A stretch of 64,000 nucleotides of DNA from Clostridia bacterium (GCA_017622085.1 JAGARU010000030.1:53658-117657), one strand, 5' to 3'. Positions 1 through 64,000 are shown, counted from the first letter of the stretch. Notes: a model not told the origin generated them from the sequence alone. A program made the numbers and translations.

Positions 1-1768
1 TCTCGTCCACGTAGGAGCCGGCCTGCTCAACGTGAGTACCGAGCACCGTGCGGAGAGCTGCCTGAAGCATGTGAACGGAGGAGTGGTTGCGGCGGATGGC
101 ATCTCTGCGTGCGCCGTCAACGGTAGCAGTCACGGTGTCGCCCACCTTGAGGGTTCCGCTGACAACGGTAGCCATGTGGATGAATACGCCGTCGGTCTTC
201 TTGGTGTCGGTAATGCGGATCTCCGCACCCTCGCAGGTAACGGTACCGGTGTCACCCACCTGACCGCCGCCCTCACCGTAGAAGGGAGTGGTATCAAGAA
301 TCAGAGAGAAGTCGCCCTCGGAGATTTCCTCAAGGGACATATCGTCGGAAAGGATCGCGGCAACCTTTGCCTCAGCCACCGTGGTCTCATAACCGCAGAA
401 CACGGTTTTTTCCATGTCAGCCAGCAAGGTCTTGGAGGCGTTGCTCCAGCCGCTGATGTTGGCGCGAGCCGCACGTGCGCGGTTCTTCTGATCGGTCATA
501 AGAGCCTTGAAAGTCTCCTCATCCACCGTGAAGCCCTGCTCCTCTACGATCTCGCGGGTAAGGTCGATGGGGAAGCCGAAGGTGTCGTAAAGCTTGAATA
601 CGTCTTCACCGGAGATGACGGAAGCCTTGTCCGCCTTTGCCTTTTCAAGGATGGTGTTCAGAATGGCAAGGCCGGCGTCGATGGTGGCGTCAAAGCGCTC
701 CTCCTCGATGGCGATTACCTTCTTAACGTAATCCTGCTTCTCTACGAGCTCGGGATAAGCGGTCTCATTCTGGGAGATCACTACGTCGCAAAGCTCAACA
801 AGGAAGCGGCGGTTGATGCCAAGCAGCTTGCCGTGGCGAGCCGCGCGGCGAAGAATACGGCGAAGCACGTAGCCTCTGCCCTCGTTTGAGGGGATAACGC
901 CGTCGCTGATCATAAAGGTAGCGCTGCGGATGTGGTCGGTAACCACGCGGATGGAAACGTCGTTCTTCGCGTCCGCACCGTAGGTTTTTTCGGCGATGGC
1001 ACAAACGGTGTCGAGGATCTTGCGTACGGTATCAACCTCAAACAGGTTGTCCACGCCCTGCATAACGCAGGCCAGACGCTCCAGACCCATACCGGTATCG
1101 ATGTTCTTCTGCGCTAGCTCGGTGTAGTTGCCCTTGCCGTCGTTGTTGAACTGGGAGAATACGTTGTTCCAGATCTCCATGTAGCGGTCGCACTCACAGC
1201 CGGGCTTGCAGTCGGGGCTGCCGCAGCCGTACTTTTCGCCGCGGTCAAAGTAGATCTCGGTGCAGGGTCCGCAGGGTCCGGTGCCGTGCTCCCAGAAGTT
1301 GTCCGCCTTGCCCAGACGAACGATGTGCTCTGCAGGCACGCCGATCTTGTTTACCCAGATTTCGTAGGTCTCCTCGTCCTCAAGATAGATGGAGGGCCAG
1401 AGACGGTCCGCGGGAAGCTCCATCCACTCGGTCAGGAATTCCCAAGCCCACGGAATCGCTTCATTCTTAAAGTAGTCGCCAAAGCTGAAGTTGCCAAGCA
1501 TCTCAAAGTAGGTACCGTGGCGAGCGGTCTTACCCACGCTCTCAAGGTCGGGGGTGCGGATGCACTTCTGGCAGGTGGTCACGCGGCGGCGCGGAGGCTC
1601 TTCCTCACCCGTGAAGTACTTCTTCATGGGAGCCATGCCGGAGTTGATAAGCAAAAGGGACTTATCGTTGTTGGGCACGAGGGAGAAGCTGGGCAGACGA
1701 AGGTGACCCTTGGATTCAAAGAAGGAGAGATATTTCTCTCGGATCTCATTCAAAGACGTCCATTTCAT
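1..1768 (-). CDS. alaS: Alanine--tRNA ligase (5' part; runs off the left edge)
   Basis: Manual minus-strand translation from ATG 1768: [52 protein letters not shown]...TTCQKCIRT, the AlaRS N-terminus. Missing from the ORF track because there is no stop in the window. Confidence 0.97.
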
Positions 1769-1812
1769 GATATATAGCCTTTCTGTAGAAAAATCATATT
1801 CGCATACACAAT

Positions 1813-1889
1813 ATTATAACACCAATCAAATCGGATTGTCAACATTATACGGCGCCCCTCTTGACAAAAAAGTCGGAAAAATATATAAT
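1813..1889. promoter_or_regulatory. Divergent sigma-A promoters (alaS on -, methyltransferase operon on +)
   Basis: Minus: TTGACA (1842-1837) N18 TATAAT (1818-1813). Plus: TTGACA 1861-1866 N17 TATAAT 1884-1889. Confidence 0.7.
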
Positions 1890-1951
1890 TTTTCCGTAAG
1901 ATACGAAAAAAAACGCTTTTTAAGTATAGGAAAGGATCCAACGGATACACT

Positions 1952-2503
1952 ATGATTGACTTGCTGACACTCCAGAAGAGCTTTCTTTTAACCCACTTAA
2001 AGCCCGGCGACACCGCGGTGGACTTCACCATGGGCAACGGACACGACACCTTGTTTCTGTCCGAGACCGTAGGCCCCACCGGTCATGTGTTTGCCTTTGA
2101 CATTCAGGAGCGCGCTCTGGAGAAGACAAAGGAGTTGCTGGACGCCCACGGAGCGGAGAACTATACTCTCATTCTGTCTTCCCATCATTTGGTGAAGGAC
2201 TACGTAAAGACCCCCATCAAGGCGGGAACCTTCAATCTGGGCTACCTGCCCGGCGGCGGAAACAAGGCACTGACCACCAAATGTGAGACCACCATGCCTG
2301 CGGTTGAGGCGGCCTTGGATCTGTTGGATCACGACGGTGTGCTGATCATCGCTGTTTACCCCGGCCACGAGGAAGGCTCGGAGGAGGGCAAAATGCTGGA
2401 TGCCTACTTTGAGACCATCAGCCGCTTTAAGCTTTGCATTACCAAAATCAAGATCGTCAATGCGCCCACCTCCCCTTATTTCTACGTCATCGAGCGAAAA
2501 TAA
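1952..2503 (+). CDS. Class I SAM-dependent methyltransferase, YtqB/MnmM-like (putative tRNA mnm5s2U34 methylase)
   Basis: VDFTMGNGHDT, FAFDIQ, FNLGYLPGG and YPGHEEG motifs typical of the YtqB family. Confidence 0.8.
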   Translation: MIDLLTLQKSFLLTHLKPGDTAVDFTMGNGHDTLFLSETVGPTGHVFAFDIQERALEKTKELLDAHGAENYTLILSSHHLVKDYVKTPIKAGTFNLGYLPGGGNKALTTKCETTMPAVEAALDLLDHDGVLIIAVYPGHEEGSEEGKMLDAYFETISRFKLCITKIKIVNAPTSPYFYVIERK

Positions 2504-2521
2504 TCGATTGGTTGTGAGATT

Positions 2522-3238
2522 CTGAGAAAAATTATAAGCACCATTCTGCTCCTTGCCCTCTGCGCCTTCCTGTTTCTCGGCGCGACGGGGAATTGGAGCA
2601 GCACTCGGGTTGGAGAGCCTCCCATGGCGCCAGTCCCGGAGGACGAATACCTGCTCCTGGTCAATCGGGAGCACCCGATCGGCCGTGGGAATGCTCCGGA
2701 GGATCTGACGGAGCTTTCCGGCACCCGCGCAGACGGCCGTCCGACTCAAACCATGCGCAAGTGCGCCGCCATGGCGCTGAACGCCATGTTTTTGGAGTTG
2801 GATCGCCTTGGGTATCTGGACCGGACCAGCCCCGACGGCTTGACCTTTTCCGTTACCAGCGGCTATCGGAGCTACGAGTATCAGGCCTCTCTCTTTGAAA
2901 CCTATAAAAGCCAGTATATGGCCGGCGGCATGACGGAGGAGCAGGCTATTGCCCGCGTTTCCCGCACCACCGCCCGCCCCGGCGAGAGTGAGCATCAAAC
3001 AGGGCTTTGCGTGGATATGCACGATCGCCTCTGTGCCACCACAGAGTTTGAGCATTCCCCCGTGTTTGCTTGGCTGTCGGAAAATGCCTGGAAATTCGGG
3101 TTTATCCTCCGCTATCCCAAGGGCAAGGAGGAGATTACCGGCTATTCCTACGAGCCGTGGCATTACCGCTACGTTGGTCGCTTTCATGCTGAACGCATTC
3201 ACCGCGCCGGACTTTGCCTTGAGGAATACGTGAGCTGA
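2522..3238 (+). CDS. M15B (VanY-like) D-Ala-D-Ala carboxypeptidase / LD-carboxypeptidase with N-terminal signal or anchor
   Basis: SGYRSYEYQ, SEHQTGLCVD and EPWHYRY motifs. The frame stays open upstream of ATG 2624 and encodes a signal-like LRKIISTILLLALCAFLFLG, so the start is uncertain (CTG 2522 or ATT 2519). Confidence 0.85.
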   Translation: MRKIISTILLLALCAFLFLGATGNWSSTRVGEPPMAPVPEDEYLLLVNREHPIGRGNAPEDLTELSGTRADGRPTQTMRKCAAMALNAMFLELDRLGYLDRTSPDGLTFSVTSGYRSYEYQASLFETYKSQYMAGGMTEEQAIARVSRTTARPGESEHQTGLCVDMHDRLCATTEFEHSPVFAWLSENAWKFGFILRYPKGKEEITGYSYEPWHYRYVGRFHAERIHRAGLCLEEYVS

Positions 3239-3252
3239 TCGGTCTATCCCAT

Positions 3253-3300
3253 AAAAAAAGTCACCACAAGTCTGCAATGCAGCGTTGTGATGACTTTTTT
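3253..3300. terminator. Bidirectional intrinsic terminator
   Basis: AAAAAAAGTCACCACAA...TTGTGATGACTTTTT between convergent genes. Confidence 0.7.
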
Positions 3301-3307
3301 CATGCAC

Positions 3308-3862
3308 TTAGTTTTTATAAACCTTGTCCAGTCCCACGTTGTACCAGATTCCCACGGAGCTGGGCGCCTCCACGCCCTCCACGTCAAAGTGGATGTTTGC
3401 GTAGATTACCTCCACCCCTTCAAAGGAAACGCCGGTAAATACGTATTGCTCGTAGTGGTAGATGTACTTGTCCATCTCTGCCTGCTTCTCGCCGGAGCAG
3501 GACCAGAGCACCTCTGTCTCGTTGGCGCCGGAGACGGTAAAGGAGATGTCCTCCCGGGTAAAGTCTACGTGCTGCTCCTTGATCCGCTGGAACAGGCGGT
3601 TGCTGTAGCGCAGGGTTACTTGGAGCGTTCCGCTGTCCTTGTTATAGTAGACCGCGTATGCATAAAGAACACCGTCGTCGGAGAGCGGGTCGGTCTGCTT
3701 AAACTGCAAAACCTCGCCCTCGGGAAAGGCCGCCAGAGCAGGGGAAAGCTCGGACAGGGGGGATTGGTCGCTGGTCTGACAGCCGCGCAAGCCCATAAAG
3801 CCGACCACCGCCAGCATGCAAACCACGATCAGTATCTTCAAAATTTTTCCAAAACGCTTCAT
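3308..3862 (-). CDS. Hypothetical exported/membrane-anchored protein
   Basis: 184-aa ORF with GGGAG RBS and a basic-then-hydrophobic N-terminus ending LRGC. Confidence 0.7.
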   Translation of the reverse strand: MKRFGKILKILIVVCMLAVVGFMGLRGCQTSDQSPLSELSPALAAFPEGEVLQFKQTDPLSDDGVLYAYAVYYNKDSGTLQVTLRYSNRLFQRIKEQHVDFTREDISFTVSGANETEVLWSCSGEKQAEMDKYIYHYEQYVFTGVSFEGVEVIYANIHFDVEGVEAPSSVGIWYNVGLDKVYKN

Positions 3863-3970
3863 TTTCGTCTCCCATACATGGCCGATCCGGGCAAAGCGGT
3901 GCCGGATGGCAAAAACTTGACTTTATTATAGCAGAAACCAAGAAAAGAATCAAGAAATTTAGAAAAAACC

Positions 3971-3999
3971 TTGACAAATACGAAAAAAATCAATATAAT
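3971..3999 (+). promoter_or_regulatory. Sigma-A promoter of yceD-rpmF
   Basis: TTGACA N17 TATAAT, perfect consensus. Confidence 0.8.
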
Positions 4000-4041
4000 A
4001 TAAAATTGTGAAATACTCGATTGAGGTAGGGAGGGAGTACG

Positions 4042-4566
4042 ATGATCCTTGACGTATCCGCGTTGCTTTCCGGTAAGGTGGACGTTCTTGAATTTGACTA
4101 TATCATTCCTTTGCTCGACGAGGAGGGCGAGGCGACTATACTGCCTCCGCCGGACGTTGATTTTACAAGTGGGATCCACATCTGTGGCAGGATCACGGAC
4201 AATGCCGGTTATATGGCCTTAAAGGCCTCTTGCGAGATCGGCTACCGCACTGCCTGCGCCAGATGCCTGACAGACCTTGAGGGTACCTTCTGCTACGAGT
4301 TTGAAAAGATCGCGGCAAAGGCAGGAACCATCGAGGGCGACGAGGACAATTACGTGATGATCACCGAGGGCCGCCTGGATCTTGACCGGGATGTGGCCGA
4401 GGAGGTCTCTCTGGAGTTCCCCACACGCTTCCTCTGCTCGGAGGAATGCCTTGGACTTTGTCCGAAATGTGGAAAGAACCGCAATTTGGAGCCCTGCGAT
4501 TGTGCAAATCAAAAAGAAATTGACCCAAGGCTTGCAATTTTGCAAAAACTACTTGAAAATCAATAA
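4042..4566 (+). CDS. yceD: DUF177/YceD family ribosome maturation protein
   Basis: CARCL and CSEECLGLCPKCG...IDPRLA motifs; directly upstream of rpmF. Confidence 0.92.
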   Translation: MILDVSALLSGKVDVLEFDYIIPLLDEEGEATILPPPDVDFTSGIHICGRITDNAGYMALKASCEIGYRTACARCLTDLEGTFCYEFEKIAAKAGTIEGDEDNYVMITEGRLDLDRDVAEEVSLEFPTRFLCSEECLGLCPKCGKNRNLEPCDCANQKEIDPRLAILQKLLENQ

Positions 4567-4628
4567 AAAGTATAGTATAATATAAGTTGTACTGAGAATA
4601 ATGTATTTTCCTTAAGGAGGTGTTTTAC

Positions 4629-4811
4629 ATGGCAGTACCGAAGAGAAAAACATCCAAGGCTCGCAGAGACAAGAGACGTTCCAACGTTTGGAAGCTTGAC
4701 CTCCCCGGAATGGTTAAGTGCCCCAAGTGCGGCGAGTTCAACCTTGCACACCGTGTATGCAGAGCATGCGGAACCTACGACGGCAAGGAAATCATCAAGA
4801 CCGAAGCGTAA
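4629..4811 (+). CDS. rpmF: 50S ribosomal protein L32 (Zn-ribbon type)
   Basis: [17 protein letters not shown]...CPKC...CRAC; AGGAGG RBS; own promoter TTGAAA 4553 N17 TATAAT 4576. Confidence 0.97.
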
Positions 4812-4883
4812 ATCAGATAAACGATTGAGAAAGACCGCAGTCCTGCGGTCTTGCGCTTTTTATAGGCAAAAAACGGAGGAGCT

Positions 4884-5426
4884 ATGGAACACACACCCAC
4901 AAACACCAACAAAAAAATGCGCGTGCTGGCCACCGTCCTGTTCTTTGGGGGAATGATTGCGCTGATGCTCTCGCCCGCTTCCTTTCTGCTTCCCAAGGGC
5001 TATTGGCAGCTTGGCGGCATGGTGGCGTGGATCGCCTGCGCCTACGTGCTGGTTCGTTTTATCCTGACCTCCTATACCTATCGGATCACGCCCCGCTCCC
5101 TGGATAACGACTACCCCCTCCCGTGGGAGATGGACTTTGCCGTGCTCCGCGCTCAGGGCAAGCGCCGGCTGATCATGCTTCGCCTTTCCCTTGAGCATCT
5201 TAAGACCACCTTTTACGTGGGCGACAAGGATTACCGCACCTTGCCGGAGTTTATCGATTTCCGCGCTGCGCAGGTTTATAACTATACGGTCAACGCGGAT
5301 AAGAAGGATCGTTACATGCTGGTCTTTTGCTCTCCCGGCGGAGAATATCACGCCGTTTTGTTCGAGCCCGACCAAACGATGGTCGCATTCTTGAAGGAAG
5401 CGGAAAAGCCGATCGATCTTGAATAA
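4884..5426 (+). CDS. Hypothetical membrane protein (2 TM plus soluble domain)
   Basis: GGAGGAG RBS; two hydrophobic segments. Confidence 0.7.
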   Translation: MEHTPTNTNKKMRVLATVLFFGGMIALMLSPASFLLPKGYWQLGGMVAWIACAYVLVRFILTSYTYRITPRSLDNDYPLPWEMDFAVLRAQGKRRLIMLRLSLEHLKTTFYVGDKDYRTLPEFIDFRAAQVYNYTVNADKKDRYMLVFCSPGGEYHAVLFEPDQTMVAFLKEAEKPIDLE

Positions 5427-5428
5427 GC

Positions 5429-5468
5429 AAAATGCCCCGATTTGCATGGCAAATCGGGGCATTTTTTT
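5429..5468. terminator. Bidirectional intrinsic terminator
   Basis: AAAATGCCCCGATTTGC-ATG-GCAAATCGGGGCATTTTTTT. Confidence 0.85.
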
Positions 5469-7410
5469 ATTCGCTGTCTTCTTTGTTGAAATTCTCTTCC
5501 TCTTCGTAAAGCTGCATCAAAAGATCCTCGGTCTGAATGCGCTCATCCTCCAAGGCGGCGGCGCGCACGTAATCGGTGGCCGCCTCGCCAAACAGCTCGG
5601 TTTCGATTTCAATCAGCCGTGCCTCAAGGCGGGGAATCTCCTTCGCCACAAATTGACGGCGCTTTTGGTCCTTTCGCTTTTTGGCGGCCTCCTGCTTGGC
5701 TTGCAGATATTCATCCTTGCCGTTGGAGGCGACGCTTTGCGCCTTGCCGTCTCCCTTGGCAAGCTCGGCGCGACGCTCCTGCTCCCGGCAAAATTCCTCA
5801 TAGGAGCCGGTAAAGTCCTCGTAGGTGTCGGGGGAGGACAGATGCAAAAAGCGGGTGGCCAGACGGGAAACGAAGTATCGGTCGTGAGACACGGCGATGA
5901 TCGTTCCGTCAAAGGCGGACAGTGCGTTTTCCAGCGCCTCGCGGGAGGCGATGTCCAAGTGGTTGGTGGGCTCGTCCAGAATCAGCACGTTCATCTTTGA
6001 CAGAATCAGCTTAGCCAGCGTCAAACGAGCGCGCTCGCCGCCGCTGAGCAGGGAAACGGTCTTTTCGATGTCGTCACCCGTAAAGCGGAACAGTGCCAGC
6101 GTGTTGCGGATCTCCGTTTGGGTCAAGGAGGGATACGCATCCCAAAGCTCGTCTAAAATGGTCTTCTCCGGATCGAGATTCTGGTTTTCCTGATCGTAGT
6201 AGCCAATGGTCACGTTGTAGCCGAATTCCAGCTTTCCGCCGGTGGGGGATAGCTGACCCATCAGAAGCTTGATGAAGGTGGATTTTCCGCAACCGTTGGG
6301 GCCCAGCACAAACAGACGCTCCTTCTTTTTGAGAAGGAAGGAAAGCTCCCGGAACAGCCGATGCTCGCCAAAGGCCATGGAAAGCCCCTTGACCGTAAGC
6401 ACGTCGTTGCCGCTCTCGTGGGATTCCGTAAAGGTGAATCGGATGGACTTGGGCGCATCCTTGGGCTTTTCAATTTTGGTCATCCGCGCCAGGGCCTTCT
6501 CCCGGGATTCTGCGGCTATGATGTTCCGCTCTCGGTTCCATGCTCTCTGCTGGGCAATGTAGGCCTCCAGCCGGGCAATTTCCTTTTGCTGATTTTTGTA
6601 TTGGTGCTCCAGCACCTCGCGGTCCTTTTCCTTTTTCTCCACGTACGCCGTGTAGTTGCCGTTGTAGAGCTTGGCGTGACGGTGCTCGATCTCCAACGTC
6701 TTGTTGGTTACCCGATCGAGGAAGTATCGGTCGTGGCTGATGAGCATAACCGTCTTTTTGTAAGTGGCCAGATGCTTTTCCAACCATTCCATGGTGGCCG
6801 TATCCAGATGGTTGGTGGGCTCGTCCAGCATCAGAATGTCCGGCTCCTGAGAGAGCAGTCGCGCCAAAGCCAGACGGGTGCGCTGACCTCCGCTGAGGTC
6901 GGACACCTCCATGCCGTGGTAGGACTTGTCGAAGCCCAGCTTTTCAAGAAAGCTGGCGCAACGGGACTTGTACTCCAGTCCGCCTTCGGAAATGTAAGTT
7001 TGATTTAAGGAAGTAAACTCCGCCGTCAGCCGATCCAGCTCCGCACCGTGGGTGGTTTTCAAAAGCTGTTCCAGCTCCGCCAAGCGATATTCGGCTAAAA
7101 TCAAGTGGGGGAACGCGGCATACATCTGCTCCAGCACGGTGCCGCCGATGGGATGCCCGCCAATTTCCGCCGTGTTGCGAAAGGCGTTGTCCTGTGCCAG
7201 CATGCCCACCGTTTTGCCCCGTCCAATAAATACGGAGCCCTCGTCGGTGGTGTACTCGCCGGTAATCAGCTTGAACAGGGAGCTTTTTCCGCATCCGTTC
7301 ACGCCCACCACGCCCAATCGGTCGTTCTCCTCGATGGAGAAGGAAATATTCTCAAAAATGGTGACGACCCCGTAGCGAAGGGCGAGGTCGTTTACACTAA
7401 TTGCAATCAT
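5467..7410 (-). CDS. ABC-F family ribosome-associated ATPase (YdiF/Uup-like)
   Basis: Two NBDs (GVNGCGKS/LSGGQ/LDEPTNHLD and GPNGCGKS/LSGGE), no TM segments, C-terminal coiled coil. Confidence 0.92.
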   Translation of the reverse strand: MIAISVNDLALRYGVVTIFENISFSIEENDRLGVVGVNGCGKSSLFKLITGEYTTDEGSVFIGRGKTVGMLAQDNAFRNTAEIGGHPIGGTVLEQMYAAFPHLILAEYRLAELEQLLKTTHGAELDRLTAEFTSLNQTYISEGGLEYKSRCASFLEKLGFDKSYHGMEVSDLSGGQRTRLALARLLSQEPDILMLDEPTNHLDTATMEWLEKHLATYKKTVMLISHDRYFLDRVTNKTLEIEHRHAKLYNGNYTAYVEKKEKDREVLEHQYKNQQKEIARLEAYIAQQRAWNRERNIIAAESREKALARMTKIEKPKDAPKSIRFTFTESHESGNDVLTVKGLSMAFGEHRLFRELSFLLKKKERLFVLGPNGCGKSTFIKLLMGQLSPTGGKLEFGYNVTIGYYDQENQNLDPEKTILDELWDAYPSLTQTEIRNTLALFRFTGDDIEKTVSLLSGGERARLTLAKLILSKMNVLILDEPTNHLDIASREALENALSAFDGTIIAVSHDRYFVSRLATRFLHLSSPDTYEDFTGSYEEFCREQERRAELAKGDGKAQSVASNGKDEYLQAKQEAAKKRKDQKRRQFVAKEIPRLEARLIEIETELFGEAATDYVRAAALEDERIQTEDLLMQLYEEEENFNKEDSE

Positions 7411-7428
7411 CGTCGTATCTTTCTATGA

Positions 7429-8214
7429 TTATTTTTTGGGGAACAGAACCTGCTTGGTTCGTCCGAGGCCGTAAATGCCGAGGGCAACCATCCAAAGTCC
7501 GTCCGTTACGAAAATGGCTTCCCGGTTCAGATTGAACAGGTAGGCGATTACCGTGGCGCCGCCGACGGACAGGCAAAGCGCGCCGCTGACGGCGCCGAAG
7601 AGGATCAAAAGCAAGGGCTTTGCTTCCTTGTAAGAATGCTTTACCTCGCAGAACAGCAAGTACGCCAGCGTGACGGTGGCGATGGAAGGGAAGTAGCGGA
7701 AGGGGCTGACCAGGGTGACGCTGTCGTTGAAGTAAGCGCAAAAGGCCTCAACGGTAGCCCAAAGCGTAGCACCGCCTCCAAGAATGGAAAGCAGGGGGGA
7801 TTTTTCTCCCCGACAGAGGAACAGCATAACAAAGAAGCCGGCAGCGATCAGGGTGAGCAGAAGTCTCACGTATAAAACCTTGTCCATGGCCGTCCGGTTG
7901 GCAAGAAACGTCATCACCGCATCCAGCACCAGCGCGAAGGCGGCAAACAGGGAGGCAAAATCCAAAAGAGGAGAAATTTTGTAATCCGGTGCATAATTGT
8001 CCCGCCGCAGGGCAAGAATGGGGTACAGCAAAGCCCCCAGGGCGGCCGCCCATCCGATCACCAGGGTAAGGATCCAAAGGGGAGAGCGGGTATCAAAATG
8101 ACCAATGGAAAAGTCGAAGGCATATCCTAAGGAAAGTCCGCCGAGAATGGCGGCAATACAGGCGGCGGCACTTACGCCGGCCAGCCAGAGCTTATTTGCG
8201 GTTCTTTTTTGCAT
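7429..8214 (-). CDS. Hypothetical polytopic membrane protein
   Basis: About 8 hydrophobic segments; AAGGAG RBS; likely co-transcribed with the ABC-F gene. Confidence 0.75.
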   Translation of the reverse strand: MQKRTANKLWLAGVSAAACIAAILGGLSLGYAFDFSIGHFDTRSPLWILTLVIGWAAALGALLYPILALRRDNYAPDYKISPLLDFASLFAAFALVLDAVMTFLANRTAMDKVLYVRLLLTLIAAGFFVMLFLCRGEKSPLLSILGGGATLWATVEAFCAYFNDSVTLVSPFRYFPSIATVTLAYLLFCEVKHSYKEAKPLLLILFGAVSGALCLSVGGATVIAYLFNLNREAIFVTDGLWMVALGIYGLGRTKQVLFPKK

Positions 8215-8538
8215 GCTTCGTTACTCCTTGCAAATGGGGATCGGAAAAATCCCTACATTTATATATTATATATAGATTGGGGGCGCTTGTCCTTGAATCA
8301 GACACTCCCGTTACAGCAATATACACACAATATGATACCACAAAATCGAGCCAACTGCAAGAAAGTTTGGCATATTTTCATGCGAGCAAGCGAAAAACAC
8401 ATAAAAACAGGGTTTGATTGGGCAAAAGACGGACAAATCCGTCCCAAAAACAGATGCCAAATGTGGTTTTTGTGCATTATGCATATAAAGCGGTTGAAAA
8501 AATCTCTATATTTCTATGTGCGACGAAGTGGAAACATA

Positions 8539-8838
8539 TTGATTTTTTTTTGAATCTGTGATAAAATTGTAAAGCTTGATATGCGATGAACCGGGAGGTT
8601 GCTGCACACGCCGCCATGCGTTTTGCAGGGAATTTCCGGGGAGCATATAGCAAACCGGGCGACAGATAACATCGGAACACACTCTGCTGTGGGTTTCCGT
8701 CTGTCAGTCATAATCCGGAGCGAACCCGAGTCCCTCGCGTCAGTTCCGGTTTTATTGAGTGGCACACGGAAACACACGGCAAAGTGTTCCAAACGGTTTG
8801 TCCCCCATAAATTATAATATTTAAGGAGGAAAAAGCAA
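8539..8838 (+). promoter_or_regulatory. S10 operon promoter plus ~265-nt structured 5' leader (putative r-protein leader)
   Basis: TTGATT 8539 N17 TG-A-TAAAAT 8562, then a GC-rich leader with nested complementarity (e.g. GACAGA...TCTGTC, GGAAC...GTTCC) before the rpsJ RBS. Confidence 0.7.
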
Positions 8839-9150
8839 ATGGCAGTTAAGGAAAAGATCCGGGTAAGACTGAAGGGCTACGACCACAAGCTGGTTGATGC
8901 CGCATCTGCAAAGATCGTTGAGACCGCTAAGAGAAACGGCGCTACCGTTTCCGGTCCGATTCCGCTTCCCACCGAAAAGGAAATCGTAACGATCCTTCGC
9001 GCTGTACACAAGTACAAGGACAGCCGCGAGCAGTTCGAACAGCGCACCCACAAGCGTCTCATTGAGATCGAGAAGCCTTCTCAGAAGGTTGTTGAAGCTC
9101 TCATGAGCGTTGAGCTCCCCGCAGGCGTAGAAATCGAAGTTAAGCTTTGA
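8839..9150 (+). CDS. rpsJ: 30S ribosomal protein S10
   Basis: [11 protein letters not shown]...GPIPLPT...[15 protein letters not shown]. Confidence 0.99.
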
Positions 9151-9306
9151 TTCTCGCTTAACCCCAAGAAGCCATCCTGACCGTACAGTGACGCGCCCCA
9201 CTCAGGCGACTCATGATGACGGCAAGGTCAAGTTGGCGCTGCCGGCGTGGCTGCCGGCAAAAACAGAGGCGTCAACCAATAACCTTAATTTAGGAGGAAA
9301 GCAAAA

Positions 9307-9939
9307 ATGAAAAAAGGTATTATCGGAAAGAAGCTGGGCATGACTCAGATTTTCGATGAAAACGGCATCGTAATTCCCGTAACGGTTATCGAAGCCGGCC
9401 CCTGTGCAGTAGTACAGAAGAAGACCGTGGAGAACGATGGTTACTCCGCACTTCAGCTTGGTTTTGAGGACAAGACCGAGAAGCACACCACCAAGCCCCT
9501 CGCTGGTCACTTCAAGAAGGCCGGCGTAAGCGCAAAGAGACACCTCAAGGAGTTCAAGCTTGAGAACGCAGCCGAGTATGAAGTTGGCGCTATGATCACC
9601 GCCGATACCTTCGCCGCAGGCGAGAAGGTCGACATTACTGGTATCACCAAGGGTCACGGATACTCCGGTACCGTTAAGAGATGGAACAACCACATCCTCA
9701 GAATGACTCACGGTACGGGTCCCGTTCACCGTCAGCCCGGTTCTATGGGTGCTAACTCCACTCCTTCGAGAATCTTCAAGAACAAGAAAATGGCAGGTCA
9801 GTACGGTAACGATAAGCTCACCGTTCTTAACCTGGAAGTTGTTAAGGTTGATGCAGAAAAGAACCTGATCGCAGTAAAGGGTGCAGTTCCCGGCGCTCGC
9901 AACGGTATCGTCTTCATCCGCGACAGCATCAAAGCATAA
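9307..9939 (+). CDS. rplC: 50S ribosomal protein L3
   Basis: [10 protein letters not shown]...VKGAVPG. Confidence 0.99.
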
Positions 9940-9959
9940 GCGAAAGGGAGGAAAAAAGA

Positions 9960-10616
9960 ATGCCTAATATTAAAGTTGTAAACATGGCAGGTAGCCAGGT
10001 AGGCGAAATCAGCTTGTCTGACGTAGTTTTCGGTGCTGAGATCAACGGCGCCGTCCTCCACATGGCAGTAAGAGCTTTCCTTGCAAACCAGAGACAGGGA
10101 ACTCAGTCCACTCTTACCAGAAGCGAAGTTTCCGGCGGCGGCAAGAAGCCCTGGAAGCAGAAGGGTACCGGTCGCGCAAGACAGGGCTCTACCCGTTCTC
10201 CTCAGTGGAGACACGGCGGTATCGCTCTTGGTCCCAAGCCCCGCACCTACCGCGTAAAGCTCAACAAGAAGGTTAAGCGCCTCGCAATCCAGAGCGCACT
10301 TTCTTCCAAGGTTGCAGCAAACGAGCTCATCGTTGTTGATCAGATCGTAGCAACCGAATACAAGACCAAGGTTATGGCTGATATGCTCAAGGCAATCGGC
10401 GCAAGCAAGAAGGTTCTTGTGGTTCTTCCCGCAGTTAACCAGTTCGAGGACGAGCAGAAGTACGCTGACTACGTAAAGGTAGTTCGCAGCCTTCTTAACA
10501 TCGATGGCGTAAAAGTTGCTCTCGTTAACACGATCAACGTATACGATATCCTTAACTGCGATTCCCTTGTTGTTGCACAGGCTGCAGCAGAGAACATCCA
10601 GGAGGTATACGCATAA
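9960..10616 (+). CDS. rplD: 50S ribosomal protein L4
   Basis: KPWKQKGTGRARQGS motif. Confidence 0.99.
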   Translation: MPNIKVVNMAGSQVGEISLSDVVFGAEINGAVLHMAVRAFLANQRQGTQSTLTRSEVSGGGKKPWKQKGTGRARQGSTRSPQWRHGGIALGPKPRTYRVKLNKKVKRLAIQSALSSKVAANELIVVDQIVATEYKTKVMADMLKAIGASKKVLVVLPAVNQFEDEQKYADYVKVVRSLLNIDGVKVALVNTINVYDILNCDSLVVAQAAAENIQEVYA

Positions 10617-10909
10617 TGAAACTTGCTCAGGACATCATCTTGGCACCCGTGATCACCGAAAAGGCGACCGACGGAATTGCTTTCAAGAAGTACACATTCA
10701 AAGTTGCTACCGACGCAAACAAGGCTGAGATCGCAGCAGCGGTTGAGGAGCTGTTCGGCGTAAAGGTTGCAGCAGTTAACACCATCAACATGAAGAAGAA
10801 GCCGAAGAGAGTTGGTTACCATGCAGGCTACACCGCAGCATGGAAGAAGGCAATCGTTACCCTGACTGCTGACTCCAAGACCATCGCATTCTTCGACGGC
10901 ATGAACTAA
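10616..10909 (+). CDS. rplW: 50S ribosomal protein L23
   Basis: PVITEKA...WKKAIVTL. Confidence 0.98.
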   Translation: MKLAQDIILAPVITEKATDGIAFKKYTFKVATDANKAEIAAAVEELFGVKVAAVNTINMKKKPKRVGYHAGYTAAWKKAIVTLTADSKTIAFFDGMN

Positions 10910-10930
10910 GACCGGAGGAGGAAATAGAAA

Positions 10931-11761
10931 ATGGCAGTAATTAAGTATAAACCTACTACCCCGGCGAGAAGAAACATGTCGGTTGCCTCCTTTGAGGAAA
11001 TCACTAAGTTCTCTCCCGAGAAATCTCTTCTGGCTGTAAAGAAGAAGAACGCCGGCCGTAACAGCTACGGTCGCATCACCGTTCGTCACCACGGCGGCGG
11101 AAACAAGGTTAAGTACAGACTGATCGACTTCAAGCGTACCAATGAGACGCCTGCAACTGTCGTAGGTATCGAGTACGACCCCAACAGAACCGCGTACATC
11201 GCGCTCGTTCAGCACGAGGATGGCCAGAAGGCTTACATCATAGCTCCCAACGGTCTTAAGGACGGCGACGTGATCTACTCCGGTGCAGATGCCGACATTA
11301 AGGTTGGTAACACTCTTCCCATTGCAAACATCCCCGTAGGTACCTTCATCCACAACATTGAGCTCTATGCCGGCAAGGGCGCACAGCTTGTTCGCTCCGC
11401 AGGTGCTCAGGCTCAGCTTATGGCGAAGGAAAACGGAATGGCTCAGGTACGTCTTCCCTCCGGCGAGGTTCGTCTTGTAGGTCTTAACTGCAAGGCTACC
11501 ATCGGTCAGATCGGCAACATCGAGCACGAGATCGTTCGTGTTGGTAAGGCTGGTAAGACCCGTCACATGGGCATCCGTCCTACCGTTCGCGGTTCCGTAA
11601 TGAACCCCTGCGACCACCCCCACGGTGGTGGTGAGGGCCGCTCTCCCATCGGTCGTCCCGGACCTGTTACTCCTTGGGGCAAGCCTGCTCTTGGTTATAA
11701 GACCAGAAACAAGAAGGCAAGAACCAATAAGTACATCGTTAAGCGTCGGAACGGCAAATAA
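10931..11761 (+). CDS. rplB: 50S ribosomal protein L2
   Basis: EYDPNR and [13 protein letters not shown] motifs. Confidence 0.99.
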
Positions 11762-11778
11762 GAAAGGAGTCATAGACA

Positions 11779-12060
11779 ATGAGCAGAAGCTTAAAGAAGC
11801 AGCCCTTTGTAGAGGAAAAGCTGCTTGCGCGTGTCTCCGCTATGAACGAAAGCGGAGAGAAGAAAGTGCTTAAGACTTGGTCTCGTGCATCCACGATCTA
11901 TCCTCAGTTCGTAGGTCACACCATCGCGGTTCACGACGGCAGAAAGCACGTTCCGGTATACGTTACCGAGGACATGGTAGGCCACAAGCTTGGCGAGTTC
12001 GTTCTTACCAGAACGTTCAAGGGCCATGCAGGCACCAAGACCTCTAACGACGGTAAATAA
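11779..12060 (+). CDS. rpsS: 30S ribosomal protein S19
   Basis: KTWSRAS...MVGHKLGEF. Confidence 0.99.
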
Positions 12061-12083
12061 TTGAAGGAGGTTAACGCGCCAAG

Positions 12084-12419
12084 ATGGAAGCAAAAGCATA
12101 TCTTAAAAACATTCGCATCTCTCCCCGCAAGGTAAAGATCGTTCTTGACCTGATTCGCGGCAAGGATGTTGACGTAGCTCTCGGTATCCTCAAGAATACC
12201 CCCAAGAGCGCGTCCGAATATACTATCAAGCTGCTTAACAGCGCAGTAGCAAACGCAGAGAACAACCACGGTATGGATCCTGCAAAGCTCTACGTATCTC
12301 AGTGCATGGTAACTCCCGGTTCTCACATGCTCAAGAGACTTCTCCCCAGAGGTAAGGGCAGCGGAAACATCATTCTTAAGAGAACAAGCCACATCACCAT
12401 TGCGGTGAAAGAAAAGTAA
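12084..12419 (+). CDS. rplV: 50S ribosomal protein L22
   Basis: ISPRKV...SAVANAENN...KRTSHIT. Confidence 0.98.
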   Translation: MEAKAYLKNIRISPRKVKIVLDLIRGKDVDVALGILKNTPKSASEYTIKLLNSAVANAENNHGMDPAKLYVSQCMVTPGSHMLKRLLPRGKGSGNIILKRTSHITIAVKEK

Positions 12420-12434
12420 GGAGGTAAACCGAAT

Positions 12435-13208
12435 ATGGGTCAGAAAGTAAATCCCCACGGATTGCGCGTAGGCGTAATTAAGAACTGGGATTCAAGATGG
12501 TACGCAGGCGACGAAAAGTTCGGTGATCTTCTTGTATCCGACTACAACCTCAGAAAGCAGCTCAAGGCTCAGCTTCAGGACGCAGGCGTTCCGAAGATCG
12601 AGATCGAGAGAGAGGGAAATGGACGCGTTCGCGTGTTCATCCACTGCGCAAAGCCCGGTATGGTTATCGGTAAGGGCGGCTCCGAGATCGAAAAGCTCAG
12701 AGCTACCATCGAAGCTATCGTAAAGCAGCCTGTAGCTGTTAACGTAGTAGAGGTTAAGCCCATTGACATGAACGCACAGCTTGTTGCTGAGAACATTGCA
12801 AGCCAGCTTGAGAGAAGAATCTCTTACCGCCGCGCAATGAAGCAGGCAATCGGCAGAACCATGCGTCTCGGCGCAAAGGGTATCAAGATCGCAGTTAGCG
12901 GTCGTCTCGGCGGCGCAGAAATCGCACGCTCCGAGCACTATCACGAGGGAACCATTCCGCTGCAGACTCTCAGAGCTGACATCGACTACGGTTTCTTTGA
13001 AGCAAACACCACTTATGGTAAGATCGGCGTAAAGGTATGGATCTACACCGGTGAGGTTCTCCACGAGGTAAGCAAGACTGCTGCCGACAACAGAGAAGAC
13101 CGCCCCAGAAGAAGATTCAACAACAACGGCAGAAACGATCGCCGTGATGGCAATCGCGACCGTCGTGCTCCCCGCGCGCCCAGAAACAACGAAGGAGGCG
13201 CAAACTGA
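12435..13208 (+). CDS. rpsC: 30S ribosomal protein S3
   Basis: [13 protein letters not shown]...[10 protein letters not shown]. Confidence 0.99.
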
Positions 13209-13209
13209 C

Positions 13210-13641
13210 ATGTTAATGCCTAAGAGAGTAAAATTCAGACGTGTCCAGAGAGGACGCCTCAAGGGTAAAGCGATGAGAGGTAACAAGGTTTCTAACGGTC
13301 TTTACGGCCTTGTAGCAACCGAGCCCGCCTGGATCACCGCAAACCAGATTGAAGCAGCCCGTATCGCAATGACTCGTTACATCCGCCGTGGCGGTCAGGT
13401 ATGGATCAAGATCTTCCCTGACAAGCCCATCACCGAAAAGCCTGCTGAAACCCGAATGGGTTCCGGTAAGGGTTCTCCCGAGTACTGGGTAGCCGTAGTT
13501 AAGCCCGGCAGAGTTCTGTTCGAGATGGACGGTGTTTCGGAAGAAGTCGCAAGAGAAGCTATGCGTCTTGCATCACACAAGCTCCCTATCAAGTGCAAGT
13601 TTGTTACTCGGGAGCAGCTTGAAACAGAAGTGGAGGACTAA
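13210..13641 (+). CDS. rplP: 50S ribosomal protein L16
   Basis: [11 protein letters not shown]...RMGSGKG; start reassigned to ATG 13210. Confidence 0.99.
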
Positions 13642-13644
13642 GCT

Positions 13645-13833
13645 GTGAAAATTACTGAACTCAGAAACATGACATCTGACGAGTTGAACAGCAAGCTCAA
13701 GGAACTGAAGGCAGAGTTGTTCAACCTCCGTTTTCAGCATGCAATCAATCAGCTCGACAACCCCCACAAGATCGCTGATGTCAAGAAGGATATCGCAAGA
13801 GTAATGACCCTTCTCAACGAGAAGAACGCATAA
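13645..13833 (+). CDS. rpmC: 50S ribosomal protein L29
   Basis: ELFNLRFQ...KKDIAR; GTG start. Confidence 0.98.
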   Translation: MKITELRNMTSDELNSKLKELKAELFNLRFQHAINQLDNPHKIADVKKDIARVMTLLNEKNA

Positions 13834-13848
13834 GTGGAGGAATAAGGC

Positions 13849-14109
13849 ATGGAAACAAAACGCAACCTCAGAAAGACGAGAGTTGGTAAAGTTGTAAGCG
13901 ATACGATGGACAAGACCATTGTTGTTGCCATCGCGGATAACGTAAAGCATCCCGTATACAACAAGATCGTAAAGCGCACTACCAAGATCCACGTTCATGA
14001 TGAAAAGAACGAGTGCCGCGTAGGTGACAAGGTAGAGGTTATGGAAACCAGACCCCTCTCCAAGACCAAGAGATGGCGCCTCGTCGAGATCATCGAAAAG
14101 GCAAAATAA
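13849..14109 (+). CDS. rpsQ: 30S ribosomal protein S17
   Basis: [11 protein letters not shown]...[11 protein letters not shown]. Confidence 0.99.
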
Positions 14110-14171
14110 GATCCTTGACTGTACACATCAAAGAATGTGCGGTCGATATAACATAAGGAGGATACGCTAAA

Positions 14172-14540
14172 GTGATTCAGCAACAGAGTTATATGAAAGT
14201 TGCCGACAACACCGGCGCCAAGGAGATCATGTGCATCCGCGTACTCGGCGGTACCGGCAGACGCTATGCCAACATTGGCGACGTGGTAGTTGCAGCCGTT
14301 AAGAAAGCAACTCCCGGCGGCGTTGTAAAGAAGGGCGACGTTGTTAAGGCTGTTATTGTTAGAAGCGTTAAGGGCCTCAGAAGAGCTGACGGTTCCTATA
14401 TCCGTTTTGACGAAAACGCAGCAGTTATTATTAAGGAAGATAAGACCCCTCGTGGAACCCGTATCTTTGGCCCTGTGGCCAGAGAGCTTCGTGAGAAGGA
14501 CTACACCAAGATCCTTTCTCTGGCTCCCGAAGTACTTTAA
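14172..14540 (+). CDS. rplN: 50S ribosomal protein L14
   Basis: VADNTGAK...[12 protein letters not shown]; GTG start. Confidence 0.99.
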
Positions 14541-14556
14541 TCGGAGGTAGACGACA

Positions 14557-14889
14557 ATGGAAAAGAAGGTTCATGTTAAGCGTGACGACACCGTTATCGT
14601 AATCTCCGGTAACGACAAGGGCAAGGTTGGCAAGGTTCTCGAGGTTTCTCCCTCTGAGGGAAAGATCATCGTTGAGGGTGTCAACATTGTAACCAAGCAC
14701 ACCAAGCCCAGAAGACAGGGCGAGACCGGCGGCATCGTAAAGGTTCCCGGTGCGTTCTACGCTTCCAAGGTACAGATCGTGTGCAACAACTCCAAGTGCC
14801 AGAACAACGGCAAGGGCACGAGAATCGCCCACAAGATCGTGGACGGTAAGAAAATTCGCGTATGCGCTAAGTGCGGCGCAGAGCTTTGA
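14557..14889 (+). CDS. rplX: 50S ribosomal protein L24
   Basis: KOW motif DTVIVISGNDKGKVG; VEGVN. Confidence 0.98.
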   Translation: MEKKVHVKRDDTVIVISGNDKGKVGKVLEVSPSEGKIIVEGVNIVTKHTKPRRQGETGGIVKVPGAFYASKVQIVCNNSKCQNNGKGTRIAHKIVDGKKIRVCAKCGAEL

Positions 14890-14903
14890 TGCGGAGGTAA
14901 AAA

Positions 14904-15443
14904 ATGGCTAGACTGAAAGACCTTTATACAAATGAAGTTGCTCCCGCATTGATGAAGAAGTACGAGTACAAGTCTGTAATGCAGATTCCTAAGTTTGATA
15001 AGATCGTTATCAACGTAGGCGCAGGCGATGCTAAGGATAACTCCAAGGTAATCGACAAGATCGTCGAGGAAATCTCCATGATCGCAGGCCAGAAGGCAGT
15101 TCCCACCTATGCGAAGAAGTCCGTTGCAAACTTCAAGCTCCGTCAGGGCATGAAGATCGGCGTAAAGGTAACCCTTCGCGGCGAGAGAATGTACGAGTTC
15201 ATGGACAGACTCTTCAACTTCGCACTTCCCCGCGTACGTGACTTCAAGGGTATCAACCCCAATGGCTTCGACGGCAGAGGTAACTACGCTCTCGGTCTTC
15301 GCGAGCAGCTTATCTTCCCCGAGATCGAATACGATAAGGTAGACAAGATCCGCGGTATGGATATCGCGTTTGTTACTACCGCTACGACCGATGAAGAAGC
15401 AAAAGAGCTCCTCACCTTGATGGGCGCTCCGTTTGCTAAATAA
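14904..15443 (+). CDS. rplE: 50S ribosomal protein L5
   Basis: LPRVRDFKG...FDGRGNY. Confidence 0.99.
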
Positions 15444-15457
15444 GGGGGATAACAAAG

Positions 15458-15643
15458 ATGGCAAAGAAATCCATGGTGCTTAAGCAGCAGGCAAAGCAGA
15501 AGTACTCCACCAGAGAGTACAACCGCTGCAAAATTTGCGGACGCCCTCACGGCTACCTTCGTAAGTACGGAATCTGCCGTATCTGCTTCCGCGAGCTGGC
15601 TTACAAGGGACAGATTCCCGGCGTAAAGAAAGCAAGCTGGTAA
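15458..15643 (+). CDS. rpsN: 30S ribosomal protein S14 type Z (Zn-binding)
   Basis: 61 aa; RCKICGR...CRICFRE. Confidence 0.99.
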
Positions 15644-15834
15644 ATCGAATACGCATCGGATGAAGCGATGCGTATCCGTTTCCGGATATAAAATCCCGAA
15701 CGGGGGATCCCGTTCAACTCCAATCGAATCGGAAGGAAAACAGAAAAGATCATCTGTTTTAACCACCGGTAAGCGGCCGTCCGATATGGCACGGCAGCAA
15801 GCTATGATTACTTGCATAAAAGGAGGATATTGAA

Positions 15835-16233
15835 ATGCAAATATCAGATGTAATCGCAGACATGCTCACCAGAATCAGAAACGCCAACAACGCAAAGCAC
15901 GAGACCGTAGACATCCCCGCTTCCAACATGAAGAAGTCCATCGCTGACATTCTTCTGGCAGAAGGCTACATCAAGGGTGTACAGGTTATCGAAGATGGCA
16001 AGCAGGGCGTAATCCGAGTTACCCTTAAGTACGAGCAGGGTAAGCAGAAGGTTATTCACGGCCTTCGCAGAGTTTCCAAGCCCGGCCTTCGCATTTACTC
16101 CAACTGTGAGGATATGCCCAAGGTTATGAACGGCCTCGGAATTGCAATCGTATCGACTTCTAAGGGCATTATGACCGACAAAGCAGCAAGACGTGCAAAC
16201 GTTGGCGGCGAAATTCTCGCCTTTGTTTGGTAA
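15835..16233 (+). CDS. rpsH: 30S ribosomal protein S8
   Basis: DMLTRIRNA...SKPGLRIY...STSKG. Confidence 0.99.
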
Positions 16234-16253
16234 GAAAACGGGAGGAGAACAAT

Positions 16254-16799
16254 ATGTCTAGAATTGGTAGAGAACCTATTAATGTTCCCGCTGGCGTAGA
16301 AGTAACGATTGATGCGAATGCAAACGTTATCACCGTAAAGGGCCCCAAGGGAACCTTGAATCACACATATCCTGCATCCCTCACTGTTAGCAAAGAGGGC
16401 AACGTAGTTAAGGTTGAGCGTCACAGCGATGAAAAAGAATATCGCGCGCTTCACGGTCTTACGAGAAGCCTTATCAACAACATGGTCGTAGGTGTAACCT
16501 CTGGATTCTCCAAGACACTTGAGATCAATGGCGTTGGTTACAGAGTAGCACTTCAGGGCAAGAGCCTGAACCTCACTCTCGGTTACTCTCACCCCGTTAT
16601 CGTTGATCCGATCGACGGTATCACCTTTGAGGTACCCAACACCAACACCGTAGTTGTAAGCGGCGCTGACAAGCAGAAGGTTGGCGAGGTAGCAGCCCAG
16701 ATTCGTGGCAAGAGACCTCCGGAACCCTACCTTGGTAAGGGTATTAAGTACGCCGGTGAAAAGATTCGCCGTAAGTCCGGTAAAGCCGGCAAGTCCTAA
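16254..16799 (+). CDS. rplF: 50S ribosomal protein L6
   Basis: MSRIGR...PEPYLGKGIKY; start at ATG 16254 after GGAGG. Confidence 0.99.
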   Translation: MSRIGREPINVPAGVEVTIDANANVITVKGPKGTLNHTYPASLTVSKEGNVVKVERHSDEKEYRALHGLTRSLINNMVVGVTSGFSKTLEINGVGYRVALQGKSLNLTLGYSHPVIVDPIDGITFEVPNTNTVVVSGADKQKVGEVAAQIRGKRPPEPYLGKGIKYAGEKIRRKSGKAGKS

Positions 16800-16820
16800 T
16801 CGTGAAAGGAGACAGAAGAC

Positions 16821-17180
16821 ATGGTTAGCAAGAAGGATAGCAATAAGCAGCGTCTTAAGAGACATGCGAGAGTTAGAGCAAAGATCTCTGGCACCGCAGC
16901 ATGCCCCCGTCTCGCTGTATATCGTTCCAACAAGAATATTTCTGCGCAGATCATTGATGACGTTGCAGGCGTAACACTTGTCTCCGCTTCCACCCTCGAG
17001 GCTGGATTTGAAGGCATTGGCAGCAACAAGGAAGCTGCGAAGAAGGTTGGCATCGCAATTGCCGAGAAGGCACTTGCAAAGGGTATCGACACCGTCGTAT
17101 TCGACCGTGGCGGTTACCTATATCACGGACGTGTATCAGAGTTGGCAGCAGGCGCAAGAGAAGGCGGCCTTAAGTTCTAA
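16821..17180 (+). CDS. rplR: 50S ribosomal protein L18
   Basis: [10 protein letters not shown]...[13 protein letters not shown]. Confidence 0.99.
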
Positions 17181-17251
17181 GCCGTAACGCGCAGCCAACG
17201 CTGGTTTGTACACTGTTTAATTTACATTTAAACATTTCAGAGGTAAAAATA

Positions 17252-17755
17252 ATGGCAAAAAGAATTGACGCAGCAACTCTCGACCTCAAAGAGAAGCTTG
17301 TTGCACTGAACCGTGTATCTAAGACTGTAAAGGGTGGTCGTGTAGCAAAGTTCACCGCACTCATGGTAGTAGGCGATGAGAATGGCCACGTAGGCTACGG
17401 TCTTGGTAAGGCAGCCGAAGTTCCGGAAGCAATCCGCAAGGGAATTGAGGATGCAAAGAAGAATATGGTAGAGGTTTCCCTCAAGGATACTACCATCCCC
17501 CACGAAGTTCTCGGTAAGTTCGGCGCAGGCTCTGTACTTCTTAAGCCCGCCGCACCCGGTACCGGTATCATCGCAGGCAAGACCGTACGTGCCGTACTTG
17601 AGCTTGCCGGCGTTAAGAACATCCGTGCAAAGAGCCTTCGCTCCAACAACCCCACGAACGTAATTAAGGCAACCTTCGAGGGCCTTAAGGCACTTCGTAC
17701 CGTTGATCAGGTAGCAAAGACTCGCGGAATTGAAGTCGAGAAGGTTCTCGGTTAA
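17252..17755 (+). CDS. rpsE: 30S ribosomal protein S5
   Basis: [10 protein letters not shown]...[11 protein letters not shown]. Confidence 0.99.
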
Positions 17756-17769
17756 GGAGGAGATAAGAA

Positions 17770-17949
17770 ATGGAAAACGTAAAAGTCGTTCTTACTAAAA
17801 GTCTTATCGGTGCCAAGCCGAACCAGAAGGCAACTGCAAAATCCCTCGGTCTGAACAAGATCGGTGACTTCGTCGTACATGCAGACGATCAGGTTTTGGC
17901 AGGAAAAGTAAAGGTGCTCAAACACCTTGTAAGCGTAGAAAAGGCCTAA
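17770..17949 (+). CDS. rpmD: 50S ribosomal protein L30 (below ORF-track cutoff)
   Basis: Manual translation MENVKVVLTKSLIGAKPNQKATAKSLGLNKIGDFVVHADDQVLAGKVKVLKHLVSVEKA; AAGGAGG RBS; canonical position. Confidence 0.95.
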   Translation: MENVKVVLTKSLIGAKPNQKATAKSLGLNKIGDFVVHADDQVLAGKVKVLKHLVSVEKA

Positions 17950-17998
17950 GCCTTACGCGCGTTTTATCCTAAATAAAATATAACAAGGAGGCAATCAA

Positions 17999-18442
17999 AT
18001 GAAGCTCCATGAACTTTCCCCTGCTGAAGGCTCTACTAAAGAAGCATGGCGTAAAGGCAGAGGCCCCGGATCCGGTAACGGTAAGACCGCCGGTAAGGGA
18101 CACAAGGGACAGAACGCTCGCTCCGGCGGCGGTGTAAGACCCGGTTTTGAAGGTGGTCAGCTCCCCCTTTACAGAAAGCTCCCCAAGAGAGGATTCTATA
18201 ACAGATTTGCAACGGAGTACGCAATCGTAAACATTGCAGATCTTGAAGCAAGATTTAATGACGGCGAAACGGTTAATCTCGAGGCTCTTCTTGAGCGCAA
18301 GATCATCCGCAAGCCCTACGACGGTCTCAAAGTACTCGGCAATGGCCAGCTCACCAAGAAGCTGAATGTTGAGGCAGCGATCTTCTCTGCATCTGCAAAG
18401 GAAAAGATCGAAGCTGCCGGCGGAAAAGCCGAGGTGAAGTAA
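17999..18442 (+). CDS. rplO: 50S ribosomal protein L15
   Basis: [19 protein letters not shown]...FEGGQLPL. Confidence 0.99.
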
Positions 18443-18443
18443 G

Positions 18444-19739
18444 ATGCTTCGTACGTTAGCAAACGCATGGAAAGATAAAGATCTCCGCGGCAAGTTGCTG
18501 TTCACGATCATGATCCTTGTGGTTTACAGAATCGGCGCGTGCATTACCGTTCCCTTCGTAACCGCAGACTTCATTAACCTGTACATGTCCAACTCCGGTG
18601 GAATCTTTGATTTCATCAACATTTTGTCCGGTGGCGCATTCGCGCAGGCAACATTGTTTGCGCTTGGCGTAAGTCCGTACATCACAGCATCCATCGTTAT
18701 TCAGCTTTTGGCTGTAGCGATCCCTGCACTCGAGCGTCTTTCTAAGGAAGGCGACGAGGGCAGAAAGAAAATGGAACAGATCACGAGAGTTGCAACCGTA
18801 ATTCTGTCGCTCATCACCAGTATCGGTTACTACTTCCACCTGAAGAACATGGGCGTTCTTACCCACGCGGGCAAGGGCGACGAGTGGTTCTATGCGATCG
18901 TAATCATCGCATGCTACTGCGCAGGTTCTTCTCTGGTAATGTGGCTTGCAGAAAAGATCAATGAGAACGGTATCGGCAACGGTATCTCCATGATCCTTCT
19001 TGCAAACATCCTCTCTCGCGGCGCTTCCATTGCAACTACTCTGTTCGATATGTTCGCTTCCGGTAAGGTTAAGGACATCATCATTGCGGCTGTAACCATT
19101 CTTGGTGCTCTTGCAATGCTCTACTTCATCGTCTTTATCTCTCACAGTGAGCGTCGTATTCCCGTACAGTATGCAAAGAAGGTCGTTGGTCGTAAGATGT
19201 ATGGCGGTCAGAACTCCAACATCCCGATCAAGCTTAACATGACCGGCGTTATGCCCATCATCTTTGCAAACACCATCGTAACCATCCCCACCACCCTCGC
19301 AATGTTCATCACCCCCAAGAAGGACTCCTTCTGGGAAGGATTTGTAAACTTCTTCTCCAGCGATTCCTGGTTCTACGCAGTGATGACATTCGTTCTGGTA
19401 ATCGTATTCGCTTACTTCTACGTTGCCATCTCCTTCAATCCGATTGAAGTAGCAAGCAACCTTCAGAAGAACGGCGGATCCGTTCCCGGTATTCGTCCCG
19501 GCAGACCTACATCCGATTATATCACTAAGGTACTTTCCCGCATCACCTTGATTGGTGCACTTGCACTCAGTATTATCTGCGTGCTTCCTCTCTTCGCTAA
19601 CATCATCTCCGGCGCTAACATGGCCGGTCTTGCATTCGGCGGTAGCTCCGTAATCATCGTTGTCGGCGTAATCCTTGAACTCGTAAACGAGATCGAAGCT
19701 CAGATGACCATGCGTCATTACAAAGGCTTCCTTGATTAA
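18444..19739 (+). CDS. secY: Preprotein translocase subunit SecY
   Basis: LFALGVSPYITASIV, GIGNGIS and PGIRPG motifs; multiple TM segments. Confidence 0.99.
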   Translation: MLRTLANAWKDKDLRGKLLFTIMILVVYRIGACITVPFVTADFINLYMSNSGGIFDFINILSGGAFAQATLFALGVSPYITASIVIQLLAVAIPALERLSKEGDEGRKKMEQITRVATVILSLITSIGYYFHLKNMGVLTHAGKGDEWFYAIVIIACYCAGSSLVMWLAEKINENGIGNGISMILLANILSRGASIATTLFDMFASGKVKDIIIAAVTILGALAMLYFIVFISHSERRIPVQYAKKVVGRKMYGGQNSNIPIKLNMTGVMPIIFANTIVTIPTTLAMFITPKKDSFWEGFVNFFSSDSWFYAVMTFVLVIVFAYFYVAISFNPIEVASNLQKNGGSVPGIRPGRPTSDYITKVLSRITLIGALALSIICVLPLFANIISGANMAGLAFGGSSVIIVVGVILELVNEIEAQMTMRHYKGFLD

Positions 19740-19752
19740 TTGGTGAGGTATT

Positions 19753-20409
19753 ATGAGTAAAAATCTTAAACTGATTTTCCTCGGCGCCCCCGGTGCCGGT
19801 AAAGGCACACAGGCGGACGTGATCTCCGAGAAGTACGGTATTCCTACCATCTCCACCGGAGCCATGATCCGCGAGGCAATCAAGAATCAGACCGAAATGG
19901 GTCTCGCTGCAAAGGCTTACAGCGACCGCGGCGATCTGGTTCCCGACGAAGTTGTGATCAATATCATCAAGGAGCGTCTCGCTCAGGATGATTGCAAGAA
20001 TGGCTTCATTCTTGACGGCTTCCCCAGAACCGTTCCTCAGGCAGAGGCCCTCGATAAGATGGGCGTAGAGATCTCTCTCGTTCTTAGCCTTGAGGTTGAG
20101 GATTCTAAGATTGTTGAGCGCATGAGCGGCAGACGTGTCTGCCCCAAATGCAGCGCATCCTATCACACGGCATATCTTCCTTCGGCCGATGGCGTTCACT
20201 GCGATAAGTGCGGTGAAGAACTGATCATCCGCCGTGACGATGCTCCCGAGGTTGTGGTAAGCCGCTTGTTCGTTTACCACGAGCAGACTGAGCCTCTCAA
20301 GGAATTTTATGGTAAGAAGGGCATTCTTAAGCTGGTTATGGGCCAGGAGGAGGTAGCAGATACTACCGCTCTGACCATTGCTGCGATCGAGGAATCCCTT
20401 GCAGAGTAA
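19753..20409 (+). CDS. adk: Adenylate kinase (Zn-lid type)
   Basis: GAPGAGKGTQ, LDGFPRT, CPKC...CDKC lid. Confidence 0.99.
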   Translation: MSKNLKLIFLGAPGAGKGTQADVISEKYGIPTISTGAMIREAIKNQTEMGLAAKAYSDRGDLVPDEVVINIIKERLAQDDCKNGFILDGFPRTVPQAEALDKMGVEISLVLSLEVEDSKIVERMSGRRVCPKCSASYHTAYLPSADGVHCDKCGEELIIRRDDAPEVVVSRLFVYHEQTEPLKEFYGKKGILKLVMGQEEVADTTALTIAAIEESLAE

Positions 20410-20412
20410 ACT

Positions 20413-21165
20413 ATGATTCAAGTCAAAAATCCGGATCAGATCAAAGCCATGCGTGTGGCCGGCCGCATTACCGGTGAGGCCATCCTCGTGGCGCAGGAAA
20501 TGATCCGAGAAGGTGTAACAACCAAACAGATTGATGACAGGATTCGGCAGTATATCGAGAAATGCGGTGCTAAGCCGTCATTTCTCGGATACGCCGGCTT
20601 CCCCGGAAGCGCATGTATCAGCATCAACGACGAGGTTATCCACGGTATTCCTTCTGCAAAGCGTTATTTGCACGAGGGTGACATCGTAAAGATCGACGTC
20701 GGAGCGTACATCGGCGGCTTCCACGGTGACAGCGCAAACACGTTCGGTGTCGGCAAGATTTCGGACGATGCGCAACGATTGATCGACGTCACACGTCAAA
20801 GCTTCGAAATGGCTATTCGGGCCCTTGAGGTGCCGAATGCAAGAATCGGCGACATAGGGAACGCAATTCAGACCCACGTTGAGAAAAACGGATATTCCGT
20901 GGTTCGTCAATACATCGGTCACGGTGTGGGACACGAGCTCCACGAGCAGCCGGACGTGCCGAACTTCGGTATTGCCGGAAGAGGCCTGCGCCTGACAAAG
21001 GGTATGACAATTGCAATTGAGCCTATGGTAAACGCCGGTGCTTATCAGGTCAGACAGTGTGCGGACGGTTGGACGGTGGTCACGGCAGACGGAAGTCTGT
21101 CCGCCCACTACGAGCACTCCGTTGCTCTCACTGAGGAAGGACCCATCCTGCTCACCAAGGTTTAA
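20413..21165 (+). CDS. map: Methionine aminopeptidase type I
   Basis: CISINDEVIHGIP, GHGVG..LHE, IEPM, SAHYEH. Confidence 0.98.
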   Translation: MIQVKNPDQIKAMRVAGRITGEAILVAQEMIREGVTTKQIDDRIRQYIEKCGAKPSFLGYAGFPGSACISINDEVIHGIPSAKRYLHEGDIVKIDVGAYIGGFHGDSANTFGVGKISDDAQRLIDVTRQSFEMAIRALEVPNARIGDIGNAIQTHVEKNGYSVVRQYIGHGVGHELHEQPDVPNFGIAGRGLRLTKGMTIAIEPMVNAGAYQVRQCADGWTVVTADGSLSAHYEHSVALTEEGPILLTKV

Positions 21166-21176
21166 GAGGTATCGGA

Positions 21177-21503
21177 ATGAAAGCTCCGAATCATTTGCCC
21201 GGCGGCTCAGACTGCGTAGGATACGCGGTAACCTCTGTGGCGGGCAGAGATAAAAAGCGAGATTTTATTATCGTCGGTTTATGCGAGAACGAGGCATGCG
21301 ACGGCATGGTGTACATTGCCGACGGCCGGCTCCATAAGCTGGAACGTCCGAAAAAGAAAAAACTCATGCACCTGAAGGTGGCCGGCCCCGCAGGCGAGGA
21401 GATCCTCTCCCGACTGAAGGAGGGAACGGCAACGGATTCCGACATACAGACGGCGCTTCAAGCGGCGTTTGGATACAAAGAGTATTATGGATCAAAGGTT
21501 TAG
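21177..21503 (+). CDS. KOW-domain RNA-binding protein (L14e-like)
   Basis: SVAGRDK...IADG..HKLERPKKKKLMHL; conserved map-infA position in Firmicutes. Confidence 0.85.
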   Translation: MKAPNHLPGGSDCVGYAVTSVAGRDKKRDFIIVGLCENEACDGMVYIADGRLHKLERPKKKKLMHLKVAGPAGEEILSRLKEGTATDSDIQTALQAAFGYKEYYGSKV

Positions 21504-21531
21504 TCACCATTGAATGTAAGGAGGATTTGCT

Positions 21532-21750
21532 TTGGCAAAGGATGATGTTGTAGAGTTTGAAGGCGTCGTTACGGAAGCATTACCCAACGCAACCTTCAAA
21601 GTCAAGCTGCCGAACGGGCACATTGTAACCGCCCGCATTTCCGGCAAACTCAGAATGAACTATATACGTATATTGCCCGGTGATAAGGTAACCGTAGAGG
21701 TGTCGGTATACGACCTCTCCAAGGGACGGATCACTTGGCGTTCCAAATAA
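21532..21750 (+). CDS. infA: Translation initiation factor IF-1
   Basis: [10 protein letters not shown]...[16 protein letters not shown]; TTG start. Confidence 0.99.
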
Positions 21751-21794
21751 GAAGAACTGCAATAAAACAGTAGAATGAAAGGTGGTTTTATAAT

Positions 21795-21908
21795 TTGAAA
21801 GTAAAGCCTTCCGTTAAAAAGATCTGTGACAAGTGCAAGGTTATCAAGAGAAAAGGCAGAATCATGGTGATCTGTGAGAACCCCAAGCACAAACAGAGAC
21901 AGGGCTAA
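21795..21908 (+). CDS. rpmJ: 50S ribosomal protein L36 (below ORF-track cutoff)
   Basis: Manual translation from TTG: [37 protein letters not shown]. Confidence 0.97.
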
Positions 21909-21951
21909 GCTGGAAAAGCGACCCAAACCAATTTATAAGGAGTGAAAACAG

Positions 21952-22320
21952 ATGGCTCGTATAGCTGGTGTTGATATTCCGAACGCAAAACGTGTAGAGA
22001 TCGCATTGACCTACATTTACGGTATCGGAAAGAAAAGCGCACAGGATATCCTCGCAAAGACCGGTATCAATCCTGATACCAGAGCGAAGGATTTGACAGA
22101 AGACGAAGTAGCAAAACTTCGTGACGAGATCGAAGCAAACTACAATGTAGAGGGTGAACTTCGCAGAGAAGTTTCCATGAACATTAAGCGTCTGGTTGAC
22201 ATCAACTGCTACCGTGGAATCCGCCACAGAAAGGGTCTCCCGGTAAGAGGTCAGCGTACTAAGACAAACGCGAGAACCAGAAAAGGTCCCGTTAAGACAA
22301 TTGCAAATAAGAAGAAATAA
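21952..22320 (+). CDS. rpsM: 30S ribosomal protein S13
   Basis: MARIAGVD...[17 protein letters not shown]. Confidence 0.99.
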
Positions 22321-22336
22321 GGAGTGAGATAACGCA

Positions 22337-22732
22337 ATGGCTAAGGTTGATAAGAAAGTTACGAAAAAGCGCCGTGAGCGGAAGAACGTCGAAAAAGGCG
22401 CCGCACACATCTGCTCGACTTTCAACAATACGATTGTAACGATTACCGACGTATACGGTAACGCGATTTCTTGGGCATCTGCCGGTGAACTTGGCTTCAA
22501 GGGTTCCAGAAAGTCCACTCCCTACGCAGCACAGATGGCAGCTGAGGCTGCTGCAAAGGGTGCTGTGGAGAACGGCATGAAGACGATCGAAGTTTTCGTA
22601 AAGGGCCCCGGATCAGGACGTGAATCCGCTATCAGAGCTCTCCAGACTGCAGGACTCAACATTACTCTTATCAAAGACGTAACCCCGATTCCTCACAACG
22701 GATGCAGACCTCCCAAGCGTAGACGCGTTTAA
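22337..22732 (+). CDS. rpsK: 30S ribosomal protein S11
   Basis: STFNNT...[14 protein letters not shown]. Confidence 0.99.
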
Positions 22733-22756
22733 TTTGGAACAGGAGGAAAGAATAAT

Positions 22757-23377
22757 ATGGCAAGATATACCGGACCTTCCTGCAAGCTTTGCCGCAGAGA
22801 AGGAGTTAAGCTTTTCCTGAAGGGCGACCGTTGCCTTTCCGACAAGTGCGCACTTGCAAAGCGCGCAACCCCTCCCGGACAGCACGGTGCGGCACGTAAG
22901 AAGGTAGAAGAATACGGCCGTCAGCTGAGAGAGAAGCAGAAAGCAAAGAGATACTACGGCGTAGCCGAGAAGCAGTTCAAGAACTACTACACCATCGCAG
23001 ACCGCAAGGAAGGTCAGGCAGGCGAGAATCTGCTTGTACTTCTTGAGCGTCGCCTTGACAACGTAGTTTACAGAATGGGCATGGCTGCAAGCCGCAAGGA
23101 AGCACGTCAGCTTGTTCGTCACAACCACTTCACCGTGAACGGCAAGAAGGCAAACATTCCCTCCATCCTTATCAAGGCTGGTGACGTAGTGGCTGTTAAG
23201 TCCACCGATTCTGAGAAGCTCAAGGCTCTCATTGCAGAGCTTGAGACCAAGACTGCACCCAAGTGGCTTGACGTTGATAAGACCAATGCTACCGCGAAGG
23301 TAGTTGCAATCCCCACTCGTGAGGATGTAGACTTCCCCTTCGAAGAGCAGCTTATCATCGAGCTTTATTCCAAATAA
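22757..23377 (+). CDS. rpsD: 30S ribosomal protein S4 (Cys/Zn type)
   Basis: [16 protein letters not shown]...[11 protein letters not shown]. Confidence 0.99.
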
Positions 23378-23566
23378 TAACGGTCTCCGAAAAACTGCGA
23401 TCCGCTTGATTGCCGAACCGGTGCATACGCTCGCAAGGGCCGCACGTTCGGCAAGGCGATGGCGGAGACAGCGGATATCAATTTTTGTGATCGCCGCAAG
23501 GCATCCCTGGACAATATACCCATGGAAGATGGATTTGCATAAATTGAATAACAGGAGGGTTGTTAC

Positions 23567-24532
23567 ATGATTGAAATAGAAAAGCCGAATATATCCACAG
23601 TGAATTTGAGTGAAGATGGTAGAAGCGGCAAGTTTATCGTAGATCCTCTTGAGCGTGGCTACGGTGTTACTCTTGGCAACTCTTTGAGACGAGTTCTTTT
23701 GAGCTCTCTGCCCGGCGTAGCAGTATCCAGCATCAAGATCGACGGTGTGCTGCATGAAATTTCAACCATCCCCGGAGTGAAGGAAGACGTAACCGAGATC
23801 GTTCTTAACGTAAAGGGCATCACGGCAAAGCTTCATACCAATTCTCCGAAAACGGTTGTCATCGACGTTACCGGCGCTTGCGATGTTACTGCAGGAGATA
23901 TTAAGCACGATTCGGATATTGAAATTCTTAACCCCGAGCATCACATTGCAACGGTTAGCGACAATGCACGCTTCTATATGGAGCTTACCTTTGACAGCGG
24001 CCGTGGCTACGTATCTCAGGAGAAGAACAAGCAGAATCACATTCGTGACGGCGTAATCGCACCTCTTGGCACGATCTACACCGACTCGATTTATACTCCC
24101 GTGTACAACGTAAGCTATAATGTAGAAAACACCCGTGTTGGAAACATTACAGACTACGACAAGCTTACCCTTGAAGTTCTGACCAACGGTACCATTTCTG
24201 CGAAGGAAGCCGTTTCACTTGCAGCCAAGATACTCAACGAGCATCTCAACTTGTTCGTAGATCTCTCGGACGAGGCAAAAAATGCTGAAATTATGGTTGA
24301 AAGCAAAGAAACCGTCAAGGAAAAGGTTCTTGAGATGACCATTGAGGAGCTTGACATGTCCGTACGTAGCTTCAACTGCTTGAAGCGCGCGGGCATTGAT
24401 ACCGTAGAAGACTTGACCAACCGAACTGAATCGGAAATGATCAAGGTCAGAAACCTCGGTAAGAAGTCACTTGAGGAAGTAATTCAAAAGCTTCATTCCC
24501 TCGGCCTCGATCTTAAGAAAGAGGAAGAGTAA
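23567..24532 (+). CDS. rpoA: RNA polymerase alpha subunit
   Basis: [16 protein letters not shown]; [12 protein letters not shown]; RNLGKKS. Confidence 0.99.
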
Positions 24533-24601
24533 AATACGGTCCGAACTGTCGGACAGCGGCCATAGATCGCCGCACATACCAGCAAAAGGAGGAATAATCA
24601 A

Positions 24602-24958
24602 ATGCCCGGAACAAGAAAGCTCGGCAGAACTTCTGAGCACAGAAATGCAATGCTTCGCGGTATGGTTACCTACGTTCTTGAGAACGGTTCTATGGAAACC
24701 ACCCTTAGCCGCGCAAAGGAAGTTCGTTGCCTTGTTGACAAGATGATCACTCTTGGCAAGAAGAATACACTTTCCAGCCGTCGCGCAGCACTTGCGTTCA
24801 TCACCAAGGAAGACGTTGTTAAGAAGCTCTTCGATCAGATCGCACCTGCTTATGCAACCCGCAACGGTGGATACACTCAGATTTACAAGCTCGGTCCGAG
24901 AAGAGGAGACGCCGCAGAGATGGCTCTCATCAAGCTCGTTGCTACTGACGCTGAGTAA
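24602..24958 (+). CDS. rplQ: 50S ribosomal protein L17
   Basis: [10 protein letters not shown]...[15 protein letters not shown]. Confidence 0.99.
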
Positions 24959-24966
24959 TTAAACGA

Positions 24967-25007
24967 GAAAAAAGAGACGAATCTTACGATTCGTCTCTTT
25001 CTTTTTT
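24967..25007. terminator. Terminator of the r-protein superoperon (bidirectional)
   Basis: AAAAAAGAGACGAATC-TTAC-GATTCGTCTCTTTCTTTTTT. Confidence 0.88.
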
Positions 25008-25065
25008 GCCCGAGTCGCCCCGGACGGTGGCAGATGGATGGAAAGGGAACAGAGCATACCGGAAT

Positions 25066-26439
25066 TCACCGTTTCCTGCGAACCCTCTGTTCTCCCCTCC
25101 GCGTAACATCACGGCTCAGGACGGAGACCGTCCCGGACATTGATAAAAGGCACAGCATATTGATCAACGTCAGGAGACTGATGATCAAGTCGGAGATCTG
25201 CCACATAAGGTCCGAGGCGATCATAGCTCCTGTCATTATTATGAGGAAAAAGGCCGCTCCGTATACGCGCCGACTCCATTTGGATCTGGTAATATATGCT
25301 AAGGATTTGATGCCGTAAAAATACTGGCATAGCACCGTGGAGTAGGCAAAGAATAAAATCGCCACCCGGATAAAAACTCCGGCTCCCCGTCCGGCCTCCG
25401 ATGAAAATGACTCCACCACCAGATCGAGGGCGGAACTATCCATAGGAAGATCTCGGTAAAAAGCGGTGAGAATGACCAACGCCGTCAGCGAGCAAAGGAG
25501 AACGGTGTCTACGAAAACCTCAAAAATCCCCCATAGTCCTTGGGTGTGGGGTGAGGCCACGTCCGCCGATGCGTGTGCCGTGGGCGCTGTTCCGCATCCG
25601 GCCTCGTTTGAGAGAAGTCCGCGGGCAATTCCGTATCGCATGGCAGCATTGACGGAAAATCCAAGCATCCCGCCTGCCGCTGCCCGTGCCGAAAAGGCGG
25701 AATCCAGAATTTCCCCAAGAACCGATGGCACCAAATGAATGTTTTTGAATAGGATAAATAGGGAGATTCCTACGTAGAGCAGCGTGAAAAGAGGAATCGT
25801 CACCGCCGTTACGTCCGCGATCCGATCCTCACCCTGGCTGAGAACGGGAAGCACAAGGGCGGCAAAAAGAAGTGCGAAGGAAAGGGCGGGCAGGGAAGGC
25901 ACCGCTTGCCGCGCGGCGTTTACCTGCAGGATCGTTCCGGTGATCAAGGCGTTGGCAATACAAAGCACCGCAAAGCCACCACCCAAAAGCCACGCCCATC
26001 GTGACCCAAGGACGGAGCTCATACCGCGCCGGATGTAATAAGGCGCTCCGCCGAAATAAACCGTTTTTTCGCCAACTTTTTCGCATTCTCGATGCTCGAC
26101 TGCCAAAACTACCTCCGCATATTTCACCGCCATCACCAAAAGTCCAGAGAGGATCATCCAAAAAACAGCTCCCGCCCCGCCGGCGATCAGAGCCGAGGCT
26201 ACCCCTACAATGTTTCCGACGCCCAGCGTTCCCGCCAAGGCCAGCGTTACCGCCTTGAAGGGCGATCCACCGGACGCGCGAACCGAGGTCAGCATGTCCT
26301 TGAAACACCGAATTGGGTGCAAAATCGGCAAAAAACGCAGTAAAACCGTGAAAAACAGGCCTCCAATCAGCACCGTTGCCGGTAAAAGCGTTCCGCCGAG
26401 CACCCGATTGACCGTCTCCAAAATTCCCAAAAAATCCAC
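25066..26439 (-). CDS. Alanine/glycine:cation symporter (AGCS family)
   Basis: LAGTLGVGNIVGVA, GGAGAVFWM and SNEAGCGTA motifs; GTG start at 26439 is inferred. Confidence 0.9.
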   Translation of the reverse strand: MDFLGILETVNRVLGGTLLPATVLIGGLFFTVLLRFLPILHPIRCFKDMLTSVRASGGSPFKAVTLALAGTLGVGNIVGVASALIAGGAGAVFWMILSGLLVMAVKYAEVVLAVEHRECEKVGEKTVYFGGAPYYIRRGMSSVLGSRWAWLLGGGFAVLCIANALITGTILQVNAARQAVPSLPALSFALLFAALVLPVLSQGEDRIADVTAVTIPLFTLLYVGISLFILFKNIHLVPSVLGEILDSAFSARAAAGGMLGFSVNAAMRYGIARGLLSNEAGCGTAPTAHASADVASPHTQGLWGIFEVFVDTVLLCSLTALVILTAFYRDLPMDSSALDLVVESFSSEAGRGAGVFIRVAILFFAYSTVLCQYFYGIKSLAYITRSKWSRRVYGAAFFLIIMTGAMIASDLMWQISDLIISLLTLINMLCLLSMSGTVSVLSRDVTRRGEQRVRRKR

Positions 26440-26550
26440 CGCCCCTTTGTAGGAATTGACAGTACAACCTATTCGCCAAGGGACCAAAAAATGCACGCTC
26501 CAGGCGGCAGAAAAGAAATGTTAAATAATTGTGAATATTGAAAACCCCTA

Positions 26551-26618
26551 TTGCATTTTATAGGAGAGTGTATTAAAATAGATGTATCGTGTTAGCACTT
26601 GAAAGTTCCGAGTGCTAA
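26551..26618 (+). promoter_or_regulatory. Sigma-A promoter plus CIRCE (HrcA operator)
   Basis: TTGCAT N17 TAAAAT; TTAGCACTT-N9-GAGTGCTAA at 26592-26618 (one mismatch to CIRCE). Confidence 0.93.
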
Positions 26619-26656
26619 AATTTGCGTTTGTTCGCAATTTTGAAAGGAGAAATCAT

Positions 26657-26941
26657 ATGACGATCAAACCGTTAGCTGACCGCGTTGTAGTGAAGTCAGT
26701 TGAAGTAGAGGAAACCACCAAAACCGGCATTATTTTGCCCGGCTCCGCAAAGGAAAAGCCCCAGGTTGCTGAGGTTGTAGCCGTAGGCCCCGGCGGCGTG
26801 GTAGACGGCCATGAGGTCGTAATGACCGTTAAGGTGGGCGATAAGGTTATCACCGCTAAGTATACCGGCACAGAGGTAAAGTGCAACGGTACCGAATATA
26901 CCATCGTAAGACAGAGCGACATTCTCGCGATTGTTGAGTAA
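26657..26941 (+). CDS. groES: Co-chaperonin GroES
   Basis: IKPLADRVVV...GIILPGSAKEKP; start at ATG 26657 after AAAGGAG. Confidence 0.99.
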   Translation: MTIKPLADRVVVKSVEVEETTKTGIILPGSAKEKPQVAEVVAVGPGGVVDGHEVVMTVKVGDKVITAKYTGTEVKCNGTEYTIVRQSDILAIVE

Positions 26942-28588
<1,647 letters not shown>

Positions 28589-28604
28589 GAAAATGAGATA
28601 GGCA

Positions 28605-28706
28605 GGGGAAACCCCTTTTGAAAAAGGGGTTCCCCCGCACCCTTTCCCGAAAACTTGAAAAAGAGCCCTTTGTGCATCGGCCATCCGCCGACGCACAAAG
28701 GGCTTT
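28605..28706. repeat. Two GC-rich hairpins downstream of groEL (REP-like element and probable terminator)
   Basis: GGGGAAACCCC-TTTTGAAAAA-GGGGTTCCCC and AGCCCTTTGTGC...GCACAAAGGGCT. Confidence 0.6.
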
Positions 28707-28839
28707 GCTTCGCAAGAAACTTTGAAAAGGAGAGGTTAAGTAATGTGCCGAGGGGTCCACTCGTGCGTACTTGTTGGGCAACATCCCAAACCCTTTAACA
28801 ATTTCGGAGAAATTGGCTACGCACCGTTGGTGCTAAAAT

Positions 28840-29256
28840 TTAGAATTCGATTATCGAATGGTAGTCACTATGTCTATCGTTGTTCTCTTTGTCCATCTGT
28901 TCTCTAAGTTCAAAATACTTTTTTGCAAATCGTTTGTTAGCAAGGAACAGTGAAAGACATAGTGCAACTGTTACTACAACATAAGCCAATAGAGATAGTA
29001 CGAACATTTTTACAGACGAAATTAAAAAGAACGAAAATATTACTTGCAACATCCAAGCATATATTACCAAACATATACCAATACGAGCTTGTTTCTTTTG
29101 CGTAAGCAATGATTCATCATTTTTATCCATTCCATCAATGGTTACAGCTTGATACAAATCGTTGGGCTTTAATTTCAAAATACTCAAAACTGCATATGTA
29201 GTACCGACAACATTTGTCAACGCACCTAATAGCTGTAGAATTGTGTTATATTGCAT
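28840..29256 (-). CDS. Hypothetical membrane protein (3 TM), AT-rich insertion
   Basis: AAGGAG RBS before MQYNTILQLLG; three hydrophobic segments. Confidence 0.7.
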   Translation of the reverse strand: MQYNTILQLLGALTNVVGTTYAVLSILKLKPNDLYQAVTIDGMDKNDESLLTQKKQARIGICLVIYAWMLQVIFSFFLISSVKMFVLSLLAYVVVTVALCLSLFLANKRFAKKYFELREQMDKENNDRHSDYHSIIEF

Positions 29257-29284
29257 TTGTGCTCCTTGAACAATAATTCCCATA

Positions 29285-30070
29285 TTACAAATTAAGAAGT
29301 TCTTTTTTCTTGTTTTCAAAATCTTCTTGGGAGATAATGCCTTCGTCGAGAAGAATCTTATACTTTTTGATCTCTTCGAACTTATCCATAGTTTCAGTTT
29401 TCTCAGGCGCGCTTACACTTGTAATGAGTTGCAGTTTGGAAAGAATATTTTGAGCCATTTTCATTTTTTCTTTGTATTCGCTTGACGATTTATTTGTTCC
29501 AATTATGATTAAGGGAATGTAGAAAGCAGGGTCTTTATGATTCTTAACCGTAACTTTGATTTTCAGTTCTTCGCACACGCTTTTATAACTTCTTGTGCTT
29601 GCACCAACAACCGCACCGACACCGCCAAAGAGTATGCCGCCCAACGCAGCTCTACCAACACCACCAGATTCCACACTTTCGCCGTTTTCTAATAACTCAA
29701 AACTTACAATTTGGTCATAGGAAAACAAAGTATAGTTTTCAGGACGCTTATTCTGCGGGTCTGAAGTAACATACACAAAGGCATGGTCTGCAAGTATCAT
29801 TTGTTTAGTATCGTCATTGAATTTCGCAGAGGGGCAAATGTCTGCTGTAACAACAAAATCCTTGATGATGGAATCATGAGTTTTGCTTCCTTTAATCATC
29901 TCAATTATGTCTTTCGATGTATACATTTGAGGTTTGTCCATAAGATCACCCCAGGTATTGAATCCAGCCTTTTCCCAACAGGAATTGCAGAAATACTCCT
30001 TGTCCTTAACCTGTACTTTTCCATTGAACATACCCATTTCTTTACCGCAGCCTGCACATATTTTAGCCAT
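29285..30070 (-). CDS. Zn-ribbon (DUF4428-like) plus SHOCT domain protein
   Basis: N-terminal CAGC...CNSC; GRAALGGILFGGVGAVVGA glycine zipper; C-terminal IKKYKILLDEGIISQEDFENKKKELL (SHOCT). Confidence 0.8.
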   Translation of the reverse strand: MAKICAGCGKEMGMFNGKVQVKDKEYFCNSCWEKAGFNTWGDLMDKPQMYTSKDIIEMIKGSKTHDSIIKDFVVTADICPSAKFNDDTKQMILADHAFVYVTSDPQNKRPENYTLFSYDQIVSFELLENGESVESGGVGRAALGGILFGGVGAVVGASTRSYKSVCEELKIKVTVKNHKDPAFYIPLIIIGTNKSSSEYKEKMKMAQNILSKLQLITSVSAPEKTETMDKFEEIKKYKILLDEGIISQEDFENKKKELLNL

Positions 30071-30324
30071 TATTTATTTCTCTCTTTCTTTACATACTTA
30101 TGATAAACTTCTATTACGACTTGTTTCGTAATACATGTTACTTTATCAATGTCATCGTAATAAGATCCGGAGCCAATCGCATCACCAGAACTATTAAAGA
30201 ACAAAATCATTCTTTGTGCCTTAATAAGCTCTCCATATTTATCATATTTGCAACACATCAATTCGGGATTGATGTTATAGCGAATAACTTCGCCGTCAAT
30301 TTCTAAATAATCCATATCAATCAT
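30070..30324 (-). CDS. Small hypothetical protein
   Basis: AAAGG RBS; stop overlaps the start of the next gene. Confidence 0.5.
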   Translation of the reverse strand: MIDMDYLEIDGEVIRYNINPELMCCKYDKYGELIKAQRMILFFNSSGDAIGSGSYYDDIDKVTCITKQVVIEVYHKYVKKERNK

Positions 30325-30378
30325 CCTTTTCTTGCATCTTTCTATTTGCCGTTTTTAATGCTTTTGCGTTTTCGGTAA

Positions 30379-31569
30379 TCAAGAGAGCAACCAATCCGCA
30401 ATATCGACAATCCTTACGCCCTCATACTGATACTCATCGTGCCGAGTACGAGCAATGACCATCTTGGGATAGGCATCCTTGATTTGAAGCAACGGCGAAA
30501 CCTCACGTTCAAAGGTCTTTTCGTCGCTGATATTGTCAGAAACCTGTATATAAATCTTCTCGTTGCGCTTGATGGCAACAAAGTCAATTTCTTTCTTGTA
30601 AAGAACACCAACGTAGACCTCATACCCTCTGCGGAGTAGCTCGATTGCAACCACATTTTCAAGGATTCTTCCGTAATCCATGTTTTTTGTGCCGAGCTTG
30701 GCATAGCGGAATGTGTGGTCACTCAGATAATACTTGTCGTTGCTCGACAAATACTTTTTGCCTTTGATGTCATATCTGCGGACTTTGTAAAAGGCAAAGG
30801 CATTGCATAAATACTGGATATACGAGCTGATGGTAACGTGATTTATCTTCTCCTTTAATCCGCTGAATGTGCTTGTAATATTTCGTGCTGAGGTCAGATT
30901 GGAGATGTTGTCCATCAGGAAATCCACAAGTCTGTCCATGAGCTGCATATTTCGGATTTTGTATTTTTTGCGAATATCACGGACAATCAACGTATTGAAA
31001 ACGTCGGCAATATAATCATACTTGGCTTCTTGATCTTTGTAGAGATAAGATCCTGCCATGCCGCCCTCAATCACATACTTATCAACGGCAGCATATTTGT
31101 CGCTGTAACCAAAGTACTGCACATATTCGCTGAACGAGAACGGGAACACTTTAATTTCAAACGTTCTTCCGGTAAACAGTGTAGCAAGATCGGAGCTCAA
31201 AAGGAAGGCGTTTGAACCTGTAATATAGATATCAAATTTTTCGGATGCGTGCAGACCGTTGATTGCTTTTTCAAAGCCGATGCACATCTGAACTTCATCA
31301 ATCAAAACAAAGTTCTCTTTGCCTGCCACATACTTAGCATTGATATAGTCGTACAAGGGCCTGTATTCAAGCAGGTGGTCAAACTCCGGCAAATTGAAAT
31401 TGATTTGAATGATATTATGATCAGGCACATTCTGTTCAAGATAGCTTTTAAATGCTTCGAGTAGCTTCGATTTACCGCTACGTCGAACACCCGTGATGAC
31501 CTTAATATCTGGAGTGCCGATTACATTGATCAGTTTTTCTAAATATTGATTTCGAGCAATAAGTTTCAT
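30379..31569 (-). CDS. AAA_14 family ATPase with C-terminal DUF4143 (PD-(D/E)XK-like) domain
   Basis: ITGVRRSGKS, LIDEVQ, ITGSNA, LENVV, EIDFVA...YIQV motifs; start MKLIARNQY. Confidence 0.88.
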   Translation of the reverse strand: MKLIARNQYLEKLINVIGTPDIKVITGVRRSGKSKLLEAFKSYLEQNVPDHNIIQINFNLPEFDHLLEYRPLYDYINAKYVAGKENFVLIDEVQMCIGFEKAINGLHASEKFDIYITGSNAFLLSSDLATLFTGRTFEIKVFPFSFSEYVQYFGYSDKYAAVDKYVIEGGMAGSYLYKDQEAKYDYIADVFNTLIVRDIRKKYKIRNMQLMDRLVDFLMDNISNLTSARNITSTFSGLKEKINHVTISSYIQYLCNAFAFYKVRRYDIKGKKYLSSNDKYYLSDHTFRYAKLGTKNMDYGRILENVVAIELLRRGYEVYVGVLYKKEIDFVAIKRNEKIYIQVSDNISDEKTFEREVSPLLQIKDAYPKMVIARTRHDEYQYEGVRIVDIADWLLS

Positions 31570-31680
31570 AGCGTACCGCCTTTCATAGAGCATTATATCA
31601 TGTGTATTTACCATTTTCAACACATTTTCGAAAATGGTAAATAGATTTTCACAAATGGGTGATATTTATCTGTTGTAAAT

Positions 31681-31720
31681 AAAAAATGATGTCGACTAAG
31701 AGAAGCGACATCATTTTTAT
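31681..31720 (-). terminator. Terminator of the radical SAM gene
   Basis: AAAAAATGATGTCG...CGACATCATTTTT. Confidence 0.75.
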
Positions 31721-31725
31721 TACAC

Positions 31726-32679
31726 TCATTTATAACACAAACATCCCCCAAAGCAACCGAAGGTCTTGTACCGGTAGCAGCTCTCGCAGTCGGTGCAGGA
31801 GGGCGTGTTTACCAGACGGCAGTCGATCTCCTTGAAGAAATAATTGCGCAGATCACTGAGGCAAGCAAAATCGCTTACCGGCACGCGAGCGGCATCATAC
31901 ATGCCAAAGCAACGGGTGGCTGTTCCATCGGGATAAAGATCGATCACCGGGGAGCACACGGAGGCCTCGCCCATAAAGATCCGCCGTTCGTGGGCGTTTT
32001 CAAAGGGAAGAGAAGCAAGGAAGGCCCGCTCCTCCTCCGTATAAATGCAGGAAGGAATGGCGTTGCAGTCGTAGCAAGGCGCCACACCCCGTGCCTTCAG
32101 CTGGCGGTAGAGCGCCAATAACGTGGGCTTCATCCGCCGGAAGTAGGGAAGTCCGCCCTCACTTTTGTCGTGGGGAATCACCAAGCTCACGCGCACCTTC
32201 CGTGCACCGCATGCATCCACCACGGACAAAAAGTCTGTAAAATCCTGATCCTCGCGGTATACGTTAATGCCAAGGGTAATCCCCTTCGGACCCATGCGCT
32301 GAGATAACAGTCGCGCATTCTCCCGCATCCGCGCAAAATTTGCCTCGCCCATGTCGGATGCGGCGTTGACGTTGATCAGCAAATGGAATTTCCCATCGGC
32401 CAAAAGATCCATGGCCTTGTCCGCAAAAATGCCGTTGGTAAAGACCGTTACCCGTCCAAATCGGGGATCCATCCGAAGCATCTCCAAAAAGGCCAGTATA
32501 TTCTTGTGCAAAAAGGGCTCACCGCCGATCAAGCCCACCTGTCCCTCCTCCGCGCAAAAGCTAAGCAGCCGCGCAAAGGTGGGCATCGTTATGTCCTCCT
32601 TCTCCTCCGCCGTATAGCTGTCCGCAAAGCAGTAAGGGCACCGCAGGTTGCACCGATTCAGTAACGCAATGTTCGCCAT
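31726..32679 (-). CDS. Radical SAM protein with C-terminal SPASM-like Cys cluster
   Basis: CNLRCPYC, GGEP, TNG; C-terminal CSPVID...RCFG...CTDCESC...CFGGCLC; GAGGT RBS before ATG 32679. Confidence 0.9.
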   Translation of the reverse strand: MANIALLNRCNLRCPYCFADSYTAEEKEDITMPTFARLLSFCAEEGQVGLIGGEPFLHKNILAFLEMLRMDPRFGRVTVFTNGIFADKAMDLLADGKFHLLINVNAASDMGEANFARMRENARLLSQRMGPKGITLGINVYREDQDFTDFLSVVDACGARKVRVSLVIPHDKSEGGLPYFRRMKPTLLALYRQLKARGVAPCYDCNAIPSCIYTEEERAFLASLPFENAHERRIFMGEASVCSPVIDLYPDGTATRCFGMYDAARVPVSDFACLSDLRNYFFKEIDCRLVNTPSCTDCESCYRYKTFGCFGGCLCYK

Positions 32680-32697
32680 AAATACCTCACAAAAAAG

Positions 32698-32726
32698 AAA
32701 AACGTGTCTCGGTACAGACACGTTTT
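32698..32726 (-). terminator. Hairpin and U-tract between tRNA-Ala and the radical SAM gene
   Basis: AAAACGTGTC-TCGGTACA-GACACGTTTT, followed on the minus strand by a T-run. Confidence 0.7.
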
Positions 32727-32728
32727 GT

Positions 32729-32804
<76 letters not shown>

Positions 32805-32943
32805 GTAACGATACCATTATGCCATGCTTTTGCCCAATTGTCAATAGGAAATGCCTATTTTTTCGGACAAACCGTACTTACACAAGATTAAAACGCAAAA
32901 AAAGAGAACGTGGTAGCGGTTCCACCCCGTTCTCTCCTTTTAT

Positions 32944-34668
32944 TTATTGCGACACTGTATAAAGCGAGTAGAAGTATCCCTTCCGGTCAATCAGACGGTC
33001 AAAGGTGCCAGATTCCACGATTTCGCCGTTTTTCATGGTATAGATGCAATCGTAACGGCGCAAAAGGGAAGCATCCAGCGCGTGGGTCACCACAATTCCC
33101 GTGATGCCCCGGAGGCCGAGAATCGCATCGGTAACCTGATAGGCCGTTTCCGCATCCAAGGCGGCGGTAGCCTCGTCCACCAGCAGGATCTGCGCGTTTT
33201 TCAAAAGCGCCCGCGCGATAGAGATCCGTTGCTTCTCTCCTCCGGAGAGCCCGCATCCGTTCTCCCCGCACCGATAGCCCGCACCCTTTTCTTCGATCAG
33301 CGAGGAAAGACCGGACAGCCGGATGGCCCGCTCCATCTGCTCCTCGGGGAACTCACGGAACATGGTAATGTTATCCCGTATGGAGGCGTTAAACACAAAT
33401 ACGTTTTGCTGAACGATGCTCTGTACCTCGTAAAGACTGCCGGTGCTGACGGTGCGAAGCTCCTGCCCATCCAAGGTGATCTCCCCCTCGTAGCCGCCAT
33501 ATCCGGCCATCAAAAGACTCAAAAGGGTGGATTTGCCGGAGCCGGAGGCACCGACGATGGCGTACTTTTTGCCCGGTTCAAAGGTGGCATCCACCTGACG
33601 GAGCGCCTGCTTTTCGCCGTCGTAGGAGAAGGAGACGTTCTTTACGCAGATTCCCTCGGTCAAGGGAATGGAGAGGGAAGCACCCTCCTCCCGCGTGCTT
33701 TGCTCCAGCGCATCCGCCAGCTTGCGGATCAGCCCTTGGGAGGCGCGGTATTCGGCAAAGTAGCGGGGCAAGGTTCCTACAGGCCCCACCACGCAGTTCA
33801 TCAGATTGACGAAGGCGATCACCACGCCGCCCGAAACGCCGTAACCGGCAAGTGCCATCCACGCACCCACAAGAAAAACGCCCATTTGCGCCGTTGCTCC
33901 GGCCACGTTACCAAGGCCGGAAACCAGCGTCTGCATCTTGCGCCGTCGAATGTTCGCCCGGGTAACGTCCGCCACCCGCTGGGAGAACATTTCGCACATT
34001 TCCTCTTCCGCCTGGAAGGACTTCACCACGGAGAAACCGTTCAGCGCATCCTTTAAGGAGGAGACGTAGCTTTCGTTTTTCTCGGACAGGGTACGCTCTG
34101 CCTCCTCCACCCGGTTTCCTGCCAGAAGGGAAGCCACCACGGGAATCAGCGTAAGGGCAATGCCGATGCCGGTCAGCATGGGGCTGTACCAAAGCATCAG
34201 TCCCAGCGCTCCCGCAAAGGCGCAGAGATCGCCGATAATATTGAATATGTTGCTGAGGTAATTGGTTTCAACGGCGTTTACGTCATTGCTGAGGGCAGAG
34301 ATGTAAAGAGAGGTGTTCTCACCGGAGAAGGCGGAAATGTTCTTTTTTGAGAGTCGACGGAACACCAGCGACTTGTACCGCCCCACTCCGCGAGCCGTAA
34401 AGGCCGGGATGGAATGATAGCAAAGAACGAAGGAGAAGGCAAACAGCGCCAGCGCCCCAACGGTCAGATACAAAATATCCAAAAGCGGCATGGCTCCCTC
34501 CACCCCCATGGAGGCGTCAATTAGAAGCTGCATCACGTAGGAGACCAGCACGTTCGAGACACTTTGGAGCAGAGTCGCCAAAATTCCCACGGAAAAAGCG
34601 CCCCAGTTGCGGCGAAAGAAGGCGGTGTTGTAGATGCGGTATCGATTCTTATTGGTTTTTGTTTTCAT
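32944..34668 (-). CDS. ABC exporter (TMD+NBD)
   Basis: About 6 TM; GASGSGKST, LSGGEKQR, LVDEAT; start overlaps the upstream regulator. Confidence 0.9.
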   Translation of the reverse strand: MKTKTNKNRYRIYNTAFFRRNWGAFSVGILATLLQSVSNVLVSYVMQLLIDASMGVEGAMPLLDILYLTVGALALFAFSFVLCYHSIPAFTARGVGRYKSLVFRRLSKKNISAFSGENTSLYISALSNDVNAVETNYLSNIFNIIGDLCAFAGALGLMLWYSPMLTGIGIALTLIPVVASLLAGNRVEEAERTLSEKNESYVSSLKDALNGFSVVKSFQAEEEMCEMFSQRVADVTRANIRRRKMQTLVSGLGNVAGATAQMGVFLVGAWMALAGYGVSGGVVIAFVNLMNCVVGPVGTLPRYFAEYRASQGLIRKLADALEQSTREEGASLSIPLTEGICVKNVSFSYDGEKQALRQVDATFEPGKKYAIVGASGSGKSTLLSLLMAGYGGYEGEITLDGQELRTVSTGSLYEVQSIVQQNVFVFNASIRDNITMFREFPEEQMERAIRLSGLSSLIEEKGAGYRCGENGCGLSGGEKQRISIARALLKNAQILLVDEATAALDAETAYQVTDAILGLRGITGIVVTHALDASLLRRYDCIYTMKNGEIVESGTFDRLIDRKGYFYSLYTVSQ

Positions 34669-35737
34669 GCAGTATTTCCTCCCATAGCGGCGCAAGGCAC
34701 GCACCGGCCCTGCCCTCGGTAATAAATTGCTCAATGGAATCCATCGCGGTCTTTCCTAAATCGTCGTAGCCCATCTCGGAGCCATCGCCGTAGTAGTAGG
34801 TCAACCCCACGTTAACGTGATATTCCGGCGCACGGTCAAAGGCCTCGGCCCGTGTCTTGGCATCCCGCAGACGGGTAAGCGCCTCCTCCCGATTGCCACG
34901 CGCCATGGAGAGGGCGGCCAGAACCGTGTAGGCGCGGACGTTTGCCTTGTCGATGATGGTAGTTACACCGGGCACCCGTAGCTCATCCGAGAGGGAAAGT
35001 GCCCAACGGATCAAGGATTCGGCCCGATCCAGCTCCTTAGATACCAGATAGACGTTGGCAAAGCCGCATGCCGTTCCGAACATGGTGGCGTAGCTGTTAT
35101 ACAGCGCGGCGGACAGATAGGGAAGCGCCTCCGCCTCCCGTCCCTCACGCAGAGAGAGCAGGGTTCCAATGGGCTGATCGTTGATGCCGGCTACGTTGTT
35201 TTCCTGCATCAGTGCAATGGCGCGGTCCAGATCGCCCAAGTGGTAGTAACAGGAGGCAATGGCGTTTTTGATCCGTTCCAGCGTCAGCTGACGGTTTTCG
35301 TTCTGATCCATCAGCGCCAGCGCCCGCCGGTACAAATCAATGGCACGGGTGGCATGGGGCTCATTCTGGGAGGTCATGGAAATAAAGTACAGCTCAGCCG
35401 CGGCAAATACCACGTCGAAGGCCGCCGGATACTTCCGTAAGGCCTCCTCCGCATAGACGATGCCCTCGTCAAAGGTTCGGGCATGGACGTGGTCCCATAT
35501 TTTCTCCGCCGCGCGTCCCATGCCGTTTTTCTCCCAGCCATAGCCCAGCAGAACGTCCACCGAAGAATCAAAGAAGGCGGCAAGCTCCGTCAGCATGGGC
35601 ACCTCCGGGATGGAATGTCCGTTTTCCCATTTATAAACCGCTCCCGCGGTCACGCCAAGAGCCTCGGCCAGCTGTTCCTGGGTCAGCCCCCGCTCCCGGC
35701 GAAAGCGTTTAATGTTTTCAGCAATTTTCAGTTCCAT
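34649..35737 (-). CDS. XRE-family HTH regulator with TPR-like repeats
   Basis: LTQEQLAEALGVTAGAVYKWENG HTH followed by TPR-like helices (IASCYYHLGDLDRAI). Confidence 0.85.
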   Translation of the reverse strand: MELKIAENIKRFRRERGLTQEQLAEALGVTAGAVYKWENGHSIPEVPMLTELAAFFDSSVDVLLGYGWEKNGMGRAAEKIWDHVHARTFDEGIVYAEEALRKYPAAFDVVFAAAELYFISMTSQNEPHATRAIDLYRRALALMDQNENRQLTLERIKNAIASCYYHLGDLDRAIALMQENNVAGINDQPIGTLLSLREGREAEALPYLSAALYNSYATMFGTACGFANVYLVSKELDRAESLIRWALSLSDELRVPGVTTIIDKANVRAYTVLAALSMARGNREEALTRLRDAKTRAEAFDRAPEYHVNVGLTYYYGDGSEMGYDDLGKTAMDSIEQFITEGRAGACLAPLWEEILHENKNQ

Positions 35738-35931
35738 AAGCCACCTCGGTATGTTTTGTCCTTATTATACCATTGGTGTGGATACTTTTCCACCCACCGT
35801 ATGTATAAAAATTGCCTGTTTTTTTCTACCTGCCGTCATTGTAGCACGTCGCCTCGGCCAAAAGAACGGAGCATTGGTTGAAAAAACTCCCCCATTGGTT
35901 GCTTTTCCCCTCAACCAACAGGGGGAGTTTC

Positions 35932-36345
35932 TTATTTTAGTCCATAATGTGCCCGGACGGAGTCCGTTGCAATCACCTTTCCGCGTACGTGAATGCTTTC
36001 TACTACTTCAAACAGCATTTCCTCGTCGCAGTTTTCCGCAATTTTAAGCAGACCGTATCCGGTCAACGACATGCGCTGACCTTCGGCATGCATTTCCTCC
36101 AGCTCCTTGGCGGTAATTCCGTATATGCCCAAAAACCACCCGTGCTCCTTGCTTGTGCTCTTTGTGTTTTTTTCAATCAGACGCTCCACCGTTGCACGCT
36201 GACTCTCCAGCGCCGTACGCAGGGCGTGGTTAATAAAATCACTCCGATTGGAGTAGTAGCCGTTATCCACCAAAAGATCGATCTCCGACAGGGTAGCCGT
36301 ATTGATGTTAACGGAAACCTTTTCGCTCAAATTCTCATTCGTCAT
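35932..36345 (-). CDS. CopG/ribbon-helix-helix family transcriptional regulator
   Basis: EKVSVNI...IDLLVDNGYYSNRSDFINHALR RHH motif. Confidence 0.8.
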   Translation of the reverse strand: MTNENLSEKVSVNINTATLSEIDLLVDNGYYSNRSDFINHALRTALESQRATVERLIEKNTKSTSKEHGWFLGIYGITAKELEEMHAEGQRMSLTGYGLLKIAENCDEEMLFEVVESIHVRGKVIATDSVRAHYGLK

Positions 36346-36536
36346 GGAAGGTTTTCCTTTCTGTATGATATATATGCTCTATATGGAGCATATATATCAT
36401 ACCACAAGTGAGATCGTCGTGTCAATAGGAAAACAGGAACAGAGAATTGGTTCGAAGCCCGGGTGTTTTTGGGAGCAAATAGAAAAAGCCCACGTTGCGT
36501 CTATAGAAACGCAACGCGGGCAAAAGAAAATTTTGC

Positions 36537-37361
36537 TTAGTCGTTTTTGACGTGAACGTCCAACTGATTGAAGGGGATTTCAATACCCTCTTTATCAAAG
36601 GCAGACTTAACGCTTTCCAACAGATCGAAGTGCACGGTCCAGTAATCGCTGCTTTTTACCCATACGCGAGTAACAATGTCGATGGAGCTGGCACTGTGAG
36701 CCGATACACGAACCATGATCGCTTGATCCTTGAGAACCAAGGGATGCTCCTCGCAGATCTTGGAGATAATTGCCTTCGCCTTTTCAAAGTCGTTGGAGTA
36801 GGAGATGGAGAAGGTATTGTCCACGCGGCGGATATCCTTTTCAGAGTAGTTCACGATAGAACCGCTGGAAAGAGCGCCGTTGGGAAGATATACAACCTTG
36901 TTGTCGGGAGTGAGGAGGCGGGTGCAGGTAATGTGGATATCCTCTACCGTTCCGGAGTATCCTTGTGCCTCAATGAAATCGTCAACACGGAAGGGTCTGG
37001 TGAGAATGATCAGTACGCCGCCGGCCAGATTTCCGAGAGCTCCGTTCATTGCAAGGCCTACGCAAGCACCGAAGGAGACAAGCAGAGCGGCTAGACCGCT
37101 GGTGTCAATACCCACATAGCCAATCAGGCATACAGCAATTACTACCTTGAGCCCAAGCTTGAATATGTATCCGATAACACGTGCAAGTGTCTTGTCTACC
37201 TTCTCCTTGTCGCCCAATTTTTCAATTTTTCTGCCGATCTTATTGACGATCTTAAAAGAAATAAAAAGAACAACAAGGGCAATCAAAAGCTTAAGGCCGG
37301 ATGAGGTTGTCCAGGATATGATAGAGTTTACAATGCTCTGAAGGGTTTCTTTCCAATCCAT
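36537..37361 (-). CDS. mscS: Small-conductance mechanosensitive channel
   Basis: GLAMNGALGNLAGG...RPFRVDDFI...GIEIPFNQLDVH. Confidence 0.93.
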   Translation of the reverse strand: MDWKETLQSIVNSIISWTTSSGLKLLIALVVLFISFKIVNKIGRKIEKLGDKEKVDKTLARVIGYIFKLGLKVVIAVCLIGYVGIDTSGLAALLVSFGACVGLAMNGALGNLAGGVLIILTRPFRVDDFIEAQGYSGTVEDIHITCTRLLTPDNKVVYLPNGALSSGSIVNYSEKDIRRVDNTFSISYSNDFEKAKAIISKICEEHPLVLKDQAIMVRVSAHSASSIDIVTRVWVKSSDYWTVHFDLLESVKSAFDKEGIEIPFNQLDVHVKND

Positions 37362-37468
37362 TTTTTAGGACCTTCTTTCTTCAAAATTTACACTAATATT
37401 TTAACACAACTGAATATGCTCGTCAAGGTTTTTTTGAGGGGGCTTGGAGTCTTATGAAGATGGCAAGT

Positions 37469-39238
37469 TTATATGGTTTCAAATTGGCTGTGATATAAGG
37501 TAAAATAGAAGCCGCCGGCGCGGAGGAGCTCCTCATGCTTGCCCTGCTCGATGATGTTTCCGTCCTTCATTACAAGAATGCAATCCGCATCCCGGACGGT
37601 GGACAGGCGGTGCGCCACGATAAAGCTGGTGCGTCCCTCCATCAGGCGGGCAAAGGCATCCTGAATTTTTCGCTCCGTGCGGGTATCGATGGAGGAGGTA
37701 GCCTCATCCAGAATCAGCATGGGCGGGCGGCAGAGCATCACGCGGGCAATGCAAAGAAGCTGCTTTTGTCCTTGGGACAGACCCTCCCCGGACTCGGCAA
37801 TCACCGTGTCGTAGCCTTGGGGCAAGCGCTTGATAAAGCTGTGGGCGTGGGCGGCCTTGGCCGCCGCCATAATTTCCTCGTCGGTGGCATCCGGCCGTCC
37901 GACGGCGATGTTGTCACGGATGGTGCCATCCATGAGCCACGTATCCTGTAGCACCATTCCGTAGGAGGAGCGTAGGCTGTGCCGGGTCAGATTGCGGATG
38001 TCGTAGCCGTCCACGGAGATGGAGCCGTCCTTTACGTCATAGAATCGCATCAAAAGATTGATCAGCGTGGTCTTGCCACAGCCCGTCGGGCCAACGATGG
38101 CAATTCTCTGTCCGGGGGTAACGGAGAGGGAAAGATCCTCAATCAGCTTTTGCTCCGGCGTGTAGGCAAAGCGCACGTTTTCCATCTGAATGGCACCGGC
38201 CGTCTCCCCAAGCACGTGGGCGTCGGCCGCCTCCGGGGTCTGGGGCTCTTCCTCGATCAGCTCAAAAATGCGGGCGGCGCAGGCAAGCGCGTTCTGGAAC
38301 TCGGCAATTACGCCGGAAATTTCGTTAAAGGGCTTGGTGTATTGGTTGGCGTAGGTCAGCAGGCAGGAAAGGCCGCCCACCGTCAGCGCCACACCGCCCC
38401 ATCCCTCGGGGCGAATCACGCAAAAGGCGCCGCAAAGGGCAACCGCCGCGTAAACCAGGCTGTTTACAAATCGGGTGCAGGGATTGGTAAGGGAGGAGAA
38501 GAAAATGGCCTTCAGGGAGGTTTTGGTCAGCGCTTCGTTCAGGTGATCGAACTCTTTCTTCGATTCATCCTCCCGGGCAAAGGCGCGAACCACCTTCTGG
38601 TTGCCCACCATTTCGTCAATATAGGCGGTCTGCTCGCCCCGGGCCTTGGCCTGGGCAGAGAACAGATGGTGGGTGTTTTTGGCAATAAACCGTGCCACGA
38701 ACAGGGAAAGGGGCGTCATAACCACTACAACCGCCGCAATAATGGGCTGGAGGCGAAGCATAAAGAACAGGGTGCCTACAATGGTAAGAATGCCGGTAAA
38801 GAGCTGGGTAAAGCCAAGGAGCAGACCGTCGGCAAACTGATCCACGTCCGCGATCACCCGGCTGACGATACCGCCGGTGGGATGGCTGTCCAGATAACTG
38901 AGGGGCAGAATTTCAATTTTGCGGAAGGCCTCCTTCCGCACGTCGCGCACCACCTGATAGGTGATCTTGTTGTTCACCGCATTCATAACCCATTGGAGCA
39001 CGGCCGTAGCGGCAATGACCGCGGCGGCCACCGCAAAAATGGCACCGATGCCGGCAAAGTCGACCTGTCCTTCGCCTACGATCAAATCGATGGCATCACC
39101 GATCAGAATGGGCAAATACAGGGACAAGGCCACGGAGGCGGCGGCAAACAAAACGGAAATAGCAATCAGAACGCCGTAGCGGCGAATGTAACGGAGAATT
39201 TTCCGGAGGGTTCCGGCGGGCTTTTTCGTGTGCTTCAT
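37469..39238 (-). CDS. Heterodimeric multidrug-type ABC exporter, subunit with consensus Walker B (TM288-like)
   Basis: GPTGCGKTT, LSQGQ, LDEATS, AHR. Confidence 0.92.
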   Translation of the reverse strand: MKHTKKPAGTLRKILRYIRRYGVLIAISVLFAAASVALSLYLPILIGDAIDLIVGEGQVDFAGIGAIFAVAAAVIAATAVLQWVMNAVNNKITYQVVRDVRKEAFRKIEILPLSYLDSHPTGGIVSRVIADVDQFADGLLLGFTQLFTGILTIVGTLFFMLRLQPIIAAVVVVMTPLSLFVARFIAKNTHHLFSAQAKARGEQTAYIDEMVGNQKVVRAFAREDESKKEFDHLNEALTKTSLKAIFFSSLTNPCTRFVNSLVYAAVALCGAFCVIRPEGWGGVALTVGGLSCLLTYANQYTKPFNEISGVIAEFQNALACAARIFELIEEEPQTPEAADAHVLGETAGAIQMENVRFAYTPEQKLIEDLSLSVTPGQRIAIVGPTGCGKTTLINLLMRFYDVKDGSISVDGYDIRNLTRHSLRSSYGMVLQDTWLMDGTIRDNIAVGRPDATDEEIMAAAKAAHAHSFIKRLPQGYDTVIAESGEGLSQGQKQLLCIARVMLCRPPMLILDEATSSIDTRTERKIQDAFARLMEGRTSFIVAHRLSTVRDADCILVMKDGNIIEQGKHEELLRAGGFYFTLYHSQFETI

Positions 39239-40965
39239 ACCTGCGCGTCCTCCTTTTTGAATTGAGATTCGTAAATTTCACGGTAGGTGGGGCAACCCTC
39301 AAGCAGTTCCTCGTGGCGACCCATGCCCACCACCTCGCCGTCATCCAGAACGACGATCCGGTCCGCGTGCATAATGGAGGCCGTGCGCTGAGAAACGATG
39401 AACACGGTGGTTCCGGGTAAGCTCTCCTTCAGCGCCCGTCGGAGGGCGGCGTCCGTTGCGTAGTCGAGCGCAGAGGCACTGTCGTCCAGAATCAGAATGT
39501 CCGGGTTCTTGACCAAGGCGCGGGCAATGGTCAATCGCTGGCGCTGGCCGCCCGACAGATTCTTACCGCCCTGCTCGATCTCGTAGTCAAGGCCGCCTTC
39601 CTTCTCGGCAACCACGGCCGAGGCCTGAGCGATGGCAAGAGCACGGGTGATCTCCTCGTCGGTGGCATTCTCGTTGCCGTACCGCATATTGTCGCGGATG
39701 CTGCCCTTAAAGAGCACCGCCTTCTGGGGCACCACGCCGATCCGTTCTCGGAGGGAATCGGTTTTGTAGTCCTTTACGTTCACGCCGTTTACCAAAAGCT
39801 CACCCTCGCTTACGTCATAAAAGCGGGGAATCAGATTCACAAGAGAGGTCTTACCGGAGCCCGTTCCGCCAATGATGCCCACCACCTCACCGTGGCGCAC
39901 GGAAAGATTTACGGGGTTGAGGGAATTTTCGCCGGCGCCTGCATAGCGTAGGGTGGCACCGCGGAATTCTACCGCCGGCTCACTGCGCTGGTTGCCGTAT
40001 GTAAGGGAGCCCTCGGCCATGCTGCTCTGCTTCTTCATCACCGCCTCAATGCGGTGACCGCAGGCCACGGCCTTGGTAATGCTGATGATCAGATTGGCCA
40101 TCTTGATCAGCTCCACCAGGATCTGGGACATGTAGTTGTAAAGGGCGATGACCTCACCTTGGGTCAGATCGCCGTGATGTACCTGTAGGGCACCGCGGTG
40201 GATCAGAATTAAGGTGGCAAGGTTAATAATGATATAGGTGACCGGATTCATCAGCGCGGAGATGCGTCCGACGAACTTTTGTACGGCGGTCAGCTCCTCG
40301 TTTCGGCGGTCAAACTCCTCAATTTCCTCATCCTCCCGGCAAAAGGCGCGGATCACGCGCACACCGGTCAGATTGCGGCGGGTCATGCCAAGAACGCGAT
40401 CCAGCTTGCCCTGCACCTTCTTATAAAGAGGAATGCTGGCCAGCATAATACCAAAGACCACAAGGCAGAGCAGGGGAATGGTCACCGCAAAGGTAACCGC
40501 CGCCGATCCGTCTACCGTAAAGGCCATGATCATGGCGCCAAATACCACGAAGGGGGAGCGAAGGAGCAAGCGCAGGGTCAGATTGATGCCCGATTGCACC
40601 TGATTTACGTCACTGGTCATACGGGTGATCAGCGTGGAGGTGCCCACCGTGTCCAGCTCCGTGTAGGAGAGGGTGCCGATGTGGGCAAACAGCGAGCCGC
40701 GGATGTTCTTTGCCACACCCGTGGCGGCCTTGGCGGCAAAATACTGAGCGGTTACCGCGCACACAAGGCCGATCACTGCCAGCGCCACCAAAAGCAGGCA
40801 CATACGCACAATATAGGGCTTGTCCCCGTTTTCAATGCCCACGTCCACGATGGAGGCAATGACCAAGGGGATAAACAGCTCAAAGGAGGCCTCCAGCAGC
40901 TTGAACAGCGGCCCGAGGATGCTCTCTTTTTTATAGGATTTCAGATAGGTTAAAAACAGTCCCAT
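39235..40965 (-). CDS. Heterodimeric ABC exporter, degenerate subunit (TM287-like)
   Basis: GGTGSGKTS, LSGGQ, ILDDS (E to D), SQR (H to Q); ATGA overlap with partner. Confidence 0.92.
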   Translation of the reverse strand: MGLFLTYLKSYKKESILGPLFKLLEASFELFIPLVIASIVDVGIENGDKPYIVRMCLLLVALAVIGLVCAVTAQYFAAKAATGVAKNIRGSLFAHIGTLSYTELDTVGTSTLITRMTSDVNQVQSGINLTLRLLLRSPFVVFGAMIMAFTVDGSAAVTFAVTIPLLCLVVFGIMLASIPLYKKVQGKLDRVLGMTRRNLTGVRVIRAFCREDEEIEEFDRRNEELTAVQKFVGRISALMNPVTYIIINLATLILIHRGALQVHHGDLTQGEVIALYNYMSQILVELIKMANLIISITKAVACGHRIEAVMKKQSSMAEGSLTYGNQRSEPAVEFRGATLRYAGAGENSLNPVNLSVRHGEVVGIIGGTGSGKTSLVNLIPRFYDVSEGELLVNGVNVKDYKTDSLRERIGVVPQKAVLFKGSIRDNMRYGNENATDEEITRALAIAQASAVVAEKEGGLDYEIEQGGKNLSGGQRQRLTIARALVKNPDILILDDSASALDYATDAALRRALKESLPGTTVFIVSQRTASIMHADRIVVLDDGEVVGMGRHEELLEGCPTYREIYESQFKKEDAQV

Positions 40966-41168
40966 GATTTTCTCCCGGTGTTTTTCTGTAGATAGAGTCA
41001 TCCCATCCATTATATCACAAAAAGCCCCGGAGGGAAAGCCCTTTTCCCGGAGAACTGCAAATAATTCTCCCTCCGTTTTTCGCGAAAAAACGGCCAAAGC
41101 CCTTGATAATCAACAGAAAATGTGATACCATACAGGGAGTACGCAAAAAGAAGAAAGAGGGTGTTCCC

Positions 41169-42953
41169 ATGATATTTGGAAAGCACATCAACCGCTATTA
41201 TGTGAAGTACGCACCGGCGCTTTTGCTGGGTCTCTTTGCACTGATCGTGGTTGATTATTTCCAGCTTAAGGTTCCTGAGCTTTATCAGATGGTCATCAAC
41301 GGAATGAATCAGGGCTACGTAGTGATCGACGGAGCTCCCGTCACCTTTGACGTGGATTTTCTCTTGGATCACATTTGTCTGCCGCTTATTATTACCATCC
41401 TGTTTTTGGTAATCGGCCGCTTCCTTTGGAGAATCTGCTTCTTCGGCTCGGCTATCCGGGTCGAGACGGACGTCCGTAACCGGATGTTTGACCACTGTAA
41501 GGATCTGTCCCGCGAGTACTATCAGGTCAACAAGGTGGGCACGCTCATGTCTTTGTTTACCAACGACCTTGAGACCGTGCAGGAGTGCTTCGGCTCCGGT
41601 GTGCTCATGTTCTTTGACGCTGCCGTTCTCGGCCTTATGGCCATTTATAAAATGTGGCGCATGGACGACGTCCTTACCTACTTCTCCCTGATCCCCATGA
41701 TCCTGCTCTTTGTGGTGGGAACCATTGTGGGCAAGGCGGAAATGAAGAAGTGGGAAACCCGTCAGGAGGCCTTCTCCGACCTGTCCGACTTCTCCCAGGA
41801 GAGCTTTTCCGGTATTGCCGTGATCAAGGCCTTCGTCAAGGAGACAAAGGAGCTCCTTGCCTTCCGCAAGCTGAACAAAAAGAACGAAAAGGCAAACGTG
41901 GACTTTACCAAAATCTCCACGCTTCTTCACATCTTCGTTACCCTGTTTGTAGAGTCTGTTGTTTGCGTTATCCTCGGCTACGGCGGCTATCTGGTCTACT
42001 GTGACCGCTTCAATGCCGGCCAGCTGGTGGAGTTCATCGGCTACTTTACCTCCGTTGTATGGCCCATTATGGCCGTATCCCAGCTGATTGAAATGTCCTC
42101 CCGCGGCAAGGCCTCCGTTAAGCGAATCAGCGAGCTTCTGGATGCTAAGCAGGACGTAATCGACCGAGGCGAGGTCAAGGAATTGACCGATCCCAAGGGT
42201 AAGATCGAGTTCCGCAACCTGACCTTTACCTATCCCGACGGAGAAACTCCCGCCTTAACGAACGTTTCCTTTGTGATCGAGGCCGGCGAGAGCGTGGGCG
42301 TAGTCGGCAAGACCGGCTCCGGTAAAACCACCGTCGTAGACCTGATGCTCCGTATGTATAACGTGGAGCGCGGTATGCTCTTTGTGGACGGGGAGGACGT
42401 AAACGACCTTTCCATCCGCTCCGTGCGCGCTTCCATGGCCTACGTGCCTCAGGATAACTTCCTGTTTAGCGATACCATTGAAAATAACATCGGCTTCAGC
42501 GGCCGCAACATCACTCCCGAGCGCATTGAGGCCGCCGCCAAGTATTCCGACGTACATAAGGACATCACCGAGTTCCGCGACGGCTACAAAACCGTCCTCG
42601 GCGAGCGCGGCGTTACCGTTTCCGGCGGACAAAAGCAGAGAATTTCCATTGCCCGCGCCCTCTTAAAGGACGCCCCCGTTCTGATCTTGGACGACTCGGT
42701 CTCCGCCGTAGATACCAAAACGGAAAAATCCATTCTCGAAAACCTGCATAATACCCGCCAGGGTAAAACAACCGTTCTCATCGCACACCGTATCTCCACC
42801 ATTGAAAAGATGGATAAGATCATCTTTGTGGAGGACGGCACCGTCTCCGCCGTCGGTAAGCACGAGGAGCTGTACGCTTCCTCCGCGGAATACCGCCGCA
42901 TGGTAGACCTGCAAAAGCTGGAGGACGAAGGGGAGGTGGAAGCCCATGCGTGA
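41169..42953 (+). CDS. Heterodimeric ABC exporter subunit (YheI/BmrC-like)
   Basis: GKTGSGKTT, VSGGQ, ILDDS. Confidence 0.92.
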   Translation: MIFGKHINRYYVKYAPALLLGLFALIVVDYFQLKVPELYQMVINGMNQGYVVIDGAPVTFDVDFLLDHICLPLIITILFLVIGRFLWRICFFGSAIRVETDVRNRMFDHCKDLSREYYQVNKVGTLMSLFTNDLETVQECFGSGVLMFFDAAVLGLMAIYKMWRMDDVLTYFSLIPMILLFVVGTIVGKAEMKKWETRQEAFSDLSDFSQESFSGIAVIKAFVKETKELLAFRKLNKKNEKANVDFTKISTLLHIFVTLFVESVVCVILGYGGYLVYCDRFNAGQLVEFIGYFTSVVWPIMAVSQLIEMSSRGKASVKRISELLDAKQDVIDRGEVKELTDPKGKIEFRNLTFTYPDGETPALTNVSFVIEAGESVGVVGKTGSGKTTVVDLMLRMYNVERGMLFVDGEDVNDLSIRSVRASMAYVPQDNFLFSDTIENNIGFSGRNITPERIEAAAKYSDVHKDITEFRDGYKTVLGERGVTVSGGQKQRISIARALLKDAPVLILDDSVSAVDTKTEKSILENLHNTRQGKTTVLIAHRISTIEKMDKIIFVEDGTVSAVGKHEELYASSAEYRRMVDLQKLEDEGEVEAHA

Positions 42954-44835
42954 GTATTATCCTCTTTTGATCGTAGGTGCCGCTCTCGGCATCATCTCCA
43001 TTGCCTTCATCGTGGCCTACGCCACCATGAAAAATAAAAAGGAAGCCATCGGCTTCGACCGTAACATGAAGGACGGTGAGATCGTTCGCCGCCTGCTGGT
43101 TTACGCCAAGCCATACTGGACAAATTTCCTGCTGGTGGGCCTTGTTATGCTGTTCTCCATCGCATACGACATCATCGCCCCCCTCATCACCGGCGAGATC
43201 GTAAAAATGGTCAAGGCAGACTTCGAGCTTAGCCGCCTCTTTACGCTGATCGGTATTTATGCCTCCATTCTGATCGTCTCCATGATCTGCTCCTACGTTC
43301 AGGCCATCATCCTGCAAAAGACGGGTCAAAAGATCCTTTCCCGCATCCGCGAGGACGTCTTTACCCACATTGAGAGCCTGTCCCACGAGCAGCTGAATCT
43401 GATGCCCGTCGGCAAGCTGGTCACCCGTGTAACCAACGATACCAACGCCATCTCCATGATGTTTACCAACATCATCGTCAATCTGGTCAAAAACATGTTC
43501 ATCATTTTGGGCGTTTTGACTGCGATGCTGTGCGTAAACTATCAGCTCACCTTGATGGTGCTTTGCTTCGTTCCCTTCATCATTCTCTTCACTCTGATCT
43601 TCCGTAAGTTCTCCCGCCGGGCTTACCGCCGCGTAAAGGACGGTACGACGGATATCAACACCTACCTCTCCGAGAACCTTTCCGGTATCAAGATCACCCA
43701 GATCTTCAACCGGGAGCAGCAAAAGCTGGACGAGTTCGAGGCGAAAAATCAAGCCCTCGGCCGCGCTAAGCACCAGCAGATCTTCGTGTTCGGTATCTTC
43801 CGTCCCTTGGTGTATATGCTGTACATTTCCTCCGTCCTGTGCTTGCTTTACATGGGCGGTAAGGGATACATCGATAACGTGTCCTTCCTCGGCCAGACCT
43901 TAGCCAGCGAGACCATCGTTACCTTCTATTCCTACATCTCCAAGTTCTTCAACCCCATTCAGAACCTGGCCGAGCAGTTCAACTGGCTCCAGTCCGCCTT
44001 CGCCTCCGCTGAGAAGATCTTTACCATTCTCGACATTGAGCCCAAGGTGGTGGACGAGCCCGACGCCATTGAGCTGGATGAGGTCAAGGGAGATATCGAG
44101 TTCCGCGACGTATGGTTCTCCTACGTGCCCGACGAGTGGGTGCTGAAGGGTGTTTCCTTCCGGGTCAACGCCAAGGAAACCGTCGCCTTCGTCGGCTCCA
44201 CCGGCTCCGGCAAGTCCACGATCCTGTCGCTGATCTGCCGCAATTACGACATCCAGAAGGGTCAGATCTTAATCGACGGCATTGATATCCGCAAGATCAA
44301 GATCTCCTCTCTCCGCCGCCACTTCGGCCAGATGCTGCAGGATGTATTCCTGTTCTCGGGAACCATCCGCAGTAACATCGTCCTCCGGGAGGAGGACATC
44401 TCCGATGAGGAGATCATGGAGGCCTGCCGCTACGTAAACGCCGACTCCTTCATCTGTAAGACGGAAAATGGCCTGGACGAGATCGTGCGGGAGCGGGGTA
44501 ACAACTTCTCCGCCGGCCAGCGCCAGCTCCTCTCCTTCGCCCGCACCATCATTCATAAGCCCGAGGTCATGATCCTCGACGAGGCCACCGCCAACATCGA
44601 TACGGAAACGGAGCTTCTGATTCAGGATTCCCTTGAAAAGATGATGAACATCGGCACCATGCTCATCGTAGCCCACCGCCTGTCCACCATCCAGCACGCG
44701 GATAACATCATCGTGCTCTCCCAGGGCAAGATTCTGGAGCAGGGCAACCACCACGAGCTCCTTCAGAAAAAGGGTCGTTACTATCAGCTGTATACCCTTC
44801 AGTACCATAAGGAACAGCTCAAGGCCAACGCTTAA
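42946..44835 (+). CDS. Heterodimeric ABC exporter subunit (YheH/BmrD-like)
   Basis: GSTGSGKST, FSAGQ, LDEATAN, AHR. Confidence 0.92.
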   Translation: MREYYPLLIVGAALGIISIAFIVAYATMKNKKEAIGFDRNMKDGEIVRRLLVYAKPYWTNFLLVGLVMLFSIAYDIIAPLITGEIVKMVKADFELSRLFTLIGIYASILIVSMICSYVQAIILQKTGQKILSRIREDVFTHIESLSHEQLNLMPVGKLVTRVTNDTNAISMMFTNIIVNLVKNMFIILGVLTAMLCVNYQLTLMVLCFVPFIILFTLIFRKFSRRAYRRVKDGTTDINTYLSENLSGIKITQIFNREQQKLDEFEAKNQALGRAKHQQIFVFGIFRPLVYMLYISSVLCLLYMGGKGYIDNVSFLGQTLASETIVTFYSYISKFFNPIQNLAEQFNWLQSAFASAEKIFTILDIEPKVVDEPDAIELDEVKGDIEFRDVWFSYVPDEWVLKGVSFRVNAKETVAFVGSTGSGKSTILSLICRNYDIQKGQILIDGIDIRKIKISSLRRHFGQMLQDVFLFSGTIRSNIVLREEDISDEEIMEACRYVNADSFICKTENGLDEIVRERGNNFSAGQRQLLSFARTIIHKPEVMILDEATANIDTETELLIQDSLEKMMNIGTMLIVAHRLSTIQHADNIIVLSQGKILEQGNHHELLQKKGRYYQLYTLQYHKEQLKANA

Positions 44836-44943
44836 ACACAAAAACCGACGGATTTTTCCCGATCCGTCGGTTTTCTCTTGCAATTAAGGGGAAAAAGCTC
44901 TATAATAGAGGGGAAAAGAAGTATGAGAGGAGCAGAAAACACA

Positions 44944-46224
44944 ATGTCCTTGCCCGTCGAAACCGCAAAAACCTACGTGCAGATCTTAAAGGAGGAGCTT
45001 TTGGCCGCCATGGGCTGTACCGAGCCCATTGCCATTGCCTATGCCGCCTCCGTTTTGCGTACCACCCTCGCCTGTGAGCCTACTCGCATTGAGGCCGGCC
45101 TCAGCGGAAATATTATAAAAAACGTAAAAAGCGTCATCGTGCCCGCCACCGGTGGCCAGCACGGCATTGAGGCGGCCATTGCCGCCGGCGTGGTAGCCAA
45201 TCGCCCGGACAAGCGGTTGGAGGTGCTTACCACCTTAAGGGAGGAGGACGTACCGAAGATCGCCGCCTTCCGGGAGCGTTGCCCCATTACAGTCTCAGGC
45301 CTTGATACCACCTGCTCGTTTGATTTGATCCTCCGGGGCTACGGCGAGACGGGAGAGGCCTGCGTCCACATCCGTAACTACCATACCAACGTCATTTTGG
45401 TGGAAAAGAACGGCGAGGACCGCACCGCCGATTATTGGGAGAAGAACGAGGGCTCCAAATACATCCGTAGCAACCGTTCCCTTTTGAACGTAAAGGATAT
45501 CGTTACCTTTGCCGATGAGGTGGACCTTTCCGAGGTCCGGGAGCTTCTTACCAGCCAGCTTCGGATGAATCTGGCCATTGCTGAGGAGGGCCTCAGCGGA
45601 AAATACGGTGCCAACATCGGTAAGATCCTGTACCGGGGCGGGGAAGCCAGCCTGAAGGATCGCGCCCGCGCCTATGCGGCCGCCGGCTCCGACGCCCGTA
45701 TGAGCGGATGCGAGCTCCCCGTGTGCATTCTGTCCGGTAGCGGCAACCAAGGCATCACCGCTTCTGTGCCCGTGGCCGTTTACGCCAAGGAAATGGGCGC
45801 AAGCGAGGACGAAATGCTCCGCGCCCTGTTGGTATCCGACCTGATCACCATTCATCAAAAGGAGGAGATCGGCTGTCTGTCTGCCTATTGCGGTGCCATC
45901 AGCGCCGGCTGTGCCGCCGGATGCGGCATCACGTATCTGAAGGGCGGCCGCTATTACGAGATCGCCCACGCGCTGGTCAATTCCGTGGCCATCCTCTCCG
46001 GTACCGTATGTGACGGCGCCAAGGCCTCCTGTGCCGCCAAGATCGCCATGGCCGTAGAGGCCGGCATCATGGGCTACGAAATGATGCAAGCCGGCAGCCA
46101 GTTTTACGGTGGCGACGGTATCATCACCAAAGGCGTGGAAAACACCCTCCGCAACATCGGCAAGCTGGCCCGCAACGGCATGGGCGAAACGGATAAAGAA
46201 ATCATCCGCATCATGCTGGAATAA
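44944..46224 (+). CDS. UPF0597/YhaM (serine dehydratase alpha-like) putative L-cysteine desulfidase
   Basis: GCTEP, SDARMSGC..PV...SGSGNQG, LSAYCG and CDGAK.SCA.K motifs. Confidence 0.88.
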   Translation: MSLPVETAKTYVQILKEELLAAMGCTEPIAIAYAASVLRTTLACEPTRIEAGLSGNIIKNVKSVIVPATGGQHGIEAAIAAGVVANRPDKRLEVLTTLREEDVPKIAAFRERCPITVSGLDTTCSFDLILRGYGETGEACVHIRNYHTNVILVEKNGEDRTADYWEKNEGSKYIRSNRSLLNVKDIVTFADEVDLSEVRELLTSQLRMNLAIAEEGLSGKYGANIGKILYRGGEASLKDRARAYAAAGSDARMSGCELPVCILSGSGNQGITASVPVAVYAKEMGASEDEMLRALLVSDLITIHQKEEIGCLSAYCGAISAGCAAGCGITYLKGGRYYEIAHALVNSVAILSGTVCDGAKASCAAKIAMAVEAGIMGYEMMQAGSQFYGGDGIITKGVENTLRNIGKLARNGMGETDKEIIRIMLE

Positions 46225-46230
46225 CCGAAC

Positions 46231-46267
46231 AAAAAGCAACAGCCTTTTCAGGCTGTTGCTTTTTTTA
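46231..46267. terminator. Bidirectional terminator
   Basis: AAAAAGCAACAGCC-TTTTCA-GGCTGTTGCTTTTTTT. Confidence 0.85.
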
Positions 46268-46276
46268 TCTATAAAA

Positions 46277-46810
46277 CTACTTTTTCGGAACGATCAGGCC
46301 GTAGCCGCCGTCGGCGCGGTTGTATACCACGCAGGTCTCCTCGGTGTGAGAATCCTTGAACACGAAGAACTGGTGACCCAGCAGATTCATCTGCAGGATC
46401 GCCTCCTCGGTGGACAGGGGCTTGATGTCAAATTCCTTTACACGGATCATATCAAAGGTCGTTTCTTCCTCTACGTCGGAGGCGGCATACTCGAAGTTTT
46501 CCGGGACGAAGGCTCCCTCTCTCAGTCGGCGCTCCAGGCGGGTCTTGTTCTTGCGGATCTGCCGCTCGATGGAGTCCATGCACTGGTCCAGGGCACAGTT
46601 AAAGGTTACGTCCTTTTTCTCACTGCGGAAAATGGTGCCGCTGCTTAAGATGGTGATCTCAAGACACTCTTTGTTCTTTTGACGGCTGAACGTAACGGTC
46701 GCCGAGGTGTTGTCGGCGAAGAATCGGTCAAACTTGGCAAGCTTCTTCTCGACCAGCTCTTTCAGATCGTTTCTGACGTTCATTTGTCTTCCGACGATTG
46801 TTAATTTCAT
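46277..46810 (-). CDS. hpf: Ribosome hibernation promoting factor (long HPF)
   Basis: IERQIRKNKT; EEAILQMNLLGHQFFVF...VVY.R.DGGYGLI. Confidence 0.95.
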   Translation of the reverse strand: MKLTIVGRQMNVRNDLKELVEKKLAKFDRFFADNTSATVTFSRQKNKECLEITILSSGTIFRSEKKDVTFNCALDQCMDSIERQIRKNKTRLERRLREGAFVPENFEYAASDVEEETTFDMIRVKEFDIKPLSTEEAILQMNLLGHQFFVFKDSHTEETCVVYNRADGGYGLIVPKK

Positions 46811-46941
46811 AATTGCACCACCTTTTTGAGTATTTACAAGAGGGGGAATTCCTCCCTTGCAATACCATTATAGCACAGGTTTATGAAAAAATATATAGTT
46901 TTTCGGAAATTTTTTCAAAAATTTTGTGTAAAATGCAAACA

Positions 46942-49038
46942 TCAGAACCGGAACACCGCGCGTCCGTCCTCCAAAGCCAGCATAGCGTCAAAGGATTTGC
47001 CGTTTTTGGAGATAAATCCCTGGATTTTGGAGGTCACTCCGTTGGTCAGCAAAAGGCGCATATTGGCGGGGGAAATGATGCGGGAGCAGATCACTTGATT
47101 GACGCTGAACTTGCAGCCCTTTTCCCGGAAGTTGGAGCATCCGTAGCCGAATTTGGTGCGCACAACGGTGCCTCCGCACAGGGGACAGGTGCCCACCGCT
47201 TCTCCAAAGTATCCGATGTCCGTGTCCGTTTCCGGCGGAGCTTCCCTCGGGCGGAACACCTCCCGGATCTCGTTTGCCGCCATGGCCACGCTCTCGTTTA
47301 CCGTAATTTCGCCGCGGAATACCTTCTTCAAGGCGCGACCCATTTCGGAGGTCTTGTACTTATCCATGCTGATCTGCATACGGGACAGCGACTCGATCAG
47401 GTATTTTCCGCCGGGGAGCAGGTGATATACGTCCTTTTTCAAGGCAATGTAGTTGCTCTTGCAGGCGTTGTCGATGATGCCCGTGCGGGTGGCCTCCGTG
47501 CCCAGCTCCAAGCCCTCGAAGATGGCGCGGTACTCCTCGTCGTCGTTCTCGCTCTCGGCGGCCTTGTCCTCGCGGAAGGGATTTTTCAGATAATTGTTCA
47601 AGGTCTCAATGGTGTAGTGCTTGGGCGGCGAGGTCTCTTTTTCCACCGGTACAAAGTTTACCTCCACCCGGTCGCCTTTCACGAGCTTGGGCAGGATCTT
47701 GTCCTTTTGGGTAAAGTCGTCGTACTTGGTCCAGCCCGGCTCCAGAATGACGGAGCCCTTCAGGGTAAAGTCCTCAAAGCCATTGGAAATTTTGATCTCC
47801 GACTTGGCCGCCACACAGTCCTCGGAGCAGAACACCGCCACAAACCGACGGAAAATGGCGGAGTAGACCTGCTTTTCCCGATCGGTCAGATGGTTGGGGT
47901 TGGGAATCTTGTAGGTGGGGGTCAGAGCCGAGTGGGACTCGATCTTGGCATCGTCAAAGATGGTCTTTTTGTTCTTGAACTCCACAGGGTAGTTCATCTT
48001 TTTCACGTTTGCAAGGATGGCCTTTACCTTATCCTGCTCTGCCGTGGCAAGATACTCGGAGTTGGTACGGGGATAGGTCACAAAGCCGTCCTCATACAGC
48101 TTTTGCACCGTGGAGAGGCTGTCGTCCATGGACATTTTATACTTTTTACCAAGGAAATTTTGCAGCTTGGACAGGGAAAAGAGCTTTCCGGGGGCAAGGG
48201 TCTCCTTTTTGCTCTTAACGGAGGTAACCACCGTATCCGCACCGTTGTACTTGGCGCAAAGCGCCCGGGCGGCCTCGATCTGATCCTTGTTGAATTTCTG
48301 CTTGGAGCTCAGCTCGATCTTCTCGCCCTTGGTCTCCGCCGAGGAGGCAATGGCGTAGTATTTTTCCGGCACAAAGTGCTCAATGGACATATCCCGGTCG
48401 TAGATGGCCTTGACGATGGGCACGATCACGCGACCCACGCGGAGAAGCGAACCGGAGCGCAGAGTTGCATATCGGGTCAGATTCACTCCGTACAGCCAGT
48501 CAATGTAGGTTCGGGCAAAGCCCTCGTTTGCCAAATTGTCGTACTCGGCCTCGTCCTTCATCTCGGCAAAGGCCTTCTGAATGGTCTCCGGGGTCTGGTC
48601 GGGCATCCAAAGGCGGGTCAGCCGCTTTTTGCCCGTCAGCGCGTGGGAGATACAAAGCCGCACGATGATCTCACCCTCCCGGTCGGAGTCTCCTGCGTTT
48701 ACAATGGTGTCCACGTCCGGACGGTTGCACAGCGCCTTGATGGTCTCAAATTGCTTGATCACCCCGGCATCGGGCTTTTTGTCTGCCCCCTTGCGCAAAT
48801 TGAAGCGGAAGGTGGAGGGGAAGCAGGGAATGTTCTCAAGGGACCACCGTCCGGTGGAGGAGGGAGCATAGTCCTCAACGTCGCAGAGGGAAAACAGATG
48901 GCCAAAGGCCCACGTAACGATGTAGCTTCCACCCTCAAAGTATCCATCCCGACGGGAAAGCTTGACGGAGGCAAAGGACTGAATGCCCGCCACGATATTT
49001 CGTGCCAGACTGGGCTTTTCCGCAATGACAAGATACAT
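46942..49038 (-). CDS. topB: Type IA DNA topoisomerase III
   Basis: IAEKPS, GHL, D.DREGE, TYPRT, LGTEATR; C-terminal CPLC Zn-ribbon and Toprim C-repeat (GFISKNGKSFDA). Confidence 0.9.
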   Translation of the reverse strand: MYLVIAEKPSLARNIVAGIQSFASVKLSRRDGYFEGGSYIVTWAFGHLFSLCDVEDYAPSSTGRWSLENIPCFPSTFRFNLRKGADKKPDAGVIKQFETIKALCNRPDVDTIVNAGDSDREGEIIVRLCISHALTGKKRLTRLWMPDQTPETIQKAFAEMKDEAEYDNLANEGFARTYIDWLYGVNLTRYATLRSGSLLRVGRVIVPIVKAIYDRDMSIEHFVPEKYYAIASSAETKGEKIELSSKQKFNKDQIEAARALCAKYNGADTVVTSVKSKKETLAPGKLFSLSKLQNFLGKKYKMSMDDSLSTVQKLYEDGFVTYPRTNSEYLATAEQDKVKAILANVKKMNYPVEFKNKKTIFDDAKIESHSALTPTYKIPNPNHLTDREKQVYSAIFRRFVAVFCSEDCVAAKSEIKISNGFEDFTLKGSVILEPGWTKYDDFTQKDKILPKLVKGDRVEVNFVPVEKETSPPKHYTIETLNNYLKNPFREDKAAESENDDEEYRAIFEGLELGTEATRTGIIDNACKSNYIALKKDVYHLLPGGKYLIESLSRMQISMDKYKTSEMGRALKKVFRGEITVNESVAMAANEIREVFRPREAPPETDTDIGYFGEAVGTCPLCGGTVVRTKFGYGCSNFREKGCKFSVNQVICSRIISPANMRLLLTNGVTSKIQGFISKNGKSFDAMLALEDGRAVFRF

Positions 49039-49277
49039 GACAATCTCCTATCCTTTCAGTTTTCGCCCGCCTTTTTCAAAAGGCGGCGCGGGTTCAGGGC
49101 GCGGAGCCCCGAGAAACGGCATTTCTTTTTTTGCTAAGCTTTTTCTTTGTGCCTGTTGCATCAAAGAAAAAAGCGTCCTGCATATATTGTGCACAAATGG
49201 CAATGCCGCTTATAAAAAACACAATTCATTGTAAAGGCGGGAACCCGCCCTCACAATGAATTGCCATGGGTCATGAT

Positions 49278-50357
49278 TTAATCAAAGTAACCGAGACGGT
49301 AAAGGAGCTCGGCAATGAGCACCGCGCCGCCGGCCGCACCGCGAAGGGTGTTGTGGGAAAGACCCACAAACTTGTAGTCAAAGAGTGTGTCGGGACGAAG
49401 GCGACCAACCGTTACGCCCATACCGCCGTAAATGTCGCGGTCGAGCGCCGCCTGAGGACGGTTGTCTTCCTCAAAGTAGGTAATGAACTGCTCGGGTGCA
49501 TGGGGCAACTCAAGCAGCTGGGGCTTGCCGCGGAAGGCCGCCCACTCCGCGCGGATCTCCTGCTCGGTGGGAGTGCGCTCGAAGGAAACGAAGATGGCCG
49601 CAGTATGGCCGTCGGTCACGGGCACGCGGATGCACTGGGTGGTAATGAGGGGAGCGTCCGCCTTAACGATCTCGCCGTCCTCCACCTTACCCCAGATCTT
49701 CAGGGGCTCCTGCTCGCTCTTTTCTTCCTCGCCGCCGATGTAGGGGATCACGTTGTCGACCATCTCGGGCCATTCCTTAAAGGTCTTGCCCGCGCCGGAG
49801 ATGGCCTGGTAGGTGGTGGCAACCACCTGCTTGATGCCGAACTTGCGAAGGGGGGTCAGGGCAGGAACGTAGCTCTGGATGGAGCAGTTGGGCTTAACGG
49901 CAATAAAGCCGCGCTTGGTGCCCAGACGCTTACGCTGAGCGGCGATGACCTCCAGATGGTCGTCGTTGATCTCCGGAATCACCATGGGAACGTCGGGGGT
50001 CCAACGGTGTGCGGAGTTGTTGGATACAACGGGGATCTCGGCCTTGGCATACGCCTCCTCAAGAGCCTTGATCTCGTCTTTCTTCATGTCAACGGCGCAG
50101 AACACGAACTGAACGAGCTCTGCCATTTTATCAATTTCCGCTGCATCGATCACCGTCATAGCGGCAATGGCCTCGGGGATGGGAGTCTTCATCTTCCAGC
50201 GTCCGTCCACAGCCTCGGCGTAGGTACGACCGGCCGAGCGCTTGCTGGCCGCCAGCGCCGTAATCTCAAAGTAAGGATGATCTGCAAGCAGGGTAATGAA
50301 TCTCTGGCCAACCATACCGGTAGCGCCAACGATTCCGACTTTCATTTTTTCTCTCAT
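49278..50357 (-). CDS. asd: Aspartate-semialdehyde dehydrogenase
   Basis: GATGMVGQRF, KPNCS, CIRVPVTDGH, HNTLRGAAG. Confidence 0.97.
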   Translation of the reverse strand: MREKMKVGIVGATGMVGQRFITLLADHPYFEITALAASKRSAGRTYAEAVDGRWKMKTPIPEAIAAMTVIDAAEIDKMAELVQFVFCAVDMKKDEIKALEEAYAKAEIPVVSNNSAHRWTPDVPMVIPEINDDHLEVIAAQRKRLGTKRGFIAVKPNCSIQSYVPALTPLRKFGIKQVVATTYQAISGAGKTFKEWPEMVDNVIPYIGGEEEKSEQEPLKIWGKVEDGEIVKADAPLITTQCIRVPVTDGHTAAIFVSFERTPTEQEIRAEWAAFRGKPQLLELPHAPEQFITYFEEDNRPQAALDRDIYGGMGVTVGRLRPDTLFDYKFVGLSHNTLRGAAGGAVLIAELLYRLGYFD

Positions 50358-50603
50358 AATATATGACCGCCTTTGGTATAAGAATTTACTCATATAATGT
50401 AGTATTTTAGCACAAAACTCTCCGTCTGTCAATGGCAAATTGCAAAATAGGTCGCCATATAATTTGGGCAAAACGCACAAAGCCTCAATGGGACCTTTGC
50501 CGGTCATGCGAGGGCTGTGCCGGAGAATTTTCGGTACGCACGCAGGAAGTGACGCGGAAGCTTTTATTTCGCTTCAGTTCATAATATGTTTTCGTTTGCT
50601 TCC

Positions 50604-50632
50604 TTGACAGGGGCAATTTTTTAAGCTATAAT
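50604..50632 (+). promoter_or_regulatory. Sigma-A promoter of the HI0933-cmk-plsC-ispH/rpsA operon
   Basis: TTGACA N17 TATAAT. Confidence 0.8.
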
Positions 50633-50667
50633 AAAGTGGGTATTTTTTGGGAAACGGAGGATCTCCT

Positions 50668-51906
50668 ATGCGTAAGATTGGTATTATCGGCGCCGGTGCG
50701 GCCGGCCTTATGGCGGCTTCCTGGGCGGCTCTTTACGGTGCGGAGGTCACTCTGTTTGAGAAAAACGACCGCCCCGGCAAAAAGCTCCGCATCACGGGCA
50801 AGGGACGCTGCAACGTAACCAACGCCTGCGACGTGCCGGAGTTTATGAAAAACGTAGTTGCCAACCCCAAGTTCCTCTACGCGGCTCTCAGCGGCTTTAC
50901 CCCAGAGGATACCGTCAAGTTCTTTGAGGAGCGCGGCGTTCCCCTCAAGGTGGAGCGTGGTCGACGGGTCTTTCCCGTGTCCGATAAGGCGGACGATATC
51001 GTGCGCGCCCTTTGGAGCTCTGCCTTAGAGCTTGGCTGTGTGATCCGCACGGAAAAGGTCAAGGAGATTTTACGTGAGGATGGCCGTGTGACCGGCCTAC
51101 GCACGGGCAGGGGAGACTATTCCTTTGATGCCGTGATCCTTTGCACCGGCGGCAATTCCTATCAGTCCACCGGCTCCGACGGCGACGGCTACCGCTTTGC
51201 CCGCAGTCTCGGCATCCGGGTCACCCCTCTGATCCCCTCTCTTGTCCCCATGGTCACAGAGGAGGATACTGCTCCCTTGATGGGCCTTTCCTTAAAGAAC
51301 GTCTCCCTCAAGGTAAAGCACCGAGAAAGTGGAAAGACCGTGTTCATGGAGCAGGGTGAAATGCTCTTCACTCACTTCGGCGTCAGCGGCCCCATGGTGC
51401 TCAGCGCCTCCGCCCACATTCATGACATCATTCCCGGTCGGTACGGGATCGCCGTGGATCTGAAGCCCGCCCTCAGCGAGGCCGAGCTGGATCGACGGAT
51501 CCTCTCCGACTTTGAAAAGTATAAAAACAAGGACTTTATTAACGCCTTGGGCGACCTGCTTCCTCAAAAGCTGATCCCCTATATCGTAGCCCGTTCCGGC
51601 ATCCCGGAGCGCGGAAAGGTCAACGAAATCACCAAAGAACAGCGTCATGGCTTGGTTGCTTTGATGAAGGGACTTACCTTCACCCTGAAGGGCCTCCGTC
51701 CCATTGACGAGGCCATTGTCACCTCCGGCGGCATCGCCGTCAGCGAGGTCAACCCCTCCACCATGGAGTCTAAAACGGTCAAGGATCTCTACTTTGCCGG
51801 CGAGGTTCTGGACGTGGACGCCTATACCGGTGGCTACAATCTGCAAATTGCCTTTTCCACCGGCGTTCTGGCCGCCCAGCATGCGGCCATGGAAGAATAT
51901 GACTGA
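50668..51906 (+). CDS. HI0933/YhiN family flavoprotein (NAD(P)/FAD oxidoreductase)
   Basis: IIGAGAAG, TGKGRCNVTN, LFTHFGVSGP, TGGYNLQIA. Confidence 0.93.
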   Translation: MRKIGIIGAGAAGLMAASWAALYGAEVTLFEKNDRPGKKLRITGKGRCNVTNACDVPEFMKNVVANPKFLYAALSGFTPEDTVKFFEERGVPLKVERGRRVFPVSDKADDIVRALWSSALELGCVIRTEKVKEILREDGRVTGLRTGRGDYSFDAVILCTGGNSYQSTGSDGDGYRFARSLGIRVTPLIPSLVPMVTEEDTAPLMGLSLKNVSLKVKHRESGKTVFMEQGEMLFTHFGVSGPMVLSASAHIHDIIPGRYGIAVDLKPALSEAELDRRILSDFEKYKNKDFINALGDLLPQKLIPYIVARSGIPERGKVNEITKEQRHGLVALMKGLTFTLKGLRPIDEAIVTSGGIAVSEVNPSTMESKTVKDLYFAGEVLDVDAYTGGYNLQIAFSTGVLAAQHAAMEEYD

Positions 51907-51922
51907 GAAAATGGAGATAATT

Positions 51923-52597
51923 ATGGAAAAAATCCGTATTGCCTTAGACGGCCCCAGCGGCGCAGGTAAAAGCTCCCTGGCCAAGGCCATTGCAAAGAAT
52001 ATGGGAATTGTATATGTGGATACCGGCGCACTTTACCGTAGCATCGGCCTTTACGTAAACCGACAGGGTATTGATCCCCACAGCCCGGAGGCGGTTGCCG
52101 CCTGCCTGCCCGACATCGCTCTCTCCCTTGCCTTTAACGAGCAGGGTCAGCGCGTTATTTTAAACGGAGAGGACGTCAGCGACAAGATCCGCACGCCGGA
52201 AATGTCCATGTATGCCTCCGCTGTGTCCGCCATTCCGGCGGTGCGCGCCTTCCTTCTGGAGACCCAGCGTGCCATTACCCGTACCAGCTCCGTTATTATG
52301 GACGGACGGGATATCGGTACCGTTATCATTCCGGATGCCGAGGTAAAGATCTTCCTTGTGGCCTCTCCCGAGGCAAGAGCCAAGCGCCGCTACGCGGAGC
52401 TATTGGCCAAGGGCGAGACCTGCACCTATGAGGAGGTCCTTTCCGACATGATCCAGAGGGATAAAAACGACAGCGGACGCGCCATCGCTCCCGCCATCCC
52501 CGCTGAGGACGCCGTATTCCTTGACAACTCCGATCTGACCTTTGATGAAACTGTGGAGGCGGCCCTTGCCATGATCCGCGAAAAAACCGAAGGTTAA
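51923..52597 (+). CDS. cmk: Cytidylate kinase
   Basis: IALDGPSGAGKS, DTGALYR, DGRDIGT. Confidence 0.97.
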   Translation: MEKIRIALDGPSGAGKSSLAKAIAKNMGIVYVDTGALYRSIGLYVNRQGIDPHSPEAVAACLPDIALSLAFNEQGQRVILNGEDVSDKIRTPEMSMYASAVSAIPAVRAFLLETQRAITRTSSVIMDGRDIGTVIIPDAEVKIFLVASPEARAKRRYAELLAKGETCTYEEVLSDMIQRDKNDSGRAIAPAIPAEDAVFLDNSDLTFDETVEAALAMIREKTEG

Positions 52598-52609
52598 GAG
52601 GGAAGTATC

Positions 52610-53221
52610 ATGAAGCTGTATCGTTTTTTGCACGCCGTTCTCGGTGGAATTTTAAGATTTCTGTTCCGAGTTCGCGTCTGTAATGGGGAAAAAGAGCCGA
52701 AAGAGGGCCACTATCTTGTGTGCTCCAATCACACAGGCCTGTCAGACCCTATTATTCTGGCCGTGGCACTTCGCCACCAGAAGGTGCATTTCATGGCCAA
52801 AAAGGAGCTGTTCAAGGTTCCCTTGGTAGCCTCCTTCTTCCGCGCCATCGGCGCGTTTCCCGTGGACCGTAAGGGCTCGAGCGTGGCCGCCATCAAGACC
52901 GCCATCACCGAGCTGAAGGGCGGGAGCAGCGTCAGTATGTTTCCTCAGGGCACCCGCCATCCCTACGTAGATCCCCGCACCACCGAGGTAAAAAGCGGCG
53001 CGGGACTGATCGCTTACCGCTCCGGATGCGACGTTTTGCCCATCTACATTAAAACCAAAAAGAACAAGACCGGTCTCTTCCGCCGTACCGAGTGCATCAT
53101 CGGCGATGTGATCAAAAACGAGGAGCTGGGCTTTGAAAAGGGTGGCACCGAGGAATACGATGCCGCCGCACAAACGATTTTTGACCGCATTTGCGCCTTA
53201 GGAGAAAATCACCATGGCTGA
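52610..53221 (+). CDS. plsC: 1-acyl-sn-glycerol-3-phosphate acyltransferase
   Basis: NHTGLSD (NHX4D), FMAKKELF, FPQGTR. Confidence 0.93.
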   Translation: MKLYRFLHAVLGGILRFLFRVRVCNGEKEPKEGHYLVCSNHTGLSDPIILAVALRHQKVHFMAKKELFKVPLVASFFRAIGAFPVDRKGSSVAAIKTAITELKGGSSVSMFPQGTRHPYVDPRTTEVKSGAGLIAYRSGCDVLPIYIKTKKNKTGLFRRTECIIGDVIKNEELGFEKGGTEEYDAAAQTIFDRICALGENHHG

Positions 53222-55232
53222 GATCGTAATGGCAAAAAACGCCGGCTTTTGCTTCGGCGTCCGCCGCGCCACGGAAACAGTGGAGCGGCTTCTCGCAACC
53301 CGCAAGGGCGCAGGGCAGTATACCTGCATCCTCGGCAAGCTGATCCATAACCCCGGCTATAACGCTTTCTTGGCGGAGCAGGGCGCGAAGATCATCGGCG
53401 AGCAGGAGATCGACGGTTATTTTGACCTGGCGCAAAAGGGCGCAGACGTATGCATCGTCATCCGCACTCACGGCATCGTCCGTCCGGTGGAGGAAAAGCT
53501 GAAGCAGTACGCCGCCGCGTGTCCCCGGTTTACCTATTGCGACTGTACCTGCCCGTACGTCAAAAAGATCCACAAGATCGCCGCGGACCACGCAGAGCCC
53601 ACCGACGGCTTCCTTCTGATCGGCGCGCCTGATCACCCGGAGGTGCTCTCCATCATGAGCTACGCCGGAGAAAACAGCGTGGTTTGCGAGAACGCAGAGC
53701 AGCTGGAATCCATTCTTTTGGAAAAAAAGGAAACGTTTGATGGTTGCATGACTCTCCACATGGCTGCACAGACCACGCAAAAGCTTTCCGAGTGGAAAAA
53801 ATGTCAGAAAATTATCAAAAAGGTATATACAAATTCAAAAATTTTTGATACAATATGTGGTGTGACTGAAAACAGGCAGACGGAAGCGGAATCCATCTCC
53901 GCCGCATCGGACGGTATGATCGTCATCGGCGGCCGGGATAGCTCCAATACCGGAAAGCTGTTTGAGGTATGCAAAAAGCACTGTCCCCATACCACCCTCT
54001 GGGTGGAGGATGCCTCTGAAATTGACCGGAGCGTTCTGGCGCAGTGCACTAAAATTGGAATAACTGCCGGGGCATCGACTCCGGACAGGATAATAGAGGA
54101 GGTAAAAAAAACCATGACTGAGCAAGAAAACTTTGCCCAATTGCTTGAATCGTCAATGAAAACTTTAAATACAGGAGATACGGTAGTCGGCGTTGTTACA
54201 TATGTGTCCAACAACGAGATCCATCTTGACCTTGGTGCCAAGGCAACCGGTGTTATCACATACGACCAGATCACCGATGATCCTTCTGTAAAGCTGACTG
54301 AGATGTTCAAGCTGGGCGACGAGGTTGAGGGATTCGTTATTAAGGTAAGTGACCTTGACGGTATCGCAACCCTTTCCAAGAAGCGTGTAGACGCAGACAA
54401 GAACCGTGAAAAGGTTCTTGCAACCGTAGACAGCGGTGAGACCCTTGAGGGTAAGGTAATCGAGGCTGTACGCGGCGGTGTTATCGTATCCGTTGACTCC
54501 GTACACGTATTCGTTCCCGCATCCATGACCGGTGTTCCCAAGGACGGCGATCTCCACTCCATCGTAGGCACCAACCAGAAGATCAAGGTGATTGAGGTTA
54601 AGGGCAACCGTGCATACGGTTCCATCCGTGCCGTACAGAGAGAAGAGCGCAAGGCGAAGGAAGCTGCATTCTGGGCTGAGATCGAAGAGGGCAAGGTATA
54701 CGAGGGACCCGTTAAGAGCCTTACTTCTTACGGTGCATTCGTTGACCTTGGCGGCGTAGACGGTATGGTTCACGTATCCGAGCTCTCCTGGAAGAGAATT
54801 AAGAACCCTGCAGAGGTTGTTAAGGTTGGCGACGTGATCCGCGTATTCGTTAAGTCTGTTGACAAGGAAGCAAAGAGAATTTCTCTTGGCTACAAGACTG
54901 AGGACACCGATCCTTGGTTCATCTTCAACAACCAGTATCAGATCGGCGACGTAGCAAACGTTAAGATCGTAAGCATCATGCCCTTCGGTGCATTTGCAGA
55001 GATCGTAGACGGTGTAGACGGCCTGATCCACATCAGCCAGATCGCAGACCGCAAGCTTGGCACTCCTGCCGAGGTACTTGAGGTTGGCCAGATGGTTGAC
55101 GCGAAGATCGTTGACATCAACAACGAGACCAAGAAGGTAAGCCTTTCCATCCGCGCTCTCCTTGAGACCGAAGAAGAGGTTGAGGTAGAGATCGTAGAGG
55201 AAGCTGCTGAAGAAGTAGCAGACGCTGAATAA
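53214..55232 (+). CDS. ispH: Fused 4-hydroxy-3-methylbut-2-enyl diphosphate reductase / 30S ribosomal protein S1
   Basis: GFCFGV, DCTCP, TIC..T..RQ, SSN and TAGASTP (IspH) followed by four S1 repeats (YGAFVDLGGVDGMVHVSELSW). Confidence 0.96.
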   Translation: MAEIVMAKNAGFCFGVRRATETVERLLATRKGAGQYTCILGKLIHNPGYNAFLAEQGAKIIGEQEIDGYFDLAQKGADVCIVIRTHGIVRPVEEKLKQYAAACPRFTYCDCTCPYVKKIHKIAADHAEPTDGFLLIGAPDHPEVLSIMSYAGENSVVCENAEQLESILLEKKETFDGCMTLHMAAQTTQKLSEWKKCQKIIKKVYTNSKIFDTICGVTENRQTEAESISAASDGMIVIGGRDSSNTGKLFEVCKKHCPHTTLWVEDASEIDRSVLAQCTKIGITAGASTPDRIIEEVKKTMTEQENFAQLLESSMKTLNTGDTVVGVVTYVSNNEIHLDLGAKATGVITYDQITDDPSVKLTEMFKLGDEVEGFVIKVSDLDGIATLSKKRVDADKNREKVLATVDSGETLEGKVIEAVRGGVIVSVDSVHVFVPASMTGVPKDGDLHSIVGTNQKIKVIEVKGNRAYGSIRAVQREERKAKEAAFWAEIEEGKVYEGPVKSLTSYGAFVDLGGVDGMVHVSELSWKRIKNPAEVVKVGDVIRVFVKSVDKEAKRISLGYKTEDTDPWFIFNNQYQIGDVANVKIVSIMPFGAFAEIVDGVDGLIHISQIADRKLGTPAEVLEVGQMVDAKIVDINNETKKVSLSIRALLETEEEVEVEIVEEAAEEVADAE

Positions 55233-55234
55233 TT

Positions 55235-55275
55235 AAAAAAGAGAAGGATTCCGAGTAAATCGGAATCCTTTTTTT
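55235..55275. terminator. Bidirectional terminator
   Basis: AAGGATTCCGA-GTAAA-TCGGAATCCTTTTTTT. Confidence 0.85.
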
Positions 55276-55984
55276 AATCCAGTTCAATAAGCTCTTTTAG
55301 AAGCGCTTGTGTGGAGAGGCGTGCTTTTTGACGTTTTTGAATATGGCGTGTTTGCTTTGGGGTGTAGCGATACTGATAGCAATTATGGCATACAAATAAT
55401 TCTGTTTTTAGAAGGGAACCAAAGCTTTGCTCAGGATAAAGCATATGTATCGTTTCCATATCCACCCGGAGGGTATCCTCATCAAATTTGAGGATAACAG
55501 GCTTTTTAACAAGCTCAGCTCCACAAAAGGGGCAGGATGTTCTTTTCCACCGCAAAAGGAATCGATCCCATTTATGCAGTGCCGTAGGAGTGGAAAGGGA
55601 GAGATCTTCAGCCAGATTGATCCATACGTCAACACAGATGCCCTTGCTTTCCCAATGCTTCACCATACTGTCAATGCAGGAAAGAAGGATTGTTTGAAAG
55701 TTGGGGTCTCCGTTAAACACGTGCGGAAACCGATCGATCAGTATTGTCAATCCGGTAAAGGACAGCCATTCAAGATCGCAAAGGCATTCATCCACTGCAT
55801 CCCAATTGTATCCAAAATAATCCGGAAACCGAAATAGCGTTTTTAAATGATGAAGGGTAGCAATTTCATTTTTGCAGAGGGCACCATTTAAGCAAAAGAG
55901 GGAAGAGGTGGAGTCGATTTCCGAGGATAAGCTTTCCGCCATCATTCCGGGCTTGATTGAAATAAAACGAATCCTTTTATGCAT
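55274..55984 (-). CDS. Barstar-family domain protein with C-terminal Cys-rich (CxxC...CxxC) extension
   Basis: FRFPDYFGYNWDAVDECLCDLEWL barstar signature; CPFC...CHNC; AAGGGG RBS. Confidence 0.7.
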   Translation of the reverse strand: MHKRIRFISIKPGMMAESLSSEIDSTSSLFCLNGALCKNEIATLHHLKTLFRFPDYFGYNWDAVDECLCDLEWLSFTGLTILIDRFPHVFNGDPNFQTILLSCIDSMVKHWESKGICVDVWINLAEDLSLSTPTALHKWDRFLLRWKRTSCPFCGAELVKKPVILKFDEDTLRVDMETIHMLYPEQSFGSLLKTELFVCHNCYQYRYTPKQTRHIQKRQKARLSTQALLKELIELD

Positions 55985-56126
55985 ACACAAGTCCCCTTTG
56001 AGATGATCTGTATTTATTATAGAGAATACAAAAAGGAAAGTCAAGAATGAAGTTAATTCGGATTCGACAGGAAAAGTCTCTTGACACAGGCGGTAAGAAT
56101 GTGGTATAATAACTTGCAATAAAAAA

Positions 56127-56202
56127 TGGGATATCGTCAAGCGGTAAGACACAGCACTTTGACTGCTGCATTTCGCTGGTTCGAATCCAGCTATCCCAGC
56201 CA
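56127..56202 (+). tRNA. tRNA-Gln(TTG)
   Basis: TGGGATATCGTCAAGCGGTAAGACACAGCACTTTGACTGCTGCATTTCGCTGGTTCGAATCCAGCTATCCCAGCCA; promoter TTGACA 56081...TATAAT 56105; downstream hairpin at 56207-56242. Confidence 0.96.
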
Positions 56203-56532
56203 AGTTGAACCTAATTTGAACCACTCGGTTTGAATTAGGTTTTTCTCTTTTTATTGACTAAATGCTTTTGTGGTATAACGGATTTTAAACAGGGTTTTTG
56301 CCCTGTTTTTTCTTTGCTTAAGTGTTTGCTTGAATGTGATAAAAGTCCTTTGAAAGTTGCTTTTATGCCGTGAAAGACGGTTGACAAGAGTGGGGAGTGT
56401 GGTAGGCTATTTCAGCCGAAAGGCAAACGAAACCCCTCGGGGTTGATGTCTTGGCTCTTTTACGCCTTACATCCACACTCCCGAGAGGCTCTTGTCAATT
56501 GTACCATGGAATAAATGCAACTTTTATTCCTT

Positions 56533-58026
56533 TCAAATATACATTTCTATTTTGTATCCGAAATCATTTGTATTAGAAAAGCAAAAGCCCTGACTCTTGT
56601 CAGGACTTATACTACTATTTGGGGTGTTGAAATAAATCTTTAATGTATCATCATACATTTCAATCTCTTTTATTAGTATTGATACAAATGCTTTAGCTTC
56701 TAATTTAAGAGTTTCCTTAAAGTATTCTCTAATATCGCTTTCTGTAAGTGCTATTTCTACTTTTGCATTTTCAATAAGAAGCTCTTTTTCTATATCCTCT
56801 AATTTGCTTTCAAGCTCGTGCAATCTTTTGTTAGTGGTATTTGAAATTATACCGTTTTCAATTGCTTTCATAATATTTTCAAGGGATTTTTCAATTTGCT
56901 TCTTTTCACTTAAAAGCATTGATAATACAGCATTTTCTCTTGAATTACTTTCTTGTGCTTTCAATATGCCATCAACAATTATATTCATAATTTCAGGCTT
57001 GTTCAACTCTGTTTCCAATATTGTAAGTATGAGTGTTTCAAACTCGTTTTTCTTTACAATTGATTTTGTACAGCCATTAGCTCTTTTTCTGCCAAAGCAT
57101 TTATAGTAATGACAGGTTTTGCCAGACCTTGCTGTGCCTGTTTCGGCTGTAACTGTACTACCACAGTAGCCACATTTTAATTTATGACGGAGTAAATAGT
57201 CAATCTTTTCACTTTTTGTTCCGTATTTGTTTGCTACGATTTTCTTATGCACTCTATCAAATATATTTTGTGGTACAATTCTTGGGTACATATCGGTAAA
57301 TACTTCATTTTTAAATCTGTATATACCTGAGTATTTTTCGTTTTTAAGCATATTGTAAACGGTGTTTCTTAGAAATTCCTTGCCTTTGTAATATACACCT
57401 CTTTCTGTTAAAACCTTGATTATATCTTTTACAGCAACATCGTATGAATATTGCTCATAAATGTATCGTACAATTTCGGCTTCTTCTTCATTTATGACTA
57501 CCTTTTTATTTACAATTTTGTAGCCATAAAGCAAGTTGCCACCTGTAAAATTGCCTTTTAATCTTGTTTCATTCATGCCTCTTTTTACTTTTTGTGAAAG
57601 CTCAGCAGAATAATACTCGGCATATCCTTCAAACATTGATTCCATAATGATAGCTTCAGGTGTATCAGGTAAATATTCTGTTGCAGACCTTAGCTTAACA
57701 CCATTATCTTTCAATGTTTTCTTATGAATGGCTGTTTCATATTTGTTTCTTGAAAATCTGTCAAATTTGTAAACTAATACATAGTCCCAATTTCCGTTTG
57801 AACTGTCCTTTAGCATTTGCTGAAATGCAGGGCGATTGTCATTTGTTCCTGTCATTGCTCTGTCAATATACGTATTAACTATTACTATGTTGTTGCTTTT
57901 AGCATAGTCAGTACATACTCTGAGCTGACCTTCAATTGATTGCTCAGTTTGGTTTTCACTTGAATAACGAGCATAAATTACAGCTGTTTTCAACTGATTT
58001 GATTGTGATTGATAGCTTTGTTTCAT
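56533..58026 (-). CDS. Large serine recombinase (resolvase, recombinase, Zn-ribbon and coiled-coil domains)
   Basis: VIYARYSS, SIEGQ, RPAFQQML, DRFSR, AEYYS..LS; CGYCG...YYKC. Confidence 0.95.
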   Translation of the reverse strand: MKQSYQSQSNQLKTAVIYARYSSENQTEQSIEGQLRVCTDYAKSNNIVIVNTYIDRAMTGTNDNRPAFQQMLKDSSNGNWDYVLVYKFDRFSRNKYETAIHKKTLKDNGVKLRSATEYLPDTPEAIIMESMFEGYAEYYSAELSQKVKRGMNETRLKGNFTGGNLLYGYKIVNKKVVINEEEAEIVRYIYEQYSYDVAVKDIIKVLTERGVYYKGKEFLRNTVYNMLKNEKYSGIYRFKNEVFTDMYPRIVPQNIFDRVHKKIVANKYGTKSEKIDYLLRHKLKCGYCGSTVTAETGTARSGKTCHYYKCFGRKRANGCTKSIVKKNEFETLILTILETELNKPEIMNIIVDGILKAQESNSRENAVLSMLLSEKKQIEKSLENIMKAIENGIISNTTNKRLHELESKLEDIEKELLIENAKVEIALTESDIREYFKETLKLEAKAFVSILIKEIEMYDDTLKIYFNTPNSSISPDKSQGFCFSNTNDFGYKIEMYI

Positions 58027-58251
58027 TTTGATTTCTCCTTTAATTAAATTTTTTAATTTGTCTTTCGACAGGAAAAACCAAAAACGGAATTGACAGAGAT
58101 GTCAACGGGTCCCAAAAAATATTTTGCTCAAATGCCTATTATTTGATAGTCAAATCAAAATATTTTTCCCTTGACAGAAATGGCAATTTCGTTTACACCC
58201 ACCGGGCGAAAGACAAATTAACACATAGTTTGTTAAGCATAAGCTTTAACC

Positions 58252-58380
58252 TCATTTCTTTGATTTTTTTATTAGCTCCGTTATTCTTTCTAACAGAGTT
58301 AAATATAGCTGACTTTCATTTTTCAAAAGCTCGGCTATGTTTTCTTGCCCAATAGCATCAACTTTAATTTCATTGTTCAA
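58252..58380 (-). CDS. Putative 42-aa small protein upstream of the recombinase
   Basis: AAAGGAG 7 nt before TTG; MNNEIKVDAIGQENIAELLKNESQLYLTLLERITELIKKSKK. Confidence 0.5.
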   Translation of the reverse strand: MNNEIKVDAIGQENIAELLKNESQLYLTLLERITELIKKSKK

Positions 58381-58466
58381 TTTTGCACTCCTTTCTAAAA
58401 ATTCTACTACTATTTTACAACTAAAAGCTCTTCGATACAATATGACGGAATACTGCTTTAACTGTT

Positions 58467-59375
58467 GATTTTCCCAACTTTTTAGCCATATTCGGCTATT
58501 CACTTGTAAATATACAAGCACACGCCTAACTGTCAATACCCTTACAAAACTCCGACTTTTCCCAACTCTTCATAGTTTACTTGTATCAAGACAAGCACAC
58601 GTCTAATTCTCACACCCTTCTTTTTATTACTGATTTCCCCAACTGTCGCAATATACAGACACCATAACATTGACTTTTTAATAAAAATAGAGTAAATTTA
58701 TATCAGGTGGTGAGAAAATGAAAAGTATTGAGGAAATACGACAAACCTTACGTAATATTCAAGTGTATTACAGGAATAAAGCTTTATTTGATAATTATTC
58801 AAATACCATTTGTAAATACGCATTTTATGACACAATAGCACTTTACGAAAAGCATATTGAAAATGCACCAAAACGATTGCAAGATGTTTACAATGAGCTA
58901 TACAGACAAGGCAAGGCACAAAAGGTAGTTGCTCTTAAATGGAAAGTAACAGAAAAATACATACAAATACTAAACAAACGATTGATAGTATATTTTCAAG
59001 GTGTATTGGTGTGATATTTATATCAAGACAAGCACACGTCTAAAAACGCAACACTTTGTTTTATTACTGATTACCCCAACTAAAAATGGGCTCGCCTGAG
59101 CAAAAAAGAAAACTCCCTTTCGAGAGTTAAAATTTGACAACAATGCTGTTTGGCAATAGCGAGAAAGTGGGTGTTTTCGCAAGCGGCTCAGCGCGAAACC
59201 CCACTTCGCTCGCCAACGCATTTGTCTTTTTATCTCGTGGGAGCTTTTTGGTTGAGTATTTAGTTTTTTCAGTTCGCTTCGTTTTACAGGGCGTGTGCTT
59301 GTCTGCCGAGCGAAGCGAGGCACTTGTATAAGACAAGCACACGCCCTGTTTACACGTTTTTTACTAACATTGACT
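58467..59375. repeat. Dispersed repeat array: 5x ACAAGCACACG, 4x CCCAACT box, 19-bp inverted repeat
   Basis: ACAAGCACACG at 58514, 58591, 59028, 59333 (+) and 59292-59302 (-). CCCAACT boxes end at 58479, 58567, 58644 and 59081. IR arms at 59286-59304 and 59331-59349. Confidence 0.9.
58718..59014 (+). CDS. Small sigma-70 region 4-like HTH protein (ArpU/RinA-like, tentative)
   Basis: 98 aa; C-terminal LQDVYNELYRQGKAQKVVALKWKVTEKYIQILNKRL resembles an HTH; AGGTGG RBS. Confidence 0.55.
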   Translation: MKSIEEIRQTLRNIQVYYRNKALFDNYSNTICKYAFYDTIALYEKHIENAPKRLQDVYNELYRQGKAQKVVALKWKVTEKYIQILNKRLIVYFQGVLV

Positions 59376-59462
59376 CAATGTTTTCAAAATCTTACAAACA
59401 AGTCATTATGTTAAAGATAGTTTCCATAATGCATATGAACACAAAATTCAAAAATGCAAATA

Positions 59463-59519
59463 AAATGTTTCAAAACTTGAACATTTATAATTGAATTTAT
59501 TTTTGATTTATGTTATAAT
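59463..59519 (+). promoter_or_regulatory. Promoter of the XRE-MTase-HNH operon with upstream imperfect palindrome
   Basis: TTGAAT 59491 N17 TG-T-TATAAT 59514; AAATGTTTCAA-AAC-TTGAACATTT at 59463-59486. Confidence 0.6.
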
Positions 59520-59548
59520 ATTTTAAAATATTATTTGGAGTTTTTATA

Positions 59549-59764
59549 ATGGCAGTAAATTACAACAAACTTTGGAAATTGCTCATAGATAAAAATATGA
59601 CCAAAACCGATTTAAGGTTAAAAGCAGATATTGGAACTGCAACACTTGCGAAACTTGGAAAAAATAAGCCTGTGAGTATGGATGTAATGCTAAGAATTTG
59701 TGGTGTATTATCTTGCAATATTGCAGACATTATGGATGTAATTCCAGAGGGAGAGGTACAATGA
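59549..59764 (+). CDS. XRE/Cro-like HTH regulator (possible RM controller)
   Basis: YNKLWKLLIDKNMTKTDLRLKADIGTATLAKLGKNKPVS...IC..L.C.IADIM; ATGA overlap with the MTase. Confidence 0.88.
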   Translation: MAVNYNKLWKLLIDKNMTKTDLRLKADIGTATLAKLGKNKPVSMDVMLRICGVLSCNIADIMDVIPEGEVQ

Positions 59765-62187
59765 AGAATTTAACATATATTTCTCTTTTTAGCAGTGCAG
59801 GAGTAGGTTGCTATGGCTTTAAAAACGCGGGATTCGATTGCGTTGCTACTTGTGAATTAATATCTCAGAGAATGGATGTCCAAAAAGCCAATTCAAAATG
59901 TAAATATGATAGTGGATATATAGTAGGGGATATTACCTCAGACAATATTAAAAGCAAACTGTATAACGAAATTGACTTTTGGAACAAACACGAAGGCATA
60001 GCAGACATAGATGTCATTGTTGCTACTCCTCCTTGTCAAGGAATGAGCACAGCAAACTATAAAAAAGGTGATGAAACCAAAAGAAATTCATTAGTAGTAG
60101 AAGCAATTTCAATTATAAACCGAGTTAAACCTAAAGTGTTTGTATTTGAAAATGTTTCTGCGTTTCTAAAAACTATTTGCACGGATTTAAACGGAAACGC
60201 TGTAACCATCAATGATTGTATTACTAACAATTTATCAAATGATTATTACATATATTCAAATGTAATAAATTTCAAAGACTATGGTGTTCCATCCAGTAGA
60301 CCACGAACGATAGTAATTGGCACAAGAAAAGATTTGATTAATATAAGTCCTTTAAACATTTTCCCAGTAAAAACAAAGGAAATCACTGTAAGGCAAACAA
60401 TTTCCGACCTGCCTTCTTTAAAATTCGGTGAAATCTCTGAATCCGACATTTATCATATGTTTAGAGAGTATCCTCAATATATGGAAGAATGGATTAGTCA
60501 TATCAAAGAGGGCGAAAGTGCTTTTAGCAATGAAGAACAATATCGACCTTACAAAATAGTAAACGGAAAAAGAGAGATATTAAAGGGTGCCTATATGGGC
60601 AATAAATTTAGACGTTTACTATGGGATAAGCCCTGTCCTTGTATTGCCACAAGAAACGACCAATTAGCAAGTCAAAGCACTATTCATCCTGTTGACAATA
60701 GAGTTTTAAGCATTAGAGAATTAATGCGATTGATGACTATTCCAGACGATTTTAAATGGACAACAGAAAATATAGATTCTTTCACAACACTGAGCCAAAA
60801 GAAAGCTTTTTTGAAGAGAAACGAATTAAATATTAGACGTTGCATTGGCGAAGCTGTTCCAACTCATATTATGTTTTCAATAGCTTCAAGAATAAAAACC
60901 ATTTTAGAATTTCAAAACTTTGTTGATTGTTATTATAAGAACAAAGAACTTGCTTTGAAATCTTTTGCACGAAATTTTTATATTGATACATTTATAGCAG
61001 AACAGAACTTGACTAATGCCAAAGGTACAGGTTCGTATTACACACCACAATCTGTAGTTTTTGAAGCACTTTCCTCATATAAATATGAGGAAGGACAAAG
61101 GCTTAGTGTTCTTGAGCCTTCCGTGGGACTGGGTGCGTTTTTACCACAATTATTTGTATTGTTGCAAGATTGTTCAGTAGTTAATTTAGACCTATGCGAT
61201 ATAGACGAAAAAACAATATTCAATTTAAAATCATACTTAGAAACATTAGACTATCCCACTGAAATATTCAAGCTAAATTTCATATGTGATGATTTTCTGC
61301 TTACTACAAAGATAAAGTCAAAATACGATTTAATAATTTCAAATCCACCATTCGTTAATGCAGAAAAAAACGAGTTAAAGATTTACAGAAAAAACTCGAA
61401 AATGAACAAGACAAAAAACACATTTGCCTTTTTTCTAAAAAAGTTTTTTGATTTATCGGATGAAATAATTACTATTTTACCAAAAAGCTTTCTTATGGCT
61501 TCTGAATATGATGATGTAAGAAATGATGCTGAAAAATATAATTTAGTAAAAATAGTCGATTTTGGAGTTAAGTATTTTAAAACCGTTTTTGTTGAAATAA
61601 TTTCTATACATTTCAAAAAGAATTATTTTGGATTGACTCTTGTTGAAAGCAAGTTAACTGATGAAAATTTCACTCATAAGCAAGGGTATATTTTTCACAA
61701 AAAATGTTGGTTGATTTATAGAAATGATTGGTTCGATAAATACATTTCTAAGTTGGAATTAGATATCTTCTCTTTCTTTAGAGATAGACAAATGACTAAT
61801 AAATATTTGTCTAATGAGGGAGATATTAGAGTTTTACGTTCTAAAAACATTTTGGATAATGGAGATATTGTAGAAATCAACGGATACGATAAATATATCA
61901 GCAAATCCGTTCTTGAAAATTTTGCTGTATCAAAATTTATCAACCAAGACTGTATAATAATGCCTAATTTTACATACAACACACGTGCTTCTATTCTTCC
62001 TAAGAATTGCGTTCCTAATGGTTCAATTGCAATATTGATTCCTAACAAAAAATTACGAAAACAGATAGATTTGAACTATTATGCAACCGATGATTTTAGA
62101 AAATATTATGCGATTGTGAAAAACAATGCAAAATTCACTATCAATATTGATAGCAATTCAATATATTACATAGGAGTTTTAAAATGA
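59761..62187 (+). CDS. Fused cytosine-C5 plus amino (probably adenine-N6) DNA methyltransferase
   Basis: N-half: SLFSSAG, PPCQGMS, FENV, RPR, LSIRELMRL, IGEAVP (m5C motifs). C-half: GSYYTP, LEPSVGLGAF, ISNPPF (gamma-class amino-MTase). Confidence 0.93.
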   Translation: MKNLTYISLFSSAGVGCYGFKNAGFDCVATCELISQRMDVQKANSKCKYDSGYIVGDITSDNIKSKLYNEIDFWNKHEGIADIDVIVATPPCQGMSTANYKKGDETKRNSLVVEAISIINRVKPKVFVFENVSAFLKTICTDLNGNAVTINDCITNNLSNDYYIYSNVINFKDYGVPSSRPRTIVIGTRKDLINISPLNIFPVKTKEITVRQTISDLPSLKFGEISESDIYHMFREYPQYMEEWISHIKEGESAFSNEEQYRPYKIVNGKREILKGAYMGNKFRRLLWDKPCPCIATRNDQLASQSTIHPVDNRVLSIRELMRLMTIPDDFKWTTENIDSFTTLSQKKAFLKRNELNIRRCIGEAVPTHIMFSIASRIKTILEFQNFVDCYYKNKELALKSFARNFYIDTFIAEQNLTNAKGTGSYYTPQSVVFEALSSYKYEEGQRLSVLEPSVGLGAFLPQLFVLLQDCSVVNLDLCDIDEKTIFNLKSYLETLDYPTEIFKLNFICDDFLLTTKIKSKYDLIISNPPFVNAEKNELKIYRKNSKMNKTKNTFAFFLKKFFDLSDEIITILPKSFLMASEYDDVRNDAEKYNLVKIVDFGVKYFKTVFVEIISIHFKKNYFGLTLVESKLTDENFTHKQGYIFHKKCWLIYRNDWFDKYISKLELDIFSFFRDRQMTNKYLSNEGDIRVLRSKNILDNGDIVEINGYDKYISKSVLENFAVSKFINQDCIIMPNFTYNTRASILPKNCVPNGSIAILIPNKKLRKQIDLNYYATDDFRKYYAIVKNNAKFTINIDSNSIYYIGVLK

Positions 62188-63467
62188 TTAATCGAATTTT
62201 AAATATCGCTTCGGATGTTTCACTTTCTAAAACCACAGGCAAATTTATGTCCGATAAAGCCTACGGATTTGACACAGTATTTTTTATTTCAAAATTTATT
62301 TTACATAATAGCATAAACAACTCTTTTGATAAATCAAATCTTCGTCAAAAAGCAATAGATTATATCGAAGATATTTTTCAATTAACTAAAGGAACTGCTG
62401 GAGCTGTAAATTATTTTCTTGAAACAATAAATTGGCTTGAATTTTCAAACGTTCTTGTTAAAACAGGAAGAAATACTTATTTGGTTAAGGAACGAGATGT
62501 GTTAGAATATCTTGCCGAAACCTCTGAAAATTCATATATTTTCAATTATTTAGTTGCTTATCAGTGCTTTAAAAATGACGGACTACTTCCTTCGTTTGAC
62601 AAATATTGTTCAGAAAAAGATTTATCAAAGAAAGAAGAAATAGTTAAGGATATATATAAAGTTTTCTGCAAGCTTTCTCCAAGTATTGGTACTCCTGACA
62701 CGCAGTGGTCAAAGCAATTAGTAAAATATCCTTTCTTGGTTTTAGGTTTTATTAATAATCAAAGAAAAGTAACAAGAGAATTACGTGTAAAAGAAGAATT
62801 TTTGACAATTGAAGATGTTGCACTAAATATTGAAGGCACTCGTTCTCCAATTTATTTACCAAAGAAAAACGATTATTTAAAAACATTTAATGTAAATTAT
62901 GTTAGATACTACTTAAAGGGCTACTTGTTCGTTTCTTATAGTAAGATTCAAACCTCTGAAATCATTATTGTTGATAGCTTTGGTACAAACCTTGCAGAAT
63001 TAAAGCTTGCAATGTTGGATGATTCAAAAAATGGTGTTTCTATGTCTGAATTAGATAAAGAACAGTATATTAAAAACGTTGTAAAAACACGAAATCAATC
63101 TATTCAACATCAATTTAGAAAGGGACTCCTTGATAATAACGAACACGTATGTCCTATTTGTGGTTTCTGTTTTGAAGAATTTTTAATTGCAAGTCATATC
63201 AAACCATATTCAAAATGCGATGATACATATGATGCTATCAATCATTACAATGGTCTTTTGCTATGTCCTAATCACGATAAATTGTTTGAAGATGCAAAAC
63301 ATATGACTATTGATGCCAAAACTGGAGAAATTATTTTGTCCCCTTCTGCTCAAAACTCTGTTGATTTTGGTGGTTTGAAGGGAAAATTTGTAGCTCGTCC
63401 ATACATTGATAATGAACGTAGGCACTATCTAAAATGGCATAATGAAAGATTTATTGCATTAAAGTAA
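62184..63467 (+). CDS. HNH endonuclease (putative cognate restriction enzyme)
   Basis: C-terminal CPICG...LIASHIKPYS...NGLLLCPNHDKLF; ATGA overlap with the MTase. Confidence 0.88.
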   Translation: MINRILNIASDVSLSKTTGKFMSDKAYGFDTVFFISKFILHNSINNSFDKSNLRQKAIDYIEDIFQLTKGTAGAVNYFLETINWLEFSNVLVKTGRNTYLVKERDVLEYLAETSENSYIFNYLVAYQCFKNDGLLPSFDKYCSEKDLSKKEEIVKDIYKVFCKLSPSIGTPDTQWSKQLVKYPFLVLGFINNQRKVTRELRVKEEFLTIEDVALNIEGTRSPIYLPKKNDYLKTFNVNYVRYYLKGYLFVSYSKIQTSEIIIVDSFGTNLAELKLAMLDDSKNGVSMSELDKEQYIKNVVKTRNQSIQHQFRKGLLDNNEHVCPICGFCFEEFLIASHIKPYSKCDDTYDAINHYNGLLLCPNHDKLFEDAKHMTIDAKTGEIILSPSAQNSVDFGGLKGKFVARPYIDNERRHYLKWHNERFIALK

Positions 63468-63518
63468 TATTTGCAAATTTCATTTATTAAAAAATAGTAT
63501 TTTCAAAGAGGAAAAATA

Positions 63519-64000
63519 ATGACAGAAAATAATTCTAAAACCTTGGAAGAATTTTTTTACGATATTATTACTGATTATGTTGAAACTTGTCAAGTGCAAC
63601 AATTTGATAGTAATATAATAGTTACGTATGATATGAAAGAAGAATATATCAAATTAAGAAACGACCTTGTTGAAAATGGCAAAAGAAACCCTGATGATAT
63701 TCAAAAATATAATGGTCTAACTGTTCAACCCAAAGAAACAAACGGAGTATTTACAATATTACTAAATGCAAACTATATGTTAGAAAATTATCAAAACAAT
63801 ACAATTGATTGGGTTGGTACTCTTGTACACGAAGCAGTACACGTTAATGATTTCAAAGATTATTTTCAATTGGTTAACGCTACATCATATGACGAATTAT
63901 ATGAATATAACCCACACGCAATTTTTTTGCATTGGACAGAATTTCACGCAAGAGCTATCGGTCATTATTTTTTAAGAAAATATACACTTGATGATTTTAA
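63519..64000 (+). CDS. HEXXH zincin-like hypothetical protein (runs off the right edge)
   Basis: Manual translation from ATG 63519 after AGAGG: MTENNSKTLEEFFYD...GTLVHEAVHVNDF...HWTEFHARAIG. Confidence 0.7.
   Translation, partial: MTENNSKTLEEFFYDIITDYVETCQVQQFDSNIIVTYDMKEEYIKLRNDLVENGKRNPDDIQKYNGLTVQPKETNGVFTILLNANYMLENYQNNTIDWVGTLVHEAVHVNDFKDYFQLVNATSYDELYEYNPHAIFLHWTEFHARAIGHYFLRKYTLDDF

Follow-up and report, generated by a model that had tools for sequence, protein, structure and literature searches.

The locus studied here raises the question of what an array of short repeats around a small gene represents in the genome of a Clostridia bacterium. The DNA analysed was a stretch of 64,000 nt (the window; all coordinates count from its first nucleotide), in which the array occupies positions 58467-59375. 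A preliminary description had proposed that the repeats could be tandem origins of transfer for hitch-hiking on helper integrative conjugative elements (ICEs), binding sites or iterons for the helix-turn-helix (HTH) protein encoded by the enclosed gene, or recombination sites making that gene an excisable cassette. We found that the cis element is real, structured, and widespread, and that the element family to which it belongs is apparently undescribed.

The repeats that had been noticed were all recovered. The 11-mer ACAAGCACACG occurs in five exact copies, at 58514, 58591, 59028, and 59333 on the plus strand and at 59292 on the minus strand, against 0.79 expected in the 64-kb window; allowing one mismatch still gave five, none of 100 shuffles reached five, and all five copies lie inside 58514-59343. 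Each of the cores at 58514, 58591, and 59333 follows a small palindrome (ACTTGTA-N4/5-ACAAG), and the copy at 59028 has a degenerate left arm with ATTTAT replacing ACTTGT. The final two cores lie in the arms of a perfect inverted repeat of 19 bp (59286-59304 and 59331-59349). Four CCCAACT boxes lie on the plus strand between 58473 and 59081, TAACATTGACT is present at 58665 and 59365, and a 67-bp direct repeat (58578-58644 and 59015-59081; 84% over 68 nt) brackets the 98-aa ORF. A regularity absent from the earlier account is that the gap from the core end to CCCAACT is exactly 36 nt in all three units. The features of the array are as follows:

58473-58479, plus strand: CCCAACT box 0, with no hairpin half before it
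58503-58567, plus strand: unit 1, consisting of a hairpin right half (ACTTGTA-N5-ACAAGCACACG, 58503-58524), 36 nt, and a CCCAACT box (58561-58567)
58579-58644, plus strand: unit 2, consisting of a hairpin right half (58579-58601), 36 nt, and a CCCAACT box (58638-58644); upstream copy of the direct repeat
58670-58698, plus strand: promoter-like site TTGACT-17-TAAATT before the 98-aa ORF, overlapping the first TAACATTGACT; a consensus match only (9/12)
58718-59014, plus strand: 98-aa ORF, between units 2 and 3
59015-59081, plus strand: unit 3, consisting of a degenerate hairpin half (core 59028-59038), 36 nt, and a CCCAACT box (59075-59081); downstream copy of the direct repeat
59143-59221, plus strand: imperfect GC-rich stem-loop (loop AAGCGGCTCAGCG) with a T-rich tract behind it; a candidate for a single-strand origin and/or a terminator
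59286-59349, plus strand: complete hairpin with a 19-bp perfect outer stem, inner stem GCC/GGC, apex GAGCGAAGCGA, and a 9-nt 3' bulge, ACTTGTATA
59365-59375, plus strand: second TAACATTGACT, 16 nt past the hairpin, where the variable cargo side begins

Folded as single-stranded DNA, the complete hairpin reached -26.4 kcal/mol (z -8.3), and none of 200 shuffled sequences was equally stable. The structure leaves an invariant bulge, ACTTGTAT, exposed on one strand. GNA-type apices of the form GCGAAGC are very stable DNA mini-hairpins that have been reported at phage origins. Units 1-3 have neither the left arm nor the inner stem-loop; the small hairpin of unit 1 was predicted at -4.1 kcal/mol (z -4.3) by DNA folding. 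Unit 2 shares 78% identity with unit 1 and 84% with unit 3, and the 11-mer is exact in all five copies.

The 11-mer was then located in the 2.9-Mb assembly, in which 17 of its 19 exact matches fall in hairpin loci, namely the window and six other places (C26, C35, C37, C79, C80, and C138); the two further matches (C1 and C31) look like chance. The end of C26 and the starts of C37 and C138 are one repeat shared at contig ends. By tblastn, five hairpins each lie 0.15-1.8 kb from a gene for an HUH rolling-circle (RC) replication protein (Rep). The Reps are 291-329 aa long, carry the motifs FTxTYD, HFHGxF, and YxxKY, and match PF23343 ('Replication-associated protein ORF2/G2P') at 2e-10 and 6e-11. 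In C26, C35, C37, and C80, the Rep gene is followed by a large serine recombinase (LSR) gene; in C79, the Rep gene is oriented towards the hairpin and preceded by a gene for a 709-aa membrane protein. The genome contains six matches to PF23343, the sixth of which, on C53, is divergent and has no hairpin nearby. No terminal overlap that would indicate circularity was found for C79 or C80. The window itself carries no Rep, as the preliminary description had noted: an HMM of 29 Reps searched against all six-frame fragments gave a best E-value of 2.6, and tblastn with five Reps found none on C139. The hairpin is associated with Rep elsewhere, the window has no Rep, and the genome has five hairpin-linked Rep genes.

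The array lies inside an AT-rich island (GC content 27-34%, compared with 52% genome-wide) that begins approximately 70 nt past a tRNA-Gln gene, where GC falls from 0.40-0.51 to approximately 0.30, and extends at least to 64300. Beyond the array, the island and its tRNA border contain the following:

56127-56202, plus strand: tRNA-Gln (UUG), identified by ARAGORN and Rfam; chromosomal neighbour of the recombinase end
56274-56532, minus strand: conserved non-coding region with a long inverted repeat, downstream of the recombinase gene and common to the sibling element in C35
56533-58026, minus strand: LSR of 497 aa, intact, with three Pfam domains
58027-58220, minus strand: recombinase upstream region with two TTGACAGA-N-TGTCAA-type palindromes
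58252-58380, minus strand: small ORF from the ORF list, 42 aa from a TTG start
59549-63467, plus strand: cargo identified by Pfam, comprising an HTH_26 regulator, a fused C5 and N6 DNA methyltransferase (809 aa), and an HNH_2 endonuclease (427 aa)

The LSR matched Resolvase (1.4e-31), Recombinase (2.4e-15), and Zn_ribbon_recom (6.7e-9), and the conserved region at 56274-56532 is a possible att region. The GC content of the cargo (0.27-0.32) is equally low on the recombinase side. Positions 56274-58220 are 73% identical to positions 41125-39172 of C35, and the homology ends exactly after the stop codon of the C35 Rep gene (81% over 241 nt; 58220 in the window corresponds to 39172 in C35). By eye, the small ORF at 58252-58380 looks like the ORF of approximately 45 aa that immediately precedes Rep in recombinase-type siblings, and no Rep follows it in the window. 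It had no Pfam or PHROG match. A separate candidate, that this ORF is a remnant of the Rep C-terminus, was rejected, as the Rep HMM found nothing (best E 2.6). None of the hairpin, the stem-loop, and the stretch following the recombinase gene matched an Rfam family. The window is best read as holding a derivative of a family of elements that combine Rep with a serine recombinase, one that lacks Rep and in which truncated origins are duplicated.

The family extends well beyond this genome. A scan of public genomes (one per species) for ACTTGTA-N4-7-ACAAGCACACG returned at least 119 stretches, nearly all with titles naming gut or rumen Clostridia; the motif is not confined to the present locus, and a gene for a nicking enzyme is adjacent to it elsewhere. 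In 80 fetched loci of up to 8 kb each, 24 had a Rep homologue and 13 had an LSR homologue. Two layouts were distinguished, which form separate clades on the Rep tree. In the Rep-first layout (11 loci), the Rep gene ends 125-209 nt before the motif and there is no recombinase; in the second layout (13 loci), Rep is divergent and 450-1850 nt away (6.3 kb in one), usually with the LSR behind it. Where a public locus extended for 3 kb or more on the Rep side (48 loci), Rep was absent in 31, so the hairpin often stands without its supposed enzyme. Approximately 20 of the Rep-less loci have a common module of approximately 320-390 bp ending at the hairpin, two of which occur 7.2 kb apart in L065. 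Arrays of hairpin halves ahead of a full hairpin, without Rep and with methyltransferase or other cargo behind, were also present in L050 and L053, and a flank nearly identical to that of the second TAACATTGACT region was present in public locus L051. No Rep homologue was found in 72,556 plasmid records, and one, unannotated, was found in 50,697 phage records. In a search of article texts, no relevant paper with the motif was found among the matches listed, which were unrelated primer or probe contexts of the 11-mers.

Full hairpins account for 70 of the 88 motif instances, and 66 distinct ones were aligned to examine covariation (alignment A2); the right arm was fixed by the search pattern and is uninformative. 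Beneath the conserved GAGCGAAGCGA apex, the inner stem has 26 distinct complementary variants, including CGGTG/CACCG (10), GGCG/CGCC (6), GTTC/GAAC (5), and GTCG/CGAC (4). The inner stem co-varies. Both sides of the outer stem extension also change, and the covariation score was reached by none of 500 shuffles. The bulge variants TAAG, TCAAG, and TATAT were compared with the Rep tree; TAAG marks one clade, TCAAG is general, and no clear specificity code emerged.

The CCCAACT boxes have a narrower distribution. Six in the window against 7.2 expected is not above chance overall; clusters of at least two within 120 nt occur four times in the 2.9-Mb genome, all four in hairpin loci. In C79 and L184, CCCAACT-type boxes directly follow the hairpin. 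Units 1-3 are arranged like these compact Rep-first origins (hairpin, short conserved flank, and CCCAAC-type boxes), and the likeness extends to the flanks: that of unit 1 (CCTAAC...CCCTTAC) is similar to the 3' flank of the C79 origin, and that of unit 2, TCTCACACC, matches the origin flank of L184, a Rep-bearing relative. In the public loci, the exact CCCAAC box was not enriched near the hairpin, and none of the 80 had two or more; the boxes are therefore specific to elements of this genome, for which their position suggests a putative iteron-like role. A metagenome scan for the core followed by N30-42 and CCCAACT yielded at least 118 stretches from many biomes, and of 80 that were fetched, only L184 also had the ACTTGTA arm. 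Chance most likely accounts for the others, given an 18-base pattern and the very large size of the collection.

Homologues of the protein encoded between units 2 and 3 comprise 18 close clusters, and 290 representatives were found at E ≤ 1e-3. A first AF2 model from 16 sequences was unusable (pLDDT 52.8), and a model using 112 relatives reached a pLDDT of 93.3. The best Foldseek matches of the latter were sigma-70 region 4 and KorA (probability 0.96-0.98, rmsd 1.1-2.5 Å over 54-68 residues), none of them at E ≤ 1e-3. Pfam Sigma70_r4 was matched by 5 of the 112 relatives and not by the 98-aa protein itself; a PDB profile search gave a weak match to SigF region 4 (E 0.017), with which the Atlas leads agree. 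On this modelling, the protein looks like a member of a large family of proteins of approximately 100 aa whose C-terminal half has a sigma-70-region-4/KorA-like HTH fold. The flanks of its homologues were readable only from read-through translations. In the alignment of 15 homologues, five continue beyond the stop position; four of these (70-96% protein identity) carry the translation of the whole of unit 3 and the fifth carries only the core. Since the read-through homologues retain unit 3, the gene and the unit travel together.

These data bear on the proposal that the enclosed protein uses the repeats as operators or iterons. The predicted HTH fold and the position of units 2 and 3 on either side of the gene agree with it, but the motif is also present at six further places in the genome and in 80 public loci, and a close homologue was found neither at those other hairpin loci nor in the 80 public loci. 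Searches for loci encoding the protein gave 184 pattern matches in metagenome_contigs and 91 in viral_contigs, none confirmed, and none in 400 genomes of the order beyond the window's own. A distant homologue in L054, which has no Rep, occupies the matching place and orientation between the LSR and the hairpin, but without flanking units. As the other motif loci lack the 98-aa protein, it cannot account for the motif, and a role of the repeats as its operators is hardly credible.

Variation of the array was examined in contigs of four runs from three studies against positions 56200-60200, with best-supported joints considered, so that rare forms would not show. One contig of run X9 joins 58560 to 58638, having lost exactly one 77-bp unit at the shared CCCAACT, and a second contig of the same run retains this unit. 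The number of units varies in nature. As to an excisable cassette, a natural variant without one 77-bp unit exists, and no joint among the matches listed drops the 437-bp segment with the ORF. A joint in X5 (59305>58579) was set aside as the hairpin of another element mapping in two pieces. The degenerate arm of unit 3 and the varying unit number can be explained by decay as well as by function.

An alternative is that the three partial units, and possibly the entire region, are inert duplication and deletion scars of a decaying element, with the family's full hairpin alone functional and here orphaned. The missing Rep, the degeneration of unit 3, the differing unit number between metagenomes, and the truncated hairpins with varied left break points found in other genomes are all compatible with such decay. 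However, the 11-mer is exact in five copies although the units are only 78-84% alike, the 36-nt spacing is kept three times, the downstream unit is kept with the gene in four of the five read-through homologues (with only the core in the fifth), and the recombinase is intact. We consider inert scars unlikely.

The boundary of the conserved sequence could point to a different enzyme. Homology between recombinase-type and solo loci always ends sharply at ACACG-N6-TGCCA, and in L054 an inverted half-hairpin with TGCCAA lies 268 nt past the recombinase stop codon (22 of 29 positions matching against a background of 16). The sharp limit and the inverted copy leave room for a role of the recombinase, in which the hairpin half and TGCCA would be an LSR recombination or accessory site (part of att) and not a Rep site. 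Against this, the 11 Rep-first loci have the hairpin without a recombinase, a second copy of the hairpin half beyond the recombinase gene was above background in only 1 of 15 elements, and the hairpins of the window and of C35 are enclosed in their AT-rich islands, 5-7 kb of low-GC cargo lying beyond them. An att function of the hairpin is accordingly very improbable.

The GC-rich stem-loop upstream of the hairpin (59143-59221) had DNA-fold z-scores of -3.2 on the plus strand and -3.9 on the minus strand. Its loop motif, AAGCGG-N-T(C/T)AGCG, was found 97-158 nt upstream of the hairpin on one strand in 25 of 86 instances, and these make up 25 of the 29 matches in 543 kb. TAGCG is present in the loop of several loci, and other loci have different loops. 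In single-strand origins of the ssoA type, a long hairpin with imperfect pairing displays a conserved loop element resembling TAGCGT. The present structure is similarly a long, GC-rich, imperfect hairpin with a conserved loop, on the same strand as the putative nick hairpin and 97-158 nt from it, and its TAGCG may be a counterpart of TAGCGT; unlike ssoA, it is not known to belong by sequence to any described single-strand origin. Because of the T-tract behind it, it may simply be a terminator. For the stem-loop with loop AAGCGGCTCAGCG, a function as single-strand origin, as terminator, or as both is most likely.

Taken together, the observations suggest that the locus acts in cis as the control region of an integrative element from a family pairing an LSR with a PF23343 HUH Rep of the filamentous-phage G2P/plectrovirus ORF2 type. 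The hairpin at 59286-59349 is the family's conserved Rep-associated hairpin, and Rep most likely binds and nicks at or near this structure; for all family members, nicking, binding, and replication are predictions. The island appears to have kept the recombinase, the small ORF normally preceding Rep, the hairpin, and the stem-loop, and to have lost the Rep gene, whose place would have been taken by three truncated origin units of the compact Rep-first type (C79 and L184), two of them bracketing the sigma-region-4-like HTH gene. The truncated units may serve as Rep binding or termination sites and not be inert scars, and the CCCAACT sequences may be iteron-like boxes of this genome's elements. 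Resident Reps could act in trans on the sites of the window after excision by the recombinase. With moderate confidence, we interpret the array as a set of cis-acting target sites for Rep, carried by a non-autonomous derivative that resident Reps may serve in trans. Of the earlier proposals, cis sites for an enzyme acting in trans comes closest; the motif does lie beside a nicking enzyme gene, but that enzyme is an HUH Rep (PF23343) and not a canonical relaxase.

The same components permit a broader proposal, in which Rep-less islands and the solo modules of approximately 320-390 bp that occur in many genomes of gut Clostridia are non-autonomous satellites of the Rep-bearing elements, nicked in trans by resident Reps, and the truncated units are points at which Rep action starts and stops, so that the intervening DNA is released or exchanged. 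This would explain the base-exact junction between backbone and cargo after TGCCA and the small genes between half-hairpins, and it would mean that HUH-driven shuffling of cassettes and cargo operates on top of serine-recombinase integration. We regard this proposal as unlikely.

The hairpin could also be an origin of transfer (oriT), the Rep-like protein a non-canonical relaxase, and the island a relaxase-less mobilizable island that uses helpers. The enzyme and the site in this case are identical to those of the Rep target-site explanation, and the two differ only after the nick. An inverted repeat beside a conserved site suits an oriT as well as a replication origin, and a protein with a PcfJ-like domain (3.6e-29) adjoins some Rep-first loci; a Zot match in a neighbour of Rep-first loci was below threshold (E 0.05), and the phage nature of these loci is putative. 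Streptococcal elements with an integrase and a phage-RC-initiator-like protein are described as putatively mobilizable (PMC5704250, PMC5357655), and relaxase-less elements with oriT-like sequences are proposed in Faecalibacterium (PMC12084326). However, PF03432 (relaxase), PF12846 (AAA_10), PF02534 (VirD4-type), and PF05707 (Zot) gave no match in the 97.8%-complete genome of 151 contigs, in which the only other rolling-circle or relaxase-like match was one Rep_trans gene on C126. Within those families and this assembly, conjugative transfer thus has no visible machinery. We give the transfer-origin explanation a low probability.

The hairpin marks a large and apparently undescribed family of small mobile elements in Clostridia of the gut and rumen. 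Restriction-modification systems, transporters, and regulators are among the cargo of these elements, and the majority of hairpin copies have no Rep gene beside them. If Rep acts on such copies in trans, the many passive islands of one cell could be moved or amplified by a small number of autonomous elements, with consequences for where the boundaries of such islands are drawn and for the interpretation of gene flow in gut Firmicutes. Nicking assays have concrete substrates in the invariant bulge, the covarying stems, and the truncated units.

Double-strand origins with HUH initiators are known from the filamentous phage f1 (gene II protein), phiX174 (gene A), and plasmids of the pT181 and pC194 types. 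The present elements are like these in having an HUH Rep gene beside a strongly conserved hairpin and short repeated boxes, and the second nearby stem-loop could prime the complementary strand as in RC replicons. They differ in that they are chromosomally integrated by a serine recombinase and have a nick site that is predicted, and in that the window copy has several truncated origins and no Rep. Loss of coding genes with retention or duplication of origin pieces, and Rep supplied in trans, is familiar from f1/M13 miniphage genomes and tandem-origin derivatives of RC plasmids, and partial RC origins can suffice for termination. Unlike a miniphage, the derivative described here is integrated as an island and carries a recombinase and cargo of its own; its replication or packaging would be hypothetical. 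Integrative mobilizable elements of Firmicutes with the RC-type putative relaxases Rel_PHA00330, Rel_PF01719, and MobT offer a further comparison, made from the descriptions in the available text of the two reports (PMC5357655, PMC5704250); in that text, they are defined in streptococci, have mostly tyrosine integrases, often encode a TcpA coupling protein, and are not described with an origin hairpin of the present sequence. By the same descriptions, the two groups have in common that they are small and integrated, combine an integrase with a relative of phage RC initiators, carry cargo, and are frequent in gut and oral Firmicutes.

A non-coding module of approximately 320–390 bp, with the conserved Rep-associated hairpin at its end, was common to approximately 20 public loci (L019, L023, L026, L029, L032, L036, L039, L041, L043, L048, L058, L061-L063, L072, L077, L081, L085, L086, and L090), and both Rep and the large serine recombinase were absent within 3 kb of it. 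These modules look like solo or miniature elements. Repeated or duplicated sequence was also observed at the following public loci:

L065, 1-325 and 7239-7563: module copies in direct orientation
L054, 1528-1560 and 4278-4354: hairpin half with TGCCAA and its extra inverted copy
L089, 3400-3500 (oriented coordinates): truncated hairpin with a 23-nt tandem duplication

The two L065 copies were separated by 7.2 kb, and an ABC transporter and genes of housekeeping appearance were located between them. As the inverted half-hairpin of L054 lies beyond the recombinase (268 nt past its stop codon), the recombinase, the gene resembling that of the 98-aa HTH-fold protein, and the hairpin are bounded by inverted copies in this locus; such a second copy was observed in one of the 15 elements examined. 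The L089 duplication begins at TATCAAG, and (T)ATCAAG is also the start of similarity in half-hairpin unit 3 of the window and in the extra copy of L054. By eye, the L089 hairpin is flanked by a sequence resembling a tRNA/tmRNA 3' end on one side and a cardiolipin-synthase-like gene on the other.

The following features were identified in and beside the window:

55274-55984: Barstar-domain protein (9e-18), on the chromosomal side of tRNA-Gln
56274-56532: conserved non-coding stretch (~260 nt), 3' of the recombinase stop codon
58090-58105 and 58171-58186: two palindromic sites of the TTGACAGA-N-TGTCAA type, upstream of the recombinase gene
59758-62187: fused methyltransferase, a single 809-aa protein
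about 64736-64787: ~52-nt repeat, on the same contig past the window end

The conserved stretch, which contains a long inverted repeat (TTGACAAGAG...CTCTTGTCAA), had zero matches in the Rfam search and was also present in C35, another contig of the same genome. Both palindromes, which look like operators, were kept in C35. In the fused methyltransferase, an Eco57I/N6-type methyltransferase domain is joined to a C5 cytosine methyltransferase; an HTH_26 gene lies upstream of its gene, and a gene for a 427-aa HNH_2 protein lies downstream. The Barstar-domain protein has a long C-terminal extension. The ~52-nt repeat recurred at 90% identity or more on approximately 20 other contigs, often close to their ends.

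Two of the Rep-bearing regions elsewhere in the genome are:

C53:13040-13912: sixth PF23343 Rep, divergent
C35:29600-41200: AT-rich island of 11.6 kb

The C53 Rep has a different gene context, and the hairpin motif was not found near it. The C35 island, which by eye adjoins a tRNA gene, is ordered as cargo, hairpin, HTH gene, short ORF, Rep, and recombinase; this backbone order is the same as that of the window island, except that Rep is present in C35.
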